Shown: one piece after another, positions 1 to 64,000 of the stretch
Position numbering within the stretch: the first letter of the stretch is position 1
Layout of the letters: every line of letters begins with the position of its first letter
From: Dehalococcoidia bacterium
GTDB lineage: Bacteria > Chloroflexota > Dehalococcoidia > Plut-88900
DNA length: 64,000 nucleotides
Direction of reading: 5' to 3'
NCBI GenBank assembly: GCA_965249275.1
Contig: CBDFLQ010000007.1
Span: 800,001-864,000, forward strand
The notes under the pieces: generated by a model
Told to the model about the DNA's origin: nothing
Database searches by the model: none
Seen by the model: only the letters and a program-made list of their open reading frames with translations
Position numbers and translations under genes: made by a program

Positions 1-1555
1 CATTCTCACTGTTGACTCGCGCAATCCCCGCGCCGAGGCCCTGGCCATAAAGAACGGCAAGTTCGTGGCCGTTGGGGCTAACAAAGACGTGGAGCATTTG
101 GCGGGGCCCGGGACCAAGGTCATCAACCTGGCGGGAAAGACCGTAGTTCCGGGGTTTATCGACGCACACATCCATGTAATGAGCACGGGGTGCAAACTCG
201 TGTCCCGGATGGTGGACTGCGAGCTGCCGACCATCGGGCTGTTGCAGGAAGAGCTGAGGCTCAAGGCAAGGGAGACTCCGCCCGGCCAGTGGGTCATGGG
301 CTTCAAGTACGACGATACCAAGACCCCGGAAGGCCGGATGCCGAGCCGCTGGGAGCTTGACGAGGTGAGCCGGGACCACCCGGTGATAGTGACGCACCGG
401 GCCGGGCTCAAGAGTTCGGTCAATGAGAAGGGGCTGGAGGAATTCGGGGTGACGCGGGACTCGGCGGGGCCGATCTCGGGGCCTTACGAGAAAGACCCGG
501 AGTCGGGGGAACCTAACGGCGTGCTGTACGAGGCAGGAGAGGAGCGAATCCGCTTCTTCCTGATGTCGCAGGTTAGTGCAGAGGAGCGGCGGCAGGGACT
601 CAAAACGATAACCGGAATGTACGCTGCCGCTGGCCTGACCAGCGTCCACGATGCGATGGTCACCCCCGACGAAGTCAGCGTGTACCAGGACGCATGGGAG
701 CGGGACGAGCTGCTGCTGCGGGTCTACATGCTGGTGCACGAGAACTATTTCGACACGTTTCGGAAGGCGGGCATAAGGACCGGCCTGGGGGACGACAAGC
801 TGAAGTGGGGCGGAATCAAGCTGACCAACGATGGCGGGATAGCCACTCGGACAGCCTATCTAAGCGAGCCGTATATCGGAAGTAACGACCACGGGCTGAT
901 GCTGTTCGAACAGGAAGAACTGGACGAAAAGATCCGGCGCATCCACGAGGCAGGATATCAGGCCTGCGTCCACTCCAACGGCGACGCGGCCATCGACATG
1001 ACTCTCCGGGCCTTCGAGCGTGCGCAGGAAGCCCACCCGAGACAAGGGGCACGGCACCGGATAGAGCACTGCACCGTGATGAATCCCGACCTATTGAGAA
1101 GGATAAGGGCGTTGGGCGTCGTCCCGACACCCTTCGGGGCATACGCTTATCAACACGGGGAGAAGATGCACTTCTATGGCGAGGAGCGGGCCAGGTGGAT
1201 GTTCGCGCATCGGGCTTTCCTGGACTACGGGATAACGTGCACGGGGGCGTCGGACTTCACGGCCAGCCCCTTCGAGCCGCTCCTGGGGATACAGTGCTGC
1301 GTTACCAGGACGGATAGCGAGGGTCGGGTCTGGGGCCCGAACCAGAAGGTGAGCATCGAGGAGGCGCTGAAGATTTACACGTTAAACGGGTCCTACGCCT
1401 CCTTCGAGGAGGGAACAAAGGGCTCGATTACGCCGGGCAAGCTGGCCGACCTCGTGGTCTTGGGCCAGGACTTGACCGAAGTGGACCCATTCAGCATCAA
1501 GGACATACCAGTCGAAATGACGATGGTCGGCGGGGAAGCGGTGTACGAGGGTTAG
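1..1555 (+). CDS. Amidohydrolase (YtcJ-like, amidohydrolase 3 family), 5'-truncated by window edge
   Basis: Frame is open upstream of the ORF-track start (ILTVDSRNPRAEALAIKNGKFVAVG). Motifs PGFIDAHIH, RHRIEHC, GSITPGKLADLVVL. Confidence 0.9.
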   Translation, partial: ILTVDSRNPRAEALAIKNGKFVAVGANKDVEHLAGPGTKVINLAGKTVVPGFIDAHIHVMSTGCKLVSRMVDCELPTIGLLQEELRLKARETPPGQWVMGFKYDDTKTPEGRMPSRWELDEVSRDHPVIVTHRAGLKSSVNEKGLEEFGVTRDSAGPISGPYEKDPESGEPNGVLYEAGEERIRFFLMSQVSAEERRQGLKTITGMYAAAGLTSVHDAMVTPDEVSVYQDAWERDELLLRVYMLVHENYFDTFRKAGIRTGLGDDKLKWGGIKLTNDGGIATRTAYLSEPYIGSNDHGLMLFEQEELDEKIRRIHEAGYQACVHSNGDAAIDMTLRAFERAQEAHPRQGARHRIEHCTVMNPDLLRRIRALGVVPTPFGAYAYQHGEKMHFYGEERARWMFAHRAFLDYGITCTGASDFTASPFEPLLGIQCCVTRTDSEGRVWGPNQKVSIEEALKIYTLNGSYASFEEGTKGSITPGKLADLVVLGQDLTEVDPFSIKDIPVEMTMVGGEAVYEG

Positions 1556-1580
1556 GAACGGGACAGGGAGGAAAGCGAAA

Positions 1581-2339
1581 ATGGCAGGCAAACTAGACGG
1601 CAAAGTGTGCGTCGTGACGGGTGGGAGCCTGGGTATCGGGAGCGGGACGGCCAAGGAGTGCGCCCGGGAGGGGGGACGGGTGGCGATACTCGACATTCAC
1701 GTAGAGGGTGGCCAGAGCACGGTTGCTGCGATACGGGAATCGGGGGGATCAGCTACCTTCATAGGGACGGACGTGTCCCAGGCCACAGAGGTGGAGGCTG
1801 CAGTCAAGAGAGTCGTCGAGGAATACGGGAAGATCGACGTGCTGGTGAATGCGGCAGCGCTACAGGTGCAGGCCCCCACCCTCCCCGAGGTCACGGAGGA
1901 AGAGTGGGACACTGTGATGGCCATAAATCTCAAAGGGCCCTTCCTATGCTGCAAGTACGTTATCCCGGAGATGCTAAAAAAAGGTGGTGGAGCGATAGTA
2001 AACGTCTCTTCGTCAGTCGTGCTGCGGGGGAGCGCGTTTTCCTTGCCGTACGCAGTGAGCAAGGCTGGGGTGATCCAGCTAACCAAGACTACGAACAGCC
2101 AATTCTGCAATAAGGGGATACGTGTAAATAGCGTGATCCCGGGGCTCGTGGACACGCCGGGGGCCCAGGGGGTCGAAGGCAAAGCGGGGATATTCGACGA
2201 GGTGGCGGCAGGTATACCTGTGGGCCGACCCGGCCAGCCAGAGGACATCGCCAAGCTTATCGTGTACCTGGCGTCGGATGATGCGGCGTACGTGTCGGGG
2301 GCCGCGATGGTGATAGACGGAGGAAGGAACTCTAAATGA
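1581..2339 (+). CDS. SDR family NAD(P)-dependent oxidoreductase
   Basis: TGGSLGIG Rossmann motif, YAVSK catalytic YxxxK, IRVNSVIPG, C-terminal VIDGG; GGAGG RBS. Confidence 0.92.
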   Translation: MAGKLDGKVCVVTGGSLGIGSGTAKECAREGGRVAILDIHVEGGQSTVAAIRESGGSATFIGTDVSQATEVEAAVKRVVEEYGKIDVLVNAAALQVQAPTLPEVTEEEWDTVMAINLKGPFLCCKYVIPEMLKKGGGAIVNVSSSVVLRGSAFSLPYAVSKAGVIQLTKTTNSQFCNKGIRVNSVIPGLVDTPGAQGVEGKAGIFDEVAAGIPVGRPGQPEDIAKLIVYLASDDAAYVSGAAMVIDGGRNSK

Positions 2340-3196
2340 GCAGGATTGTCGTGCTCGGGGCGGGGACGCCGACACCCACGCCCGCTCGCTTCGGATCGTC
2401 GTACGTCGTCGAGCTCAACGGACAGCACCTGATGTTCGACTGCGGCCCCGCTGCCACACACAAGCTCGTGAAGGCCGGTCTGTGGCCGACCCAGATAGAC
2501 CACCTATTCTTTACCCATCACCACTTCGACCATGACGTCGACTACCCCTGTTTCCTCCTCTGCCGGTGGGACCAGGGCGCAGGCCGGGAAAACCGGCTCA
2601 AGGTCTTCGGGCCGACGCTGACGGAGTCGATAACCGAGAAGCTGATAGGTGAGTCGGGGGCTTTTGCTCACGATTGGAAAGCTCGGGTGAACCACCCTGT
2701 AAGCCAACGAGTCTACGTGAACCGGGGCGGCACCCTGCCAAGGAGGCCTCCGGAAGTCGAGGCGCGGGACGTGGGGCCGGGAAAGGTGTGCTCGGGACCG
2801 GATTGGGAAGTAACCGCTGCGCCGGCGGAGCACGTGCAACCGTGGCTCGACTCCCTGGCCTATCGGCTGGAGACGGAATCGGGAAGCATCGTCTTTACGG
2901 GAGATACGCAGCCCTGCGATTCGGTAACGGAACTGGCCTCGGGCGCCGACACCCTGTTGTGCATGTGCTGGGACGATCAGGACGTGATGGACGAAAACGG
3001 CGAGCACGTGGGCCAGTGCGGGACCACGGGAGCCGCAAGAATGGCGCGGGATGCGGAGGTCCGCAGACTGGTGCTGGTGCACATGGGGCCCGGGCTTTCG
3101 GGGAGCGAGGCGAGGGGTAAGGCGGAGGCCGACGTGCAGGCAGTGTTTCCGGGAGAAGTGGTCTTCTCCGACGAGCTGATGTCCATCCCCCTCTAG
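2336..3196 (+). CDS. MBL-fold metallo-hydrolase (RNase Z/arylsulfatase-like)
   Basis: LGAGTPTP N-terminus, FDCG, THHHFDH (HxHxDH), FTGDT, LVLVH; ATGA overlap with the SDR stop. Confidence 0.85.
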   Translation: MSRIVVLGAGTPTPTPARFGSSYVVELNGQHLMFDCGPAATHKLVKAGLWPTQIDHLFFTHHHFDHDVDYPCFLLCRWDQGAGRENRLKVFGPTLTESITEKLIGESGAFAHDWKARVNHPVSQRVYVNRGGTLPRRPPEVEARDVGPGKVCSGPDWEVTAAPAEHVQPWLDSLAYRLETESGSIVFTGDTQPCDSVTELASGADTLLCMCWDDQDVMDENGEHVGQCGTTGAARMARDAEVRRLVLVHMGPGLSGSEARGKAEADVQAVFPGEVVFSDELMSIPL

Positions 3197-3205
3197 CCTT
3201 GGCAG

Positions 3206-4468
3206 CTAGGTGGTTGGGGCAATAGCCTCCACCGCGACACCCCGGACGTAAATCCCCCTAGTCCTTCTTTCGATAGTAGTGATGGCTATGAAGGCCAGGA
3301 AGCCGCCGGCCGCCACCGACAACACCCACTCGGGCCCGAACCTGTCCCCGAGCGCTCCATTGCCAAAGTTTGCGAAGGACATGATGCCTGCGGCGTGAAG
3401 GATGTAAATGCTGGTCACCCGGCCCCGTATTCCGTCCGGCACTACGGACTGGATGAGGATTGACGAGAGGATCATAAATCCCGCTTGAGAAGCGCCCATA
3501 AAGGCGGTGGCCAACATGGCGAGCGGAAGGGTCGGGGCGAACGCAAGGCCAAGAGGGCTGAGGCCACTCACGATCCCATTGATGAGAAGGAGCCTGCCCC
3601 TTCTGTGGGGTGTTGAGAGGGGAGCTATGACTAAGGCTATCAAAAGCGCCCCGACACCGACCGTCACGTTCATCATGCTGACGCCGAAGGCGTCTGTGCC
3701 GAGCTTGGTCTCGGAAATCACTGGGAGAAGCGACTCGAAGGACATGACGAGGGCGCAGTGGAAGATCACAAGAGCGAAGACGCGGACCAGTACCGGGTGT
3801 CGGTAGGCATAGATGAATCCCTCAGCCAGGTTCCGCAGGTGGCCTCGGGCCGATTCGATGACGCCGGTGGAACGGGTGTGGATACGCAAGACGAGGAAGA
3901 TAGCAAGGGCGTAGGCGGCCGAGGCCATTGCAAAGGCCCATCCGATGTCGAGCAGGGCCAATATCGGAGCGATGGCGCCCGGGCCCAGGGCACGGGTCCC
4001 GTGAAAGGCTGCGTTGATCAGAGCGTAGGCGTTTACAAGGTTTCTTCTCGGAACGAGGTTGGCAGTCAGTGACTCAAGACCTGCAACTTGAGTAGCCATG
4101 GCGCTTCCGGTGACGAAGGCTATCACCACCAGATGCCAAACCTGGACAAAGCCGAGCAGCACCAGGAGGGCTGTGCCAACGTGAATGAGTATCTGGAACC
4201 CCATCGCCCAGGCCAAAAGGTCACGGCGTACCATTCTGTCGGCCATGAAACCCGCGAAGACGGGGACGAGAACGTAGGGGATCATGGCGGCGAAAATGAC
4301 CAAGCCGGCGGAGGCGCTGGAATTGTTCTCGGCGAGGTCGTAGGCGAGCCAGCCTCGGGCTACGATTACGGCCCAGGCACCGGCGTCGGCGCTGAGGGCC
4401 GCAAACCAGAGGTGCCGAAAGTCTCGGTGGGCCAGGGCCGGAAGGAATCGGTTGGCGGTTAGCTGCAA
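3206..4468 (-). CDS. MFS transporter
   Basis: About 12 hydrophobic segments, ALAHRDFRHLW N-terminus, GFMADRMVRR motif A, IQSVVPDGIRGRV; TATAAT at 4506-4501 upstream. Confidence 0.88.
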   Translation of the reverse strand: MQLTANRFLPALAHRDFRHLWFAALSADAGAWAVIVARGWLAYDLAENNSSASAGLVIFAAMIPYVLVPVFAGFMADRMVRRDLLAWAMGFQILIHVGTALLVLLGFVQVWHLVVIAFVTGSAMATQVAGLESLTANLVPRRNLVNAYALINAAFHGTRALGPGAIAPILALLDIGWAFAMASAAYALAIFLVLRIHTRSTGVIESARGHLRNLAEGFIYAYRHPVLVRVFALVIFHCALVMSFESLLPVISETKLGTDAFGVSMMNVTVGVGALLIALVIAPLSTPHRRGRLLLINGIVSGLSPLGLAFAPTLPLAMLATAFMGASQAGFMILSSILIQSVVPDGIRGRVTSIYILHAAGIMSFANFGNGALGDRFGPEWVLSVAAGGFLAFIAITTIERRTRGIYVRGVAVEAIAPTT

Positions 4469-4600
4469 GGTTTCATGGTCCGGGTATGAGGGCTGGGGGC
4501 ATTATAGACCTTTGGGGTGGGGGGCGGCACAGCCTCGCAATGTCGCCGGGATATTCGGTTGTGGGTTGGTGTTTAAGGTCTTTTGTTTGTGTGGCGGGTT

Positions 4601-5028
4601 GGCGATGGAAGACGCTTGCTGGACGCTGCCCCCGTTCCTGTGGCTCGGGTACTCCGACGCTCTGGGGCAAGGCGTCCGGCCCGCTTTTACCGCTGCTGCG
4701 GCCTGTGGCCCTGTATACGCTGGACATGGGCAGGGACCGTCAGGGCCACCAGGTCCGAGCCCGACTCCGGGGGTTGGCTGCACCGCATAAGGGCGGTAAG
4801 GAGACTCGTCCAGCGTCCGGGTGGAGCCTCTTGCAGGCGTAATATGTCCAAGTTTGCCGGTGCGACCCGGAGTGCAGGGACCACCGGCTCCCGGCTTGAT
4901 TGAGCGGTCGGGGTACCGAGAGGGCCTCGGCGCCGGGCCTATCCGACCGCTATTCCGCTTAAAGGAGCGGCTTCTCCGTTAGGAGCCTCACATGGAACTA
5001 TAGCGAACCAGGGCGTCTTTCCATCGCC
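4601..5028. ncRNA. Candidate large structured non-coding element of unknown family
   Basis: Terminal complementarity 4601-4615/5013-5028, many internal stems, crossing pairings, no convincing ORF; see findings. Confidence 0.5.
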
Positions 5029-5079
5029 TGGGAGTCAGGGAAGGGGACACGGGGCCCGGTGGGGATGAGGAGATGGCGG

Positions 5080-5122
5080 TCCTCCGTAGGCGGATGTTCC
5101 ATCCTCCGTAGGCGGACGTTCC
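5080..5122. repeat. Tandem direct repeat (2 x 21 nt, period 22) with internal mini-hairpin
   Basis: tcctccgtaggcggatgttcc / tcctccgtaggcggacgttcc, one mismatch; each unit contains tccg-tagg-cgga. Confidence 0.85.
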
Positions 5123-5260
5123 GCTTTCGCTTGTGCCGCGGGCCTGCGCGAGGGCCGTTGGGATGGGCTGAGGCGTTGAGTCCTCGGGTGGGTCGGGTGG
5201 GCTTCCCTAGTGTTTGGTTCCTCCTTGGGTTTAGGGTGAGTGATTGGCCATTCAAGGGAG

Positions 5261-5290
5261 AATATAGTACATATGTACAAGTGTGGTCAA
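5261..5290 (-). promoter_or_regulatory. sigma70-like promoter overlapping a palindromic LexA-like operator
   Basis: Minus strand TTGACC-N18-TATATT; the spacer contains the perfect palindrome GTACATATGTAC (5267-5278), resembling the GAAC-N4-GTTC SOS box. Confidence 0.5.
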
Positions 5291-5330
5291 GGGGTTCGTG
5301 TCACATTTTAGAGGGGGGTACCCCCACCCC

Positions 5331-5496
5331 AGATCCCTCGCGGAGCCTCGGGATGACAGATGAGATGGAGTCGGTTGGAGTCGGACTGACGGGACGGATG
5401 GGCGGTGCGTGGGTCTCCCCTCGCTCGACCCTTCGACCGCGCTCAGGGTGAGCGGCCCCACCCTGGGGATGGATTCCGGCTCGGGGGCCGGGATGA
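5331..5496. repeat. Cluster of three different REP-like palindromic repeats
   Basis: agatccctcgcggagcctcgggatgaca (5331-5358); cgctcgacccttcgaccgcgctcagggtgagcg (5422-5454); tggattccggctcgggggccgggatga (5470-5496). Each is an imperfect hairpin resembling common extragenic repeat types. Confidence 0.65.
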
Positions 5497-5599
5497 AGAG
5501 GGGAGTGGAAGGGAGGTGTCGGAATATCGTTTGAAGTGGTTTTCGATGGGCCTTATACTCCGAGCTTGCCGGACGGTTGGGCCGGGGGAGGGACATGAT

Positions 5600-6310
5600 T
5601 TGGAAAACCTGATAGATATTCTGGAGTCGTTTAACCGGAAGGAGCGGTTTTATCTGCTCGCACAGGCCCTTCACGGGCATGGAGGCATTGAGAATCCGAG
5701 ATTTCAGATATCCGAGTCCTTCAGGTTGGACTTGGGTGAAGCAGTTGGGCTGCATGAACAAGGGATTACTATACCTAGCGATGCTTTTGTGGGGATGGAT
5801 TATCACCTGGATTCGATAGAAGGTAGTCTCGCCCTGACACATAAGGACAAATATCAGCACTATAACAAGAATAGAAAAGTGATTTTCGCCAATCTTGATG
5901 CCTCAGTTGCTGGAACACAACAAGATATTGATTTACTTGTAGCGTTCAAAGCTGAGAGCAAGTACCATTTGGTGCTTATAGAAGCCAAGGGATATTTGAG
6001 TTGGGATACACAGCAACTGTACTCCAAGGGGGAGCGGCTAAGACAAATCTTTGGCGAGAACGGAGATACATATTGTGACGATGTAGAACCACATTTCGTC
6101 ATGATGTCTGAGAACCAGCCTAAAATAGAAAATTGGCACGCTGACCGTCAACCTGCATGTTGGCCGAAATGGATGCGGAACAATAAAGGTGCACCCCTTC
6201 ACCTAACAATGTGTCTGCCAGCTAAAACCAATAAACGCAGAGTTGAGCGTTGTGATCGAGATGGAAATCCCGCAAAGTGTGAAGGGTATTTCCATTGCCC
6301 GTCAGGCTAA
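5600..6310 (+). CDS. Hypothetical protein with PD-(D/E)XK nuclease-like motif
   Basis: Likely TTG start at 5600 after GGAGGG; the upstream ORF extension runs through REP repeats. QQDIDLLVAF...LVLIEAKG motif; visibly AT-richer than neighbours. Confidence 0.65.
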   Translation: MENLIDILESFNRKERFYLLAQALHGHGGIENPRFQISESFRLDLGEAVGLHEQGITIPSDAFVGMDYHLDSIEGSLALTHKDKYQHYNKNRKVIFANLDASVAGTQQDIDLLVAFKAESKYHLVLIEAKGYLSWDTQQLYSKGERLRQIFGENGDTYCDDVEPHFVMMSENQPKIENWHADRQPACWPKWMRNNKGAPLHLTMCLPAKTNKRRVERCDRDGNPAKCEGYFHCPSG

Positions 6311-6360
6311 TCTTTGCCTATAGTCATGTCTGACGAGACAAAAACTGGGTCGCTGTAGCA

Positions 6361-7566
6361 ATGGAAAACAACACTGCCGAAGCCGTAGTCATCGGGGCGG
6401 GGATTGTGGGCAGCAGCATTACGCACTATCTCTCGGAGAAGGGGATGGGTGTGACACTGCTGGACAAGGGGTCGATCGCGGGTGGGGCCACGGGCAAGGC
6501 CACTGCGGTCATACGGATGCACTACACGAACCCCTGGGACTCGGCGATGGCGAAGATTGGCGGGGATGTTTACTCGAACTGGGGAGACCTGATCGGTGGG
6601 GAGAGCGGTTTCGTCAACTCGGGGTTTGTGTTCATTGTCGGGGAGGGCGAAGAGGAGAAGCTGCGGGCCAACGTGGACATCCTCCGACAGGAGGCCGGTA
6701 TAAACACCTACGCCCTGGACCCCGAGTTCCTTCAGGAGCTCCTGCCCGAATGGTACGTCGGAGACGTCGGGGCGGCGGCCTACGAGCCCGACAGCGGATA
6801 CGGCGACCCTCACTCCGCTGCAACGGGCTTCGTGCGGCGGGCGCAGGAGTTGGGAGCGGAGGTGTCGCAGGGAGAAGAGGTGCTGAGGATTATTGAGGAG
6901 GGGGGCCGGGTGACGGGGGTCGAGACTAGCAAGAGGACTATTTCAACGGAAAAGGTGGTCTTGGCGGGCGGAGCGTGGTCGAAGGGGTTGGGGGCCGGGG
7001 TGGGACTCGACCTGCCAATCAACTGTATGATGCTATCTATTGGGGTGCTGAAGAGGCCGCCGGTGCTGCACGGGAGTCATCCCGCCTGCATTGATGCGGC
7101 GAACGGCATCTATTTCAGGCCCGAGCCTGGAGAGTTGACCCTGCTCGGATTCAGCAGTGTCGTCGACAGGCATGAGTCCCCCGAGAACCTGGACCCCGAC
7201 AACTACGATACTGAGCCCGACATGAGATGGTCCCTGCGGACCAGCCGCAGGATCGCGTCCCGGATACCGGCGATGGAAGACGCCGCATGGGTGAGGTCGT
7301 GGAGTGGGGTGGACGGCAACACGCCGGACGGACACCTGATTCTGGATAAGGCGCCGGGAATAGATGGCTTGTACCTGGCGGTGGGGATGAGCGGCACGGG
7401 TTTCAAGGTCGGACCCGCGGTTGGCAAGTGCATGTCGGAGCTGATCGTGGATGGGAAAGCGTCGAGTGTCGACATCCGGCCCTTCCGGTTGGCTCGCTTT
7501 GAAGAGGGGGAGGTACTGGTGGGGAAGCATGAATACAACTACTATCTGTTCAAGCAGGATGAATAA
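6361..7566 (+). CDS. FAD-binding oxidoreductase (sarcosine oxidase beta/DadA-like)
   Basis: VIGAGIVG FAD motif, GATGKATA, TPDGHLIL, GMSGTGFKVGPAVG, PFRLARF. Confidence 0.88.
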   Translation: MENNTAEAVVIGAGIVGSSITHYLSEKGMGVTLLDKGSIAGGATGKATAVIRMHYTNPWDSAMAKIGGDVYSNWGDLIGGESGFVNSGFVFIVGEGEEEKLRANVDILRQEAGINTYALDPEFLQELLPEWYVGDVGAAAYEPDSGYGDPHSAATGFVRRAQELGAEVSQGEEVLRIIEEGGRVTGVETSKRTISTEKVVLAGGAWSKGLGAGVGLDLPINCMMLSIGVLKRPPVLHGSHPACIDAANGIYFRPEPGELTLLGFSSVVDRHESPENLDPDNYDTEPDMRWSLRTSRRIASRIPAMEDAAWVRSWSGVDGNTPDGHLILDKAPGIDGLYLAVGMSGTGFKVGPAVGKCMSELIVDGKASSVDIRPFRLARFEEGEVLVGKHEYNYYLFKQDE

Positions 7567-7581
7567 AGGGGGAGACTGGGA

Positions 7582-8595
7582 ATGAAAGATGTCAGTTTCA
7601 TAACCGATTATGTCGGAATCCCGACCTTCTACAATGCTCCGCAAATTAAGCTGGATGACGTGAAAGAAGGCATGGCGGTGGTCGCAGGGGCACCCATCGA
7701 CATGGGCATCCTGTTCATGAGGCCCGGGACGCGTTTCGGGCCGAGGAGCATCCGGGAGGCGTCCCTGATGTACAGGGGTCTGCAGGACGTCGCCTCCGAA
7801 AAAACCTCGGTGAACGTGGACACGCACATCGCCCGGCGCTTGAAGCCGCAGATCAACATCGGTGACCTGGGCGACTTCCACGTTAACCCGCAGGACATCA
7901 TGCAGACGACGGATTCGGTGATTGAGGGCATCGCCGACATAGTGAAGCTGGGAGGGGTACCGGTCCTGCTGGGTGGTGACCACTACCTCGCATATCCGGG
8001 TTTCGAGGGGTTTGCCAAAGGGTTGATGGAGCGGGGTGAGAGCCCGAAACTAGGCTATGTGCACATAGACACCCACACCGACTTCCGGGACAGATACGGG
8101 GATTTGGGGCGGTACAACCACGGCACATGCGCCCGACGGATCAGTGAGAACTCCGTGGTGTCCTACAAGAACATGAGCTGGGTCGGGCTGAACGGGACGA
8201 TAATGGACGCCGACATCTACCGGATGTACAAGAAGCAAGAGCTGAAGATGTCGACGGCCAATGACGTTCGTACGCATGGGATGGAGCACGTGCTTCGGCA
8301 GGCTATAGAGGAAGCGGCAGACGGAACGGACGCGGTCTACGTGAGTGTGGACATCGACGTCGTGGACGCATCTCAGGCACCCGGGACAGGGGCACCGGTT
8401 TTCGAAGGCATTCAGGCGACGGACCTGCTTGAGGCGATGTCAATATTGAGCGAATACGAATGCGTGAAGGCGATTGACCTTTGCGAGGTGTCCCCGCCTA
8501 TCGACTCGAACGGCAGGACAGCCTACCTGGCGGCCAGTGCCCTCGTCGGGTTCCTGGGCAATTACCTGTTCGACGTGGTGGACCTGGACAGCTAG
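7582..8595 (+). CDS. Agmatinase/ureohydrolase family protein, copy 1
   Basis: GTRFGPRSIR, GGDH, HIDTHTD (DxHxD), SVDIDVVD, APGTG, EVSP motifs. Confidence 0.92.
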   Translation: MKDVSFITDYVGIPTFYNAPQIKLDDVKEGMAVVAGAPIDMGILFMRPGTRFGPRSIREASLMYRGLQDVASEKTSVNVDTHIARRLKPQINIGDLGDFHVNPQDIMQTTDSVIEGIADIVKLGGVPVLLGGDHYLAYPGFEGFAKGLMERGESPKLGYVHIDTHTDFRDRYGDLGRYNHGTCARRISENSVVSYKNMSWVGLNGTIMDADIYRMYKKQELKMSTANDVRTHGMEHVLRQAIEEAADGTDAVYVSVDIDVVDASQAPGTGAPVFEGIQATDLLEAMSILSEYECVKAIDLCEVSPPIDSNGRTAYLAASALVGFLGNYLFDVVDLDS

Positions 8596-8653
8596 GCAGA
8601 GATATGACCGTAGTGGTCGGGGCCGGGGCTCGACAAGAACTAGGAGACATGAC

Positions 8654-9667
8654 GTGAAAGATATTGGATTTATTACCACGTACGTCGGGATCCCGACTTT
8701 CTACAACGCTCCGTATATCGGGTTGGAGGACGTGAAAGAGGGGATGGCAGTGGTGGTGGGAGCGCCAATCGACAACGGCATCCTGTTCCCAAGGCTCGGG
8801 GCCCGGTTCGGCCCGAGAAGCATCCGTGAGGCGTCCCTTATGTACAGGGGTCTCCAGGACGTTGCCTCCGAAAAGACCTCGGTGAACGTGGACACGCACA
8901 TCGCCCGGCGGCTGAAGCCGCAGCTAAACCTGGGGGACATGGGTGACTTCCACGTTAACCCGCAGGACATCATGCAGACAACGGAATCGGTGATCGAGGG
9001 TATGTCGGACATCGTGAAGCTGGGAGGGGTCCCGATCCTGCTCGGCGGCGACCACTACCTGGCATACCCGGGTTTCGAGGGGTTTGCGCGGGGGCTGATG
9101 GAGAAGGGTGAGAATCCCAAGTTGGGGTACGTGCACATAGACAGCCACACGGACTTCCGGGACGGGTACGGGGATCTGGGACGGTACAACCACGGCACCT
9201 GCGCCCGAAGGATCAGCGAAAACTCCGTGGTGTCCTACAAGAACATGAGCTGGGTCGGGTTGAACGGCAGTGTTATGGACGCCGACATCTACAGGATGTA
9301 CAAGAAGCAAGAACTGAAGATGTCCACGGCGAAGGACGTTCGGACCAATGGGATGGAGCACGTGCTTCGGCAGGCGATAGAGGCAGCTGCGGACGGTACG
9401 GACGCGGTCTACGTCAGCGTGGACATCGACGTTGTCGACGCGTCCCATGCGCCCGGGACCGGAGTGCCGGTATTCGAGGGCATCGGGGCGAGGGACTTGC
9501 TGGAGGCAATGGCGATACTGAGCGAATACGACTGCATCAAGGCGCTGGACCTGTGTGAGGTGGCCCCACCCCTCGACCCGACCGGCAATACACCGTACCT
9601 GGCAGTCAATGGCCTCCTCGGCTTCCTGGGCGACTACCTGTACGACGTGGTTGATTTGGACAGCTAA
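8654..9667 (+). CDS. Agmatinase/ureohydrolase family protein, copy 2 (tandem paralog)
   Basis: GTG start at 8654 after AGGAG; same length (337 aa) and colinear with copy 1; GGDH, HIDSHTD and SVDIDVVD intact. Confidence 0.92.
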   Translation: MKDIGFITTYVGIPTFYNAPYIGLEDVKEGMAVVVGAPIDNGILFPRLGARFGPRSIREASLMYRGLQDVASEKTSVNVDTHIARRLKPQLNLGDMGDFHVNPQDIMQTTESVIEGMSDIVKLGGVPILLGGDHYLAYPGFEGFARGLMEKGENPKLGYVHIDSHTDFRDGYGDLGRYNHGTCARRISENSVVSYKNMSWVGLNGSVMDADIYRMYKKQELKMSTAKDVRTNGMEHVLRQAIEAAADGTDAVYVSVDIDVVDASHAPGTGVPVFEGIGARDLLEAMAILSEYDCIKALDLCEVAPPLDPTGNTPYLAVNGLLGFLGDYLYDVVDLDS

Positions 9668-9708
9668 GCCAGGGGAAGATTTCGCTTCTCACTCGCAGCA
9701 TGGTGTAA

Positions 9709-11271
9709 ATGCAAATGTTTGATCTACTGATTTCAGGCGGCCGAGTCATTGACGGCACGGGACAGACCTGGTTCCGCGCCGACGTGGGCGTGACCGGGGA
9801 CACGGTGACCGTCATCCGGGGGGAAGCGTCGGGAGTTCAGGCCGCGCGCACCATCGACGCCACGGGCTGTGTCGTCTCCCCCGGCTTCATCGACATGCAC
9901 TCCCACTCGGACCTCGCACTCCTGAACAACCCCAGGCACGAGGCCAAGCTCGCGCAAGGTGTCACGACGGACGCCCTGGGCCAGGACGGCCTGTCCTACG
10001 CCCCATCTTCTCCCGAAAAACTTGAGCAGCTCCTCTGGTACCTGGCCGCAGTCAACGGCAAGCCCCCGCCCGACATCCGTTGGGGCTCCGTAAAGGAGTT
10101 CCTGGACCTCTTCGATGAGAGGGCCGCATGCAACGTCGTCTACTTCGTGCCCCACGCCGCGGTCCGGGTCGAGGCTATGGGCTGGGAGCAGCGCCTCCCG
10201 AATGATGACGAGCTTTCCCACATGAAGTCCCTTGTCGAAGAAGGGATGAGGGACGGCGCATTCGGCTTCTCCACGGGCCTCACCTACGTCCCCGGCACCT
10301 ACAGCGACACGCATGAACTGACGGAGGTCTGCAAGAGTCTCCGGGCTTACGGCGGCACCTACATCACCCACTGCCGCTACCACCGGGGCGACGGTCTCCT
10401 GGACCCGTTCAGGGAGGCGATAGACATCGGCGCCGAGGCTGGGGTCTCGGTCCAGATTTCCCATTTCCACAGCCCCCTGGACGGCATGGGCGAGCGAATG
10501 ATCGGACTCATAGATGAGGGCCGCAACCGGGGCGTGGACGTCACCTTCGACCAGTACCCTTATCCCGCAGCCAGCACCCTATTACTCTCCCTGGTCCCGG
10601 CCTGGGTTCACGCCGGCGGGCCTTCCAGCTTCATGGCCCGAATCAACGATCCCGGTGTCCGCGAACAGATCGCCGACAGCGTCAACCCTCAATGGGGCGG
10701 CGACATGAGCGATTACGTTTTCAGCCAGATCGGCTCCGACAAGAACAAGGAGTGGGAGGGCCGGTCCCTGGAAGACATGGCTCGGGCCTGGGACAAGTCC
10801 ATAGTCGACACCGTTTGCGACCTGCTGATAGAGGAAAACCTGGATGTCGCTTTCGTAGCGCGAACGGGCAACCCCGACAACATACGCACCATCCTTCAGC
10901 ATCCAGCGCACATGGTCGGGAGTGACGGTCTGCTCACGGGCAACAAACCCAACCCACGTACCTACGGCACCTTCCCCTACCTGCTTGGTCAGCTGGCCCG
11001 TGACGAGGGCGTGGTCTCCCTTGAAGAAGCCGTGCGGAAGATGACATCCATCCCGGCGCAGAGGCTCGGGCTTTCGGATCGTGGGATTCTCCGCAATGGC
11101 ATGAAAGCCGACATCGTGGTCTTCAACCCCGACACCGTACAGGCAACGGCCACCTTCGATGAGCCAGAGCAGCTGCCCATCGGCATCTACTACGTTGTCG
11201 TCAACGGCAAGCTAGTCATCGACCGGGGAGAGCATACGGGGGCGCTGCCGGGTCGGGCCCTACGCCACTAG
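9709..11271 (+). CDS. N-acyl-D-amino-acid deacylase (D-aminoacylase family)
   Basis: DLLISGGRVIDGTG, PGFIDMHSHSD, GFSTGLTY, DQYPY, GSDG...NPRTYGTFP, ADIVVFNP. Confidence 0.9.
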   Translation: MQMFDLLISGGRVIDGTGQTWFRADVGVTGDTVTVIRGEASGVQAARTIDATGCVVSPGFIDMHSHSDLALLNNPRHEAKLAQGVTTDALGQDGLSYAPSSPEKLEQLLWYLAAVNGKPPPDIRWGSVKEFLDLFDERAACNVVYFVPHAAVRVEAMGWEQRLPNDDELSHMKSLVEEGMRDGAFGFSTGLTYVPGTYSDTHELTEVCKSLRAYGGTYITHCRYHRGDGLLDPFREAIDIGAEAGVSVQISHFHSPLDGMGERMIGLIDEGRNRGVDVTFDQYPYPAASTLLLSLVPAWVHAGGPSSFMARINDPGVREQIADSVNPQWGGDMSDYVFSQIGSDKNKEWEGRSLEDMARAWDKSIVDTVCDLLIEENLDVAFVARTGNPDNIRTILQHPAHMVGSDGLLTGNKPNPRTYGTFPYLLGQLARDEGVVSLEEAVRKMTSIPAQRLGLSDRGILRNGMKADIVVFNPDTVQATATFDEPEQLPIGIYYVVVNGKLVIDRGEHTGALPGRALRH

Positions 11272-11357
11272 CAGCCCTTTCGGTTGACGGCCTTCGAGTG
11301 GTGGATGTAGCCTATTCCAAGGTTCGTTTGCACTGACCCTGAAGGGGAGGCACCCGG

Positions 11358-12329
11358 ATGACTGAGCAAGTCTTCGACATGGAAAAGTTCCAGGAGCAGG
11401 GCTATCTCGTGGCCCGGGACGTGCTGGACCCCGAGGTTGACCTCGCCCCTGTATTCACCGAGTACGAAGAACTGCTCGACCGTCTCTCTCGCATCTGGCT
11501 CCAAAGGGGCACGATCTCCAACACATTCGAGGGTCTACCGTTCAACGAACGGCTCGTCCAGATAGCCATCGCCACCCGAGGCAACTACTACCCCTACGTC
11601 GACATCTCCTTCACCCAGACCGACGTCGAAGAGCGTATGCCCGTCCACTCGGGCCCCGCAGTATTCAACTTACTCAGAAGTCCCCGTATGCTGGATGCCG
11701 TCGAGCAGTTCATCGGCCCGGAGATATATTGCAACCCCGTCCAGCATGTCCGTATCAAGCCACCCGAGAGCGCCCTCCCGGAAGACATGCTTAGCGACTC
11801 GTCGGTCGGGTACACGGCATGGCACCAGGACCAGGGCGTCATTATCCCCGATGCCGATGAATCTGACATTCTCACCGTCTGGCTCCCGGTCATAGAGGCC
11901 ACGGAGGAGAACGGCTGCATGGTGGTAGTGCCCGGAAGCCACAAGGCCGGGCTGGTGCCTCACTGCCCTCCCAAACCCAATGTGAAGCACGTGCACATTC
12001 TTGAAGAGCGACTCGGCGGAGACGCGATAGCTGTGCCCCTCAAGCCCGGCGACCTTCTATTCATGCACAAGCTGACCATGCACTGCTCGCTGCCCAACCG
12101 CAGCAACGACATTCGCTGGAGCTTCGATCTCCGCTACAACCCCACCGGCCAGGCTACGGGTCGGCCCTGGTTCCCCGGTTTCGTCGCCCGCAGCAAGGCC
12201 AACCCCGAGTCCGTCCTATCTGACCCAGACGAGTGGGCAACTCTCTGGGAGCGTGCCGGCGAAGTTCTGGCCAAGGGCCCGACTCCCGTCTACAACCGCT
12301 GGAGCCCCGGCGACCCCCTCTGCGCGTAA
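11358..12329 (+). CDS. Phytanoyl-CoA dioxygenase (PhyH) family Fe(II)/2OG dioxygenase
   Basis: WHQD (HxD), ENGCMVVVPGSH, distal H in TMHCS, RWSFDLRY. Confidence 0.88.
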   Translation: MTEQVFDMEKFQEQGYLVARDVLDPEVDLAPVFTEYEELLDRLSRIWLQRGTISNTFEGLPFNERLVQIAIATRGNYYPYVDISFTQTDVEERMPVHSGPAVFNLLRSPRMLDAVEQFIGPEIYCNPVQHVRIKPPESALPEDMLSDSSVGYTAWHQDQGVIIPDADESDILTVWLPVIEATEENGCMVVVPGSHKAGLVPHCPPKPNVKHVHILEERLGGDAIAVPLKPGDLLFMHKLTMHCSLPNRSNDIRWSFDLRYNPTGQATGRPWFPGFVARSKANPESVLSDPDEWATLWERAGEVLAKGPTPVYNRWSPGDPLCA

Positions 12330-12770
12330 CCCTTTACTAATCGACAGATGGGCGGGGCGTCCATGACTCGCGCTGATAGGCAGGGCCGCTCGTGTTGTCG
12401 AAGATCCGCCGAGGCGGAAACCTGTAAGAGTATGAGCAGCGGGGCAGGTGATACCCGATTGTGACATGAGCCTATTGCCCCAGTCCCTACCCGCCCCCCT
12501 ATAATGTCCCATGCGTCCCTCTTCCCCATTACCTGTACCCTCAACCTTGGGAGAACGCGGGGATTTTCTCGCGGAACAATCAGACAGGCACGAGTATTTG
12601 AATGAGTCAATCAAAAACGCCGCTTTTGGCGGGTTGCAAGCCCCGTCGCCATTAACTGAAACCGTTACAGGTCGCTAATCAACGATAAGAGTCCAGCGTA
12701 AGGGCAGGGAGTCGGCGATGCTGTACACTAAGGGACACCAGTCCCGACACTAAATCGGAGGTCATATTTC

Positions 12771-13979
12771 ATGAGAGAAGTAGCCATTGTCAGCCCTGTT
12801 CGCACGCCGGTCGGAAGGTTCGGGGGAACCCTCAAAGACATACCTGCAGAGGACTTGGGGGCCTTGATTATCCGGGAGGCGGTGTCGAGGTCGGGGGTGG
12901 ACCCGGAGAGAATTGATGAGGTTGTGTTGGGACACGGGTATTCCAGCGGGGAGAACCCGGCCATTGGTAGGTTGTGCGCCATGAAGGCCGACCTGCCACT
13001 ACAGGTAACGGGTTACCAGCTGGACCGGAGGTGCTCGTCGGGGCTGCAGGCGATATTGAATGCTGCAATGCTTGTCCAGACCGACAATGCCGACGTGGTG
13101 ATCGCGGGCGGAGCGGAGAGCATGAGCGGGGTAGAGTACTACACCACCAAGGCTCGGTGGGGAGGCCGGATGGGGTCCATGACTCTCCACGACCGGCTGG
13201 TAAGGAGCAGGGAGGCGTCGTCTCCCGAGGAGAGGTTCGGATACATAGCCGGGATGATCGGGACGGCGCAGAACGTTGCCGATCATTACGAGATTTCCAG
13301 GGAAGAGCAGGACGAGTATTCCTTGCGCAGCCATCAGCGCGCTGTGGCCGCAGTAGAGGCGGCCAAGTTCAAGGATGAGATAGTTCCGGTTCCCGTGCCC
13401 CAGCGCCGGGGCCCACCCGTGATGTTCGAAGCGGACGAGGGGCCCCGCAAGGACACCTCAATGGAATCCCTGGGCAAGCTGAGGCCGTTGATGAAGGACG
13501 GCTCGGTGACGGCGGGCAACTCTAGCTCACAGAACGATGCCGCGTCGGTGTGCCTGGTGGTTGCAGCAGATAAGCTGGACGAGTTGGGACTCGAGCCGAT
13601 GGCCTACCTGAAGGGATGGGCGTCGGCGGGGGTGCACCCGGCCTACATGGGGGTCGGGCCTGTGCCGGCAGTCAACAAGCTGTTTGCCAAGACGGGATAC
13701 GGATGGCGTGACATCGACCTTATCGAGTTGAACGAGGCCTTTGCTTCCCAGGTACTCTCAGTCGTGCATCAATGGCAGGCCCCCAGGGACGACATCCACG
13801 AGATTCTGAACGTTAATGGGTCGGGGATATCCCTCGGTCACCCCATAGCGGCCACCGGGGCCCGGATCCTGGCAACGATGTTGTATGAGATGAAGCGCCG
13901 GGGCTCGAAGCTCGGGTTGGAGACGATGTGCGTGGGCGGAGGGCAGGGCGTAGCCGCACTGTTCGAGCTGGCGGCGTAA
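12771..13979 (+). CDS. Acetyl-CoA C-acyltransferase (thiolase)
   Basis: RTPVGRFGG, RRCSSG catalytic Cys, NEAF, GHPIAATG, MCVGGGQG. Confidence 0.95.
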   Translation: MREVAIVSPVRTPVGRFGGTLKDIPAEDLGALIIREAVSRSGVDPERIDEVVLGHGYSSGENPAIGRLCAMKADLPLQVTGYQLDRRCSSGLQAILNAAMLVQTDNADVVIAGGAESMSGVEYYTTKARWGGRMGSMTLHDRLVRSREASSPEERFGYIAGMIGTAQNVADHYEISREEQDEYSLRSHQRAVAAVEAAKFKDEIVPVPVPQRRGPPVMFEADEGPRKDTSMESLGKLRPLMKDGSVTAGNSSSQNDAASVCLVVAADKLDELGLEPMAYLKGWASAGVHPAYMGVGPVPAVNKLFAKTGYGWRDIDLIELNEAFASQVLSVVHQWQAPRDDIHEILNVNGSGISLGHPIAATGARILATMLYEMKRRGSKLGLETMCVGGGQGVAALFELAA

Positions 13980-13993
13980 CAGGCTATTAAGCC

Positions 13994-14953
13994 ATGACTA
14001 CATCACTCTTTTCCGTCTATAGCCAGCGGGAGAACCGTGTCACGGCTGCCTTTCTGGCTGTTTTGGAAAGGTTGAGCCTACCGAATATGGATCGCATCCT
14101 GCAAGCACTGCTTGGGAACAGGGACTTTAGGTTAGTTAGGTTCCAAAATCAGCCCGCGGGAATCAAATCTAGACCCGACGGCATTATCAAGACAAGCTCC
14201 TCCATCTGGATTGAGACCAAGACAAGCGAAAATGTGGTGGACCACGACCAAATTTCCAGACACCTAGAGGGCCTCCAGGGCAAGCAGAAGTTGCTTCTAC
14301 TGACACCAGATGACTTCAGGCCTGCATGCCTGCACAAAGATGTCTCATGGTCGAACTTCATCACTTTAACCAAGGCTATCCGGAAAAGTCTCGACGATAG
14401 GGATGACCCCGCCTCCGAGAGGGAAGCGTTTCTGCTCAGAGAACTCATAAGGCTGTTTGATGATCAAGGACTCTTAGTTTCTACCGAGAAGAGAGTTCTT
14501 GTATTTCCCGCTCCGGGTGCATGGCCTATGTATCGGAGCCTAAGTGTATATAGAAGATCGACTGGTAGATCATTCCGAAAATCGGCCTATATAGGCTTCT
14601 ACACTGATGGTGAAATCAAACCGACCGTGCCCAGAATTAAGTCGGAAATCAAGTCCATTGACCTTAGAAACCAAGAGCAGATCGAAACACTTGATGAAAA
14701 ACAGAGAGAGTACGTACAAGAGCTCAAGAAGAAGATAGACAGTAACGCATTGTGGCATCAATTCCCCCATGCTTTTCACCTGATGTTTTTAAGTGATCCA
14801 GACGATGAAGAAACTGTGAAGTTGACAAACTCTGTCAAGAACGACAAGAAAGGCAGAGGCGGGAAGGGGACTGCGTTTACTCAGAGCTTTACATACGTCA
14901 ACTTGGATAAACTAAAAGTAGCGCGCACTACTGGAGACCTTAGAGATGGCTGA
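13994..14953 (+). CDS. Hypothetical protein with PD-(D/E)XK nuclease-like N-terminal domain
   Basis: ENRVT helix, RPDG...IWIETK...Q motif, LLLLTPD; AT-richer than flanks. Confidence 0.6.
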   Translation: MTTSLFSVYSQRENRVTAAFLAVLERLSLPNMDRILQALLGNRDFRLVRFQNQPAGIKSRPDGIIKTSSSIWIETKTSENVVDHDQISRHLEGLQGKQKLLLLTPDDFRPACLHKDVSWSNFITLTKAIRKSLDDRDDPASEREAFLLRELIRLFDDQGLLVSTEKRVLVFPAPGAWPMYRSLSVYRRSTGRSFRKSAYIGFYTDGEIKPTVPRIKSEIKSIDLRNQEQIETLDEKQREYVQELKKKIDSNALWHQFPHAFHLMFLSDPDDEETVKLTNSVKNDKKGRGGKGTAFTQSFTYVNLDKLKVARTTGDLRDG

Positions 14954-14988
14954 TGTTCCGTTACGGGCTGAAATAACCTGTTTTTGAC

Positions 14989-15669
14989 ATGAACGGAATC
15001 CACGACATGGGTGGCATGCACGGATTTGGCCCCGTGCCCATCGAAACCGATGAGCCGGTCTTCCACGAGCCTTGGGAGGGTCGGGTATACGCTATGGCAA
15101 TCGCTGCGGGGCAGAAACGGCTCATGGCGCCCGGAGGTCTGAGGCCGTTCATCGAGGAACTGGAGCCGGCGCGTTATCTGAGGTCAAGCTACTACGAAAG
15201 GTGGATGGGTGCGCTGGAAGACGCCCTTGTCAGGAAGGGCGTTACCACCAGGGAGGAGCTTGACGGCCTGACGGCGCATTTCGCAGAGGACCCGGAGTCC
15301 GTGCCCGAGCGCCGTGAGGATCCCGGGCAGGCTTCCACTATGGCGGCGGCCATATACAGGCACAGATCGCCGCAACGGGAGACCGAGGCGGAGCCAAGAT
15401 TCAAGGTCGGGGATCGGGTGCGGGCACGCACTATCAACCCGCAGGGCCATACTCGGCTGCCGAGATATATACGTGGAAGATCGGGTGTCGTGACCCGGCT
15501 GCACGGGGTGCACAGCTTCGACGACACCAAGGCGCAAGGGCTCGGGCCCCAGCCTCAGCACATCTATAACGTCAGGTTCGAGGCGCGGGAACTCTGGGGC
15601 GAAGAGGCATCGGAAACGGAATCGGTTTATATCGACATGTGGGACAGTTATCTGGACTCAGAGGACTAG
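14989..15669 (+). CDS. nthB: Nitrile hydratase subunit beta
   Basis: MNGIHDMGGMHGFGP, FHEPWE, SYYERW, GHTRLPRYIRG, DMWDSYL. Confidence 0.96.
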   Translation: MNGIHDMGGMHGFGPVPIETDEPVFHEPWEGRVYAMAIAAGQKRLMAPGGLRPFIEELEPARYLRSSYYERWMGALEDALVRKGVTTREELDGLTAHFAEDPESVPERREDPGQASTMAAAIYRHRSPQRETEAEPRFKVGDRVRARTINPQGHTRLPRYIRGRSGVVTRLHGVHSFDDTKAQGLGPQPQHIYNVRFEARELWGEEASETESVYIDMWDSYLDSED

Positions 15670-15672
15670 GCA

Positions 15673-16305
15673 ATGAGCGAACACCACGACGATCATGACC
15701 ACGAGCACGAGGCGGAATCCTATGCCTCGCTGCGTACCAAGGCACTGGAATCCCTGCTTGTGGAAAAGGGCTACGTTACCACAGACGCCATCGATGCGCT
15801 GGTGAAGACCTACGAAGAGGACATAGGGCCCATGAACGGGGCCAGGGTCGTGGCCAGGGCGTGGGTCGACCAAGAATACAAAGCGCGCTTGCTACAGGAT
15901 GGGACCAAGGCTATCGCAGAATTGGGGTTCCAGGGAGCGGAAGGTTCGGAGATTGTGGTTTTGGAGAACACGGCGAATGTCCACAACGCCGTTGTCTGTA
16001 CGTTGTGCTCATGCTACCCGTGGCCGGTGCTCGGCCTCCCGCCGACGTGGTACAAGTCCTTCGCGTACCGTTCTCGGATGGTAATCGAGCCGCGAGAGGT
16101 GCTGAAAGAGTTCGGGATGGATGTAGAGGAGTCGATCGAGTTACGGGTCTGGGACAGCAACGCAGAGATCAGATACATGGTTCTGCCCGAGCGGCCATCC
16201 GGGACGGAAGGGATGAGCGAGGACGAATTGGCCGAGCTGGTGACAAGGGACTCGATGGTCGGGGTGGCTAAGGCTCGGATGCCGGAGGCGGTGGGGAGGG
16301 GTTAG
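15673..16305 (+). CDS. nthA: Nitrile hydratase subunit alpha, cobalt type
   Basis: [10 protein letters not shown] metal-binding motif (Thr/Tyr is the Co-type signature); His-rich N-terminus. Confidence 0.97.
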
Positions 16306-16366
16306 GCTGAGACCGGACCCAAAGGTTGTGCCGTAGGCGAGTAGTGGCCGGACAGGAGAAAATACG

Positions 16367-16603
16367 ATGGCAATAATCGAAAAGGAAATCATCGCCTATG
16401 ATCTGATGCGCGATGAGCTTGAGGCGAAGCACCATGGTGAATGGGTTTTGGTGCATGACCAGAAGTTAATTGGCCTCTATAAAACGTTCCAAGAAGCGGC
16501 CAACATAGCAACTAGGAGGTTCGGGCGCGGGCCATACCTAATAAAGAAAATCGGGGAAGGCCCGCTCAAATTGCCATCCAGTGTGCTGTTCAGGAAGCTC
16601 TGA
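16367..16603 (+). CDS. Small DUF5678-like protein
   Basis: AGGAG RBS; 78 aa with the pattern LEAKHHGEWVLVHDQKLIG...FQEA; TGATG coupling to the next gene. Confidence 0.65.
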   Translation: MAIIEKEIIAYDLMRDELEAKHHGEWVLVHDQKLIGLYKTFQEAANIATRRFGRGPYLIKKIGEGPLKLPSSVLFRKL

Positions 16604-17055
16604 TGGTACGAATTGAGTGTGGATTCCCAGACGCCCCTAATGAATTGGTAGATGCTGGCCCCACAATTCCGGTTATAGTTGGTGCTCTTTCTACAATCGA
16701 AGATGAACAAGCAATCCCCCCGGGATTCAATGAATTCCCGTGTGCTGCATTAATTGATACGGGAGCCAACCATTGCTGTATAGATGCAACACTTGCTAGT
16801 GCCCTGGACTTGCCAACTATCGGCAAGGAGCGGGTAGGTGGAGTTCACGGAGTAGAAGACGTCAACGTGTATCTGGCTCAAGTCAAGGTTACCGGTGTCA
16901 ATACGATAATGCAGGGACGATTTACAGGTGTTCAACTGCGGTCCGCAGGGCTTCCTTTGGTATTGCTTGGGAGAGATTTCTTAAGCATGTACTCTATGGA
17001 CTACCAAGGACCATCGGGGTCGGTAGTCCTCAGAGATGAAGACTCTTTAGGATAA
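16603..17055 (+). CDS. Retropepsin-like (clan AA) aspartyl protease
   Basis: ALIDTGA catalytic motif and LLGRDFL C-terminal motif; single-domain size. Confidence 0.85.
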   Translation: MVRIECGFPDAPNELVDAGPTIPVIVGALSTIEDEQAIPPGFNEFPCAALIDTGANHCCIDATLASALDLPTIGKERVGGVHGVEDVNVYLAQVKVTGVNTIMQGRFTGVQLRSAGLPLVLLGRDFLSMYSMDYQGPSGSVVLRDEDSLG

Positions 17056-17393
17056 TGAACCGGGCCACAGACAACCAAATCTCGGGGATGGGTGGGGAGG
17101 TGGCTTTGCCGCGCAAGAACGGCGAGTTGGTATTCGAGATGCCGTGGGAGAGCCGTGCCTTTGGGTTGGCTGTCAGTCTGAGCGACGCAGGTGTGGTGGA
17201 GTGGCCGAAGTTCAGGGAAGCGCTGGTCACGGCGATCAAGGAGTCGGAGCGGGACGAGGACGGGCGTTCCTACTACCAGCAATGGCGCTCGGCGCTGGAA
17301 AAGGTTGCCTTGGAGAAGGGACTTGTGTCGGAAGAGAGTATGGACGGGCGGATGAGGTGGCTGGAAGAGGAATCGAGGCACGGGCACGATTAG
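17055..17393 (+). CDS. Nitrile hydratase accessory/activator protein (P14K/NhlE-like)
   Basis: LPRKNGELVFEMPWESRAFGLAV, WPKFR, YYQQWRSALE, C-terminal RHGHD; TAATG coupling. Confidence 0.9.
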   Translation: MNRATDNQISGMGGEVALPRKNGELVFEMPWESRAFGLAVSLSDAGVVEWPKFREALVTAIKESERDEDGRSYYQQWRSALEKVALEKGLVSEESMDGRMRWLEEESRHGHD

Positions 17394-17497
17394 AGCGGTT
17401 TCGGGGCCTTGGTTCAATTGAGTGGCGGATTCACATATAATCCCCGCGGCCCCCAACAACTCAAACTAAACACGTAGCTACAAGGGAGGTAGAGCAG

Positions 17498-18670
17498 ATG
17501 CTGTTTGGCAGCGTCTTCATGTTCAGGGACCCGGGCCTATCCACTCCATACGACCAACTCGTTAGGGAGATGAGGGAGTACGTGCTGATGATGGAGGAGT
17601 TGGGTTTCGACTACCTTTGGCTCGGGGAGCACCACCTGGGGCTGGAGGGGTTCGGCAACTCTCCCAACCCACTTATGGTCGCCGCGGACATGGCGAGCCG
17701 TACAAAGAACATGCGTATCGGGTTTGCCTGCCTGGTCCCGACGCTCTGGCATCCGCTGAGACTGGCCGAGGACGTGGCCACACTTGACCACCTCACTGAA
17801 GGCCGGATAGAGATCGGGTTTGGCCGGGGGCCCTGGCCCCGGGACACGGTGCCTTTCCACCCGAACGCGGACCCGCGAGACAAGGCCACGTCTCGGCAGC
17901 TGATGCGGGAGAACATCGAGATTCTGGTCAAGGCCTGGACGGAGGACGTGTTCTCCCACCAGGGCGAGAACTGGACTCTGCCCCCGCCGGAGATACCGTG
18001 GAACACCCCTTTCGCGCCGCCCGACCCCAGGGCGACCAAGGACGGGATAATTACGAAGCTGGCCGTTTACCCGAAGCCGTACCAGAAGCCTTATCCGCAA
18101 TTGTGGGGTACGGTATCGTCGCCGAACTCGCTGAAGCAGACGGCGGAATTGGGGTTCAACGCGGTGACGTGGAGGCCCTCGGTGCTACAGATCCGGGAAT
18201 GGTGCGAGATATACGCGTCCATCAGGTCGGAGAGGGAGGGTAGGCCGTTTGGGTTGGGGGAGGGGTGGGCGGTACAAAGGAACACCTACGTCGCCGACTC
18301 CATGGAGGAGGCTAAGGACGATGCAGAGGAGGCGTTCCTGAGAGCTCACGGCTTTGTGAGCAGCTTCCACACCGACATGACCCAGTCCCTTCGGTTCTAC
18401 ATGAACCCGGGGGAGAAACCGACGCCCGATATGAATCTCGACTGGGACTTTCTGAATGAGCGCCAATTCCTCGCCGGACCCCCGGACCACGTCGCCGAGA
18501 AGGTGCACGAGCTTCAGGAGGTCTGCGGCGTGAACCACCTTCTGACCAACTTCCCCGGCGGCGGTGGGATACCCCATCACAAAGTGTTGCGCTCTCTCGA
18601 ACTGTTCGGCACAAAAGTCATGCCACAGTTCAGGAAAGAGTCCAAGCCCACGCCGTTGGCGGCAGGTTAG
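17498..18670 (+). CDS. LLM class flavin-dependent oxidoreductase
   Basis: WLGEHH, HPLRLAEDVATLDHLTEGR, GFGRG, YPKPYQKPYP, SLELFGTKVMP. Confidence 0.92.
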   Translation: MLFGSVFMFRDPGLSTPYDQLVREMREYVLMMEELGFDYLWLGEHHLGLEGFGNSPNPLMVAADMASRTKNMRIGFACLVPTLWHPLRLAEDVATLDHLTEGRIEIGFGRGPWPRDTVPFHPNADPRDKATSRQLMRENIEILVKAWTEDVFSHQGENWTLPPPEIPWNTPFAPPDPRATKDGIITKLAVYPKPYQKPYPQLWGTVSSPNSLKQTAELGFNAVTWRPSVLQIREWCEIYASIRSEREGRPFGLGEGWAVQRNTYVADSMEEAKDDAEEAFLRAHGFVSSFHTDMTQSLRFYMNPGEKPTPDMNLDWDFLNERQFLAGPPDHVAEKVHELQEVCGVNHLLTNFPGGGGIPHHKVLRSLELFGTKVMPQFRKESKPTPLAAG

Positions 18671-18694
18671 GGTATGGGCCCGCTAAGGGATTTC

Positions 18695-18752
18695 ACTCTC
18701 ACTCTCCTCAGCGAGCCTACGGCGCTAGCCCTCTCCCATCGAGGGAGAGGGC
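18695..18752. repeat. REP-like palindrome (ccctctccc...gggagaggg type)
   Basis: gccctctccc(18728-18737)-atcga-gggagagggc(18743-18752), preceded by actctcactc. Confidence 0.65.
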
Positions 18753-18769
18753 ACCGGAGGAGTGGATAA

Positions 18770-20539
18770 TTGCTGCCTAGAAGAAGCAAAGTAGAGCACA
18801 CGCGGGCCACATCTCTAACAGGCGAGACTAACGTCGCCGTTCCGATGAGGGACGGCACCGTACTCCGGGCGGACGTGTATCGTCCAAGCGGACCGGGAAA
18901 GTGGCCCGTGCTCCTGTCCCGGATACCTTACGGAAAGCATAAGCCGCGGTACCGGACACTGCACTTGGACGTCGTGAGAGCAGCGGCTCGCGGGTATGCG
19001 GTGGTGATACAGGACGTGAGGGGCAGACATGCTTCGGAGGGGGAATGGTACCCGTTCAGGTTCGATGGTCAGGACGGATTCGACACCGTAGAATGGTGCG
19101 CTTCCCAGCCGTGGAGCGACGGTAACGTGGGGATGTTCGGGATGTCGTACCACGGAGCCACACAATGGCTGGCCGCCGCCGAGTCCCCGCCATCCCTCAG
19201 GGCGATTGCTCCCGGCTTGACCTCGGCCGACCTCTACGACAGCTGGACGTACCTCGGCGGGGCCTTCGGGTTGTGGTGGACGGGCCACTGGTCGGCGGGT
19301 TTCGTGCTGGACAACCTCGCAGACACGCCGCCGGAGCTGAAAGATGCCGTCGCAGAGACACGCAAATGGGCCCGCGAGCCCATGGCTCTGTCGACCCACC
19401 TGCCCATTCGGGACATGCCCGGCCTTAAGAAAGTCGCCGATTACTACTACGACTGGATGGACCACCCGACATACGACGATTATTGGAAGAAGATCGGGGC
19501 GTGGGACCGGCTAGCCAACGTTAAGGTGCCTGTTCTGAGCATCGGCGGGTACTTCGACAGTTTCATCAGGGGAACTCTGCGCTCCTACGGATGGTTGAAG
19601 GAAAATGGGTCGACTGACGCTGTACGAGAGCAGCAGCACATGGTCCTGGGACCGTGGATACACAGCCATCTGCTTCCCGCCAACGCAGGACAGCGGTATT
19701 TCGGAGGTGGGGCGTCGGGGGATGGAATCGACTATCACGGGATGGTGCTGGCGTGGTACGACCACTGGCTGAAGGGAGAGGACAACGGGATTACCACCGA
19801 CCCGCGGGCCTACTATTTCACGATGGGCGACAACCAATGGCAGGAGGCCGAGTCCTGGCCTCCCACGGCTCGAGACACGTCCTTCTTCCTCCGGAGCGGG
19901 GGTCGAGCCAATAGCAGGCACGGCGACGGGTCACTCAGCCTCGAGGCACCAAGAGAACAAGAGCCCGGCGATTCCTACCTGCACAATCCTCTGAACCCCG
20001 TCCCGACAGTCGGTGGGCCCTACGTCCGCGGGATACCGGGCTTTGTTGACGCAGGTTCGATAGAACAGACGGCCGCCGAGGTTCGGGAGGATGTGCTGAT
20101 ATACACCTCCGCGCCGATGGATAAGCGGCGGGAAGTGACAGGGCAGGTCCAGCTAGTCTTGTGGGCAGCATCGTCGGCACGGGACACGGACTGGGCGGTC
20201 ACAGTTAGCGTAGTTGAGCCGAGCGGTGCATCCTATAACGTATGCGAAGGGATATTAAGGGCGTCGTACCGGGAATCGCTGGAAGCGCCAGCCCCGATAG
20301 AACCGGGCCAGGTCTATGAATACACGATAGATTTGGGCCCAACCTCCATAGCATTCCAGCCGGGGCAGTCTATACGACTGCGGATTGCGTCCAGCAACTT
20401 CCCGGCTTTTGCAAGAAACCTCGGGACGGGAAGCCAGGCTCATATGGCGTCGGCGGCTGATGCTGTCACTGCTGTTCAGACGGTACTGCACGATGCGGCG
20501 CACCCTTCACGGCTTGTGTTGCCGGTAGTCGAATCTTAG
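18770..20539 (+). CDS. CocE/NonD family hydrolase
   Basis: VPMRDGTVLRADVYRP, QDVRGR, GMSYHG nucleophile, GPWIH, RIASSNFP. Confidence 0.93.
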   Translation: MLPRRSKVEHTRATSLTGETNVAVPMRDGTVLRADVYRPSGPGKWPVLLSRIPYGKHKPRYRTLHLDVVRAAARGYAVVIQDVRGRHASEGEWYPFRFDGQDGFDTVEWCASQPWSDGNVGMFGMSYHGATQWLAAAESPPSLRAIAPGLTSADLYDSWTYLGGAFGLWWTGHWSAGFVLDNLADTPPELKDAVAETRKWAREPMALSTHLPIRDMPGLKKVADYYYDWMDHPTYDDYWKKIGAWDRLANVKVPVLSIGGYFDSFIRGTLRSYGWLKENGSTDAVREQQHMVLGPWIHSHLLPANAGQRYFGGGASGDGIDYHGMVLAWYDHWLKGEDNGITTDPRAYYFTMGDNQWQEAESWPPTARDTSFFLRSGGRANSRHGDGSLSLEAPREQEPGDSYLHNPLNPVPTVGGPYVRGIPGFVDAGSIEQTAAEVREDVLIYTSAPMDKRREVTGQVQLVLWAASSARDTDWAVTVSVVEPSGASYNVCEGILRASYRESLEAPAPIEPGQVYEYTIDLGPTSIAFQPGQSIRLRIASSNFPAFARNLGTGSQAHMASAADAVTAVQTVLHDAAHPSRLVLPVVES

Positions 20540-20571
20540 TCCCGCAAGCGTAGCCCCAGGGGGGAAAGCCG

Positions 20572-21606
20572 ATGAAGGCAGATTTCAGTGTAGGCATGGG
20601 CCGGAACTTGGCTATCTCAGAGGTGGCATCTCATTCGAGGCTGGCGGAAGACTGCGGCTTCTCCCACCTAACCATGATCGACTCTCAGAACCTCTCCCGC
20701 GACGTGTACTCGATGATGACCCTTGCGGCGCTCAACACGAACCGTATCAAGATCGGGCACGGCGTGACGAACCCGTTCACCCGGCACCCATCGGTGACGG
20801 CCACCGCGTCGGCGACGATAAACGAGGTGTCGGGCGGCAGAGCGTTCGTGGGGATCGGGGCTGGGTTCAGCTCGGTGATGACTATGGGCATGAACGCCAG
20901 AACCATGCAGGAGTTCCGAGACACGGTGCAGTTCATAAAGGACTACACAGCGGGCCGGGAAGTGGAGTATCACGGATCAAAGATGCACTCGGAATGGATA
21001 CGGAAGCCCGTGCCCGTCTATATGGCATCCATAGGGTTGCGCTCGTTGCGGATGGCGGGGGAGCTGGCAGACGGCGTCATGCTGGGGGGAGTCCACCCGG
21101 AGATGATGAAGTGGAACCTGGAACAGATTGCTCGGGGCGCAGAATCGGTAGGTCGGGACCCGGGAGAGATAGACATCTGGGCAAGGACAGAGATCCTGGT
21201 GGCCGATTCCAAGGAGGAGGCTCGCCGGGAGGTGGCATCCTACGCCATGAGCTGGGCTTGTAGTTTCTACGGATCACTGTTCCGTCGGAAAGCCCCCGAG
21301 ATAGAGGACCTGCGCCAGCGTATCGAGCGTGCGGAGCCGGGTCTTATAGACGAGATGCGGATTGCCTACGAAGCCTTCGACCCGTACCAGCACGAGAAGA
21401 CGGACGCCGACCACGCCAAGCTGGCATCCCAAAGACTGATCGACTTCTACCTGATGCCCGGCACCCCCGATGATATCGGGGAACAGATATCAGGGGTGCT
21501 GCCCCTGGGAGTCAACAACATCTCCACGGTGCTATTCACCATCATCGACAAGAAGGGGATGATGAGGCGGATCAGCAGGGAGATTATGCCGATGTTTAGC
21601 GACTAG
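20572..21606 (+). CDS. LLM class oxidoreductase (Mer-like subgroup)
   Basis: DSQNLSRD, GVTNPFTRHPSVTA, GGRAFVGIGAG, LRMAGELADG. Confidence 0.9.
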   Translation: MKADFSVGMGRNLAISEVASHSRLAEDCGFSHLTMIDSQNLSRDVYSMMTLAALNTNRIKIGHGVTNPFTRHPSVTATASATINEVSGGRAFVGIGAGFSSVMTMGMNARTMQEFRDTVQFIKDYTAGREVEYHGSKMHSEWIRKPVPVYMASIGLRSLRMAGELADGVMLGGVHPEMMKWNLEQIARGAESVGRDPGEIDIWARTEILVADSKEEARREVASYAMSWACSFYGSLFRRKAPEIEDLRQRIERAEPGLIDEMRIAYEAFDPYQHEKTDADHAKLASQRLIDFYLMPGTPDDIGEQISGVLPLGVNNISTVLFTIIDKKGMMRRISREIMPMFSD

Positions 21607-21638
21607 GAGCCGCTTGCGCTCCTTGGCTCGGTGCCCGA

Positions 21639-22727
21639 CTAACCTCGCTTCTGCGTTTGGGCCCATTCAGGGTCTGATGCCGTGACGAGGCTGGGGATTG
21701 TAAAGCGGAAGTCGCAGACCTTGTCACCTCGAGTTTTCACCTTGGACCAGCCGACCACTCCATCGGGGTGAAAACCCTCCACCAGTCCTCTGTGGACTTC
21801 CATGTCGTAGATGTACCCGAAAGCCAGGCCGCGCTGGCCTTCTTCGGCCCAGACCTCGGCACAGGGGCAGTAGGTGCAGGTAGAGTGCATGACTCCGGGC
21901 GAGAGATGATTGGAGCCGCGGAACACGAAGGCCGTCGAGTTGGGGTCCCGACGCTCGATGATTTCGGTCCATGACTCGAAGTTGAGAGGCATTTCAGCGG
22001 CTAGGGCTTCTTCCTTCATTCCCTCGGCCCGTTCGTAGCCGAAATCGTAGAGGGACTTGCGCATGATCTCCTCACCCGAGGCGTCGAACCGAGCCTCGAG
22101 GGCCTGGGCCACGTACATGCCAAGGGAACCGAAGACACCGAATGTTCGCCGGGAGAAGCGGATTGAATCGGCTGTTTTTGCGAGGAGGTCTGAAGGCGGG
22201 GCGTCGGAGGCGTTTGAGGTATCGCCGGAGCAGGTGAAGGTGATGGTCAGCGGGCCGGAGGCGTCGGCAGGGATGTCAGAGTGGGAAACCGACATCTGCT
22301 CGTCGAATCCCTCGACGATACCCTGTAGGGTGTTGGTCCAGTAGGAGGCGAGAATCTCGCCTCCTTCGTGATTGGCAAAGTAGTCGCTGCCGGGGACGGT
22401 CGGAAGGGTTACGGTGACCTCTGCGGGTCCACCCTGGATTTGAACCACGGAGTCGGGGTGGGCGAAGACCAAGTCGGATACGTCCCAGGCCCTGAGGAGG
22501 GACAGGGCGTCGTTGCCTGAGGCAAGGGTGGCGGGATTTTGCCGCATCGATTCGCCGCGGTAATGGCCGCAGAGTCGGAATCCCTCTTCCAGGGCACGCA
22601 GACCCGCATCGCCGAGCCGGGTCCCGGTGTAGCGCCCCAGGTGTCTAAGGAGCATCCAGTAATATTCGTTGATAATCTTCAGGGCTGATATACGCTGGTC
22701 TCGGGAGTCAGCCGCGTTGGCGATCAT
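21639..22727 (-). CDS. L-2-amino-thiazoline-4-carboxylate hydrolase-like protein, internally duplicated
   Basis: C-half YCPCAEVW...GYIYD...GF...TRGDKVCDFRF; the N-half has a similar helical start but lacks the Cys residues. Confidence 0.65.
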   Translation of the reverse strand: MIANAADSRDQRISALKIINEYYWMLLRHLGRYTGTRLGDAGLRALEEGFRLCGHYRGESMRQNPATLASGNDALSLLRAWDVSDLVFAHPDSVVQIQGGPAEVTVTLPTVPGSDYFANHEGGEILASYWTNTLQGIVEGFDEQMSVSHSDIPADASGPLTITFTCSGDTSNASDAPPSDLLAKTADSIRFSRRTFGVFGSLGMYVAQALEARFDASGEEIMRKSLYDFGYERAEGMKEEALAAEMPLNFESWTEIIERRDPNSTAFVFRGSNHLSPGVMHSTCTYCPCAEVWAEEGQRGLAFGYIYDMEVHRGLVEGFHPDGVVGWSKVKTRGDKVCDFRFTIPSLVTASDPEWAQTQKRG

Positions 22728-22779
22728 GGCAATCTCCTTGTGAACTATGCCGGCAGACAGGACGCAGGGGCAGCCTAGG

Positions 22780-23922
22780 CTACCACTGTACGAACATGGG
22801 CATGACTACGTGGACGTAGCTGACGCCCTCGGAGGGAGAGAGGGGCCTGAGGACGCCCGGGCTGGAGGGGCTGGAAGTTTCCAGGGCGACCATACCGTGG
22901 CCCAGGACGCCAAGAACCTCAGTGAGGTACTTGGCGTTGAAGGCGATCTTCGCAGGGTCACCCTCAATGGTGGCGGTGATCTTGCCTTTGTTGTCGCCGA
23001 CTTCCTCGGAGCGGGCTTCGATGGATAGACCGCCGATACCGTCCTCTTCGCCTTCGAAGGTCTGCAAGCGGACTATGCCGCTGCCGTCCCGGGCAAAGAT
23101 AGATGCGGCGCGCGTGGCCCTGGCGAATTCTCCCACGTCAACTGTGGTCTTGGAAACGTGCTCCTTGGGGACCAGTTGGCTGTAGTTGGGGAAGGTGCCC
23201 TGGATAAGCTGTGAAACGACGGCGGCAGTCTCGAACTGGAACAAGACCTGGGTCTTGCCCTCGTTAACTTTGATCTTAACGGGGTAGTCCTTGCCGGATG
23301 CGAGGCGGCTCACTTCCTGGAGGGACTTCGCGGGCACGATGATAGCGCTGCTCTCGGGGACCTCGTCGGCGAGCTTGGTTTCGTGGACAGCCAGGCGAAA
23401 TCCGTCGGCCGCGGCAAGAACGAGTCCGCCGTCCTTGATCTCGATCTGGACGCCAGTCAGGACAGGGCGGGAATCCTCAGTAGCAGCAGCAAAGGCAACC
23501 CCATCAATAGCCTGCTTCAGGAGTTCAGTGCCTATGTTGACCTCGAAGCCGTCGTCGACGGTTGGAGTGGGGGGGAATTCCTCAGGATCCGTGCCCGCGA
23601 TGTTGGCCTGGAATCGGGCGCACGTGACATTGAGGCTCTTGCCTCCGGGTGCGCCGGTAAGGTGGACCTCCTCGGAGGGGAGAGACCCGACGAACTCACC
23701 GAGAAGACGAGCCGGTACGGTCACGACCCCTTCTTCCTCAACCTTGGCTCCGATCCAGGTGGTTATGGTAAGTTCAAGGTTGGTGGCCGAGAGTTTGAGT
23801 CGGCCTCCATCGGTGGAGATAAGGACATTACTGGTAATGGGGAGGGGAGTACGTGAGGCTACGGCTCGGCCTACGTCGGCTAGTGCAGCGTTCAAATTCT
23901 CCTGAAGACAGTCGACCTTCAT
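22780..23922 (-). CDS. dnaN: DNA polymerase III beta clamp
   Basis: LSATNLE, SRPVLTGV, AADGFRLA, GTFPNY, IAFNAKYL, VVMPM. Confidence 0.97.
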   Translation of the reverse strand: MKVDCLQENLNAALADVGRAVASRTPLPITSNVLISTDGGRLKLSATNLELTITTWIGAKVEEEGVVTVPARLLGEFVGSLPSEEVHLTGAPGGKSLNVTCARFQANIAGTDPEEFPPTPTVDDGFEVNIGTELLKQAIDGVAFAAATEDSRPVLTGVQIEIKDGGLVLAAADGFRLAVHETKLADEVPESSAIIVPAKSLQEVSRLASGKDYPVKIKVNEGKTQVLFQFETAAVVSQLIQGTFPNYSQLVPKEHVSKTTVDVGEFARATRAASIFARDGSGIVRLQTFEGEEDGIGGLSIEARSEEVGDNKGKITATIEGDPAKIAFNAKYLTEVLGVLGHGMVALETSSPSSPGVLRPLSPSEGVSYVHVVMPMFVQW

Positions 23923-23997
23923 TTGGGGGTTCCTAAGTAGGGGATTTGGGGCAAGTATACATCAGCGCCGAAAAACGGGTCTAGGGGAAAAGTTAAG

Positions 23998-24034
23998 AAA
24001 AAGGGCCTCTCGCACAGTGCGAGAGGCCCTTTTT
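23998..24034. terminator. Intrinsic terminator hairpin (A/T tails on both sides)
   Basis: aaaaagggcctctcgcac-a-gtgcgagaggcccttttt, downstream of the 24057-24299 gene. Confidence 0.85.
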
Positions 24035-24056
24035 CCGTGGTCAGGGTCTGTGCCGG

Positions 24057-24299
24057 TTAGAGCCCTACGGCGAGGCGTATGACCAAGATGAACAGGCCCA
24101 GCAGCAGGATACCGCTGAGAATGGTCAACCTGTGGTCTTGAAGGATCGGCTTGAAAGGCCGCAGAAAGGGCATTACAACAGCCGAGTAGGGCCCCTCAAA
24201 AGGCTGCATTAGCAGCTCGACCAACTGGAAGATCGGTTTCAGGATGGGGACCAGGACCATATCGTACAGGCTGAGGATCGGTTTTAAGAGCATGTCCAT
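24057..24299 (-). CDS. Small hydrophobic membrane protein with periodic prolines
   Basis: AGGAG RBS; KPI(L/F) repeated three times; C-terminal TM helix; followed by a terminator. Confidence 0.65.
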   Translation of the reverse strand: MDMLLKPILSLYDMVLVPILKPIFQLVELLMQPFEGPYSAVVMPFLRPFKPILQDHRLTILSGILLLGLFILVIRLAVGL

Positions 24300-24339
24300 G
24301 ATTACACTCCTGCTTTATGGTGTTCAATCAACCCCTATG

Positions 24340-24864
24340 CTAGCTCCACAGAACGCCGAGGTGACCCGAGGCGATCATGAAGAAGAGCATGGGTATGGAG
24401 AGGAGCGTATTGGTCCGGGAGGCGAGAAGCGCCGTGCCAGCCCAGGACGCGTCGGGACCGGGGGCGTCGGGATTTTCCGACTGAGCGACGTTCGCGGCGA
24501 TAATCTTCTTCTGATTGGGCCAGATGATCAGCCAGACGTTCAGGAACATGATGGTGCCGAGTCCGGCGCCGATCATGAGGGACTTGAATGAGGCCGATTC
24601 TATGTACCCATCCCAACTTCCAAGCTGGAAACCGCGGGAGATTATCCAGGCGGTGCCACCAAGGAAGGTGATTAGGGCGGACCAACGGAACCACCACAGG
24701 GCCGTAGGCACAAGGTTGACGAAAGCGTCTCGCCTGGAGCCTCCCTCCATCTTAGGGAAAGAAGTGGTCTGAACAAAGTTGAAGTAGTATAGGAGCCCTA
24801 TCCACGTGATCCCTGCGATGACATGAACCCAGCGCAGGGAACCCATGTAGTATTCCCAAGCCAT
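24340..24864 (-). CDS. Urate hydroxylase PuuD N-terminal-like membrane protein (no cytochrome c domain)
   Basis: RWVHVIAGITWIGLLYYFN, WFRWSA, MFLNVWLIIWPNQKK, SRTNT; ATG at 24864 after GGAGG. Confidence 0.8.
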   Translation of the reverse strand: MAWEYYMGSLRWVHVIAGITWIGLLYYFNFVQTTSFPKMEGGSRRDAFVNLVPTALWWFRWSALITFLGGTAWIISRGFQLGSWDGYIESASFKSLMIGAGLGTIMFLNVWLIIWPNQKKIIAANVAQSENPDAPGPDASWAGTALLASRTNTLLSIPMLFFMIASGHLGVLWS

Positions 24865-25093
24865 AGCGTCCTCCGTAGTTTCTTGTAATTTCCGAGAATC
24901 GAGGTTATGGCAACCGCCCATCCAAGGTCCTCAGAATCCGCCAAATGAACCAACGGTGTACGTACCCTGCTTCTCCCCCTTTCCTGAAGCTTTTCGGCGT
25001 CCGGGCGGACGCCAGAACAGGACCAATGGAGTGAATATACTACAATGGGGCGTCTATTCCAAGGGGCGGGGGGTGCGGGATGCCCAGCGACAT

Positions 25094-25432
25094 TCAGCCT
25101 CCCAGCAGGGCGATGAAGTCTTCCCTGGGTGGGGAAAAGATGTCCAGAGCCAGGGCCTTGCCAGAAGTTGCGACGGCCCGGTGCACGACACCCGAAGGTA
25201 CTAAGTAAGCGTCGCCCTTCTTAATCATGCGTACGTCGCCGTCTATGGTGAGCTCAAACTCACCTTCCAGGCACATGCCGGCCTGCTCGTTGGGGTGGGT
25301 GTGGTTCGGGACCTCGGCGCCGGGTTCCAGGGTGATGAACACCATCATGACCTTGTCGCCCCAAAGGGGTTGTATGTGGGCGCCAGGGGCAATTTCCTTG
25401 CTCTTCAGGGCCTTGGGGTCGTAGAAGGGCAT
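25094..25432 (-). CDS. Cupin domain protein
   Basis: HTHPNEQ, VPSGVVH, DIFSPPRED; ATG at 25432 after AGGAG. Confidence 0.85.
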   Translation of the reverse strand: MPFYDPKALKSKEIAPGAHIQPLWGDKVMMVFITLEPGAEVPNHTHPNEQAGMCLEGEFELTIDGDVRMIKKGDAYLVPSGVVHRAVATSGKALALDIFSPPREDFIALLGG

Positions 25433-25533
25433 TACTGTTCTCCTTGGCTGTGATATAAGTCCGAACGGCGGGGACATGTTACCACTCCGGGAAATGTATA
25501 ATGGCTTGACAGCAAGCATTTGGGGGAGGGGAT

Positions 25534-26541
25534 ATGAAGGCTCAACGAATAATCTCGACCATCGATTCGCACACTGCAGGGGAACGGACGCGGATGATTA
25601 CGGGGGGTGTGCAGAACATCCCGGGTTCGAGCATGGCGGAGAAGAAGAGCTATTTCATCGAGCACCTGGACTCGGTGAGGAAAGTGTTGACGCTGGAGCC
25701 TCGGGGGGACGCCGAGCTTATCGGCGCGGTGCTTACGACCCCGGTGAACGAGGGGAGCGACTTGGGCGTGATGTTCTTCGACTCCCTGGGCTTCGAAGGG
25801 ATGTGCGGGCACGGCACCATCGGAATTGTCACCACGCTTATCGAGACCGGGCAGATTACGCCGGTACATCCCTTTACCGAAGTAAGGCTGGACACGGTTA
25901 CCGGTACTGTAGAGGCGCGTGCCAAGGTCGACCACGAAGGCAATGTGTCGGAGGTGACCATCCGCAACGTGCCTTCCTTCGTCTACATGCAGGACGCACA
26001 AGTTGACTTCGAAGGCGGCAAGGTGCTGACGGACATCGTGTACGGGGGCAACTTCTTCGCGATACTGCCGGTGGAGCGGCTGGGGATGGAGCTAGCCCCG
26101 AGCAACGTGGGCAAACTGGTGGAGCGGGGCATCGCCTTTCGGGATGCGGCGCGGGAGCAGCTTGAGATAAGCCATCCCACGGAGCCCGACATCAACCCGT
26201 TGCATGGTGTAGAGATGTACGTGGACAACCCTTCGCCGGGAGTTCACGCACGAAACATCATGACGTTTGCCCAACACTCGTTTGATCGGTCGCCGTGTGG
26301 GACGGGAACGTCGGCGCGGTTGGCGCTGCTTCACGCCCAAGGCCGCCTGGAAGTGGGGGAGGAATTCGTACACGAAAGCATTCTGGGCACGGTGTTCCGC
26401 AGCCGGATAGTCGAAGAGAGCAGAGTGGACGGGTATCCGGCGATCATACCGGAGGTCACCGGGTCGGCGTACCTGACGGGATCACACCAATTCTACATCG
26501 ACAGCCGCGACCCGTTGAAAGAAGGATTCCTGCTGGGATAG
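25534..26541 (+). CDS. Proline racemase/hydroxyproline epimerase family
   Basis: DSHTAGE, LEPRG, MCGHG and DRSPCGTG: both catalytic Cys present. Confidence 0.92.
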   Translation: MKAQRIISTIDSHTAGERTRMITGGVQNIPGSSMAEKKSYFIEHLDSVRKVLTLEPRGDAELIGAVLTTPVNEGSDLGVMFFDSLGFEGMCGHGTIGIVTTLIETGQITPVHPFTEVRLDTVTGTVEARAKVDHEGNVSEVTIRNVPSFVYMQDAQVDFEGGKVLTDIVYGGNFFAILPVERLGMELAPSNVGKLVERGIAFRDAAREQLEISHPTEPDINPLHGVEMYVDNPSPGVHARNIMTFAQHSFDRSPCGTGTSARLALLHAQGRLEVGEEFVHESILGTVFRSRIVEESRVDGYPAIIPEVTGSAYLTGSHQFYIDSRDPLKEGFLLG

Positions 26542-26570
26542 AGGGATGGGGCCAAGGGGCCCGGACGGAA

Positions 26571-26879
26571 CTAGCTATCCAATAGGGCGTCCCAGGGATT
26601 GACGAAGGAGCGGATGGAGATGGGTTGGTCCAGCAGGGGCTCGAGGGTCTTGACGGACGCCTCGTGCTGGGGACTCGAGTCCCACTTCTCCCAATCCTCT
26701 AAGGAGTGCCAGGTACTGACGATAATGACGGTGCGGGGGTCTGCAGTGTCGGAGAGGGTCTCGCCGGAAACGTAGCCTGGGAAGGTAGTGGCATGCTCTC
26801 GCATTTCCAGGATTTTATCGGAAGCCTCGGACTCTTGGCCTTCTTTGATGTGTCTTTCGATAAGGACTCGTACTAGCAT
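26571..26879 (-). CDS. Antibiotic biosynthesis monooxygenase (ABM) family protein
   Basis: PGYVSGETL, IVSTWHSLEDWEKW pattern; 102 aa. Confidence 0.8.
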   Translation of the reverse strand: MLVRVLIERHIKEGQESEASDKILEMREHATTFPGYVSGETLSDTADPRTVIIVSTWHSLEDWEKWDSSPQHEASVKTLEPLLDQPISIRSFVNPWDALLDS

Positions 26880-27039
26880 GATCTCATCTCCCTTCAGCCT
26901 GGGGCCGCTGCCGAAGTCGGAGCGGAATCCGTTCTGCGGGGCCCGTTCGACGGCGGGTTAACGGGGCAATCTGTTGCAGCCGAAAATCGCCGTGGAGCAA
27001 TACTATTATAGCAACTGCGGATGAGCCGCGTTGCAGGAC

Positions 27040-27459
27040 CTAGCCGAACAACCCCTTTTTCTTCCTGCCGAGCTTCGACAGGAAGCCGAACCACTGAGCC
27101 TCAGCCTTTTGCTTACGGTCCAGGTCCTTGATGCGTTGCTTCATGGTATCGATGACCTTTTGGTCCTCGCCCTTGTCGAGCCAGTAGCCGTGCTCTTCCT
27201 TACAGGTGTCGATGGGGAGGTTGTAGGCCCGGTAGTTGAAGGTGGTCATACGGGCGCCGCAGACGGGGCAGTCGATGTCGCTGGCCCGTGGGTTGTACTC
27301 CATCATTCCCTTGAGCTCGTCCTTGTCGAAGGCGGTGTCTTCCAGCTGGTCGAGCTCGACGTGATCTAGCCACAGGCCGTCACAACTGGGACACCGGTCG
27401 ATATCGATGCCCTTGTGCTTTTCCAAGTTGAGGTCTACGGCGCATCTGGGACAGTTCAT
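27040..27459 (-). CDS. Tandem zf-TFIIB-like zinc-ribbon protein
   Basis: CPRC...IDRCPSCDGLWLDHVEL and CPVC...IDTCKEEHGYWLDKGE. Confidence 0.8.
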   Translation of the reverse strand: MNCPRCAVDLNLEKHKGIDIDRCPSCDGLWLDHVELDQLEDTAFDKDELKGMMEYNPRASDIDCPVCGARMTTFNYRAYNLPIDTCKEEHGYWLDKGEDQKVIDTMKQRIKDLDRKQKAEAQWFGFLSKLGRKKKGLFG

Positions 27460-27482
27460 GAATGTCTCTCCGGGGTTCGGGA

Positions 27483-27842
27483 CTATTCTAGGATTTCGGT
27501 TTCCATAGGCGGGTTGATGGATATGTGGGCGAAGGAGGAGTGCTTGGTGGCCCCATGCCAGTGGACCTCTCCCGGTGGGACGTGGATGACCATGCCGGGT
27601 GTCATTACCTGTTCCTCTTCCCGGGTAGCAACGATGCCTTCGCCCTCGGTGGCGAGGAGGACCTGATCGTTGGTGTGGGTGTGGAACTTGGTACGGGCGC
27701 CGGCGGCGAAGTAGACATGGAGCATGCCGAGGGAGTCGGTGTGGTCCTTGCTGATCAAGGGTTGGGTGCGGACCTCACCACCAGTGAATATGGGCATGGA
27801 ACTGATTGCTTTGTCGATTTTGGCAGGGTCGATGACGTTCAT
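27483..27842 (-). CDS. Cupin domain protein
   Basis: FAAGARTKFHTH..DQ, PPGEVHWHGA; ATG at 27842 after GGAGG. Confidence 0.85.
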   Translation of the reverse strand: MNVIDPAKIDKAISSMPIFTGGEVRTQPLISKDHTDSLGMLHVYFAAGARTKFHTHTNDQVLLATEGEGIVATREEEQVMTPGMVIHVPPGEVHWHGATKHSSFAHISINPPMETEILE

Positions 27843-28037
27843 GTTTCCTCCGGTAAGGCAGGAGATGTGGATTAGTTTGATGATAACATACCACAAGCCT
27901 TGATCGTTCTTAGGGCTCTTGAAATTGCTCGACGAGAACTGAGAGAGATGACCCTTTCGATAGGTATCTCTCTACATTGACTTTGAACATGGGGCAGGGA
28001 CAGAATGTCGGGGAATTGGAATTGGGGGTAGTTTGAA

Positions 28038-28253
28038 ATGGTGGGTAAGCAGTCTCGAGGGTATAACGAGAAGCTAACCAGGGAGGACGTGGCCCGGTTA
28101 GCCCAACTCAGGGGCTTGCCGGTTGAAGAGTCGGACCTGGACGAGATCAGATACCGCCTTAACGCGCTCAGCGACGCCCTCGCCGCTCTCGTTGACCCGG
28201 AACTGGACTCGACCGATCCTTTGCCTATTCTGTTGGACAGGGAGGGGGCTTAA
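28038..28253 (+). CDS. Small GatC/AtzG-like amidase accessory subunit
   Basis: LTREDVARLAQLRGL...ELDSTDP resembles the GatC N-terminal helices; ends 1 nt before the amidase start. Confidence 0.6.
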   Translation: MVGKQSRGYNEKLTREDVARLAQLRGLPVEESDLDEIRYRLNALSDALAALVDPELDSTDPLPILLDREGA

Positions 28254-28254
28254 C

Positions 28255-29673
28255 TTGCCAGGAACTGACTTGATCTATCGGCCGGCGCATGAGCTTGGGT
28301 CGCTGATGCGGGAGCGTAAGTTGTCTCCTGTGGAAGTGGTGGACGCGTATCTAGAGCGCATTGAAGCTATAGACTCAAAGGTGAGGGCGTATATCACTGT
28401 GTGTGGTGACGAGGCTCGTACGCAGGCTCGGGAGGCGGAGGCGGCCATTTCGAAAGGCAACTACATCGGGCCGATGCACGGGATACCGGTGGCGGTGAAG
28501 GACCAGTTCGACACGAACGGCATAAAGACTACGATGGGGTCTCGTATCTTTTCTGAAAACGTGCCGGATGGAGACTCTACGGTGGTCACCAAGCTGCGAG
28601 AGTCGGGGTCTATCCTGCTCGGCAAGCTGAACATGACCGAGTTCGCTTTCGGGGACACGCGAGAGTACGTGTTTGGCACTCCGAGGAATCCGTGGAACCT
28701 GGACAGAAGTCCGGGGATGTCCAGCAGCGGATCGGGGATAGCAGTGGCGGCCGGGATGACAGCGGTGGCCATTGGAGAGGACACGGGGGGCTCGGTTAGA
28801 TATCCGGCTTCCATGTGCGGGATAGTCGGATTGAGGCCAACTACCGGCAGGATAAGCCGGTACCGGGTGTTCCCGATGTGCTGGTCCATGGACATTGCGG
28901 GGCCGATGGCGCGTACGGTCCGGGACTGTGCCGACCTTCTCTCCGTAATAGCGGGGCGCGACCCCCAAGACCCGATGACGAGTCCTCGATCCGTAGATGA
29001 CTACTCATCGGGGTTGGATGCCGGGGTGAAGGGGCTGAAGGTCGGGTTTCTGCCTCAGCTGATTGATATGGACGGGATCGACCCCGACACCCGGGACGCG
29101 GTGAACGCCACGCGGGAGGTGTTCAAGGGGCTGGGGGCGGAGGTGGTCGACATTAATATACCGATGCTGGAACTGGCAGGGCCAATATATATAGCAATAG
29201 GTGACTCCGACGCTGCAGACTCCCATGAGTCTTTGCTGAGGGAACGGCACCGGGACTACGACGTCGCCACTCGTACCCGGCTAATGGCGGCCAGCCTGAT
29301 ACCGGCTTCGTTGTACCATCGGGCGCAGAGGGCGAGGGAGCTGCTGAGACGGCTGCTAATCAAGGCTTTAGGAGAGGTGGACGTGCTGGTCAGTCCGGTG
29401 GTCGCGACTGCTCCCCCGGAGATTAACGAGGTAAAGCGAGTTTTTGTGAGCGAGGCGGACGTCCGGGAGCGGATATTCGGGGCACGGGGCATGACTACCC
29501 CCTACAACCTGGCAGGACTTCCCGCTATTTCAATACCGTGCGGGTTTTCAAGGGACAGACTGCCCATCGGGTTGCAGATTGCGGGGAGAGCTTTCGACGA
29601 GGCAACGGTGTTGAGGGTATCAGCGGCATACGAAGGCGCAACCGACTGGCACAAGCAGGTTCCGCCCATTTAG
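28255..29673 (+). CDS. Amidase signature family enzyme
   Basis: HGIPVAVKD, GKLNMTEFA, NPW, SPGMSSSGS, GEDTGGSVRYPA, YNLAGLPAIS; TTG start after GGAGG. Confidence 0.92.
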   Translation: MPGTDLIYRPAHELGSLMRERKLSPVEVVDAYLERIEAIDSKVRAYITVCGDEARTQAREAEAAISKGNYIGPMHGIPVAVKDQFDTNGIKTTMGSRIFSENVPDGDSTVVTKLRESGSILLGKLNMTEFAFGDTREYVFGTPRNPWNLDRSPGMSSSGSGIAVAAGMTAVAIGEDTGGSVRYPASMCGIVGLRPTTGRISRYRVFPMCWSMDIAGPMARTVRDCADLLSVIAGRDPQDPMTSPRSVDDYSSGLDAGVKGLKVGFLPQLIDMDGIDPDTRDAVNATREVFKGLGAEVVDINIPMLELAGPIYIAIGDSDAADSHESLLRERHRDYDVATRTRLMAASLIPASLYHRAQRARELLRRLLIKALGEVDVLVSPVVATAPPEINEVKRVFVSEADVRERIFGARGMTTPYNLAGLPAISIPCGFSRDRLPIGLQIAGRAFDEATVLRVSAAYEGATDWHKQVPPI

Positions 29674-29692
29674 GCATAACGCGTTGATAAAG

Positions 29693-29730
29693 AAACGGGC
29701 GGGTCAGCCTTGGGCTTGACCCGCCCGTTT
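29693..29730. terminator. Hairpin between convergent genes
   Basis: aaacgggcgggtca...tgacccgcccgttt perfect 14-bp stem. Confidence 0.75.
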
Positions 29731-29747
29731 ACGTTCTGAAGAAAGGC

Positions 29748-30884
29748 TTAGCTGCCGTTGGAGAAACGGTAGAGCTTGGCGGCGGTGTCCCGGATGATCT
29801 TCATTCGCTTGACGTCGTCCTTGAGGCCCTTGAGGTTGTTTTTGATGGTCTCCTGGGAGTCGGGCCAGACGCCGTCTGGGTGGGGGTAGTCGGAACCCCA
29901 CATGACGTTGTCTTCACCAATGAAGTCGATCATGTCTCCGGCGAAGGCTTCCTTTTGGAAGGTGGAATAGCCTTGGCGTCGCCAGTAATCGCTGGGAATC
30001 ATCGAGAGCGAGGCGTCGCCCTCATCCTCGTGGTCCATGCGGTCTAGGACGTAGGGAATCCAGGTAACGCCGCATTCACCAAGGACAAACTTGAGGTTGG
30101 GGAATCGTTCGCAGGCGCCCGAAAGGACCATGCTTGCGAGGATTTCGGCGCCGGAGAGCTGGAACGTAACCATGTTGATGACACGGTGGGTCAACGCGTA
30201 GAGCTCGGCGTCTCCGGGTTCCGGGGGCCTGGGATACAGGCCCGTGGTGTGGAAGGATAAGGAGATTTCGCATTCGGCGGCGGCCTCCCAGAGGACGTCC
30301 CAATCGCTGTAGTACATGGGCTTGACGGCAGTCCCGACACCGAACTCCACGCCTACGAGTCCCATGGCGGCGGCCCTGCGAAGCTCATCAGCGGCGGCCT
30401 GGGGGTCGTGGTTGGGGAGACAGGCGAGACCGCGGAGCCTATCCGGGCGCTTGCTTGTGAAGTCGGCGATCCAATCGTTGTAGACACGATATACGGAGGC
30501 AACGAGCTCCTGGTCTTTTAGTTTGGCGGCAACGGCGAACATGCCGTAGATGACCTCGGCGTCGACGCCGTCCATGTCCTGGTCTTTAATCCTAAGGTCG
30601 AGGTCGGTGGGGTGGTACCGGCCCTCAGCGGCGTCCTGGATGAAGCCGGTTGCGTCCATCTTGTCGACACGGGTCCTCATGCCGGGGTTATAAGTGCCGA
30701 CCTTGCTGAAGTGTCCGACGTCTTCCAGGTAGGTGCCATCGGCCCACCACTGATTGATGCCGTCCCGGGACTCGACCCTGGGGACTCGGTCCGCATACTG
30801 GGATGGGGCCTGGGAGGTAAATAGGTCCCAGGGCAGGTAGCCGAGGTCCACGTGAGAGTCCGCGGAGATTATGTTGTATTGCAT
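29748..30884 (-). CDS. Amidohydrolase family 2 protein
   Basis: ISADSH, DQDMDGVDAEVIY, YNDW, LSFH, FVLGE, MWGSDYPHPD. Confidence 0.9.
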   Translation of the reverse strand: MQYNIISADSHVDLGYLPWDLFTSQAPSQYADRVPRVESRDGINQWWADGTYLEDVGHFSKVGTYNPGMRTRVDKMDATGFIQDAAEGRYHPTDLDLRIKDQDMDGVDAEVIYGMFAVAAKLKDQELVASVYRVYNDWIADFTSKRPDRLRGLACLPNHDPQAAADELRRAAAMGLVGVEFGVGTAVKPMYYSDWDVLWEAAAECEISLSFHTTGLYPRPPEPGDAELYALTHRVINMVTFQLSGAEILASMVLSGACERFPNLKFVLGECGVTWIPYVLDRMDHEDEGDASLSMIPSDYWRRQGYSTFQKEAFAGDMIDFIGEDNVMWGSDYPHPDGVWPDSQETIKNNLKGLKDDVKRMKIIRDTAAKLYRFSNGS

Positions 30885-30992
30885 TGTCCCCTCCTATGGG
30901 TATGCGCACGCCAGTCTTATTGAGGGGAGGATAGCACCGAGGGGGATTAAGTCAAGGTGGGGGAAAGGGTCCAGAATGACGGAAAAGGAGAG

Positions 30993-31712
30993 TTAGCCGA
31001 AGCCGATGCCTTGCTCTTTTAGGCTGACGAACTTTTTTTCGTCGGGGTGGCCGATGATTACGTGGTCCAGGACGTCTATGCCGAGAAGGTTGCCGGCCTT
31101 GACGAGGTCGGTGGTGACGGCCCTGTCCTGGGAACTGGGGGTCGGGTTACCGGAAGGATGGTTGTGTACGACAACGATGGAGGTGGCGTTGGCCTTTACG
31201 GCAGCCCTGAACACTTCCGAGGCCCTGATCTGGGAGGAATTTACGTTGCCTATGTAGACTTCGTGGACTTCCATGACCCGGTTCTTGGTGTCAAGAAGGA
31301 CTACTTTCAGATGTTCCTGGGTGAATAGGCTCATCTCGTCTCCAAGGATTTCGAAAACATCCTCCGGATTTTCGATGCGCCGCTTGTCCAGTCGTGGGTC
31401 ATTGCGAAGGCGTTGGCCGAGTTCCAGTCCTGCCATAATCTGTGAGGCCTTGGCTTTGCCAATTCCGTCGAGCTGGGTTAGTTCACTGAAGGTGGCTCGG
31501 GCCAGTCCCCGCAACGTGCCATATTTGGAGATAACGCGCTTAGCCATGTCCAGAGCGCTTTCCCGATTGTTGCCGGTGCGCAACAGGATGGCAATTAGCT
31601 CCGCGTGGCCAAGGTTTTGCGCCCCGTAATTCTGGAGCCGCTCTCGAGGCCTTTCGTCCGAGGGCATCTCGGATATGCGAAGGGTGTAACGAGGTTGGGG
31701 TTCTTCCGGCAT
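30993..31712 (-). CDS. radC: RadC family JAB-domain protein
   Basis: ERPRERL, ELIAILLRTG, GIGKAKA HhH, HNHPSG...DVLDH. Confidence 0.95.
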   Translation of the reverse strand: MPEEPQPRYTLRISEMPSDERPRERLQNYGAQNLGHAELIAILLRTGNNRESALDMAKRVISKYGTLRGLARATFSELTQLDGIGKAKASQIMAGLELGQRLRNDPRLDKRRIENPEDVFEILGDEMSLFTQEHLKVVLLDTKNRVMEVHEVYIGNVNSSQIRASEVFRAAVKANATSIVVVHNHPSGNPTPSSQDRAVTTDLVKAGNLLGIDVLDHVIIGHPDEKKFVSLKEQGIGFG

Positions 31713-31851
31713 TTTAAGGCTTTAGCGTCCCGATAACGCGGGGGCACTTTAAGAAGCCATAGCATGCCTAGATAGTCTTAATGTGTCAACTTTGGATTCC
31801 CGATTTGTCGGGAATGCCAATTATGCAATGGTCTCATAGTAGAAGTCCGGG

Positions 31852-34299
31852 TCAGCTCTTCAGCTTGACCATCTCCGGGTCGTAGAGGGGTTCCCGGGAG
31901 ACGGTGGCGTCAAGAAGCTCGCCAAAGTATTCAATCTGGACCTTTGTCCCTACCTCGGCGTGTTCGATTGGGAGATAGCCGTAGGCGACGCCCCTGCCGA
32001 TGCTGTAGCCGTAGTTAGCGCTGGTTACGAACCCCGTGGGTCGGCCATTGATGAGGATGGGTTCGTTGCCCATCACGACCTTGGAGGGATCATCGATGGT
32101 CATGCAGCAGAGCTTTTGGGAGAGTCCAGCTTCTCGGGCTTGGACCAGGGCGTCGCGTCCCAGGAAGGTGCCCTTTTTCATTCTGACGGCGAAGCCAATG
32201 CCGGCTTCGTAGGGGTTGTACTCAGTGCTGATGTCGGAGCCCCAAAGACGGTAGCCTTTCTCGATACGAAGAGAGTCGAAGGCGGCGGCCCCCATTGCGG
32301 TGACTCCGAGAGGCTGGCCAGCCTCCCAGAGGAGGTCCCATAGGCGCAGGCCAAATTCGGTCGAGCAGTAGACCTCCCAACCGAGCTCACCGGCGTAAGA
32401 GATGCGGAAAGCGAGGCAGGGCACGTCTCCGAAAGTTACCTCCTGTCCAGTCAGGTAAGGGAAAGCCTCGTTGGAGAGGTCGTGGGATGTGACGAACTGG
32501 GCCAGGTCTCGAGCCCTGGGGCCCCAGAGGCCGATGCAGCAGAGGGAGGAGGAGATGTCGGTGAGGGATACTGAGCCGTCGTCGGGGAGGTGGGACTGGA
32601 TCCAAGCCAGATCATGGGGTGCGAAGGAGCCTCCGGTGACGATTAGGAACCGATCTTCAGCAAGGCGGGTGATAGTGAGGTCACACTTGATCTTGCCCTG
32701 CTTGTTGAGTAGTGACGTGTAGGTGACGCGTCCGACGGGTCGGTCCATCTGGTTACTGGAGATCCAGTTGAGGGTATCGAGGGCTCCGGGGCCCTTGATC
32801 TCGAACTTGGCGAAGCCGGTCTGATCGATCATGACGACGCGCTCGCGGGCGGCTCGATGCTCGGCATAGACTATCGGCGACCAATTTTGGGCCTCCCAGC
32901 CCTCGCGGTGAGGTGCGGGATCAACGTCCAGGAGTTTTTCGTTGGCGGCGTACCACTGTGGACGCTCCCAACCTGCCACCTCGAAGAACTGAGCACCGAG
33001 TTCCTGCTGCCTTGGGTAGAAGGGGCTCAGGCGGATTCGACGGGGGTCCTCCATTTGCTGGAGGGGGTGGACGATATCGTAGACTTCCCGGTATTGCTGG
33101 GCTGAGCGGGTCTTGACGTAGGAGTCTGCGGACATGTGGGGGTGGAACCGGGTGAGGTCCGCTTCGTGGGGGTCGAATTCGGGTGAGCCGTAGACCATCC
33201 ACTCGGCAAGGGTCTTGCCTATGCCCCCGGCGTGGGCTACCCAGACTGCCTGGGCTAGCCAGAAACCCTTGACGTCGGGTGCCTCGCCCAGGAGGGGCAT
33301 GCCGTCAGTGGTGAAGGAGAACATGCCGTTGATGGGTTCGAAGATCGGGTTGTCGGCAAGGCCGGGCATGAGCTCGTCGATGGCGAGTAGGGAGTCGACG
33401 AAGAGCTCGAGATTGAAGGGCATAACGGCAGGCGTGACCCTGGCCATTTCGTAGGGGACGATGTCGTCGGCATTCACAAGGATTGGCTCATTCTGGTAGG
33501 TGCCGACCTCCATGTATTCGAAATACTCCCGTGCGTACATGGAAAAGTCCTGGTGCCGGACGCCGGGCCGGGTGATCTCCTTCGTGTGTCCGGCAAGCTC
33601 CGGTAGCGGCCCGATCTTCACAAGGGGGTGCTGCATGGGGTAGTAGGGGATTGGGACGCCGACCATACGCCCGAGTCTCGGACCCCATATGCCGCCACAG
33701 GCGACTACGTGCTCAGCCCTAATATTGCCTTTGTTGGTGACGACGGTGTCGACGCGGCCGTCCCGGGTCTCGATGTCTGTAACCTGGGTCTCGCTATAGA
33801 ATTTTGCTCCAAGAGCTTTGGCCGCGTTGGACATGGCCTCGTCGGCGCGTACGCCTTTGACCAGGCCATCGGTCGGGTTGTACATGGCCCCCAGGATGTT
33901 TTCGGAGAGGAGGGGGAATATGTCCCGAGCCTCCTTGGCAGAAATTACCTCAGCCTCGAGGCCCCAGGACTTGCCAAAGCCGACCTTGCGCTTGAGCTCC
34001 TGCAGGCGCTCGGGAGTCCAGGCGACCTCCAGCCCGCCGACCTCGTAGAAGGGGCACTGTCCATCGACCTCAAGGGATTTGAAAAGCTCTACGGAGTACT
34101 TGGCCGTCTCCGAGTAGAACTTGGAGGGGTTTATCTGGAAGATGAAGGCGGGGGCGTGGGAGGTGGAGCCTCCCGTGTCGGGGAGTGGGCCCTGATCAAG
34201 AACGACGATGTCCGTCCAGCCCAGCTTGGCTAGGTGGTACGCGACGCTGCAACCGGCAATGCCGGCCCCGATAATCACAACTCTAGCGTGGTCTATCAT
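31852..34299 (-). CDS. GcvT-family FAD-dependent oxidoreductase (dimethylglycine/sarcosine dehydrogenase-like)
   Basis: IIGAGIAG, GGSTSHA, GWERPQWY, RISYAGELGWE, SLRIEKGY; likely ATG at 34299. Confidence 0.92.
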   Translation of the reverse strand: MIDHARVVIIGAGIAGCSVAYHLAKLGWTDIVVLDQGPLPDTGGSTSHAPAFIFQINPSKFYSETAKYSVELFKSLEVDGQCPFYEVGGLEVAWTPERLQELKRKVGFGKSWGLEAEVISAKEARDIFPLLSENILGAMYNPTDGLVKGVRADEAMSNAAKALGAKFYSETQVTDIETRDGRVDTVVTNKGNIRAEHVVACGGIWGPRLGRMVGVPIPYYPMQHPLVKIGPLPELAGHTKEITRPGVRHQDFSMYAREYFEYMEVGTYQNEPILVNADDIVPYEMARVTPAVMPFNLELFVDSLLAIDELMPGLADNPIFEPINGMFSFTTDGMPLLGEAPDVKGFWLAQAVWVAHAGGIGKTLAEWMVYGSPEFDPHEADLTRFHPHMSADSYVKTRSAQQYREVYDIVHPLQQMEDPRRIRLSPFYPRQQELGAQFFEVAGWERPQWYAANEKLLDVDPAPHREGWEAQNWSPIVYAEHRAARERVVMIDQTGFAKFEIKGPGALDTLNWISSNQMDRPVGRVTYTSLLNKQGKIKCDLTITRLAEDRFLIVTGGSFAPHDLAWIQSHLPDDGSVSLTDISSSLCCIGLWGPRARDLAQFVTSHDLSNEAFPYLTGQEVTFGDVPCLAFRISYAGELGWEVYCSTEFGLRLWDLLWEAGQPLGVTAMGAAAFDSLRIEKGYRLWGSDISTEYNPYEAGIGFAVRMKKGTFLGRDALVQAREAGLSQKLCCMTIDDPSKVVMGNEPILINGRPTGFVTSANYGYSIGRGVAYGYLPIEHAEVGTKVQIEYFGELLDATVSREPLYDPEMVKLKS

Positions 34300-34494
34300 C
34301 GGCTCAGGCCCCTTTGTGTTACTGGTTTGTAGATTAAGCTGTGCAATTTTAACAAGGGTGGGGACGCGAGTCGACAAAATGGGAATGGGGGTGTGGTACA
34401 TTAGCGCGATGAGCAGTGTAATTGCGTTTGGCGCAGTACGAACGCGCTCCAGTTTTGCTGTTTATTGCCTCAACCGCACCATGCGTGGCAGCGC

Positions 34495-35760
34495 ATGGTA
34501 AGCGTAGCCGCGCCGACAGTGGCGCCGGAACGGGGGGAGGAAGGGTGGGGGGTGCTGGTCTACTTCACCGTGGGGCTCGCCTCGGTGCTGGTAGCGACAA
34601 CGTCGCTGGGGCTGTTCCTGCCGGACATCATCGACGACCTCGACTTATCGCCGGCAGAACAGGGGTGGCTTGGATCGTCCTTGCTTTTGGCGAACGTAGT
34701 TTTCTCGATACCAATGAACTGGTGGGTGTCGAGGTTCAGGCCCTGGAGGACGGCGGCGGTGGGGTTCTTGGCGGCATCAGGACTGATCGCCATGGCGGGA
34801 GGGGCGCCGGGGTTCGGAGCCCTGCTGCTGGCTCGGATAGGGCTGGGCATGGTCTTACAGGCGTGCCAATCTCCGCGGAACATCCTGATAATCCAGTGGA
34901 TTTCCAAGCGTCGGTTCGGGCTGGCAAACGGCTTCTCCATCTCTATAGTCGACATACTGATGGGGACCGGCACCGTATTGATCCCATTCATGCTCGGCTG
35001 GCTGGGCGGCTGGCGGCAGACGATGTTCGTGTGGTCCGGTGTAGTGCTTGCGGCAGCGTTTTTGTGGATAGCGCTCGGGAAGGACAAGGGTCGGCCTGAG
35101 CTCCAAGGGGGAGGGGAAGAGAACAATGGAACGCCGATACGGAGCATCCTCAAGTATCGGGAGGTGTGGTTAATCTGCCTGGGCATGTTCGGGATGCTAC
35201 TAGCCCGGCTGGCGTTCGGGAACTTCTGGCCCCGATTCGTGGGAGAGGAATATGGAATAGACGTAAGAACGGCGGGAGTACTCATGGGGATCGGGACTTT
35301 TGCCATGGCGCCTGCAGAATTGGGCGTGGTCGCGTTTCCCTTTTTCTCACGACACACTACTTTGGTGCTGACGGTGTGCGGGGTGGGACAGGCCCTCGCG
35401 TACATCGGCCTGATATCGACAGACTCGTTTACCCTATTAGTGTTGCTCTGGATATTCGGCGGGGTGATGTTCAGCTTCTTCCCGATATTGATGACACAGG
35501 TGTTCAACCTGCCCGGTATCACCCCGAGGGAGGTGGCTGTGGCATCGGCGACGGTGTTCACTGCCCTGTGGGGTGGCGGGGCGGTGGGACCAATACTGGT
35601 GGGATCCGTAGAACAGAGTACAGGGGACCTGGGACTGGGACTATTCATCAGTGCATTCGCGCCCCTGACGCTGGTAGCCACGGCCCTCCTGCTGGCAGGA
35701 TACAGACGGGAAAGGCCGGTAACCGGGAAAGCTGATAGGATGGGACGCCTAAGACGATAA
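34495..35760 (+). CDS. MFS transporter
   Basis: About 12 TM segments, DLDLSPAEQGW, LLLARIGLG; start uncertain (34465 or 34495). Confidence 0.82.
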   Translation: MVSVAAPTVAPERGEEGWGVLVYFTVGLASVLVATTSLGLFLPDIIDDLDLSPAEQGWLGSSLLLANVVFSIPMNWWVSRFRPWRTAAVGFLAASGLIAMAGGAPGFGALLLARIGLGMVLQACQSPRNILIIQWISKRRFGLANGFSISIVDILMGTGTVLIPFMLGWLGGWRQTMFVWSGVVLAAAFLWIALGKDKGRPELQGGGEENNGTPIRSILKYREVWLICLGMFGMLLARLAFGNFWPRFVGEEYGIDVRTAGVLMGIGTFAMAPAELGVVAFPFFSRHTTLVLTVCGVGQALAYIGLISTDSFTLLVLLWIFGGVMFSFFPILMTQVFNLPGITPREVAVASATVFTALWGGGAVGPILVGSVEQSTGDLGLGLFISAFAPLTLVATALLLAGYRRERPVTGKADRMGRLRR

Positions 35761-35785
35761 AACTGGATGAAATGACACCACCGTT

Positions 35786-36646
35786 ATGTGTTTGAAGATG
35801 ATAAATGCAACTTTGAAAAGAAGCCTGGCCGGTATTGTCATCGGCTTGCTTATGGTCAGCATCGTAGCGATGGGATGTGGGGAGTCGGGTGGGGAGAAGC
35901 TGACTATAGGCGGGGACGTGCCGGAAATAGCTCAAGACGCGTCCCTGATCGACCTGGAGGCGATCCGTGGAGATTCGGAGCTGCTTAAGGAGGCGGGGGA
36001 GGTGTTGGGAGCGTTGAACCGGAGCCTGGGAAATACGGGGATTGGCAGTTCCGACTTGCGAAGTGCCGTGACATTCGTCGTAAACGACCGTCGGGTCATA
36101 CTGGTTGAGGGAGCATTCGATACAGAGGACGTAGCGAAGCGGTTGGAGGATACGGGGCACGGAGTGAGGAAGATACGGGACACGGAAGTCTGGAGCGGAG
36201 ACGCAGGGAACGTGGCGCTGATGGGGGCAGGACGTATGGCGGTGGGCTACGACTTCACGACCATGGAGACCGTACTGGTGCAATTGGAAGACGGACGTAC
36301 ACTGGACCAGGTGGGGGCAGCGAGGGAGGTGTTAGACAGGGTGCAGGGCACGACCTACATATCCCTGACAACACGATGTGAAGAAGTGGCCCCCGGATGC
36401 CGAGCCTTGGGCTTCTCGGCATCCGGGCAGGGCAGCCCAACCGGGACATTCGACCTGGTGTCGTGGTACGACACGGAAGCGGAAGCAGCGGCGGCGGAAT
36501 CAAGCCTTGCAGCCTTCTCGACCATCGAGATCCTATTCGACAGTGCCACCACCTTCACCGAAGGCCGGATGTTCACTGCCAGCGGCGAGGGTGAACTGGC
36601 CGAGATATTCCGCGGTGCAGACTCGGAGTTCAGGCTAAGGCCCTAG
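35786..36646 (+). CDS. Putative lipoprotein, unknown function
   Basis: Basic N-region, hydrophobic stretch and lipobox-like VAMGC. Confidence 0.6.
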   Translation: MCLKMINATLKRSLAGIVIGLLMVSIVAMGCGESGGEKLTIGGDVPEIAQDASLIDLEAIRGDSELLKEAGEVLGALNRSLGNTGIGSSDLRSAVTFVVNDRRVILVEGAFDTEDVAKRLEDTGHGVRKIRDTEVWSGDAGNVALMGAGRMAVGYDFTTMETVLVQLEDGRTLDQVGAAREVLDRVQGTTYISLTTRCEEVAPGCRALGFSASGQGSPTGTFDLVSWYDTEAEAAAAESSLAAFSTIEILFDSATTFTEGRMFTASGEGELAEIFRGADSEFRLRP

Positions 36647-36655
36647 GAGCGAGTC

Positions 36656-37030
36656 CTAGGCAAGCTCGACGGTGGCGCCAGCGCCCTCGAGAGTCTTTTT
36701 CACGGTCTCGGCCTCTTCCTTGGCGACGGCCTCACGAACGGCCTTCGGGGCGCTTTCGACCAGCTCTTTGGCCTCGCGCAGGCCGAGGGTGGTGACCTCT
36801 CTGACGGCCTTGATCACGTTGATCTTGTTGGGGCCGATCTCCTTGAGGACCACGTCAAACTCGGTCTTCTCTTCGACCGGAGCGGCCTCGGCTGCTGCGG
36901 GCGCGGCGGCAACGGCAACTGGGGCCGCGGCACTGACACCGAACTCTGCCTCGATGGCCTTAACGAGCTCGGAAAGCTCTAAAACGGTCATGGCCTTGAT
37001 TGATTCGAGGAGTTCTTCCTTGGTTGCCAT
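36656..37030 (-). CDS. rplL: 50S ribosomal protein L7/L12
   Basis: [37 protein letters not shown]. Confidence 0.98.
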
Positions 37031-37051
37031 ATCTAATCTCCTTATGACGAT

Positions 37052-37585
37052 CTAGCTTGAGGTTTCTTCTTGCAATTGGTCAACACGGGCACTGAGGGCC
37101 GTGACGAGGCCCCCTATCTGGGCGCTAAGTACGTACTGAAGGGCAGAAAGGGGAGCGAGCAGTGCGCCTGCGGTCTTGGCTATCAATTCCTGCCTGGGCG
37201 GGAGGGTAGCGAGGATACCGACCTCGTTCGAGGCGAGGGAACGGGCTCCCATGACCGCTCCCTTGACGGCCAGAATACTGCGCTCCTGCCGGATGTGGTC
37301 TATCAGTACCTTGGCGGGCTCTGTAGCCTCGCCGTATCCGAATGCGATGGCAGTGGGCCCTTCGAGAAACTGTACCAATGGTTGGGCGCCGGTCTGCTCG
37401 GCGGCCCGGCGGGCGAGGGTGTTTTTGATAACCCGGTACTCCACGCCAAACTCCCGGAGCTTACGACGCAGGGCCATCATCTCCGGCATAGCCAAGCCCC
37501 GGTAATCGGTGGCGATGGCTATGGTGCACCGACCCAGCAGATCGGCTATCTCCCGGACTTGCTGTTCTTTCTTTTCTGTGGCCAT
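37052..37585 (-). CDS. rplJ: 50S ribosomal protein L10
   Basis: DYRGL, VIKNTLARRA, GPTAIAF, LATLP. Confidence 0.97.
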   Translation of the reverse strand: MATEKKEQQVREIADLLGRCTIAIATDYRGLAMPEMMALRRKLREFGVEYRVIKNTLARRAAEQTGAQPLVQFLEGPTAIAFGYGEATEPAKVLIDHIRQERSILAVKGAVMGARSLASNEVGILATLPPRQELIAKTAGALLAPLSALQYVLSAQIGGLVTALSARVDQLQEETSS

Positions 37586-37614
37586 TAATTTACCGCCTTC
37601 AGTTTATCTTCTCT

Positions 37615-37757
37615 AAAAATACAAAACCCCCGGGGCGCAGCCCAAGGGATTTTTCAAGCCCGATCCAGTGGAGCGAAAGATCAGGTATTTGGCGAATCAC
37701 CTGGGCAGGCTGAACAATTAAGGCTCCGGGGAGCCGCCCGCCGTCTGCGGCGAACTA
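37615..37757 (-). promoter_or_regulatory. L10 leader RNA with attenuator-like hairpin
   Basis: Minus strand cgccgcagacggcgggcgg...ttaa...cctgcccagg between rplA and rplJ fits the L10-leader pattern; followed by a GC hairpin plus U-rich tail (cccttggg...cccggggg ttttgtattttt). Confidence 0.75.
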
Positions 37758-37798
37758 TTTAGTTGCGTTAAGTAACTAGGTTTGCCTCTTTAGCGGGA

Positions 37799-38515
37799 CT
37801 ATTCACTCGCGCTGAGGGTCATGGCAGACTGGACGTCCATGTTGATGCCCGGTCCGTGGGTTGTGGATACGGATATGTTCTTGATGTATTGACCCTTGGC
37901 TCCGGAGGGTTTGGCCCTTACCACCGAGTCCATAAAGGAGGACAGGTTTTCGAGGAGGTCGTCCTTTTCGAAGCTAGCTTTACCGAGGGGAGCGTGGATG
38001 ACGGCGGTGCGGTCAAGCCTATATTCGATCTTTCCCTTGCGGGAGTCGGAGATGGCCTTAGGCAGATCGGGCTGCTGGACAACGGTGCCGGAGCGGGGGT
38101 TGGGCATGAGGCCTCGGCGTCCAAGGATTCGGCCAAGCTTACCGATTTTGCTCATCATCTCAGGGGTGGCAATAGCGGTGTCGAATTCGACCCAGCCACC
38201 TTCAATACGCTGAATAATATCGTCGGCGCCCACGAAGTCAGCGCCGCTTTGCTCAGCTAAAGTGGCGCCTTCACCTTGGGCAAATACCAAGACTCGGACC
38301 TGCTTGCCTGTGCCGTTTGGGAGCATGGCAAGGCCACGCACCTGCTGGTCGGCATGGCGGGGGTCGAGGCCCATTCGCATGTGAATTTCAACCGTCTCGT
38401 CGTACTTAGCCTTGGCGGTCTGCTTGGCCAGATCGACGGCCTCATCGGGGGTGTAGGCCTTGGTCTTGTCGACCAACGCCGCAGCCTCTTCGTATCTCTT
38501 GCCTCTCTTAGCCAT
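37799..38515 (-). CDS. rplA: 50S ribosomal protein L1
   Basis: DPRHADQQVRG, GRILGRRGLMPNP, KGQYIK. Confidence 0.98.
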   Translation of the reverse strand: MAKRGKRYEEAAALVDKTKAYTPDEAVDLAKQTAKAKYDETVEIHMRMGLDPRHADQQVRGLAMLPNGTGKQVRVLVFAQGEGATLAEQSGADFVGADDIIQRIEGGWVEFDTAIATPEMMSKIGKLGRILGRRGLMPNPRSGTVVQQPDLPKAISDSRKGKIEYRLDRTAVIHAPLGKASFEKDDLLENLSSFMDSVVRAKPSGAKGQYIKNISVSTTHGPGINMDVQSAMTLSASE

Positions 38516-38551
38516 TAGGGTGTTCTCTCTTATCTGGAGGGTTGTCCGGGA

Positions 38552-38974
38552 CTAGACAACCTCGATTCCCATGTTACGGGCGGTGCCTTCAATTATACGC
38601 ATAGCGCCTTCCAGGTCATTGGCGTTGAGGTCCTTGAGCTTGGTCTCGGCGATCTCCCGGATTTTGTCTCGGGGGATACTGCCGATTATCTCCTGGCCTG
38701 ACAGGCTGCTGCCCTTCTCGACGCCCGCTGCGCTCTTGATGAGAACCGCGGCGGGTGGAGTCTTGGTGACAAAGGAGAAGGATGCGTCCTGAAAGACGGT
38801 AAGCTCTACAGGGACGATGGTACCGGCCTGGGCGGAGGTGCGAGCGTTGTACTCCTTGCAGAAGCCCATGATGTTGACCCCGTGCTGACCGAGGGCCGGT
38901 CCGATGGGGGGCGCCGGGGTTGCTTTGCCCGCCTCGATTTGGAGCTTGAGTACGGCCTTAATTCTCTTTGGCAT
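38552..38974 (-). CDS. rplK: 50S ribosomal protein L11
   Basis: [26 protein letters not shown]. Confidence 0.98.
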
Positions 38975-39001
38975 TTTCTTTAGTCCGGCCCGTTGGGCGG
39001 G

Positions 39002-39559
39002 TTACAGCTTCTCTACTTGCAAATAGTCCAATTCGACGCCCGTGTCTCGTCCGAAGAATGAAACGAGGACCCGTATCTTCCCCTTATCGGGGTAGAGGTC
39101 ATCGACGGTGCCGATGAAATCAGAGAACGGCCCATCTATTATGCGAATTTTCTCGCCTTTGTCCAGGCCGACTTTAACGCGAGGGGCTTCGGCTTCCATC
39201 TGTACGACAATGGCGTTGACCTCGTCGTCTTCGAGAGGGACGGGGCGAGGCGGGTCGCCTGAGGTTACGAAACCGGTTACGCCGGGAGTATTCCTGACCA
39301 CATACCAGCTGTTATCGGTGAGGGCCATGTTAACCAGGATGTAGCCGGGGAAAACTTTCTTGGAGACCGTTCGGCGCTGGCCCTCTCGGATGTCGAGCTC
39401 TTCCTCGGTGGGCACCAGCACCTCAAAGATTTCGGCGGAGGCGTCCATGGACTCAATTCGGTGCTCAAGGTTGTTCTTGACGCGGTCCTCGTAGCCGGCG
39501 TAGGTGTGGACTACGTACCAGCGGTGGTCGAGCTTTGTTGTCTTGGATTGTGAAGTCAT
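39002..39559 (-). CDS. nusG: Transcription factor NusG
   Basis: WYVVHTYAGYE, FPGYIL, VRNTPGVTGFV, KOW domain. Confidence 0.98.
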   Translation of the reverse strand: MTSQSKTTKLDHRWYVVHTYAGYEDRVKNNLEHRIESMDASAEIFEVLVPTEEELDIREGQRRTVSKKVFPGYILVNMALTDNSWYVVRNTPGVTGFVTSGDPPRPVPLEDDEVNAIVVQMEAEAPRVKVGLDKGEKIRIIDGPFSDFIGTVDDLYPDKGKIRVLVSFFGRDTGVELDYLQVEKL

Positions 39560-39620
39560 GTCTGTCTACTCTGCCCTCACCATTCGGCTAATCGGCAGGT
39601 GTGTCTTGATCAATGTTGCT

Positions 39621-39854
39621 CTAGAACAGGAGGAGGTCCATGAGCATGGAGAAACCTTCGTCGACGATTCCCAGGAAAGCGCCCATGGCAACGGAGACGA
39701 TCACGACCATGGTTGTTAGGCGCTTGGTCTCTTCCTTGGAAGGCCAGTTGACCTTGCGCAGCTCGGCTATGGCCTCGGCTATAAAGCGGAAACGGCCTAG
39801 GAAAGGCCCGGAAGCCGACATCCTAGCCCGGGCCGGAAGGGTGAAGCGTCTCAT
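39621..39854 (-). CDS. secE: Preprotein translocase SecE
   Basis: ELRKVNWPS followed by a TM helix; upstream of nusG. Confidence 0.93.
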   Translation of the reverse strand: MRRFTLPARARMSASGPFLGRFRFIAEAIAELRKVNWPSKEETKRLTTMVVIVSVAMGAFLGIVDEGFSMLMDLLLF

Positions 39855-39889
39855 TCAGTTTCCCTGTGCGCGGTTCGTCTCACGTAGCT

Positions 39890-40057
39890 TTATCTAGTCT
39901 CCCGATGGAGCTTGTGGCCCCGGCAGCGGGGGCAGAACTTGGACAACTCCATACGTCCCGAGTCGTTCCTCCGGTTCTTGCTGGTGGTGTAGGTCCTCTC
40001 CCGGCAGTCGGTACAGGCCAGGTTAACTATTATTCGTACGTCTTTTCCTCTAGCCAT
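39890..40057 (-). CDS. rpmG: 50S ribosomal protein L33 (zinc-ribbon form; absent from ORF track)
   Basis: Translated by hand: MARGKDVRIIVNLACTDCRERTYTTSKNRRNDSGRMELSKFCPRCRGHKLHRETR*. Confidence 0.95.
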   Translation of the reverse strand: MARGKDVRIIVNLACTDCRERTYTTSKNRRNDSGRMELSKFCPRCRGHKLHRETR

Positions 40058-40095
40058 CGCTCAATTTCCCTTTGCTCCCAGTGGGGCCGGGTAAG

Positions 40096-41295
40096 CTAGT
40101 TGCTCACCTTGGTGAACACACCGGCGCCGACAGTCCTGCCGCCTTCCCGGATGGCGAAGCGGAGCTCCTGCTCAATGGCAACGGGTGTTAAGAGCTTGAT
40201 GCCCATGGTGATGTTGTCGCCGGGCATGACCATCTCGGTGCCTTCGGGTAGAGCGATCTCGCCGGTGACGTCGGTGGTACGGATGTAGAACTGGGGCTTG
40301 TAACCGGGGAAGAAGGGGGTGTGTCGTCCACCCTCCTCCTTGGTAAGGACGTAGACCTCGGCGTCGGAGGCCATGTGCGGGTTGATGGAGCCGGGTTTGG
40401 CAAGGACTTGCCCTCGCTCAATTTCGTCCCGCTCGACGCCCCTGATGAGGCAACCTACGGCATCGCCGGGCTCGGCGTAGTCGAGGGTCTTGTGGAACAT
40501 CTCGACGCCGGTGACGGTCGTCCTCCTAGTCTCACCAAATCCGACGATCTCGACCTGGTCTCCAGTCTTGACGGTGCCACGCTCGACGCGGCCGGTTACC
40601 ACTGTTCCGCGGCCCTTGATGCTGAATACGTCTTCAATAGGCATGAGGAAGGGCAGGTCGGAAGGCCTTTCGGGGAGGGGAATGTAGCTGTCGACGGATT
40701 TCATCAGTTCCAGGATGGGCTGGTATTCGGGGGCGTTGGGGTCGGTGGAATCGGACTCGAGGGCCTCTAGGCCACTGCCCCGGATGATTGGGATTTCCTC
40801 GCCGGGGAAGTCGTACTTGGACAGGAGCTCACGGAGCTCAAGCTCTACGAGTTCGAGCAGCTCTGGGTCGTCCATCTGGTCCGTCTTGTTGAGGAAGACG
40901 ACGATGTATGGTACGAGAACCTGCCGGGCAAGGAGGATGTGCTCCCGTGTCTGGGGCATGGGGCCGTCGGGTGCGGAGACGACGAGGATAGCACCGTCCA
41001 TCTGGGCTGCACCGGTGATCATGTTCTTGATGTAGTCGGCGTGGCCGGGGCAGTCGACGTGAGCATAGTGACGCTCAGTAGTCTCATACTCTACGTGGGT
41101 GATGGCGATGGTGAGGCCTCGGGCCTTCTCCTCAGGGGCGTTGTCGATGGAATCGTAAGGACGGAAGGCGGCGCCACCCTGCATGCCAAGCACCTTGGTG
41201 ATGGCAGCGGTAAGAGTGGTCTTGCCGTGATCGACGTGACCGATAGTGCCCACGTTGACGTGGGGCTTAGTTCTTAGGAAACGTTGTTTAGCCAT
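40096..41295 (-). CDS. tuf: Elongation factor Tu
   Basis: [21 protein letters not shown]; ATG at 41295 after AGGAG. Confidence 0.99.
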
Positions 41296-41313
41296 TTTAT
41301 GACTCTCCTGTAG

Positions 41314-41388
41314 TGGAGCCCACAACCGGATTTGAACCGGTGACCCCGTTCTTACCAAGAACGTGCTCTACCACTGAGCTATGTGGGC
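41314..41388 (-). tRNA. tRNA-Thr(GGT)
   Basis: GCCCACATAGCTCAGTGGTAGAGC...CGTTC-TTGGTAA-GAACG...GGTTCAAATCC...GTGGGCTCCA. Confidence 0.95.
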
Positions 41389-41429
41389 CTACTGAATGCT
41401 CCTTTTCACACTATTATAGATTCTTTTGA

Positions 41430-41515
41430 TGGTGGAGGGGGCAGGATTCGAACCTGCGTAGCCTTTCGGCAGCGATTTTACAGACCGCCGGTTTTAACCG
41501 CTCACCCACCCCTCC
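41430..41515 (-). tRNA. tRNA-Tyr(GTA)
   Basis: GGAGGGG acceptor stem, CTGTAAA anticodon loop, long variable arm, GGTTCGAATCC, ends ACCA. Confidence 0.95.
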
Positions 41516-41580
41516 GCAATGACGTGCTCCTGTTTATGGCACCTGATGGATTTGTTTGTTGGAGGTTTTTTGACGCGGGT

Positions 41581-41656
41581 TGGAGCCCGAGAGGGGAGTC
41601 GAACCCGCTAACCTGCCGATTACAAATCGGCTGCGCTGCCATTGCGCCACTCGGGC
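41581..41656 (-). tRNA. tRNA-Thr(TGT)
   Basis: GCCCGAG acceptor, GCCGA-TTTGTAA-TCGGC anticodon arm, GGTTCGACTCC, ends CCA. Confidence 0.92.
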
Positions 41657-41818
41657 AGAAGGATGCGGGCTGTTTCCTCCATGATGATTTTACCGGGGCG
41701 TCAGCGCGAACACACGACGCCCGATATACAATGTCCTAGACTCTAAAGTACCTCCTACGAAGGGCCCGCAGAAGGTACAACAAAGAACTCCCTTAAATCT
41801 AGGAAGCAGTATAGGAAA

Positions 41819-42238
41819 TTGGCGCGTAGAAAGTCAAGGCTCAGTTGGAATTTGTTCCGGGGGTTGGACTCCCAGGCCACCGTCTACTACGACGGCGCAT
41901 GCGGCCTGTGCAGGGGAGCAGTGAAGTGGATGGCTAAAGCGGACTGGTTTCAGAGGGTGAAGTGGACACCTGGGCAGGAGTTGAGCAGTTTCCCAAGTGG
42001 CCTGACCCCGGCCGATCTGAACGAGGCTATGTACCTAGAAGACTCCCAGGGCCGGTTGCACGGTGGCTTCTTCGCCGTGAGGCGGTTGGCACTAATATTG
42101 CCTCCGCTACTTCCACTGGCCCCATTTATGTGGCTACCGGGGGCGCGATTCCTGGGGGTGCGCGTGTACGCGCTTATCGCCCGGAACCGGGGCTGCCTTC
42201 TGGGAACGGTAAGAGAAGGCGGGAAGCCTCCTCGGTGA
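41819..42238 (+). CDS. DCC1-like thiol-disulfide oxidoreductase (DUF393)
   Basis: YYDGACGLC (DxxCxxC) and C-terminal YALIARNR. Confidence 0.85.
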   Translation: MARRKSRLSWNLFRGLDSQATVYYDGACGLCRGAVKWMAKADWFQRVKWTPGQELSSFPSGLTPADLNEAMYLEDSQGRLHGGFFAVRRLALILPPLLPLAPFMWLPGARFLGVRVYALIARNRGCLLGTVREGGKPPR

Positions 42239-43391
42239 CAATGCGGTAGACGTCTCTGAGTGAAATCCCCAACTCGGCGGCTATTGCGGCACAATCATCG
42301 TGCTCAGGCGAGACGGAGACCGGGTTACCGTTCTGGATTTTCAGCTTGACTCGCACGAGCCCAATACTCGTGGCAACCTTCTCTATTCTGCGCTCGGCCT
42401 CATAGCGAAGGACTTCCCGTACCCGGACACCGAGGGTAGAGGTCTCTTCGAGGAGATCGTGGATTATGGCCTCCCGATGGCCGGGGTCGGAAAGGACACT
42501 AACCATGATGGCAGGGCGCCCCTTTTTCATATGGATGGGCGTGAACCAGACGTCCCGGGCCCCAGTCTCAAACAGCCGGTCCATAAGATAGGGGTAAATC
42601 TCGGGGTTCATATCGTCTATGTTGGTCTCTATTATGATAAGCGGTCGAGCTCCGGAATAGGACTGCACCTGGCCCAGCCAGAGGCCCAGGACGTTTGGGT
42701 ATTCACCCATATCCTTTTGGCCGATACCGTAGCCTGCTGCTTCCACCCTCATCTCCGGCTGCGCGAATTCGGAGAGGGCGGTCATTATGGCAACTCCGGT
42801 TGGGGTGGACAGTTCGGTGGCGGGAGCGTGGGGTGAGGCGAGAGCGAAGGGCGCGTTGGCAAGAGCCATAAGCTCTACGGTTGCGGGTGCGGGGACGGGG
42901 AGCCGCCCGTGTTCCGCCTTTACGGTCCCGCTTCCTGGCGGTATCGAAGAGCAGTAGACTTGCTCCACACCGAGGAGCTCCAGGCCACAAGCAGTGCCAA
43001 CGATATCTACTATGGCATCGACGGCGCCGACCTCGTGGAAGTGGACCTGATCTATCTCGACGCGGTGGACTCGGGACTCGGCCTGGGCAAGTCGGCGGAA
43101 TATCCTGGTCGCCTTTTCTTTCACAGAGGGGGCGAGGCGGCTTTCGTTTATCAGTGAAAGGATATCATTGAGGTTGCGGCGGGGTTGGGGAGCGGCCGAT
43201 GTTTTCACGCTGACTCGGGTGCCGGAGATTGCGGAACGGGAGTCCGGAGAGGCTTCGATGTCGTAGCCCTGAACGCCAAGCTTTGAAAGCTCGTTGCGGA
43301 GGGAGTCGATGGATAGGCCGACATCTACTAGGGCCCCGAGGACCATGTCGCCGCTGACGCCGCCAATGCAGTTAAAGTAAGCAGCTTTCAT
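42174..43391 (-). CDS. larC: Nickel pincer cofactor biosynthesis nickel insertase
   Basis: GVSGDMVLGAL, VHFHEVGAVDAIVD, HGRLPVPAPAT, ETNIDD, MKKGRP; ATG at 43391. Confidence 0.93.
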   Translation of the reverse strand: MKAAYFNCIGGVSGDMVLGALVDVGLSIDSLRNELSKLGVQGYDIEASPDSRSAISGTRVSVKTSAAPQPRRNLNDILSLINESRLAPSVKEKATRIFRRLAQAESRVHRVEIDQVHFHEVGAVDAIVDIVGTACGLELLGVEQVYCSSIPPGSGTVKAEHGRLPVPAPATVELMALANAPFALASPHAPATELSTPTGVAIMTALSEFAQPEMRVEAAGYGIGQKDMGEYPNVLGLWLGQVQSYSGARPLIIIETNIDDMNPEIYPYLMDRLFETGARDVWFTPIHMKKGRPAIMVSVLSDPGHREAIIHDLLEETSTLGVRVREVLRYEAERRIEKVATSIGLVRVKLKIQNGNPVSVSPEHDDCAAIAAELGISLRDVYRIVTEEASRLLLPFPEGSPGSGR

Positions 43392-44164
43392 GCCGGCACC
43401 AGAACCATTTGTCTCATGCCCCATTCTATGTCGGAGTCTCCACCGGAGGCATCTTCGGCCATATGTTGAAGGTCGTTGTGGAGGGATTTCAGAAACCATG
43501 TGCTGTACAGGGATATTGCGGGGTGGGTGGCGCCCCAGGCCGATATGTTCATGGAGAACATGGCAGCAGCATCGCGGTTGGACACGGGGAGGCAGCGAAT
43601 GCCGTCCGAGGTGATTTTGAGGGGTGCCTCGTCCGGCAGGTTGGTAAGTTGGGCCCCGGCACATAGGGCCGTACCTTGGGCGTCCAGGACTCGGGCCAGA
43701 GTGGTGAGATAGGAGTCCAGGACGGGATTGTCGGTATGGATCCAGTCCACTTCCTCCACAAGTAGAGCACCTTCAGTTGAGAGTTGGGAGACCCAACTGA
43801 CCAGGGCTTGTATTGGGTTTGGGAGATGGGGAAGCAGGAAGCGGCAGAAGATGAGGTCGGCGGAGGAAATTGGGAAAGGTACAACAGTGACATCGTGGTT
43901 GATGAAGGAGACGCGAGACGGAGACGACCGCAACGCGGAAGATACGAATTGAGAAGATTTGTCCAGTCCGACGATTTTCTCGAAGGGGAGAAGGTCGGCG
44001 ATGAGTCGGGTAGTGTGGCCCGTCCCACAACCCAAGTCGAGGGCAAGGTTAGTGCCGGAGGGCTCAAAGTTGGCAAGGAATTCGCGGGTCGGCGCCTCGA
44101 AAGTGCGGGCAAGGATTTCCAGCCTGCGTTGCGCCCTTTCTGAATCTCCGAATAGATAGCTCAT
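43388..44164 (-). CDS. Class I SAM-dependent methyltransferase
   Basis: LDLGCGTG motif I, GLD, DLIFCRFLLPHL. Confidence 0.88.
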   Translation of the reverse strand: MSYLFGDSERAQRRLEILARTFEAPTREFLANFEPSGTNLALDLGCGTGHTTRLIADLLPFEKIVGLDKSSQFVSSALRSSPSRVSFINHDVTVVPFPISSADLIFCRFLLPHLPNPIQALVSWVSQLSTEGALLVEEVDWIHTDNPVLDSYLTTLARVLDAQGTALCAGAQLTNLPDEAPLKITSDGIRCLPVSNRDAAAMFSMNISAWGATHPAISLYSTWFLKSLHNDLQHMAEDASGGDSDIEWGMRQMVLVPA

Positions 44165-44199
44165 GGCAGGGGAGGAGTGGGGCGGAGCCGAGAGTAAAA

Positions 44200-45069
44200 C
44201 TACCCCCTGCTCTTAGCAGAAGAGACGGGGGCTCCAGAATGCTTCCGGGAGAGTTGCAGCACCTCGTTGAGGCTGCCGGACCGGAAACCCGACATGTCCA
44301 AAGTTACGTAGGTGTACCCGAGGGTGCGGAAGTGCCGGACCAAGTCTCGGCGCACATCCTGTTTGGCTAGAAGGCTGAAACCGGCGTCGTCAACCTCTAT
44401 CCTGGCGATGCGGTCGTGGTGCCGGACGCGCAGGTCTCGGATACCGAGGTTTCGCAGGTAGTCTTCGGCTGCCTCGATCTGGCGGAGAACTTCAACTGTC
44501 ACCTTGTCGCCATAAGGGACACGGGAGGCAAGGCAGGCCATGGCGGGCTTGTCCCAGGTGGGAAGCCCGCGCTCTTTGGAAAGCTGCCTGATCTCGCTCT
44601 TGGTAAGTTCGGCTTCGCAGAGGGGGCTGCGTACATTGGAACGGCGGGCGGCGTCTAGGCCGGGGCGGAAGTCTCCCAGGTCGTCGGAGTTGGTGCCGTT
44701 TGCCACCCAGTCGAAACCTTCCTGCTCTGCGATTGGGAGCAGACGAGAGTAGAGCTCACCCTTGCAGAAGAAGCAGCGCTGAGGACTGTTCTCCTGGTAG
44801 CGGGGGTCCTGGGTCTCAAAAGTATCTATGATGCGGTGTTGGAATCCGAATTGGCTGGCGATGGATTGGGCGTCTTTTAGCTCGGAGCGGGGGATGCTGG
44901 GGGAGTCGGCGGTTATGGCAAGGGCACGGTCTCCCAGCGCTGCGTGGGCTTCGACGGCTAGAAATGCGCTATCGACACCACCTGAGTAGGCAACAACTAC
45001 AGATTCCATGTCCTCCAGGATTCGGTGGAGTCGGGCAGCTTTTTCGGATGTATCTGCAGCTGTGGTCAT
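44200..45069 (-). CDS. larE: ATP-dependent sulfur transferase LarE
   Basis: AYSGGVDS PP-loop, RCFFCK, DDLGDFRPG, ACLASR, RVRHH, GFRSGSLN. Confidence 0.93.
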   Translation of the reverse strand: MTTAADTSEKAARLHRILEDMESVVVAYSGGVDSAFLAVEAHAALGDRALAITADSPSIPRSELKDAQSIASQFGFQHRIIDTFETQDPRYQENSPQRCFFCKGELYSRLLPIAEQEGFDWVANGTNSDDLGDFRPGLDAARRSNVRSPLCEAELTKSEIRQLSKERGLPTWDKPAMACLASRVPYGDKVTVEVLRQIEAAEDYLRNLGIRDLRVRHHDRIARIEVDDAGFSLLAKQDVRRDLVRHFRTLGYTYVTLDMSGFRSGSLNEVLQLSRKHSGAPVSSAKSRG

Positions 45070-46451
45070 GTTTTCGGGCTCCGGGTCTCTAATGCGGCCC
45101 TCGCTGCTTCGGCGAGATTGGACACCTTAATAAGTTCCATCTTATCGGGCGCTGTGAATCCCTTGGGAGTCGACGTGGGTATTATACCCGTATCAAGGCC
45201 AAGCTGGGTGGCTTCCTGGAGGCGTCGGGACAGATGGCTCGCAGAGCGCAATTCACCCCCCAACCCGATCTCACCAACGGCGATAAGACCGTCTCGAACG
45301 GGTCTATCCTTCAGGCTGGACAGGATCGCAAGGGCCACGGCGAGATCGGCGGAAGGTTCCCGGATTCGGATTCCACCTATAACGTTGACAAGAACGTCCT
45401 GGTTGGAGAGTCGGGCGCCCAAACGCTTGCTAAGGACGGCGGTGATGAGAAGAAGGCGATTGACGTCTATGCCGTTGGCGGTGCGCCGGGGGAGGTTGAA
45501 GGGAGTCATATTGGTGAGGGCCTGGACCTCGACCAGAAGAGGTCGGGTGCCTTCCATGACTGGGACGATGACGGAGCCGATCCCGCCTGATTTGTGCTCG
45601 GATAGGAGGGCTCGGGAGGGATCCAGGACATCGATTAGCCCGGATTCCGACATTTCGAAAATACCAACCTCATTTGTGGACCCGAAGCGGTTTTTCTCAC
45701 CGCGCAGGAGCCGGTACGGGCTATAGACGTCGCCTTCGAGATAGAGGACAACGTCTACCATGTGCTCCAGCATTCGGGGACCGGCAATGTTCCCTTCCTT
45801 GGTCACGTGCCCAGAGATCATGACGGGAATGCCCGAGTTCTTGCTCCATTCCATGAGACGCCAGGTGGCTTCCCTAATCTGTCCGACGCTTCCGGGAGTA
45901 CTCCCGACTTCGCTAAGAAAAACGGTCTGAATGGAATCAACGATAGCCAGGTTGGGGGAAGTCTCGTCCATATAACGCAGGGCGGCATCCAAGTCATTGG
46001 AGGCGTTGACAAAGAGATTGTGCCCCGTGATACCGAGCCTGGTAGCCCGCATCCTGATCTGTTGCTCAGACTCCTCGCCGGAGAAGTAGAGGACCCGAGA
46101 CCCTCGTCCGGCGATATCGGCTGCGGCCTGGAGAAGCAGCGTCGACTTGCCGATGCCAGGTTCGCCACCAAGAAGGACGAGAGAGCCGGGGACTATACCG
46201 CCACCCAATACGCGAGAGAACTCGGCGGAGGTCAGGGATATACGGTCATGGCCTGTAGTGGTAACGGAGGCGAGCTCTACTGGGGGTCGGGCGATGGGTG
46301 GGGGGCCTGATGAGCCGGGTCGAGAGGCCCGTTGGACGACTTCCTTCAAGCTGTTCCAAGTGCCGCACCTGGAGCATCGGCCTTCCCAGCGGGGGCTATC
46401 CGCCCCGCATTCGTTGCAGACATAGGTGGCCTTGGATTGGGCTTTCGGCAT
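45066..46451 (-). CDS. radA: DNA repair protein RadA/Sms
   Basis: C4 zinc finger, GEPGIGKST, KNRFG motif, Lon-like C-terminus. Confidence 0.97.
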   Translation of the reverse strand: MPKAQSKATYVCNECGADSPRWEGRCSRCGTWNSLKEVVQRASRPGSSGPPPIARPPVELASVTTTGHDRISLTSAEFSRVLGGGIVPGSLVLLGGEPGIGKSTLLLQAAADIAGRGSRVLYFSGEESEQQIRMRATRLGITGHNLFVNASNDLDAALRYMDETSPNLAIVDSIQTVFLSEVGSTPGSVGQIREATWRLMEWSKNSGIPVMISGHVTKEGNIAGPRMLEHMVDVVLYLEGDVYSPYRLLRGEKNRFGSTNEVGIFEMSESGLIDVLDPSRALLSEHKSGGIGSVIVPVMEGTRPLLVEVQALTNMTPFNLPRRTANGIDVNRLLLITAVLSKRLGARLSNQDVLVNVIGGIRIREPSADLAVALAILSSLKDRPVRDGLIAVGEIGLGGELRSASHLSRRLQEATQLGLDTGIIPTSTPKGFTAPDKMELIKVSNLAEAARAALETRSPKT

Positions 46452-46483
46452 TGGCTTGTGTGGTTACGGCGTGGTTAGAGGTG

Positions 46484-46518
46484 AAATAAAGGAGGGAAGC
46501 CCCGTGGGGCTTCCCTCC
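46484..46518 (-). terminator. Intrinsic terminator after clpC
   Basis: ggagggaagcccc/ggggcttccctcc stem followed on the minus strand by tttattt. Confidence 0.75.
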
Positions 46519-46547
46519 AGATTCTCAAATTAACGAGGGGGCGTGGC

Positions 46548-49004
46548 TCAGGTTTTAGCCAGCTCGGCGACGGGGCCGACAGTAATCTCCCCGCCGTCGA
46601 CGTCAATGAAGACAGTGTCTCCGGGGCCAAAACGACCCTGCAGCAGTTGCTCGGAGAGGGGGTCTTCGATGACATCCTGAATGACGCGTTTCAGAGGTCT
46701 GGCACCGAAGGTGGGATCGTAGCCCCGGACTGCGAGGAGCTCCTTCGCGCCATCGGAAATCTCCAGGCTAACACCCTTTTCGGTCAGATTGGCCCGTACC
46801 TCATCAAGGAGGAGGTCCACGATCTGCAGAATGTGGTCCCTGGTGAGGGCGTGGAATACCACTATGCCATCAATACGGTTAAGGAACTCAGGTCGGAAGA
46901 AGCGCTTGACCTCGGTAAGAACCTTGTCCTTCATCCGCTCGTATGACTCGCGGGAGGCCTCATTTTCGTCCATTGTGATCGAGAAGCCGAGGGAGTTATC
47001 GCGCTTAATAAGCTCGGCGCCGATGTTGCTTGTCATGACGACAATGCTGTTCCGGAAGTCGACCTTGCGGCCTTTGGCATCGGTCAAATGGCCATCATCG
47101 AATATCTGGAGGAGCAAGTTGAAGACGTCCGGGTGAGCCTTCTCGATTTCGTCCAGAAGGATGGCCGAGTAAGAGCGTCGGCGGACTGCCTCGGTGAGCT
47201 GACCACCCTCCTCATAGCCGATGTATCCGGGAGGAGCCCCGACCAGTCGAGCGACGGCGTGGCGCTCCATGAACTCGGACATGTCGATCCTGATAAGGGA
47301 TTCCTCGGAGCCGAACATGAACTCGGCGAGGGCACGGACTAGATAGGTCTTACCAACACCGGTGGGGCCGAGGAAGATGAAGTTTCCTATGGGCCGGCGG
47401 CGGTCCTTGAGACCGGCCCGCGCTCTGCGTACGGCCTTCGCGACGACATTAATTGCCTCGTCCTGGCCTATGATCTTTTCGTGAAGGGCCTCCTCCATCT
47501 TGAGGAGGCGCTCGATTTCCTCGGTGGCGAGTCGGGTGACGGGAATGCCCGTCCACATACTGACAACCTCGGCAACATCGTCGGCGGTGACATTGGGCCT
47601 GTCCTGGGTCCGCTCGGACTTCCACTCGGTCTCCATGCCTTCCAATTCATCGGCGAGGGACAACTCTTGCTCCCGTAGTTGGGCAGCAGCCTCGTATTTC
47701 TGGGACTGGATGGCAGTCTCTTTGTCCTTCTTGACCGATTCAAGAGCCAGCATGGCATCTTTGAGGTAGACGGGCATGGTCGAGTTGCGGATACGAACTC
47801 GGGAGGAAGCCTCGTCTATAACGTCGATGCCCTTGTCCGGAAGAAAGCGGTCAGTGATATATCGGGAGGCGAGGTTAGCAGCCTCCTGGATCGCTTCGTC
47901 GGTGATATTCAGGTCGTGGTGGTCCTCATATCGGGTCTTCAGTCCTCGGAGGATTTCTATGGTCTCCTCAACAGAGGGTTCCTCTACCCTGATGGGTTGG
48001 AAACGGCGTTCCAGGGCAGGGTCCCTTTCCACTTGCTTACGGTAGTCGTCCAGGGTAGTAGCACCGATGCACTGGAGTTCGCCGCGGGCAAGGGCGGGCT
48101 TGAGCATGTTGGCGGCGTCTACTGCGCCTTCGGCGGCACCCGCGCCAACGATGGTGTGCATTTCATCAATAAATAGGACACAGTTGCCGGAGCTCTTTAT
48201 CTCATCGATCACCTTGCGAAGGCGCTCTTCGAACTCACCGCGGTACTTGGTTCCAGCTACCAAGGCGCCGACGTCAAGGGTGACCAAGCGTTTCCCCTGC
48301 AGGGTATCTGGGACATCAGATGACGCAATTTGCTGGGCAAGGGCCTCGACAATGGAGCTCTTGCCCACACCCGGCTCGCCGATGAGAACAGGATTGTTCT
48401 TGGTTCGCCGACTGAGGATTTGGATGACCCTTTCGATTTCCTTACTGCGTCCGATGACGGGATCCAAGACCCCGTTTCTGGCCTTCTGGGTCAAGTCGAC
48501 GCCTAGCTGGTCAAGGGTCGGGGTCCGGGCGGCACCACGAGAGGACTGTGCCTGGGACTGAGACTGGCTGAGAAGCCGGGTGGTCTCGGCGCGGGCTTTT
48601 TCGAGATTGACGCCTAAGCTTTCAAGGACACCGGCTGCTACTCCGTCACCCTCCCGGAGGAGGCCGATGAGGAGGTGCTCGGTGCCAATGTATTGATGGT
48701 TGAGACGTCGGGCTTCGTCTACGGAGAGCTCAATTACCTTTTTGGCCCTGGGGGTGAGGCCGATCTCGCCGCTGGCGGCTCTCTCCCCGCGACCGATGAT
48801 GAACTCGACGGCAGACCTGACCTTGTTGAGCTGTACGCCGAGATTTACCAATACCTTGGCCGCGACGCACTCTTGTTCCCTAACCAAGCCGAGGAGAATA
48901 TGCTCGGTGCCTATATAGTTGTGGTTGAACTGTTGGGCTTCCTCTTGCGCCAGGGAAAGGACTTTTCGTGCGCTTTCGGAAAACTTCTCAAATCTACTGG
49001 CCAT
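46548..49004 (-). CDS. clpC: ATP-dependent Clp protease ATPase subunit ClpC
   Basis: Two Clp-N repeats, GEPGVGKS and GPTGVGKT Walker A motifs, UVR-like middle domain, LGF loop. Confidence 0.96.
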   Translation of the reverse strand: MASRFEKFSESARKVLSLAQEEAQQFNHNYIGTEHILLGLVREQECVAAKVLVNLGVQLNKVRSAVEFIIGRGERAASGEIGLTPRAKKVIELSVDEARRLNHQYIGTEHLLIGLLREGDGVAAGVLESLGVNLEKARAETTRLLSQSQSQAQSSRGAARTPTLDQLGVDLTQKARNGVLDPVIGRSKEIERVIQILSRRTKNNPVLIGEPGVGKSSIVEALAQQIASSDVPDTLQGKRLVTLDVGALVAGTKYRGEFEERLRKVIDEIKSSGNCVLFIDEMHTIVGAGAAEGAVDAANMLKPALARGELQCIGATTLDDYRKQVERDPALERRFQPIRVEEPSVEETIEILRGLKTRYEDHHDLNITDEAIQEAANLASRYITDRFLPDKGIDVIDEASSRVRIRNSTMPVYLKDAMLALESVKKDKETAIQSQKYEAAAQLREQELSLADELEGMETEWKSERTQDRPNVTADDVAEVVSMWTGIPVTRLATEEIERLLKMEEALHEKIIGQDEAINVVAKAVRRARAGLKDRRRPIGNFIFLGPTGVGKTYLVRALAEFMFGSEESLIRIDMSEFMERHAVARLVGAPPGYIGYEEGGQLTEAVRRRSYSAILLDEIEKAHPDVFNLLLQIFDDGHLTDAKGRKVDFRNSIVVMTSNIGAELIKRDNSLGFSITMDENEASRESYERMKDKVLTEVKRFFRPEFLNRIDGIVVFHALTRDHILQIVDLLLDEVRANLTEKGVSLEISDGAKELLAVRGYDPTFGARPLKRVIQDVIEDPLSEQLLQGRFGPGDTVFIDVDGGEITVGPVAELAKT

Positions 49005-49060
49005 GTGACGCTCCCAACTGGACGAAGGTTACTACGTCCAATAAGTGGGTTATTGCCGTA

Positions 49061-50260
49061 CTAGTCGTCATAATCTCCGTCCCCCATGTCGGACGAGCCG
49101 TAGAACTCATCCCGGTAGCGCTCAGCGAAACCGTATGATCCGACCTGCTTAAGGCTGAGGGCGAGGCGTCTTCTTTCGGGCTCTATTCTCAAGATTTTAA
49201 GGGTCAACTCCTGGCCCTCGGAGACGATGTCGGAGGGGTGACGCACAGGGCCGTCACTTAACTCTGAAATATGGACTAGCCCTTCTATCGCGGGGTCTAG
49301 CCGGGCAAAGGCGCCAAAAGTGGTGACCTTGGTTACGGTTGCCGTGACGGTCTGACCAACGTGGTATTTTTCGTGGATCGACTCCCAAGGCTCGGGGTGG
49401 AGGCGCCGAAAGCTCAGGGCGACTTTCATGGACTCTCGGTCTACTCTAAGGACAAAGACGTCAACCTCATCGCCGATGGCGAGGGACTTTTCGGGAGGCT
49501 CTACCTGGCCCCAAGAGAACTCAGAGAGGTGAACTAGTCCATCTACCCCGCCGATATCTACGAATGCGCCGAATTCCCGAATGCCCGTAACTCGCCCTTT
49601 GCGGACCTGGCCGGTCTCCAATTCAGCGAAGAGAGCTTGCCGCTGCGCTTCTCTCTGTTGCCGCATTACCTGCTTTTCGGAAAGGATGAGGCGGTTGCGA
49701 CGCCGGTTGATTTCGATGACTCTTAGCTTTAGCTTATTGCCTACGAGGTCGGAGAGCGGATTGCGGGTTGGGTCGGCTGAGGGATCGAAGACGATGGGGC
49801 TGGACAGCTGCGACATGGGGACGAATCCCCGTACGCCCTCTACGTTGACCAGAAGGCCACCTTTGTTGAAGTCAACGGCCTCGCCTTCTATGACGTCTCC
49901 GTTGTCGAAGTTCTCCTGGAGTACGTGCCAGCCCTTCTCACCTTGGGCGCGGTCTACGGAGAGGTAAATCTGGCCTTCGCTCTCGTCGGACTGGACTACG
50001 TATACGAGGACGTCGTCACCGAGGCTGAGGGCCTCGATCTCCTCGGCGGAGAAGGTGCGCATCTCACGGACGGGGACCATACCCTCGGTCTTTGCGCCGA
50101 TATCGACCAGGAGGCCCTCCCGGTCTTTCTGAACGATGACCCCCTTGACTATGTCGCCGCGTCTAATGGTGGCGACATTTTCGGCCTCGTCCAGAAGTTG
50201 CTGCATTCCGTAGGAGGAACTGTCTTGGGGTTCGGTCTCTTGTCCTTCGGAATTGTTCAT
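49061..50260 (-). CDS. rpsA: 30S ribosomal protein S1 (four S1 domains)
   Basis: Repeated FGAFV...GLVHLSE S1 motifs. Confidence 0.9.
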   Translation of the reverse strand: MNNSEGQETEPQDSSSYGMQQLLDEAENVATIRRGDIVKGVIVQKDREGLLVDIGAKTEGMVPVREMRTFSAEEIEALSLGDDVLVYVVQSDESEGQIYLSVDRAQGEKGWHVLQENFDNGDVIEGEAVDFNKGGLLVNVEGVRGFVPMSQLSSPIVFDPSADPTRNPLSDLVGNKLKLRVIEINRRRNRLILSEKQVMRQQREAQRQALFAELETGQVRKGRVTGIREFGAFVDIGGVDGLVHLSEFSWGQVEPPEKSLAIGDEVDVFVLRVDRESMKVALSFRRLHPEPWESIHEKYHVGQTVTATVTKVTTFGAFARLDPAIEGLVHISELSDGPVRHPSDIVSEGQELTLKILRIEPERRRLALSLKQVGSYGFAERYRDEFYGSSDMGDGDYDD

Positions 50261-50555
50261 AAGCTTGTATTCAATTATATTTAACCCTTGGTTGGGTGTA
50301 AAGGTAAGACAGTGTTACCGAAATGAGGATAAGGCATTGTATGGGGTTTAGGTTTCGGAATGCAAGGGGGAAAGGATGTCCCTCTGCCTGCTCCCGGAGA
50401 GGTTATTTTGGACATGGGTAAACGCAGTGGGTTTTTCACGTCCGAAAGGAAGTGGAAGCCCCCTGGCAATTATTTGAAGAATCAAGCAGCTAGTACATAT
50501 TTTGACACATCGTCAGCGATATGAAGAATGGTCAGAGGTTGAGGACAAGGAGGTT

Positions 50556-50584
50556 TTGCGCGGGTATAGGGGCTGTGTTATACT
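50556..50584 (+). promoter_or_regulatory. sigma70-like promoter of rpsO-pnp
   Basis: TTGCGC-N17-TATACT with extended -10 TG. Confidence 0.6.
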
Positions 50585-50614
50585 GCGCCCCGAAAACTAG
50601 GAGATTTAGATTTT

Positions 50615-50878
50615 TTGGACCCACAGCTAAAGCAAGAAATAATCGGTTCGTACCAGCTTCACGAAAGCGACTCAGGGTCGGCAGAAGTGCAGATAGCCCT
50701 ACTGACAAACAGGATAGGGTCTATCACCGGGCACCTGAGAATTCACAAGCACGATTATCACAGCCAGCGGGGTCTGCTTAAACTTGTTGGCCAACGCAGG
50801 CGGCTTCTCGAGTATCTGAACCGTGAGGATGTGGCGCGCTACCGCTCCATGATCTCCAGGTTGGGACTGAGAAGATAG
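50615..50878 (+). CDS. rpsO: 30S ribosomal protein S15
   Basis: [29 protein letters not shown]; TTG start. Confidence 0.97.
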
Positions 50879-50907
50879 ATCTGCGCACGGCCTGATACGG
50901 ACCATAC

Positions 50908-53160
50908 TTGACATCAGCTAAAACTTTTCAACGAGACTTGGGCGGCCTACCCCTCTATTTAGGCACAGGAAAACTCGCAAATCAGGCCCATGGCGCGGTT
51001 ACCGTCGTATACGGCGATACCGTAGTCTTGGTAACTGCTTGCGTATCGGCGCAACCCCGACCTGGCATCGACTTCCTCCCTCTTACCATCGACCTTGAAG
51101 AACGGCACTACGCGGCCGGCAAGATTCCCGGCAGCTTCTTCAAAAGGGAAGGGAGACCGGGGGTCGATGCCATTCTCACGGGGCGAATGATCGATCGGCC
51201 ACTTAGGCCGCTTTTCCCCAAGGGATTACGCAACGACGTCCAGATAATCGCCACCGTGCTTTCGACAGACCGGGAGCACGAGCCCTCTATACCGGCGACA
51301 ATCGGGGCATCCGCGGCGCTTTCCATATCTGAGATACCGTTCGACGGGCCGATCGGCGGGTCCCGTGTGGGTTACATCGACGGGGAATTCGTGCTGAACC
51401 CCACTTACACTCAACTTCTTAAGAGCGATCTAGACCTGGTGGTCGTCGGGAATAAGGATGCGGTAGTGATGGTGGAGGCAGGCGTCAACGAGTTGCCCGA
51501 TGACCTGGTCTTGGAAGCCGTGAAGTTCGGGCAGGAAGCTAATCTAATAGTCATCGATCTGCAGGAAGAGATGGTCTCGGCCTGCGGTAAGACCAAGATG
51601 AAGTTGTCCGCGACAGCGGCTACTAACCCCGCACTTGAAAAGGCGGTGCTGGACCTGGTCGGCGAACGGCTGAGGTCGACCAGCAAGGTGGTTAGGCGTG
51701 AGGAGCGGGAGTCGGCGATAGAGGACCTGGAGAAGGAAGCTGCCTCCATACTGGCGGATAAGTTCCCCGGTGAGGCAGTGGGGGATGTCGTGCGGGCGCA
51801 GGTGAAGAAGATAGTCCGAACGAACATCCTGGACACGGGTACAAGGCCGGATGGCCGAGATCTGGAAGAGTTTCGCCACATCGAATGCGAGGTGGGGCTA
51901 CTTCCAAGGACTCACGGCAGCGGGCTATTCACCCGGGGCCAGACCCAGGTGCTATCGGTGACAACCCTTTCGTCCGCTGGCGATGCCCAGAAGATTGATA
52001 ATATCAGCCAGCACACCAGAAAACGGTTCATGCACCACTACAACTTCCCGCCCTACAGTGTGGGGGAGACGGGAAGGATAGGTTCGCCGGGACGCAGGGA
52101 GATAGGCCACGGAGCCTTGGCCGAGAAGTCGCTCATTCCAGTGATACCCAGTGAAGAGGACTTCCCCTACGCCATAAGACTGGTGTCGGAAGCCCTCAGC
52201 TCGAACGGCAGCACTTCGATGGCCAGCGTTTGTGGCAGCAGTCTGGCACTCATGGACGCAGGCGTGCCGATATCCCGTCCGGTGGCGGGTGTTGCCATGG
52301 GCCTGATCACCGATGAGAACGGCCGATACTCGGTGTTGACGGACATTGCGGGCATCGAGGACTTCATGGGAGACATGGACTTCAAGGTTGCCGGCACCTC
52401 AAAGGGGATGACGGGCTGGCAGATGGACCTGAAGATCAAAGGTCTCAGCTTCGAGATAATGGAGAAAGCCCTCAAACAGGCCGTCGCAGGCCGGATGCAC
52501 GTCCTGGACCTGATGAACAAAACGATCCAGCAGGCCCGTCCTGACCTCAGCGAGTACGCCCCGCGGATGACGAAAGTAACCATCGACAAAGAGAAGATCG
52601 GTCTGGTGATCGGGCCAGGTGGCAAGACCATAAGGTCGATCGTCGAGACTACTGGGGCGACCATAGACGTTGAGGACGACGGCACCGTGATAATCGGCTC
52701 GTCCAACGCTGAAGCTGCCAAACGGGCCGCGGATATGATACGGGGTTTGACCAGAGAGGTTGAGGTAGGGGAGCAGTACACCGGCAAAGTGGTGCGAATT
52801 ATGAACTTCGGGGCGTTCGTGGAGATTCTGCCGGGCAAGGACGGACTGGTGCACATCAGCGAACTGGCTGACTACCGGGTGGAGTCGGTGGAGGACGAAG
52901 TCAAAGTAGGTGATGAGATCTCGGTGCTGGTAACGGAGATTGACTCGATGGGGCGGATAAACCTGTCCCGGAGGGCCGTGTTGGAAGGCGGATCGGGACT
53001 CGGACCGGAAGATGGCCGATCTAATTCGGGAGACCGTAATTCCGGGTCGGGCGGGGGCTACAGGTCGGGGAACCGCGACAGAGGACCCCAAGACCGGCGT
53101 CCGCCACGTGGCGACAGGCCGCAGAGCAGATTTTCGGGGAACCGGGACCGGAGACGGTAG
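50908..53160 (+). CDS. pnp: Polyribonucleotide nucleotidyltransferase
   Basis: AGKIPGSFFKREG, RREIGHG, SNGSTSMAS, GDMDFKVAG, KH and S1 domains. Confidence 0.98.
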   Translation: MTSAKTFQRDLGGLPLYLGTGKLANQAHGAVTVVYGDTVVLVTACVSAQPRPGIDFLPLTIDLEERHYAAGKIPGSFFKREGRPGVDAILTGRMIDRPLRPLFPKGLRNDVQIIATVLSTDREHEPSIPATIGASAALSISEIPFDGPIGGSRVGYIDGEFVLNPTYTQLLKSDLDLVVVGNKDAVVMVEAGVNELPDDLVLEAVKFGQEANLIVIDLQEEMVSACGKTKMKLSATAATNPALEKAVLDLVGERLRSTSKVVRREERESAIEDLEKEAASILADKFPGEAVGDVVRAQVKKIVRTNILDTGTRPDGRDLEEFRHIECEVGLLPRTHGSGLFTRGQTQVLSVTTLSSAGDAQKIDNISQHTRKRFMHHYNFPPYSVGETGRIGSPGRREIGHGALAEKSLIPVIPSEEDFPYAIRLVSEALSSNGSTSMASVCGSSLALMDAGVPISRPVAGVAMGLITDENGRYSVLTDIAGIEDFMGDMDFKVAGTSKGMTGWQMDLKIKGLSFEIMEKALKQAVAGRMHVLDLMNKTIQQARPDLSEYAPRMTKVTIDKEKIGLVIGPGGKTIRSIVETTGATIDVEDDGTVIIGSSNAEAAKRAADMIRGLTREVEVGEQYTGKVVRIMNFGAFVEILPGKDGLVHISELADYRVESVEDEVKVGDEISVLVTEIDSMGRINLSRRAVLEGGSGLGPEDGRSNSGDRNSGSGGGYRSGNRDRGPQDRRPPRGDRPQSRFSGNRDRRR

Positions 53161-53192
53161 CACGGCAACCCTGAGACCAGGGAGGAAACGCC

Positions 53193-53993
53193 GTGGCAAT
53201 TCTCAAAGTAGCTGTTCAAGGGGCAACCGGTCGCGTAGGCACGGAGATACTCTCCGCAGTATGCAACCATCCAGCGATGCGCGTGGAGGGTGCAGTCTCC
53301 CTGGACGCCGACGGCTCGCCCTTATCGCTTCCAGATAACTCGGGGACTGTGCCCCACACTCTGGACTTTCCATCCCTTCTTCAACACGTCAAGCCCGACG
53401 TAGTGGTGGACTTTAGCCAGACTGAGGGTGCCCTCGCGACGGCACGATATGCCATAGAGAACGGTGTGCACGTTGTGATAGGAACCTCCGGGTTGACGGG
53501 GGAGCAAGTGTCGGAGCTGGACGCGCTGTGCCAACAGCATGGGGTGGGTGGGGTGATAGCGCCGAATTTCGCCCTGGGGGCGGTTCTGATGATCCACATG
53601 TCCAAGATTGCGAGCAAGTACTTCGACTACGCAGAGGTCATCGAGCGACACCACGAGACAAAGATAGACGCTCCATCGGGCACGGCGCTGGCGACTGCCG
53701 AAGATATGGTGAAGGCCAAGGGCAAACCGTTCAAACTTTCGGTAACCGAGAAAGTTAACCTGGCCGGGTCCCGAGGCGCGGAGGTCGGTGGAGTGGCAGT
53801 GCACAGTCTGAGGCCACAGGGCTCGGTAGCTCACCAAGAGGTGATATTCGGGGGTCTGGGCCAGACCCTAACCATTCGACACGACACCTCTGGCAGGCTT
53901 TGCTACATGCCAGGTGTGCTCATGGCGCTGGAGGCTGCGCCCAAGCGAGTAGGGATAGTCTTCGGACTCGACGCCCTTCTGGGTCTTGACTAA
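53193..53993 (+). CDS. dapB: 4-hydroxy-tetrahydrodipicolinate reductase
   Basis: GATGRVG, APNFALG, ERHHETKIDAPSGTA. Confidence 0.96.
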   Translation: MAILKVAVQGATGRVGTEILSAVCNHPAMRVEGAVSLDADGSPLSLPDNSGTVPHTLDFPSLLQHVKPDVVVDFSQTEGALATARYAIENGVHVVIGTSGLTGEQVSELDALCQQHGVGGVIAPNFALGAVLMIHMSKIASKYFDYAEVIERHHETKIDAPSGTALATAEDMVKAKGKPFKLSVTEKVNLAGSRGAEVGGVAVHSLRPQGSVAHQEVIFGGLGQTLTIRHDTSGRLCYMPGVLMALEAAPKRVGIVFGLDALLGLD

Positions 53994-54063
53994 ATCCTGC
54001 CAGGTTCTATTATTCCACCCTATAGATATACGCGCGCCTCGCGCTGAGGCCTGAGATATAGAT

Positions 54064-55128
54064 ATGTCAAGAGAAGCTAGCGTAGCAATAGCCGGCGCCA
54101 CAGGCCTGGTGGGCCGGCAGTTCATCAGCATTCTGGAGGAACGGAATTTCCCGATGTCCTCCATCCGCTTGCTGGCCTCGGAGCGGTCCGAAGGCAAGAT
54201 AATGCGGGTCAACGGCGATAAGGTGGAAGTGGAGCGACTGCACGAAGGTTCATTCGAAGGGGTGGACATCGTGTTGTTTTCCGCGGGGTCGGGAGTGAGC
54301 CGCAAGTATTCCCCGATAGCGGCGGAATGCGGTGCGATAGTGGTGGACAACAGCAAGGCTTTCAGGATGGAAGAGACCGTCCCCTTAGTAGTCCCCGAGG
54401 TAAACGGCAGTGACGCCCTTCAGCACCAGGGAATCATCGCCAACCCCAACTGCTCGACGATTCAGTTAGTCGTGGCTCTGAACCCGATCCACCAGGTAAA
54501 CCCGATCAAGAGGGTCATCGTAGACACCTATCAATCGGTGTCGGGAGCCGGGGAGGCCGGGGTACGGGAGTTGGAGGAGCAAGCGAAAGCAGCTGTGTCG
54601 GGCGGGGAGGCCAAGGCCGAGAAGATGCCCCACCCGATAGCGTTCAACGTGATACCGGAAATCGACACACTGCTGGACAACGGATATTTCAACGAAGAGT
54701 GGAAGATAGTGCAGGAGACCCGCAAGATAATGCACGCTCCTGAGATGGCGATATCGGCGACGGCGGTGCGGGTGCCCGTTTACGTGAGCCATAGCGAGGC
54801 CGTACACCTGGAACTCACAGAACCCATGAGCCCGGACGAGGTAAGAGAAATCCTTGCCCGTGCCCCGGGCGTCACAGTGATAGACAACCCTGCAGCAAGC
54901 CAGTATCCGCTTCCTGCCTCAGCGGCAGGAACCGACGACGTCTACGTTGGCCGGATCAGAAAAGATGTATCCCACCCTAACGGTATTGCCATGTGGGTGG
55001 TGGCAGACAACGTTCGCAAGGGCGCGGCTTTGAATACGGTGCAGATTGCCGAGATACTGGTCTCGGGGGGAGAGAATGGGTCTGTAGCATCTGGTCTCGT
55101 TCCAGTTGGCCGAGCCACGTCCCTCTAG
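54064..55128 (+). CDS. asd: Aspartate-semialdehyde dehydrogenase
   Basis: GATGLVG, ANPNCST, YQSVSGAG, DNVRKGAA. Confidence 0.97.
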   Translation: MSREASVAIAGATGLVGRQFISILEERNFPMSSIRLLASERSEGKIMRVNGDKVEVERLHEGSFEGVDIVLFSAGSGVSRKYSPIAAECGAIVVDNSKAFRMEETVPLVVPEVNGSDALQHQGIIANPNCSTIQLVVALNPIHQVNPIKRVIVDTYQSVSGAGEAGVRELEEQAKAAVSGGEAKAEKMPHPIAFNVIPEIDTLLDNGYFNEEWKIVQETRKIMHAPEMAISATAVRVPVYVSHSEAVHLELTEPMSPDEVREILARAPGVTVIDNPAASQYPLPASAAGTDDVYVGRIRKDVSHPNGIAMWVVADNVRKGAALNTVQIAEILVSGGENGSVASGLVPVGRATSL

Positions 55129-55237
55129 TAATCGAAGTTGATATGCCGCCCTCTGCGAACCAGGCACGGGCGGCATAGTGCATAATGGAGGCCGTAAGGC
55201 CTGCTAGTGACCGCAACGTAGCGAAGGGAGGGAAAAG

Positions 55238-56140
55238 ATGGTGGAGATAGGAAGACTGCTCACCGCTATGGTGACCCCATTTGATAAATCCGGGGAGGTC
55301 GACTACGACGCGGCGAAACGCTTGGCCTCGGCCCTAATCGACTCAGGCAGTGACGGCTTGGTGGTCACGGGAACAACCGGGGAATCGCCGACACTTACGT
55401 CGGAGGAGAAGATCCAGCTCTGGGCGGAGGTGAAGGCGGAGATTGGCGACCGGGGATCGGTGATAGCAGGGTCGGGCAGCTACTGCACCGCCGAATCGGC
55501 GGAGCTTACCCGAGAAGCGGAGAAGGTGGGAGCGGATGGTGCGCTTCTGGTAGTGCCTTACTACAACAAACCCCCGCAGGACGGGCTGTACGAGCACTTT
55601 GCCTATATAGCGAGAAGTACGTCGCTCCCTTGTATCATCTACAACGTGCCGAGCCGCACGGTGACGAACATCCAGGCCGACACGGTGGTCAAGCTCAGCG
55701 AGATCGACAACATAGTCGGCATTAAAGAAGCCAGCGCCGACTTCGAACAGATAACGAAGATAATTTCGGGGGTCGGGCCCGCATTCAAGGTGTGGAGCGG
55801 GAACGACGGCGACACCCTGCCGATCATGGCGCTGGGTGGATACGGCGTTGTGAGCGTTTTGTCCCATCTGGTTGGGGTTCAGATCAAAAAGATGATTGAC
55901 AGCTTCGTAGACGGCGGCAATGAAGTAGCCGCAGGGATTCACGGCAGGCTTCTGCCCCTGGTGAACAGCATGTTCGTCGTATCCAACCCGATCCCGCTAA
56001 AGTATGCGATGCGAATGATCGGGTTTGACGTCGGGGGGACGAGGCTGCCTTTGATCGGGCCGGACGAAGCCACGGGGGCCAAGATCATGGCCGAGGTGGT
56101 GAAGCACACCATGGACTTGCCCATTCCGGCAAAAGTCTAA
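55238..56140 (+). CDS. dapA: 4-hydroxy-tetrahydrodipicolinate synthase
   Basis: GTTGESPTL, PYYNKP, YNVPSRT, GIKEAS. Confidence 0.97.
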   Translation: MVEIGRLLTAMVTPFDKSGEVDYDAAKRLASALIDSGSDGLVVTGTTGESPTLTSEEKIQLWAEVKAEIGDRGSVIAGSGSYCTAESAELTREAEKVGADGALLVVPYYNKPPQDGLYEHFAYIARSTSLPCIIYNVPSRTVTNIQADTVVKLSEIDNIVGIKEASADFEQITKIISGVGPAFKVWSGNDGDTLPIMALGGYGVVSVLSHLVGVQIKKMIDSFVDGGNEVAAGIHGRLLPLVNSMFVVSNPIPLKYAMRMIGFDVGGTRLPLIGPDEATGAKIMAEVVKHTMDLPIPAKV

Positions 56141-56162
56141 GCAAAAGGATAGATAAAGCACC

Positions 56163-56189
56163 GAAGGGGTCGGCAATGCCGACCCCTTC
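56163..56189. terminator. Hairpin between convergent dapA and purA
   Basis: gaaggggtcggca-a-tgccgaccccttc. Confidence 0.75.
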
Positions 56190-56221
56190 ATCGTTTTCGG
56201 AATGTTGGAGTAGATGTTGGG

Positions 56222-57514
56222 TCAGGGAAGAGGGCGGAGGAAGATGGACTCCTCGCGGCGGGGCCCCACGGCAATCAGATCGATGGGCGCGGAGATTAGT
56301 TCCTGGATACGCTCCACGTATTGGCGTGCTTGCGGGGGCAAGTCCTCAAAGCTGCGTGCTTCTCGGGTGGAGGTGAGCCAACCTGGGAGCTCTTCGTATA
56401 CAGGCTGACACTTGGCCAGGGCTGCGGCGCTGGCTGGTGGGTCGGTGAGCACGGAGCCGTTAAGCCGGTAGCCGGTGCAAATCTTAAGAGTCTCCATTTC
56501 ATCTAGGACGTCCAAACGGGTCAGGGCGACTGAGGTGTAGCCGTTTATCATGGAAGAATAGCGGCCCAGAACGGCGTCAAACCATCCGCATCGCCGAGGG
56601 CGGCCGGTGGTAGTGCCGTACTCGACGGCCTTCTCGCGAATGTGATGGCCGATCTCATCGAGGAGCTCGGTAGGGAAGGGTCCGGTCCCCACCCGAGTCG
56701 AGTAGCTCTTATAAACGCCAATCACAGAGCCAACCATTCTCGGGCTCAGTCCAGCGCCTTGGGCAGACCCCGCAGCTATGGGCGCCGACGAGGTGACGAA
56801 GGGATAGGTCCCGAAGTCGGGGTCCAGCAGGGCACCCTGGGCACCCTCCATGATGACGAGAGCGTCTTCCTCTGCGGCTTTGCGGATTGCGATCTCGGTC
56901 TGTCCTATAAAAGGCCGAAGTCTTTCGCCGTATTCACGATATTCTTCGAAGATGTCTTCAAGGGACAGGGGATCGACACCGTAGAGCTTGGTGAGCAGGG
57001 TATTCTTGTAATTGAGGGCTTCTTCCAAGCGTTCGCGGAAGGGGTCGGGGTCCAGGAGTTCCCCGACACGGATTCCGAGTCGGCCGGTCTTGTCCATGTA
57101 AGCTGGGCCAATGCCCTTTTTGGTAGTGCCAATGGCCTTTGCCCCTCGGGCCGCTTCCTCCAACTCGTCTAGAAGGATGTGGTAGGGCATGATGAGGTGG
57201 GCGCGGTCGCTAATAAGGAGACGCTTGCCCGGCGTTAGGTCTACGCGATGGTCTTCCAGGTCTTTGATTTCTGAGAGAAGAGCCGGAGGGTGGATTACGA
57301 CGCCGTTGGCAAGCACGCAGGTGGCCTTCGGGTTAAATACACCTGCGGGAACCATGTGGAGTTTGAACTCCCCATAGGCGTTCATAACGGTGTGGCCGGC
57401 GTTGTTACCGCCACCATACCTGACTATAAAGTCGGCATCCTCAGAGAGGAGATCGACGATTTTACCTTTGCCTTCGTCGCCCCATTGGGCGCCGACAATT
57501 GCTACTACTGGCAC
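56222..57514 (-). CDS. purA: Adenylosuccinate synthetase
   Basis: GAQWGDEGKGK, NAGHT, EGAQG, GTTTGRPRRCGW; GTG start at 57514. Confidence 0.97.
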   Translation of the reverse strand: MPVVAIVGAQWGDEGKGKIVDLLSEDADFIVRYGGGNNAGHTVMNAYGEFKLHMVPAGVFNPKATCVLANGVVIHPPALLSEIKDLEDHRVDLTPGKRLLISDRAHLIMPYHILLDELEEAARGAKAIGTTKKGIGPAYMDKTGRLGIRVGELLDPDPFRERLEEALNYKNTLLTKLYGVDPLSLEDIFEEYREYGERLRPFIGQTEIAIRKAAEEDALVIMEGAQGALLDPDFGTYPFVTSSAPIAAGSAQGAGLSPRMVGSVIGVYKSYSTRVGTGPFPTELLDEIGHHIREKAVEYGTTTGRPRRCGWFDAVLGRYSSMINGYTSVALTRLDVLDEMETLKICTGYRLNGSVLTDPPASAAALAKCQPVYEELPGWLTSTREARSFEDLPPQARQYVERIQELISAPIDLIAVGPRREESIFLRPLP

Positions 57515-57665
57515 CTTAGGTCCTTTCGTATTCGGTCTCGGGTCCGGGCCGTCGGGGAGTATAACACGGGTGCGCCCCTCCCCCCACCCCAGCACACGAT
57601 TTTAAGCATTAGAGGGTGCTACGCGTTGCTTGAAATTGCGAACCCATATAGCTTTTTAATGTAGC

Positions 57666-57693
57666 TTGACAGGCAAAGAAGGCTAGTTATACT
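57666..57693 (+). promoter_or_regulatory. sigma70-like promoter
   Basis: TTGACA-N16-TATACT in the AT-rich divergent intergenic region. Confidence 0.5.
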
Positions 57694-57914
57694 CAATAGT
57701 GACTGGACCGCAAAGTCGATTTCGAGCCGAAGACTCACAATCTGGCGCTTCTTAAGTCAAAAATCAACAAATAAAGCCGTAACTATTAGCGCGCTAAAAC
57801 GTTATAGGGACGTGAGTGGTGTTGAAGTAGCGTTGACATACAGCTTAAATAATACTCGGACACTTGGGATGGGTGGCGGTTGTCTTGATTGGTGGGGTCT
57901 TAGTAGGAGGGACC

Positions 57915-59141
57915 ATGCTCTCTAGGTATTTGTTTACATCAGTCCTGTTGATAATTCTGGCCCTGACGCTTGCGCTGCCCTCGGCGGCGTTAGCGCAGGA
58001 TGCGGAAGAGGAGGTAGAGCCGTGCCCTGCAGGGATCACCCTGGAGCTCCCGGCAACGGGTATCAGCCTTGAGGCTATAACCACCACAGCAAACCTGGAC
58101 ACCGTGTTGTGCAACGGCACAGACGGACCAATGCTTGTCAACTTGGAAGCTAGCGGGATGCCGGCAGACTGGACCGCTAAATTCAGGCCCAGGGTCGGGA
58201 GCTTTCTCATAACGAGCATTTTGCTGGACGCAGGACAGCGTACGGACTTGCAGCTGAGGATCCGTGGCCCGAGAGACCAGAGCGCCGCAGACTTTACACT
58301 AACTATGCAGGCTACTTCGGGGTCTGGGGATGTCCTGGTAGAGAAAACGCTGAGAGTACAGAGAGTGGAGGGCGAACCTGCAGACCCGGGGCAGGTCACG
58401 GTAACGGCCAGCTACCCCTTCCTGAGCGGGCCGACTTCCACCCTCTTCGAGTTTGAGATGGCTGTTGTGAACAATACACCCGAGGACGTATCTCTCAACC
58501 TGGGCGCATTGTTCCCGCAGGGGTGGACAGTGCAGTTCCTCCCGGCATTCGGGGCGGAGAGATTGATAACTAACGTAAGCATAGTGGCACAGCTGAACCA
58601 GCGGATTAAGGTGCGGGTATTCCCCCCGGCGCTGGCACCGGCGGGAGATTACCCGATTCTGGTCCGGATGTCGGATGAGGAGGAGATCTACGTTAAGGAG
58701 GTGCCCCTGCAGGTGACTCTCACCGGCGCCTTCGACGTTTTCATGACCACTCCCGACGGACGGCTGAACGTGAACGCAGATGCAGGCAGCGCACAAGCGG
58801 CGACGGTGCGCATGGTGAACACCGGCACCGCTGACATCGAGAATCTGCGGCTGATCGCAGACACCCCCGCCGGCTGGGAAATCGAGTACCAGACTGCGAA
58901 CGTGGAGTCGCTGCCCGTAAACAACCGGATCGACGTGCCGTTGACCATCACGCCCCCGGGCGACGCGGTTCCCGGTGACTACCTGGTCACCCTGCGAGCT
59001 CGCAACAACGACGTGCAGGACCAGGTCTCGTTGAGAATAACGGTTGAGAAGTCGACGATCTGGCAGTGGGTTGGAATTGGCATACTGGTTGCGGTAGTCA
59101 TAGCCCTGGTTGGAATGTTCGTGCGGCTGGGCAGGCGATGA
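57915..59141 (+). CDS. Secreted, C-terminally anchored NEW3/Ig-like repeat protein
   Basis: Signal peptide (ALA-QD), three repeats with P.GW and PP.A..GDY, C-terminal TM ending GRR; ATG after AGGAGG. Confidence 0.8.
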   Translation: MLSRYLFTSVLLIILALTLALPSAALAQDAEEEVEPCPAGITLELPATGISLEAITTTANLDTVLCNGTDGPMLVNLEASGMPADWTAKFRPRVGSFLITSILLDAGQRTDLQLRIRGPRDQSAADFTLTMQATSGSGDVLVEKTLRVQRVEGEPADPGQVTVTASYPFLSGPTSTLFEFEMAVVNNTPEDVSLNLGALFPQGWTVQFLPAFGAERLITNVSIVAQLNQRIKVRVFPPALAPAGDYPILVRMSDEEEIYVKEVPLQVTLTGAFDVFMTTPDGRLNVNADAGSAQAATVRMVNTGTADIENLRLIADTPAGWEIEYQTANVESLPVNNRIDVPLTITPPGDAVPGDYLVTLRARNNDVQDQVSLRITVEKSTIWQWVGIGILVAVVIALVGMFVRLGRR

Positions 59142-60067
59142 GCGGACCGATAATCGAGACCGAAGGACTGACCAAGAAGTACGGAAACTTCACCGCCGTC
59201 GACAGCCTGGACTTGAGGCTGGAAGAGGGAGAAGTCTTCGGCTTCCTGGGGCCTAACGGGTCCGGGAAGAGCACGACGATACTGATGATCCTCGGGCTTA
59301 CGGAGCCGACGGAAGGGTGGGCACGAGTGTCGGGATTCGACCCGACTCGTAACCCGCTGGCCGTGAAGAGGAACATAGGGTATCTGCCGGAGTCGATAGG
59401 GTTCTACAACGACCTGTCCGGCCGGGAGAATTTGCAGTACACGGCGCGTCTGAACAGCATGCCGCGGGAAGACAGCGACCGGCGCATAGATGACTTACTC
59501 GAGCAGGTTGAACTGTCGGCGGCGCCCAGCCAGCCGGTGGGCCAATACTCGAGGGGAATGCGGCAGCGGCTGGGGTTGGCCGACGTCCTGCTTAAGCAGC
59601 CTCAGCTGGTGATTCTGGACGACCCCACACTGGGCCTGGACCCGGCCGGAGTCAACTGGTTATTACAGCTGATCAAAGAGATGAGCGACGAGCAGGGGAT
59701 AACCGTGTTCATATCCTCCCACCGCCTCCATGAAGTGCAGCGGATATGCAACCGAGTCGGGATAATGTCCCACGGGAAGATGGTACTGGAGGGGCCGGTT
59801 GACGAACTGATGAACCGGCAAGAGGAAGGTTATCAACTCGATCTGGAAGTGGACAAAGTGACGCCACAGTTGTTGGAAGCGTTACGGGGATTACCGACGG
59901 TAGAACGGTGCGAGGCGCTGGGTAACATGATTACGGTGTCATCCAAAGAACAGGTTCGAATACAGGCCCTATCCGTGGTGCAGGCTCAGAATGTGGACCT
60001 GCTCCAGTTGCAGACCCGCAATCGGAGTCTGGAAGAAATCTACCTGAGGTATTTCCAGGAGGTCTAG
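59138..60067 (+). CDS. ABC transporter ATP-binding protein
   Basis: GPNGSGKST, YSRGMRQR, ILDDPT, SSH; ATGA overlap. Confidence 0.95.
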   Translation: MSGPIIETEGLTKKYGNFTAVDSLDLRLEEGEVFGFLGPNGSGKSTTILMILGLTEPTEGWARVSGFDPTRNPLAVKRNIGYLPESIGFYNDLSGRENLQYTARLNSMPREDSDRRIDDLLEQVELSAAPSQPVGQYSRGMRQRLGLADVLLKQPQLVILDDPTLGLDPAGVNWLLQLIKEMSDEQGITVFISSHRLHEVQRICNRVGIMSHGKMVLEGPVDELMNRQEEGYQLDLEVDKVTPQLLEALRGLPTVERCEALGNMITVSSKEQVRIQALSVVQAQNVDLLQLQTRNRSLEEIYLRYFQEV

Positions 60068-60068
60068 C

Positions 60069-60989
60069 ATGATAGCTATCTTCTGGAAAGAGATGGCCGA
60101 TCACTTCGGCAGGAGGAGATTCGTCTTCCTGTTGGCTTTGGTATTCCTTGCGATAATCTGGGCCCTTTCAGTGATATTCGGGACGGTGGAAAAAGCGGCT
60201 AGCAGCCGGGAAGAGTTCCTGTTCCTGAGGGTCTTCTCATCGAGCAGCGACGTACTCCCGTCACTACTCTTCTTCATCAGCTTCTTCGGGCCACTGGCAG
60301 GGATAATCCTGGGGTTCGACAGCATCAATAGCGAACGGTCCCAAGGCACATTGGCCAGGATCCTGTCCCAGCCCGTGCACCGGGATGAGGTGTACAACGG
60401 AAAGTTTTTGGCAGGACTTACCACCTTAGCCGTTATTCAAGTATCGACGATACTGGCGATTGTCGGGGCTACGATGGCTTCCCTGGGGATAGTCCCGGAC
60501 GGCGAAGAGATAGTCCGCTTAATAGGGTTCGCCATCGTTTCGATAGCGTACCTGGGCCTATGGCTCGCAGTCTCAATGTCGTGCTCGATATTCTTCAGGA
60601 GCACGGTAGTCTCAGCCATGGTAGCGATAGGGCTGTGGCTGCTTTCGACATTCTTCCTGATTCTGGTTGCGGGAGCAATAGCAGACTTCTTCGTCGGGGA
60701 GGTGGATAGCCAGGAATTGGCTATTGAACACTTCAACCTGGAAACGTGGATATCGCGTATTTCTCCATCGTTCCTGTTTTCGGAGGCGTCGGACACGTTG
60801 CTAAACCCGACAGTCCGGAGCCTTGGGGTGTTACTGCAGGACCAGACATCGGGTCTGCTGAGCAGCCCGATATCGGCCGTACAGAGCTTACGGCTGGTGT
60901 GGCCGCACATCGTGGCTATGATATCGGCGGTGGTGGTGTTCCTGGCAGTCTCGTACACGAAGTTCATGCGTGAGGAAATAAGGTCGTAA
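60069..60989 (+). CDS. ABC-2 type permease
   Basis: GFDSINSERSQGTLARILSQP; six TM segments. Confidence 0.9.
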   Translation: MIAIFWKEMADHFGRRRFVFLLALVFLAIIWALSVIFGTVEKAASSREEFLFLRVFSSSSDVLPSLLFFISFFGPLAGIILGFDSINSERSQGTLARILSQPVHRDEVYNGKFLAGLTTLAVIQVSTILAIVGATMASLGIVPDGEEIVRLIGFAIVSIAYLGLWLAVSMSCSIFFRSTVVSAMVAIGLWLLSTFFLILVAGAIADFFVGEVDSQELAIEHFNLETWISRISPSFLFSEASDTLLNPTVRSLGVLLQDQTSGLLSSPISAVQSLRLVWPHIVAMISAVVVFLAVSYTKFMREEIRS

Positions 60990-61034
60990 CGCACCTGGGG
61001 ACTAGCATATTCTCCCCTTCGGCCTTTTGAAATG

Positions 61035-61075
61035 AAGCATCGGGCGGTTGGCTAAGCCAACCGCCCGATGCTTTT
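61035..61075 (+). terminator. Intrinsic terminator
   Basis: aagcatcgggcggttggct/agccaaccgcccgatgctt plus tt. Confidence 0.85.
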
Positions 61076-61250
61076 ACTCACACTCTCCGAGACTCAGGTG
61101 ACCCCCCGTGGGCAAAATTGCCCGTATACTTTCCAACTGTTGTCAGTACGCTGGCCAGTCTCTACAGTAGTCGCAGAAATAATCGGAGTCGGATAAGAGA
61201 CAGGAATATCAGAGCGGAGGTCGGCCGTCTTAGGATCTGTACGACAGACT

Positions 61251-62972
61251 GTGAAGGGGATTAGGTGGGAGAACGGTAAAGCGCGCCTTGTAGAGGGGTG
61301 GAGGCGGTGGGAGGGGAACACGCTGCTACTGCTTTCGCCGGTGATTCTACTGCTGGCGATTTTCTTCGTATGGCCCTTGGTGCAGGTCCTGGAAGCCAGT
61401 TTTGGTGGTCGGGGGCCTTTCACTCTTGAGTTGTACGACAAGGCCATCTTTGGCCAGATAGCCCAGAACTGGTGGGAGATAACCATCGAGCAGACGATAG
61501 TTACCACCGGGTTCTGCCTGATCTTAGGTTACCCATTGGCCTACTACCTGGCATCAAGCACGGGCTGGAGGCGGACGCTGGTCCTGATAGCGGTAGTGGT
61601 GCCATTTCTCACTCACTTCGTGGCGCAGACCTCAGTGTGGAGGGTGATTCTCGGGCGAAGGGGCTGGATAAATGAGTCTCTGACAGGCCTCGGCATCATC
61701 GACGAGCCGCTGGAAATTCTGTTTACCAGCTTAGCGGTCGAAATCAGCATGGTCCAGACCCTGCTCCCGTTCATGGTGTTATGCATCTATGCAGGCATGC
61801 GGGGGATCCCGAGGGCGTTCATGATGGTGGCCCAAACCCTTGGCGCCGGGCCCCTGCGAGCCTTCTTGAGGGTGTACCTACCTCTAAGCATGCCGGGGGT
61901 TTGGGCGGGGATTCTGCTAGTTGCAGTGCTGACCATCGGGTCATTCGCCGCCCCCGACATTTTGGGTAATATCCCTCAGCGAGGGATCGCGTCACATCTA
62001 CGGGGCGGGGGCCAGTTCAATTCAGCGCTGGCGATGGTCACCCTGGCAGGGGTCTTGATACTCTATCTGGCGTTTGTGCGATGGGTCGGCTTCAGGCCGC
62101 TGTACCAAGCCGGGGAGGCATTGACGGGCCTAAAGGGAGAGGAGCAGGGGCGGCCCTCGGGGCGACGATTTCTGCTCGGGGGTGGGGTGGGGTTGATCTG
62201 CGCCTACCTACTTCTGCCGCCCGTGGCGGTGGTATTCCTGTCCTTCAGTGCCTCGTCCTTCATCAGATTCCCGCCTCGGGAGTTTTCTTTTAAGTGGTAC
62301 GGGGAGTACTTCACCTCGGCAGACCCCCTGCTTCATTGGTTCGGTGCCACGGTGAGAAGTGTGGAAATAGCAGTGTTGGTAGTAGTGTTTACACTGGCGT
62401 TGGGAGGCATAGTCTCGTATGCACTCGTGCGGTCTCGGCTGCCGGGGAGGGGGCTGATTAACAGCTTCTTCATCGCGCCATTGATAGTGCCGACAGTCGT
62501 GACCGCAGGGGCGATATTTCACCTGTACTTCTACAGCACGGTGCTCCGGCACCTGCTGGGGACTACACCAGGTATGGTAATACCGCACACGGTACTCGCC
62601 CTTCCCTACGTGATCATCATCCTGACGGCTACGCTTCGGAGCATAGACCCGATTCAAGAGCGGGTTGCTATGAGCCTGGGAGCGAATCGGCTGACGACAC
62701 TGCGTCGAATACTGCTGCCCCAGATATACCCAGGTCTGGCCCTCGCGGGTTTTTTGGCCTTCCTGGTGTCGTTCAACGAAGTGATAGTGGCGCTGATCCT
62801 GAAGACACGGGACTTCCAGACCCTGCCGATGAACATGTGGGCAGGCAGAACCGCCGAGTTTGCCCCCATGATGGCAGCAGTATCTGTACTAGTTCTTATC
62901 GGGGCAGGGATATTGCTGGGCGTGGTCTGGTCCATAAGACGCCGGATGGCAAGCCAGCTCAGCGACCCATAA
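61251..62972 (+). CDS. Fused PotB/PotC-like ABC importer permease
   Basis: Two permease halves: LGYPLAY...AQTLGA...PLSMPG and FPP..FS.KWY...AMSLGA...SFNEV. Confidence 0.85.
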   Translation: MKGIRWENGKARLVEGWRRWEGNTLLLLSPVILLLAIFFVWPLVQVLEASFGGRGPFTLELYDKAIFGQIAQNWWEITIEQTIVTTGFCLILGYPLAYYLASSTGWRRTLVLIAVVVPFLTHFVAQTSVWRVILGRRGWINESLTGLGIIDEPLEILFTSLAVEISMVQTLLPFMVLCIYAGMRGIPRAFMMVAQTLGAGPLRAFLRVYLPLSMPGVWAGILLVAVLTIGSFAAPDILGNIPQRGIASHLRGGGQFNSALAMVTLAGVLILYLAFVRWVGFRPLYQAGEALTGLKGEEQGRPSGRRFLLGGGVGLICAYLLLPPVAVVFLSFSASSFIRFPPREFSFKWYGEYFTSADPLLHWFGATVRSVEIAVLVVVFTLALGGIVSYALVRSRLPGRGLINSFFIAPLIVPTVVTAGAIFHLYFYSTVLRHLLGTTPGMVIPHTVLALPYVIIILTATLRSIDPIQERVAMSLGANRLTTLRRILLPQIYPGLALAGFLAFLVSFNEVIVALILKTRDFQTLPMNMWAGRTAEFAPMMAAVSVLVLIGAGILLGVVWSIRRRMASQLSDP

Positions 62973-64000
62973 CGTAAGTCTCGCGGCGGGGGTCTGCTCC
63001 TCCCATCAATACTCCGTTTTCGTGGTCAACTACTATTGCGGAGACCGAAGAGGTGTGGGCCTGGGACCACTCGTGTAGGGTTTCGACGTCATGGCCTCTT
63101 CTTTGGAGTTCAGCGCGGGTCTCGGCGGATATCCGACCCTCAACCCGTAGCCTTCCCGGGAGGTAGGTGTGGGGCCAGAAGGAGTTGGGGTAGTTCCAGG
63201 ACGTGACCCTGGGCGCTTCTATGGCCTGCTGTGGCCTCATTCCGAAAACGGCGATATTGAGGAAAGTCTGGATCATGCCCTGGGGCTGGGCGTCGCCGCC
63301 GGGACAGCCGAAAGGCATGAAGAGTTTGCCGTTCTTGAAGGCTATAGCGGGATTGGGTGTGAGGCGGGGACGCTTCCAAGGCCCGAGGCTCGACGGGTTG
63401 TCGGGTTCCAGCCAGCTCTGATAACCCCTACCCGACATCACGAGGCCCAGGCCGGGGACAACGGGGCTTTCGGATACGGGGTCGGAGGGAGTCGCAGAGA
63501 AGGCATTGCCCCATTTGTCGACGACGCACGTGTAACTGGTGTCGGCGGCTGAGGCACCGGCGACGGGAACAGGCTGAGCGCCTGCGGAATTCACGACAAT
63601 CCTATCCCCCTTAGGAGGACTCTGGAATGGCCAGGGGTTGCCGGGTTCGGGCATCCGGCCCGGTGTACGAGACATGTCGATGTCGGAACGGCGGGATCTC
63701 GTATATCCCTTAGACAATATCCCCTCGATGGGTACGTCTATGAAATCGGGGTCTCCGTAGTAGTGGTGGCGGTCTGCGAAGGCCCGGTCCATAGCCTCGG
63801 TGTAGAGATGCAAGTAGTCGGCTGAATTGTGGCCCAGGGCTTCCAGGTCGTCGTCCTCCAGCATCTGGAGCACCTGCCCGACCACCGGGCCCTGGCACCA
63901 GGGGCCACAAGTGTAGATGGTGTAGTCCCGGAAACTTGCGCTCACTGGTGGCTCAACCTTCACGGTGAAGTCGTGGATGTCCTGGTAGGTAATGAGGCCG
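62959..64000 (-). CDS. Gamma-glutamyltransferase family protein, 5' part outside the window
   Basis: ADRHHYYGDP, DTSYTCVVDKWGN (N-terminal nucleophile Thr), PGGDAQPQ, GGADPRR. Confidence 0.92.
   Translation of the reverse strand, partial: GLITYQDIHDFTVKVEPPVSASFRDYTIYTCGPWCQGPVVGQVLQMLEDDDLEALGHNSADYLHLYTEAMDRAFADRHHYYGDPDFIDVPIEGILSKGYTRSRRSDIDMSRTPGRMPEPGNPWPFQSPPKGDRIVVNSAGAQPVPVAGASAADTSYTCVVDKWGNAFSATPSDPVSESPVVPGLGLVMSGRGYQSWLEPDNPSSLGPWKRPRLTPNPAIAFKNGKLFMPFGCPGGDAQPQGMIQTFLNIAVFGMRPQQAIEAPRVTSWNYPNSFWPHTYLPGRLRVEGRISAETRAELQRRGHDVETLHEWSQAHTSSVSAIVVDHENGVLMGGADPRRETYVMGR

Follow-up and report, generated by a model that had tools for sequence, protein, structure and literature searches.

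MITEs are usually well under 600 bp, and the Correia elements of Neisseria measure roughly 100-150 bp. Large bacterial non-coding RNAs represented in Rfam include OLE, GOLLD, ROOL and HEARO, some of which are tied to mobile elements. The bridge RNA of IS110 and the omega RNA of IS200/IS605 are likewise structured and non-coding, lie within a mobile element, are expressed from its end and sit beside the element's own recombinase or nuclease gene. Bacterial MITEs that affect neighbouring genes, for instance the Correia elements, are the closest known kind to the repeat family described here. In the account given by one report, Correia elements can create promoters and, as RNA, are bound or cut by RNase III (PMC2649163). 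As characterized there, they share with the present family a non-coding, dispersed and inverted-repeat-bounded organization, a mostly intergenic position near gene starts, the capacity to supply promoters and to fold as RNA, and a presence that varies between related genomes (PMC2649163). The present unit differs from them in its length of ~830 bp, in a complete internal promoter that points inward, in a helix-closed core of 310-560 nt that comes in at least 8 sequence subfamilies, and in the limitation of the family to one uncultured genus of Dehalococcoidia.

The locus lies in a window of 64,000 nucleotides, which is the whole stretch of DNA that was analysed, from a source genome of 2.9 Mb in 7 contigs that is 87% complete; features are given without a strand unless one is named. 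A gene-free gap of 1.1 kb hosts the element; it is bordered by an MFS transporter gene (3206-4468, minus strand) on one side and by an unannotated ORF on the other. An earlier note on this DNA had singled out positions 4601-5028, proposing in its title a stand-alone, undescribed ncRNA and offering in its text two readings, one as a large folded RNA and one as a non-autonomous mobile element. The title claim is not supported in that form, as the stretch never occurs alone and is always the core of a larger repeat unit: positions 4601-5028 are the inner structured core of a MITE-like repeat and not a one-off RNA gene. The boundaries given there enclose a real core and are too short for the repeat, whose homology to other copies extends from ~4549 to ~5310. 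The homologue search that had been proposed returned many copies in the source genome and in all 8 congeners. The second reading is well supported by multi-copy and genus-wide occurrence, terminal inverted repeats and insertion polymorphism. A stand-alone folded RNA does not hold as stated, although a folded-RNA role for the core is plausible because pairing is kept with compensatory changes and the unit has a promoter of its own. Taken together, the stretch is probably the stem-closed core of a ~0.83-kb non-autonomous transposable element, MITE-like and larger than typical.

Folding and conservation of the stem-closed core

The core, or A domain (4601-5028), is one of 59 arm pairs in the source genome and belongs to subfamily sf3, which has 10 members there. 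Its two ends pair with each other as the earlier note had described: GGCGATGGAAGACGC (4601-4615) and GCGTCTTTCCATCGCC (5013-5028) form a 15/16-nt inverted pair with one bulged T, and ctgg/ccag lengthens the closing helix. The left arm of that helix spans 4601-4622, with a core, GGCGATGGAAG, that is nearly invariant in all subfamilies, and the right arm, placed by sequence and pair scoring, spans 5008-5028. Every internal stem listed in the note was found again, and 80 of the 80 encoded pairs are standard pairs in the window copy.

Single-sequence folding is weak evidence for structure, as judged from the predicted energies. On the plus strand the MFE is -214.5 kcal/mol against -202.2±6.5 kcal/mol in dinucleotide shuffles (z = -1.90; 4 of 100 shuffles equally low), and on the minus strand -200.5 against -180.5±6.7 kcal/mol (z = -2.99; 1 of 100). 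The shuffle test that had been suggested thus places the stretch below its controls on both strands, weakly so, and the plus strand is G-rich, which aids in silico folding.

Comparative pairing lends the core structure stronger support than folding does. The 115 distinct cores from all fetched loci fall into 10 clusters, and the cluster that contains the window copy comprises 32 distinct members with 52-100% pairwise identity; alignments were made by ordinary MAFFT modes, the family alignment having 567 columns. The stems of the earlier note, which had been drawn from the window copy alone, were scored separately to avoid circularity. Across the 32 members 89.5% of their cells are paired, and 17 of the 80 pairs have changes in both partners, whereas shuffles yield 9.6±2.0 (this count is reached in 0 of 500) and slid controls 5-10. 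These compensatory changes are borne by gacgc/gcgtc, gtggccctg/cagggccac, accgc/gcggt, agcggtcgg/ccgaccgct and ccgct/agcgg; gccggtg/caccggc, caagtt/ggcttg and ccgag/ctcgg have none in the 32-member alignment. An RNAalifold consensus contains 77 pairs, of which 17 again bear a compensatory change, where shuffles give 7.3±2.0 (0 of 500 as many) and slid controls 3-8; the covariation term of the consensus is small (-1.98 kcal/mol). Two further diverged clusters have a similar compensatory excess, low-divergence clusters are uninformative for covariation, and two clusters are without excess on the plus strand.

The covariation check that the earlier note had called for therefore came out above shuffles as counted on the 32-member alignment, and several core helices are evidently kept by compensatory changes, to judge from these alignments. 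The signal is modest, with few independent events, since it stems mostly from a few diverged rows. The consensus shapes consist of the closing helix around many short hairpins and vary between clusters. Core interiors of 5 orthologous pairs have identities of 94.2-98.9%, at least as high as those of the outside flanks in 4 of the 5. The 3' flank and module B, described below, show no covariation as structured RNA on either strand (5 against 4.5±0.8).

Both strand hints of the earlier note were correct yet conflicting, G-U pairs pointing to the plus strand and the promoter to the minus strand. The covariation excess is about equal on the two strands, and in the closing helix G-U outnumbers A-C by 195 to 66 cells, favouring the plus strand. 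The failure of that note to match known RNA classes was reproduced in an Rfam search that yielded no family match: with permissive thresholds, the covariance models gave only a chance-level match in the window region, outside the feature, and in 16 loci of several subfamilies they gave SRP RNA and tRNA in the flanks and three matches below the gathering score. The core resembles the large Rfam ncRNAs in size range and dense secondary structure; it differs from them in being multi-copy and genus-specific, in not being conserved across phyla and in matching no Rfam model.

Anatomy of the repeat unit

The core is always found within a larger unit of ~0.83 kb, full units measuring ~800-875 bp. Such a unit begins on the left with the terminus TGTACTCGTTCGG...AGTGACAC, followed by a short variable stretch, a T/G-rich flank and the core itself, 310-560 nt long and closed by a helix of ~20 bp. 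To the right of the core come a 50-nt flank, module B and a terminus of the form ...GTGACA...GAACGGGATCA. The left terminus is represented by 22 BLAST matches (TGTACTCGTTCGGTAG.TTAGTGACAC), all of them 82-306 nt from an arm pair, and the right terminus, ...GG(G/A)ATCA, was recognized by eye in 13 of the 59 units. When the right terminus is reverse-complemented it reads TGATCCCGTTCAC...AGTGACAC, and by eye, once an offset of 1 nt is allowed for, it matches the left one at 9 of 13 plus 8 of 8 positions. The two termini thus form an imperfect TG...CA inverted repeat with CGTTC and AGTGACAC in common. In 54 of the 59 units the right arm is followed by the conserved flank of 50 nt and then by module B over 100 nt or more; the remaining 5 have a variant flank and a match of 44-54 nt.

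The window unit extends from ~4523 to ~5310 and has no recognisable termini, the TGTACTCGTTCGG left terminus included; having lost them, this copy is probably immobile. Its left end (4523-4600) consists of a degenerate terminus and the conserved T/G-rich 5' flank. The alignment of the window to the empty site of a congener ends at 4522, and homology to other copies begins at ~4549. On the other side of the core, a conserved 3' flank that includes GAGGAGATGGCG (5029-5079) adjoins the arm in nearly all copies. It is followed by a copy-specific insert of 43 nt made of two tandem ~22-nt units (5080-5122), which most copies do not have; DNA contigs jump over 5078-5124, a stretch that spans this private insert. 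A short motif of the insert recurs in the left part of other element copies. Module B (5123-5310) is non-coding and is the most sequence-conserved part of the unit, with 51-54 BLAST hits in the source genome.

Other repeats occur beside the units. Module C (5328-5500), a different dispersed repeat with up to 75 BLAST hits in the source genome, lies outside the unit yet within the same inserted block. Copies of module C are themselves a place of insertion for a 1056-bp IS481-like IS, which leaves a 5-bp ATTCC duplication there. On their right, many units (for instance at C7:1089440) are trailed by a palindrome, CCCTCTCCCATC.GAGGGAGAGGG, which often comes after CACCCTCACC and looks like yet another short repeat family.

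Copies, subfamilies and distribution

BLAST of the source genome returned 10 near-full copies of 78-95% identity plus many partial matches to both ends. A scan for arm pairs, defined as inverted pairs of GGCGATGGAAG with at most 1 mismatch and 300-700 nt apart, found the 59 pairs, 310-542 nt in length. Their interiors form 8 subfamilies of 13, 13, 12, 10, 6, 2, 2 and 1 members, the window copy being in the group of 10. Interiors of different subfamilies barely align yet have short blocks in common, such as GGGTTGGCTG and CCAAGTTYGCCGG, and within the core it is the arms that are best conserved when subfamilies with unalignable interiors are compared. An invertible switch (inverton) is ruled out, because the interiors of the 59 units have no minus-strand matches to one another and their orientation is fixed.

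The family, dispersed and variable in presence, is restricted to one genus. It occurs in 8 of 8 genomes of the same genus and in 0 of 32 other genera in a first sample; a wider draw of the class found it in 9 of 401 Dehalococcoidia genomes, belonging to 1 of 222 genera. In a pattern scan of species representatives, all records among the matches listed are titled 'MAG: Dehalococcoidia bacterium', and the sequencing runs that contain the sequence include one labelled sponge metagenome. A literature search that covered the full texts of articles found nothing on such a repeat, which does not prove it unpublished.

Most of the properties of a non-autonomous IS derivative are present in the family, namely dispersed copies, terminal inverted repeats, the absence of a transposase gene and presence/absence polymorphism; in size, with full units of ~800-875 bp, it falls outside the usual range of MITEs. 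It does not belong with Rfam families, invertons or guide-RNA elements. Like IS481/IS3-type IS, the unit has TG...CA termini; its inverted repeats, ~27 bp long, are imperfect, and a promoter and a site resembling a ribosome-binding site lie immediately inside one of its ends. It differs in having neither a transposase gene nor a protein-level remnant of one. The duplications seem to differ as well, the 1056-bp IS481-like IS making one of 5 bp and the one clean unit insertion one of 3 bp or none.

Insertion polymorphism and the window locus

Evidence for insertion comes from two congeners that carry a unit of 873-874 nt where the source genome has an uninterrupted site, with flanks 94-97% identical and sharp borders. 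ATT stands on both sides in this clean filled/empty pair, that is, either ATT was duplicated or nothing was, and target duplication is ambiguous because the pair is the single clean one among the loci screened; by eye, the flanks of other copies have direct matches of 0-5 nt. A screen of all fetched congener loci gave no second clean empty site in the source genome; unit movement is therefore rare on this time scale. Three other empty-site candidates were rejected as composite or replaced sequence. At L023:2363-2629, the clean unit insertion lies ~95 nt upstream of the large SRP RNA gene (Rfam RF01854, 190.9 bits).

At the window locus itself, 5 of 8 congeners have the MFS transporter gene and a DAO oxidoreductase gene spaced by ~165 nt, and this spacer is free of the repeats; the other 3 have inserts of 1.4-2.3 kb. 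In 2 of those 3 the left flank and arm are 91% and module B 78-79% identical to the window, and the interior between the arms cannot be aligned. BLAST matches also stop at the arms at three more orthologous loci. We take these breakpoints to mean that units have recombined or undergone gene conversion with one another within the conserved arms and flanks.

Two further features were noted at this locus. A plus-strand ORF of 254 aa (5546-6307) lies within a 1.8-kb block that is absent from 5 of 8 congeners; it has no Pfam or NCBIfam match, a weak PADLOC match (PDC-S09, E 0.0018) and, by eye, a D...E.K-like motif (DIDLLVAF...LIEAKG). An exact left-arm 15-mer occurs at 7269-7283 within the DAO oxidoreductase gene, where it encodes A-M-E-D-A; of 7 orthologues compared, 1 is identical and the other 6 have 1-3 nt changed. 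It was rejected as a trace of the element and is taken as a chance match in ordinary coding sequence.

Promoter, transcription and gene context

A sigma-70-like promoter, TTGACC-N18-TATATT (5261-5290, minus strand), reads leftwards through module B and the core. The pattern is conserved in the unit alignment and occurs in 33 of 59 units in a relaxed form and in 25 of 59 in a strict form. Further along the same strand lies AAGGAGGA (5219-5226, minus strand; TCCTCCTT on plus), behind which a start codon is absent; AAGGAGG is present in 54 of the 59 units, likewise not followed by a start codon. In minus-strand orientation the unit is laid out like an insertion sequence: an end, a promoter, a Shine-Dalgarno-like AAGGAGG, a non-coding body and the other end. 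No terminator was found for the unit.

In an RNA-labelled run, assembled contigs lie on 4596-4726, 4837-5079 and 5104-5184 and none lie on the flanking genes. These contigs are not counted as evidence of transcription, since they carry neither strand nor level and their target is a multi-copy repeat; a repeat of ~59 copies would also surface from DNA carried over into an RNA-labelled library.

The position of the units relative to genes was counted with our own crude ORF caller. The gene that adjoins the left end of the unit starts there and runs away from it in 46 of 59 cases (binomial p = 2e-5), and 34 of 58 units lie in divergent spacers, whereas in the genome as a whole 345 of 2193 spacers are divergent. 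About half of the left termini, by eye, have TCAA(T) 5-7 nt outside them. This motif gives a -35 box (TTGA) when taken on the minus strand, and it pre-exists in the one clean empty site. Minus-strand promoters by units (window 4500-4540 and other left flanks) often share a C-rich spacer of the TTGACC-CCCACCCC...-TAATAT type.

A candidate partner enzyme

The source genome contains three groups of rve-type IS and a fourth IS, all in near-identical copies, which suggests recent IS activity in this 2.9-Mb genome. The rve-type groups comprise 12 copies of 1056 bp, 8 of 1334 bp and 2 of 1231 bp, and the fourth IS, of 1204 bp, has at least 11 copies; examples lie at C6:56205-57260, C5:115253-116586, C7:247981-249211 and C7:249209-250412. 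The 1056-bp IS encodes a 320-aa rve protein that is nearest to IS481 (186.5 bits, under the NCBIfam cut-off of 224), and it generates a duplication of 5 bp. Its repeats agree with the left terminus of the unit at 17-18 of the first 30 positions, compared with at most 12 for the three other IS, and with the right terminus at 7 of 30. Of the 9 unit-carrying genomes, 5 have close copies of its transposase, in one case with stop codons. The source genome yielded no autonomous element that shares the termini of the unit. The likeness of the termini makes the 1056-bp IS a lead in the search for a putative partner of the units, and the proposal that this particular enzyme spread them in trans is a tentative one, which we would not presume to be correct.

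Alternative explanations

The copies could instead be a genuine family of ncRNA genes of ~700 nt, with their own promoters and a cellular function, that were spread and homogenized mainly by recombination and whose ends are incidental. A conserved promoter inside the unit, pairing kept with compensatory changes and orthologous cores as conserved as neighbouring genes would all suit such genes, as would the congeners at the window locus, which keep flanks and arms (78-91%) around an unalignable interior, and the matches that break at the arms at three more loci, as gene conversion would give. Contigs from the RNA-labelled library cover the unit and none of the flanking genes, but they are mute on strand and level, and DNA carry-over would make a ~59-copy repeat visible in the same way. 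What makes this explanation unlikely is the occurrence of TG...CA inverted termini together with a clean, sharp-bordered insertion, the absence of the promoter pattern from 26-34 of the 59 units and the limitation of the family to one genus. A different possibility retains mobility and moves it into the past, the arms being the inverted repeats of an older MITE nested in a shorter carrier and the internal stems being functionless and incidental to GC-rich DNA. The arms are indeed a perfect 15-bp inverted repeat, the folding z-scores are weak, and the consensus amounts to a closing helix with many short hairpins that depend on the cluster. However, 59 of 59 arm pairs in the source genome carry the flank or module B, and a direct repeat flanking the arms is absent by eye. 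The compensatory changes exceed both sets of controls, and the arms are the best conserved part across subfamilies, which is unexpected for a dead nested element; we consider such nesting quite improbable.

Open frames overlap 4601-5028, and promoter and Shine-Dalgarno motif are arranged in the unit as they are in an insertion sequence, which would suit a decayed protein-coding gene, for instance a transposase remnant, but the core lacks codon periodicity, its variable columns being distributed by phase as 96/142, 96/143 and 100/143, and its gap runs do not come in threes (114/163/79 by length mod 3). Module B keeps no reading frame and varies in length by 1-nt steps, and tblastn of the four IS transposases of the genome against all 59 units gave a best E-value of 0.037. 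With no codon signal, frame or transposase similarity, a coding reading of the core and module B was rejected, in agreement with the earlier note, which had dismissed the overlapping ORFs as spurious; a decayed gene is extremely unlikely. Disfavoured as well, and very improbable, is an RNA acting as guide or primer for its own mobility, whether as an analogue of bridge RNA or omega RNA (IS110/TnpB) or as a SINE-like retroelement. It would account for the internal promoter, for the large folded non-coding core and for insertion beside a recurring TCAA(T), which about half of the copies have, by eye, at 5-7 nt from their left terminus. Yet the 87%-complete source genome has no match to RVT_1, DEDD_Tnp_IS110, TnpB TNB or Y1_Tnp, and among the 9 unit-carrying genomes RT occurs in 3, IS110 in 4 and TnpB in 1-2, so that guide-RNA and retro-copying models are without a consistent partner. 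One closed congener lacks RT, IS110 and TnpB altogether, and no gene for any of the three adjoins the units. Unlike elements with a bridge or omega RNA, the unit thus has no IS110- or TnpB-type enzyme that is adjacent to it or consistently co-occurs with it.

A model for the element and its implications

Under the preferred reading, a non-autonomous transposable element with a stem-closed core, an rve-type (IS3/IS481-like) DDE transposase acting in trans would have spread the units, and in the simplest model the element would land just upstream of promoters. Its internal promoter would then drive a leftward transcript that crosses the core in the direction of the neighbouring gene, and the core would form a folded RNA leader or an ncRNA that affects this transcript. 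For instance, the folded core could stabilize, process or insulate the transcript of the adjacent gene. That the unit is transcribed from its own promoter leftwards and that the core acts as folded RNA on the transcript is, in our estimate, somewhat less likely than not. More doubtful is the full proposal of a transposon-borne structured RNA of ~400 nt that has a conserved 20-bp closing helix, its own promoter and a cassette-like exchange of interiors, and that acts on the downstream transcript or on the spread of the element. If true, it would be a kind of RNA cargo that DDE-type transposons are not known to carry.

For a MITE, it is unusual that pairing is conserved in the core and that interiors are swapped between copies, and the family offers a concrete and cheap test case of whether derivatives of DDE transposons can carry functional RNA domains. 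A striking 'orphan RNA' is here explained as part of a repeat family, and for annotation this means that the family needs to be masked or named, as its copies may otherwise be re-reported as novel ncRNA. By our estimate, from 59 units of ~0.8 kb each, it fills ~1.5% of a small symbiont genome. With most of its units just upstream of gene starts, the family may rewire the expression of dozens of genes in an uncultured, sponge-associated lineage.

Follow-up and report, generated by a model that had tools for sequence, protein, structure and literature searches.

A genus-specific transposable element with a conserved promoter motif and a predicted structured transcript in Dehalococcoidia

Two hairpins sharing the motif GCAGGGACC had been predicted from a single sequence between positions 4705 and 4888 of the window, a 64,000-nucleotide stretch of DNA from a Dehalococcoidia bacterium. 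This region is part of a non-coding repeat of about 680–810 bp that is present in many copies, and it lies in the variable central domain of one of them. The repeat is in turn a genus-specific, non-coding, non-autonomous transposable element, MITE-like but larger, with a size of about 740–870 bp. The likely explanation of the region is that it belongs to a transposable, promoter-bearing element with a structured minus-strand transcript. By our arithmetic, the roughly 54 copies make up about 1.4% of the 2.9-Mb genome. For annotation, the element explains many of the long "empty" intergenic regions in these uncultured Dehalococcoidia.

Copies and modular layout of the repeat

Among 61 genomes searched in BLAST fashion with positions 4470–5260, matches were found in nine, all belonging to genus g1. 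The stretch 4549–5226 was matched many times in the genome of origin (G000) and in all eight other genomes of the genus, and the 52 other genomes of the family and class gave no match. Querying the own assembly with positions 4301–6500 returned about 10 full-length copies together with many partial ones, while the conserved 5′ module A (5123–5226, minus strand) used alone located 54 copies in G000 with 72–98% identity. A covariance model of the conserved 5′ domain (R1) was likewise specific for the genus: it matched 5 of 151 sampled genomes of the class, namely the own genome and 4 of 4 genus relatives, and 0 of 2 for two other genera of the same family. In an exact-pattern scan of genome contigs, genus members were the only ones among the matches listed, at least 80 in number.

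The module order on the minus strand of the window, compared at 54 loci, is promoter, module A, module B, central part, module D and C/A-rich tail. The window copy occupies 4517–5331 on this strand, as judged from comparison with empty sites and from an 11-nt inverted repeat (4513–4523 and 5321–5331) that marks its likely limits; homology to other copies extends over about 4549–5316 in the searches. On the left, relatives in which the spacer between the flanking genes, a divergent pair referred to as MFS/DAO, is empty match as far as ACCTTTGGG, at about 4516–4522. A sigma70-type promoter (5261–5290) is directed into the element and comprises TTGACC (5290–5285), an 18-nt spacer and TATATT (5266–5261). 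It is followed by an SD-like AAGGAGG (5220–5226) with no start codon behind it, which forms the edge of module A. Between module A and module B (5008–5078) lies a tandem pair of a 22-nt hairpin mini-insert (5080–5122), missing from most copies according to a 10-copy alignment and the module map. The variable central domain of the window's subfamily (4623–5007), the module D strand of a closing helix (4601–4622) and the C/A-rich 3′ tail (4549–4600), conserved across subfamilies, complete the minus-strand layout. The co-oriented host gene downstream (3206–4468, minus strand) encodes an MFS transporter (Pfam MFS_3, 9e-38; MFS_1, 3e-27).

The central part falls into at least nine sequence subfamilies of 13, 11, 10, 6, 5, 3, 2, 2 and 1 copies, with lengths of about 310–540 nt, and the predicted hairpins belong to the 10-copy subfamily. 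Orthologous copies in G002 and G005 share modules D, B and A and the unique flank with the window copy but contain a different central domain. Since this domain is swapped even between orthologous copies, RNA modules appear to have been exchanged between copies. Mini-inserts and module shuffling show that the element has a mosaic history.

Internal ORFs of the window copy gave no Pfam match, and copies are distinguished by frame-breaking indels of 1–2 nt, which argue against coding; the coding hypothesis was rejected on these two grounds. ORFs of 98–742 aa beginning within one subfamily give the impression of open frames running through sequence poor in stop codons. Searching 4227 Rfam models gave no match at the gathering score, and matches of chance level only (E > 1) when the search was extended to E 10. 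A group II intron, an integron and an rRNA leader were also considered and dropped, as neither a defining motif nor an Rfam match was found.

Ends and insertion sites

Sixteen copies in the own genome are bounded by imperfect 27-bp terminal inverted repeats (T5 and T3) lying 739–1199 bp apart, with 14 of the pairs spanning 739–865 bp. A 5-bp target duplication is exact in 9 of the 16 pairs, agrees at 4 of 5 bases in 2 and at 1–2 of 5 bases in 5. Most copies have TTGAC at positions +6 to +10 beyond the T3 end, as a rule with a −10-like hexamer behind it. An exact TTG at +6 to +8 was found in 15 of 24 cases, compared with a background of 1.3%. The TTGAC and the hexamer following it therefore mean that insertion occurs in one orientation, 5 bp before a host −35 box, which is an unusual precision for the copies with intact ends.

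Empty sites were identified in the relatives. For one copy (L053), G003 and G001 have a precise empty site in which the flanks are joined over a single GCATT, followed by TTGGAC-N17-TATAAT; the site is filled in G002 and, with a different central domain, in G005. At the window locus, the MFS/DAO spacer is empty in five of eight relatives (about 165–195 nt in G001, G003, G004, G007 and G008) and measures 1.3–2.3 kb in four genomes (G000, G002, G005 and G006). The window copy itself possesses neither T5 nor T3 and shows no target duplication, and its 3′ terminal 30 nt are unique to its locus. It directly adjoins the former −10 box of the MFS promoter and lies between the old −35 and −10 boxes, not upstream of −35.

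An autonomous parent was sought by scanning nine genomes for T5 and T3, which gave short pairs and no transposase between matching ends. One 2-kb T5/T3 candidate was rejected as the parent, being an unrelated rve-type IS with its own ends that is inserted exactly between T5 and the −35 box. Terminal inverted repeats, target duplication, precise empty sites and the lack of an internal transposase gene are features held in common with MITEs. MITEs are usually under about 600 bp, and the element departs from them in size, with most pairs at 739–865 bp, and in that no parent IS with the same ends came from the nine genomes.

Strand and structure of the predicted transcript

Scanned for promoters, the window copy agrees with the consensus at 10 of 12 positions, where 0.2 sites were expected in shuffles. 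On the minus strand of 53/53 copies examined, a TTGAC-type −35 box is separated from TAnnnT by 17 or 18 nt, the 54th copy being cut by a contig end and left out of the count. AGGAGG was also found in 53/53 copies, 29–36 nt after the −10 box, while the spacer and early leader vary between copies. The element promoter is predicted to be functional on the basis of this conserved motif. Although the original prediction had implied the plus strand, no conserved plus-strand promoter was seen; because the conserved promoter points the other way, the minus strand was taken as the RNA strand and is presumed to be transcribed. Contigs of four RNA or possibly-RNA sequencing runs match 4570–5196 and 5425–5538 at ≥88% identity, but DNA carry-over is possible and such contigs cannot show strand, ends or true transcription. 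They do not cover 4000–4569, 5197–5310 and 5539–5700, which proves nothing about those parts. Two of the four runs are labelled sponge metagenome. None of the sequencing runs contained half of the sampled words.

Transcription would start near 5254 on the minus strand, from the sigma70-type promoter of the element. The transcript is expected to carry, in order, the SD-like AAGGAGG, the conserved 5′ domain, a central domain closed by a helix of 20–24 bp and the C/A-rich tail, and it would read on into the next gene in three quarters of copies. The closing helix, formed by module B (5028–5008) with module D (4601–4622), was found in 52/53 copies. No variation occurs in the outer 11 bp; further in, the subfamilies use different but still complementary sequences (ACGCC/GGCGU, GGUCC/GGACC, AAGCCC/GGGCCU, CUGG/CCAG and GACUA/UAGUC). 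The 5′ helix also pairs with differing sequences, CAGGGAAG/CUUCCCUG versus GGGGGAAG/CUUCCCCC. RNAalifold in addition paired AGGAGG with the CUCCU of CGCCATCTCCTC, 125 nt downstream; this pair offers no covariation information because both strands are invariant. In the first RNAalifold consensus (alignment A1), 13 rows whose 5′ part differs distorted the fold.

Within the central domain, the two copies of GCAGGGACC are located at 4730–4738 and 4874–4882, as originally predicted. Both stem-loops proposed around them are present at the expected places, stem-loop 1 pairing GGCCCTG (4707–4713) with CAGGGCC (4741–4747) and stem-loop 2 pairing GCCGGTG (4856–4862) with CACCGGC (4882–4888), and all of the complementarities of 7–9 nt that had been named exist in the sequence. 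Such short complementarities are more frequent in 4700–4895 than in shuffled sequence, a comparison proposed with the prediction: there are 11 complementary 7-mers versus 2.3 ± 2.0 in 500 dinucleotide-preserving shuffles (at least 11 in 0/500), and five 8-mers versus 0.64. The 9-mer direct repeat is by itself unremarkable, as about 10% of 1000 shuffles contain one. The single-sequence folding energy of 4600–4990 was unexceptional (z = −1.63 for the plus strand and −0.88 for the minus strand).

Conservation was assessed in 41 copies of the window's subfamily, 10 from the own genome and 31 from six same-genus genomes, which were aligned in RNA orientation with pairs counted per cell. The structure as first drawn was paired in 91.9% of cells, falling to 30–38% when the partners were slid out of register. 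Compensatory change was seen at two pairs only, and most measures were within the range of the shuffles. The first GCAGGGACC was exact in 28/41 copies and the second in 7/41, with GCGTAGACC in its place in 10/41. The proposal of a duplicated module with a constant motif was not borne out, the second copy being variable and the GGACC of the first forming one strand of a helix. This helix (4734–4738/4752–4756) crosses stem-loop 1 and is the better kept of the two, with 99.5% of cells paired compared with 88.2%. Stem-loop 1 is present as a hairpin but loses pairs in 6–12 of the 41 copies; four of its seven columns each have 6–12 cells unpaired. Together with the loop segment 4717–4725, these two helices occupy 4702–4756 on the minus strand.

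The expected pairing of that loop segment with the linker at 4808–4816 (K1) was paired in 96.6% of cells and showed modest covariation, with one compensatory column among its nine pairs (UA 28, CG 5, UG 5, unpaired 3). The two loops probably pair. The corresponding proposal for loop 2, 4865–4871 with 4816–4822, showed no covariation, and runs of G–U weaken the pair in 13/41 copies. Pairs suggested to compete with these helices (4621–4628/4811–4818 and 4687–4693/4793–4799) had little or no support or clashed with conserved local hairpins; the alternative and competitor pairs were 84–90% paired, with many unpaired cells, in the 41 copies. Stem-loop 2 (4856–4888) was retained, with 95.8% of cells paired. 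Other subfamilies use a different stem sequence here that still pairs, and the counterparts read from the sequences are GCCGCC/GGCGGC in subfamily g2 and GCCG/CGGC in g8.

A revised model comprises stem-loop 2, helices J, Ha and Hb, K1, stem-loop 1, a small hairpin at 4690–4701 and the crossing helix 4734–4738/4752–4756. J (4778–4781/4833–4836), Ha (4801–4807/4824–4830) and Hb (4782–4786/4793–4797) make up a three-way junction (4778–4836, minus strand), and the K1 partner 4808–4816 is a segment of the Ha loop. The central domain of the window's subfamily is accordingly modelled as several hairpins that would be arranged around this junction. In the revised model 95.3% of cells are paired, with 24 compensatory cells compared with 7.9 ± 2.1 in shuffles (at least 24 in 0/500). 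The compensatory columns are located in J, Ha, K1, Hb and stem-loop 1, and within the subfamily the counts are CG 37/UA 4 for J, UA 22/CG 11 for Ha and CG 37/UA 3 for Hb. The alignments show the predicted helices to be maintained with compensatory change. Variation within the subfamily is small, so that most pairs are simply conserved.

The same junction layout is formed by different stems in four subfamilies, as seen from the sequences and per-sequence folds with no column-wise test. Ha corresponds to GAGGCUC/GAGCCUC, GGGGAA/UUCCCC or GGGGCC/GGCCCC and Hb to ACCGC/GCGGU, UCCGCC/GGCGGA, GCUGC/GCAGU or AUGCC/GGCAU, and CUGGA(C/U) is kept in the Ha loop of four subfamilies. In the MAFFT cross-subfamily alignment (A2) stems were out of register by 1–2 columns; pair counts were for this reason not taken from A2, and per-subfamily folds were used instead. 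DNA-level inverted repeats, if kept inside the element, would mimic covariation. As a whole, the original interpretation of the region was partly supported: the domain is conserved, structured and non-coding, stem-loop 2 is retained, and one crossing pair shows some covariation.

The fold may serve the transcript of the element in one of several ways: processing could take place at the long closing helix, a candidate substrate for an RNase III-type enzyme; the SD-like AAGGAGG, as a candidate stabiliser, could protect the 5′ end; or the host mRNA could be insulated.

Alternative explanations and comparison with known systems

Pairing in the element could instead be a matter of DNA only. The complementarities would then be nested inverted repeats left by the history of the element, or DNA hairpins used in transposition, with an incidental transcript and a fold that has no role. 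The element is indeed a transposon with inverted ends, and its mini-inserts and shuffled modules show a mosaic history. Pairing is also equally possible on both strands, where alifold energies are similar, and the single-sequence z-scores are unremarkable. Wobble pairs lean only weakly to the minus strand, with 47 G–U cells there versus 28 on the plus strand among pairs predicted for both. In the closing helix, however, minus-strand G–U variants exceed A–C ones by our reading (about 20 versus about 7 cells). The promoter, moreover, is kept in all 53 copies while its spacer and leader vary, and internal helices that play no part as transposon ends remain paired although their sequences change from one subfamily to another. 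For these reasons the DNA-level explanation is considered unlikely.

A conserved scaffold with a swappable variable domain would also suit a guide or bridge-type RNA that directs the movement of the element, its variable loops acting as specificity segments for an enzyme supplied in trans. The strikingly specific insertion 5 bp upstream of TTGAC boxes, in one orientation, and the failure to find a transposase with matching ends in nine genomes are compatible with this. Nevertheless, near-identical central domains occur at sites with unrelated flanks, and no recombinase or TnpB-like ORF adjoins the copies. Copy-specific complementarity to the own flanks was absent in 14 copies, the longest matches being 7.5 and 7.9 nt versus 7.8 and 7.85 nt to the flanks of other copies. 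Terminal inverted repeats with 5-bp duplications, as found here, are typical of DDE-type cut-and-paste and not of known RNA-guided recombinases. An RNA guide thus appears improbable. IS110 bridge RNA and omega RNA differ from the element in the same respects, as it has no adjacent recombinase or nuclease gene and no copy-specific flank complementarity.

The position of the copies relative to genes bears on a further possibility, a cis-regulatory leader, riboswitch- or attenuator-like, of a regulon of some 50 operons under a common signal. The repeat is long, structured and conserved, and in 40 of 54 copies the next gene lies downstream in the same orientation (in one case a tRNA-Gly gene); for two copies the next gene was unclassified. 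The remaining 12 copies are convergent with the next gene and face its 3′ end, which does not fit a leader. The first substantial downstream gene had a same-strand Pfam match at 32 loci; the other 22 loci were re-examined on both strands, and 15 of them were scanned for tRNA genes. The genes adjoining copies are housekeeping genes, and those downstream share no function (Lgt, a class I Glu/Gln-type tRNA synthetase, Asd, RibF, amidases, SulP and MFS). Host genes, furthermore, keep their own −35 and −10 boxes after the element, its presence at orthologous loci differs between sister species, and Rfam gave no match. Regulation of this kind is therefore quite improbable. The reading originally offered, a stand-alone plus-strand RNA in which two equivalent protein-binding or guide-like loops with a constant motif form pseudoknots or a switch, is largely refuted and retains hardly any likelihood: its hairpins and complementarities exist at levels above shuffles and one crossing pair covaries, but a conserved promoter was not seen on the plus strand, only 7/41 copies have the second motif in exact form, the loop-2/linker pair fails in 13/41, and the region belongs to the interior of a larger repeat.

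The transposable, promoter-bearing element with a structured minus-strand transcript is accordingly preferred. Each copy sets a near-consensus promoter motif and a long structured leader before ordinary genes, and the precision of its insertion would offer a natural system for studying how mobile elements rewire transcription without gene breakage. A more far-reaching version is conceivable but rather doubtful, in which the transcripts would be transposon-borne RNAs of a class not described before, large (about 650 nt), structured and modular, with a fixed scaffold and at least nine exchangeable central domains as specificity or function modules. Such RNAs might steer insertion next to promoters or act in trans on other RNAs, and the predicted loop–loop pair would be part of the active fold. 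With OLE, ROOL, GOLLD and HEARO the predicted transcript shares a length of several hundred nucleotides, a multi-domain organization and long-range closing helices. It differs from them in having no match to the 4227 Rfam models even at E up to 10, and in being multi-copy, transposon-bounded and equipped with its own promoter, features not known from these RNAs.

STAB-SD sites are SD-like stabilisers at the 5′ end of mRNA. The strong AAGGAGG near the predicted 5′ end, which has no start codon, resembles them and may by analogy be a stabiliser; unlike a STAB-SD, it may alternatively have its AGGAGG paired with the invariant CUCCU located 125 nt further on. Ribosomes at a strong SD are described as blocking RNase J1 (PMC5737220).

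The element can also be compared with mobile DNA that carries promoters. Correia elements are 100–160 bp long, so that the element found here is about 5–8 times longer. Promoter-bearing bacterial MITEs described in PMC10969869 include Correia (CREE, Neisseria), MITEAba12, BrickBuilt, QMITE1 and SonMITE_1, and Correia elements are reported to lie mostly just upstream of genes and to interact with RNase III (PMC2649163, PMC10969869). Like these, the present element is non-autonomous and multi-copy, has inverted ends and sigma70-like promoters, and lies mostly upstream of genes (PMC2649163, PMC10969869). Transcripts of CREE and promoter-bearing MITEs are described as forming helices that RNase III can bind, a property for which the closing helix is a candidate only (PMC2649163, PMC10969869). 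Putative mobile promoters, reported as highly similar promoter-bearing upstream regions before non-homologous genes (PMC3575422), are a second relative, as similar promoter-bearing regions precede unrelated genes here too. In contrast to them, inverted ends, target duplications and empty sites define the carrier here, and a long structured leader comes with it in addition to the promoter. A search of the literature on mobile promoters and on outward promoters in MITEs, which was not exhaustive, found nothing resembling the element.

Compared with Correia-type MITEs, every copy contains one internal promoter unit and does not form promoters at its ends, the predicted fold of about 650 nt is modular with a swappable central domain, and insertion takes place 5 bp upstream of −35 hexamers with a 5-bp duplication. 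The element belongs with the promoter-bearing MITEs as a new, large variant, and its predicted transcript is unusually elaborate. It differs from the known ones in its size, the single internal promoter in every copy, the modular transcript of about 650 nt with a swappable core and the −35-proximal target.

Probable exchange of central domains and an insertion-like hairpin unit

Orthologous copies of the big element, the non-coding MITE-like repeat found at window positions 4517-5331 (approximate limits, minus strand), were compared between sister species of the genus (G005:C1:1488159-1488990, G002:C1:600900-601731 and G005:C1:1116985-1119342). These copies have their flanks and conserved modules in common and differ in the central domain. 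This pattern suggests that central domains were swapped between copies after insertion.

Window positions 5080-5122 hold a 22-nt hairpin unit, present as two in tandem, with GGAGGA within it. The same unit occurs elsewhere in other copies, namely in the 3' tail and in the Hb junction hairpin of another central-domain subfamily. The unit behaves like a mini-insertion.

Module E and the flank toward the DAO gene

Module E (5328-5526) belongs to a repeat family separate from the big element, with about 80 BLAST matches in the window's own genome, and in many cases immediately precedes the promoter of the big element. The stretch 5425-5538 is covered by contigs from RNA or possibly-RNA libraries, with a summed depth reaching 267. 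The adjoining sequence, 5527-6360, is unique. A Pfam search with the 301-aa ORF at 5405-6310 (plus strand) returned no match. Relatives with an empty spacer between the DAO and MFS genes carry a DAO promoter, TTGACA-N17-TAGATT; the window has no such promoter.

RNA features and an insertion sequence

The window also contains three tRNA genes and an L10 leader (Rfam RF00557), which scored 44.1 bits where the gathering score is 44. These features, at 37612-37768 and 41317-41656 on the minus strand, are ordinary. Elsewhere in the same genome (locus L059, G000:C6:80589-84190), a big-element copy is followed immediately, in the same orientation, by a tRNA-Gly(tcc) gene (1215-1289 of the locus) with a promoter of its own, TTGACC-N18-TAATAT.

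At locus L195 of a relative (G002:C1:658800-661800), an rve-type IS with a 423-aa ORF and its own inverted ends occupies 506-1850. It is placed exactly between the T5 end, one of the imperfect 27-bp inverted ends, of a big-element copy and the -35 box of that copy. This position is of the same kind as the big element's own preferred site in host promoters.
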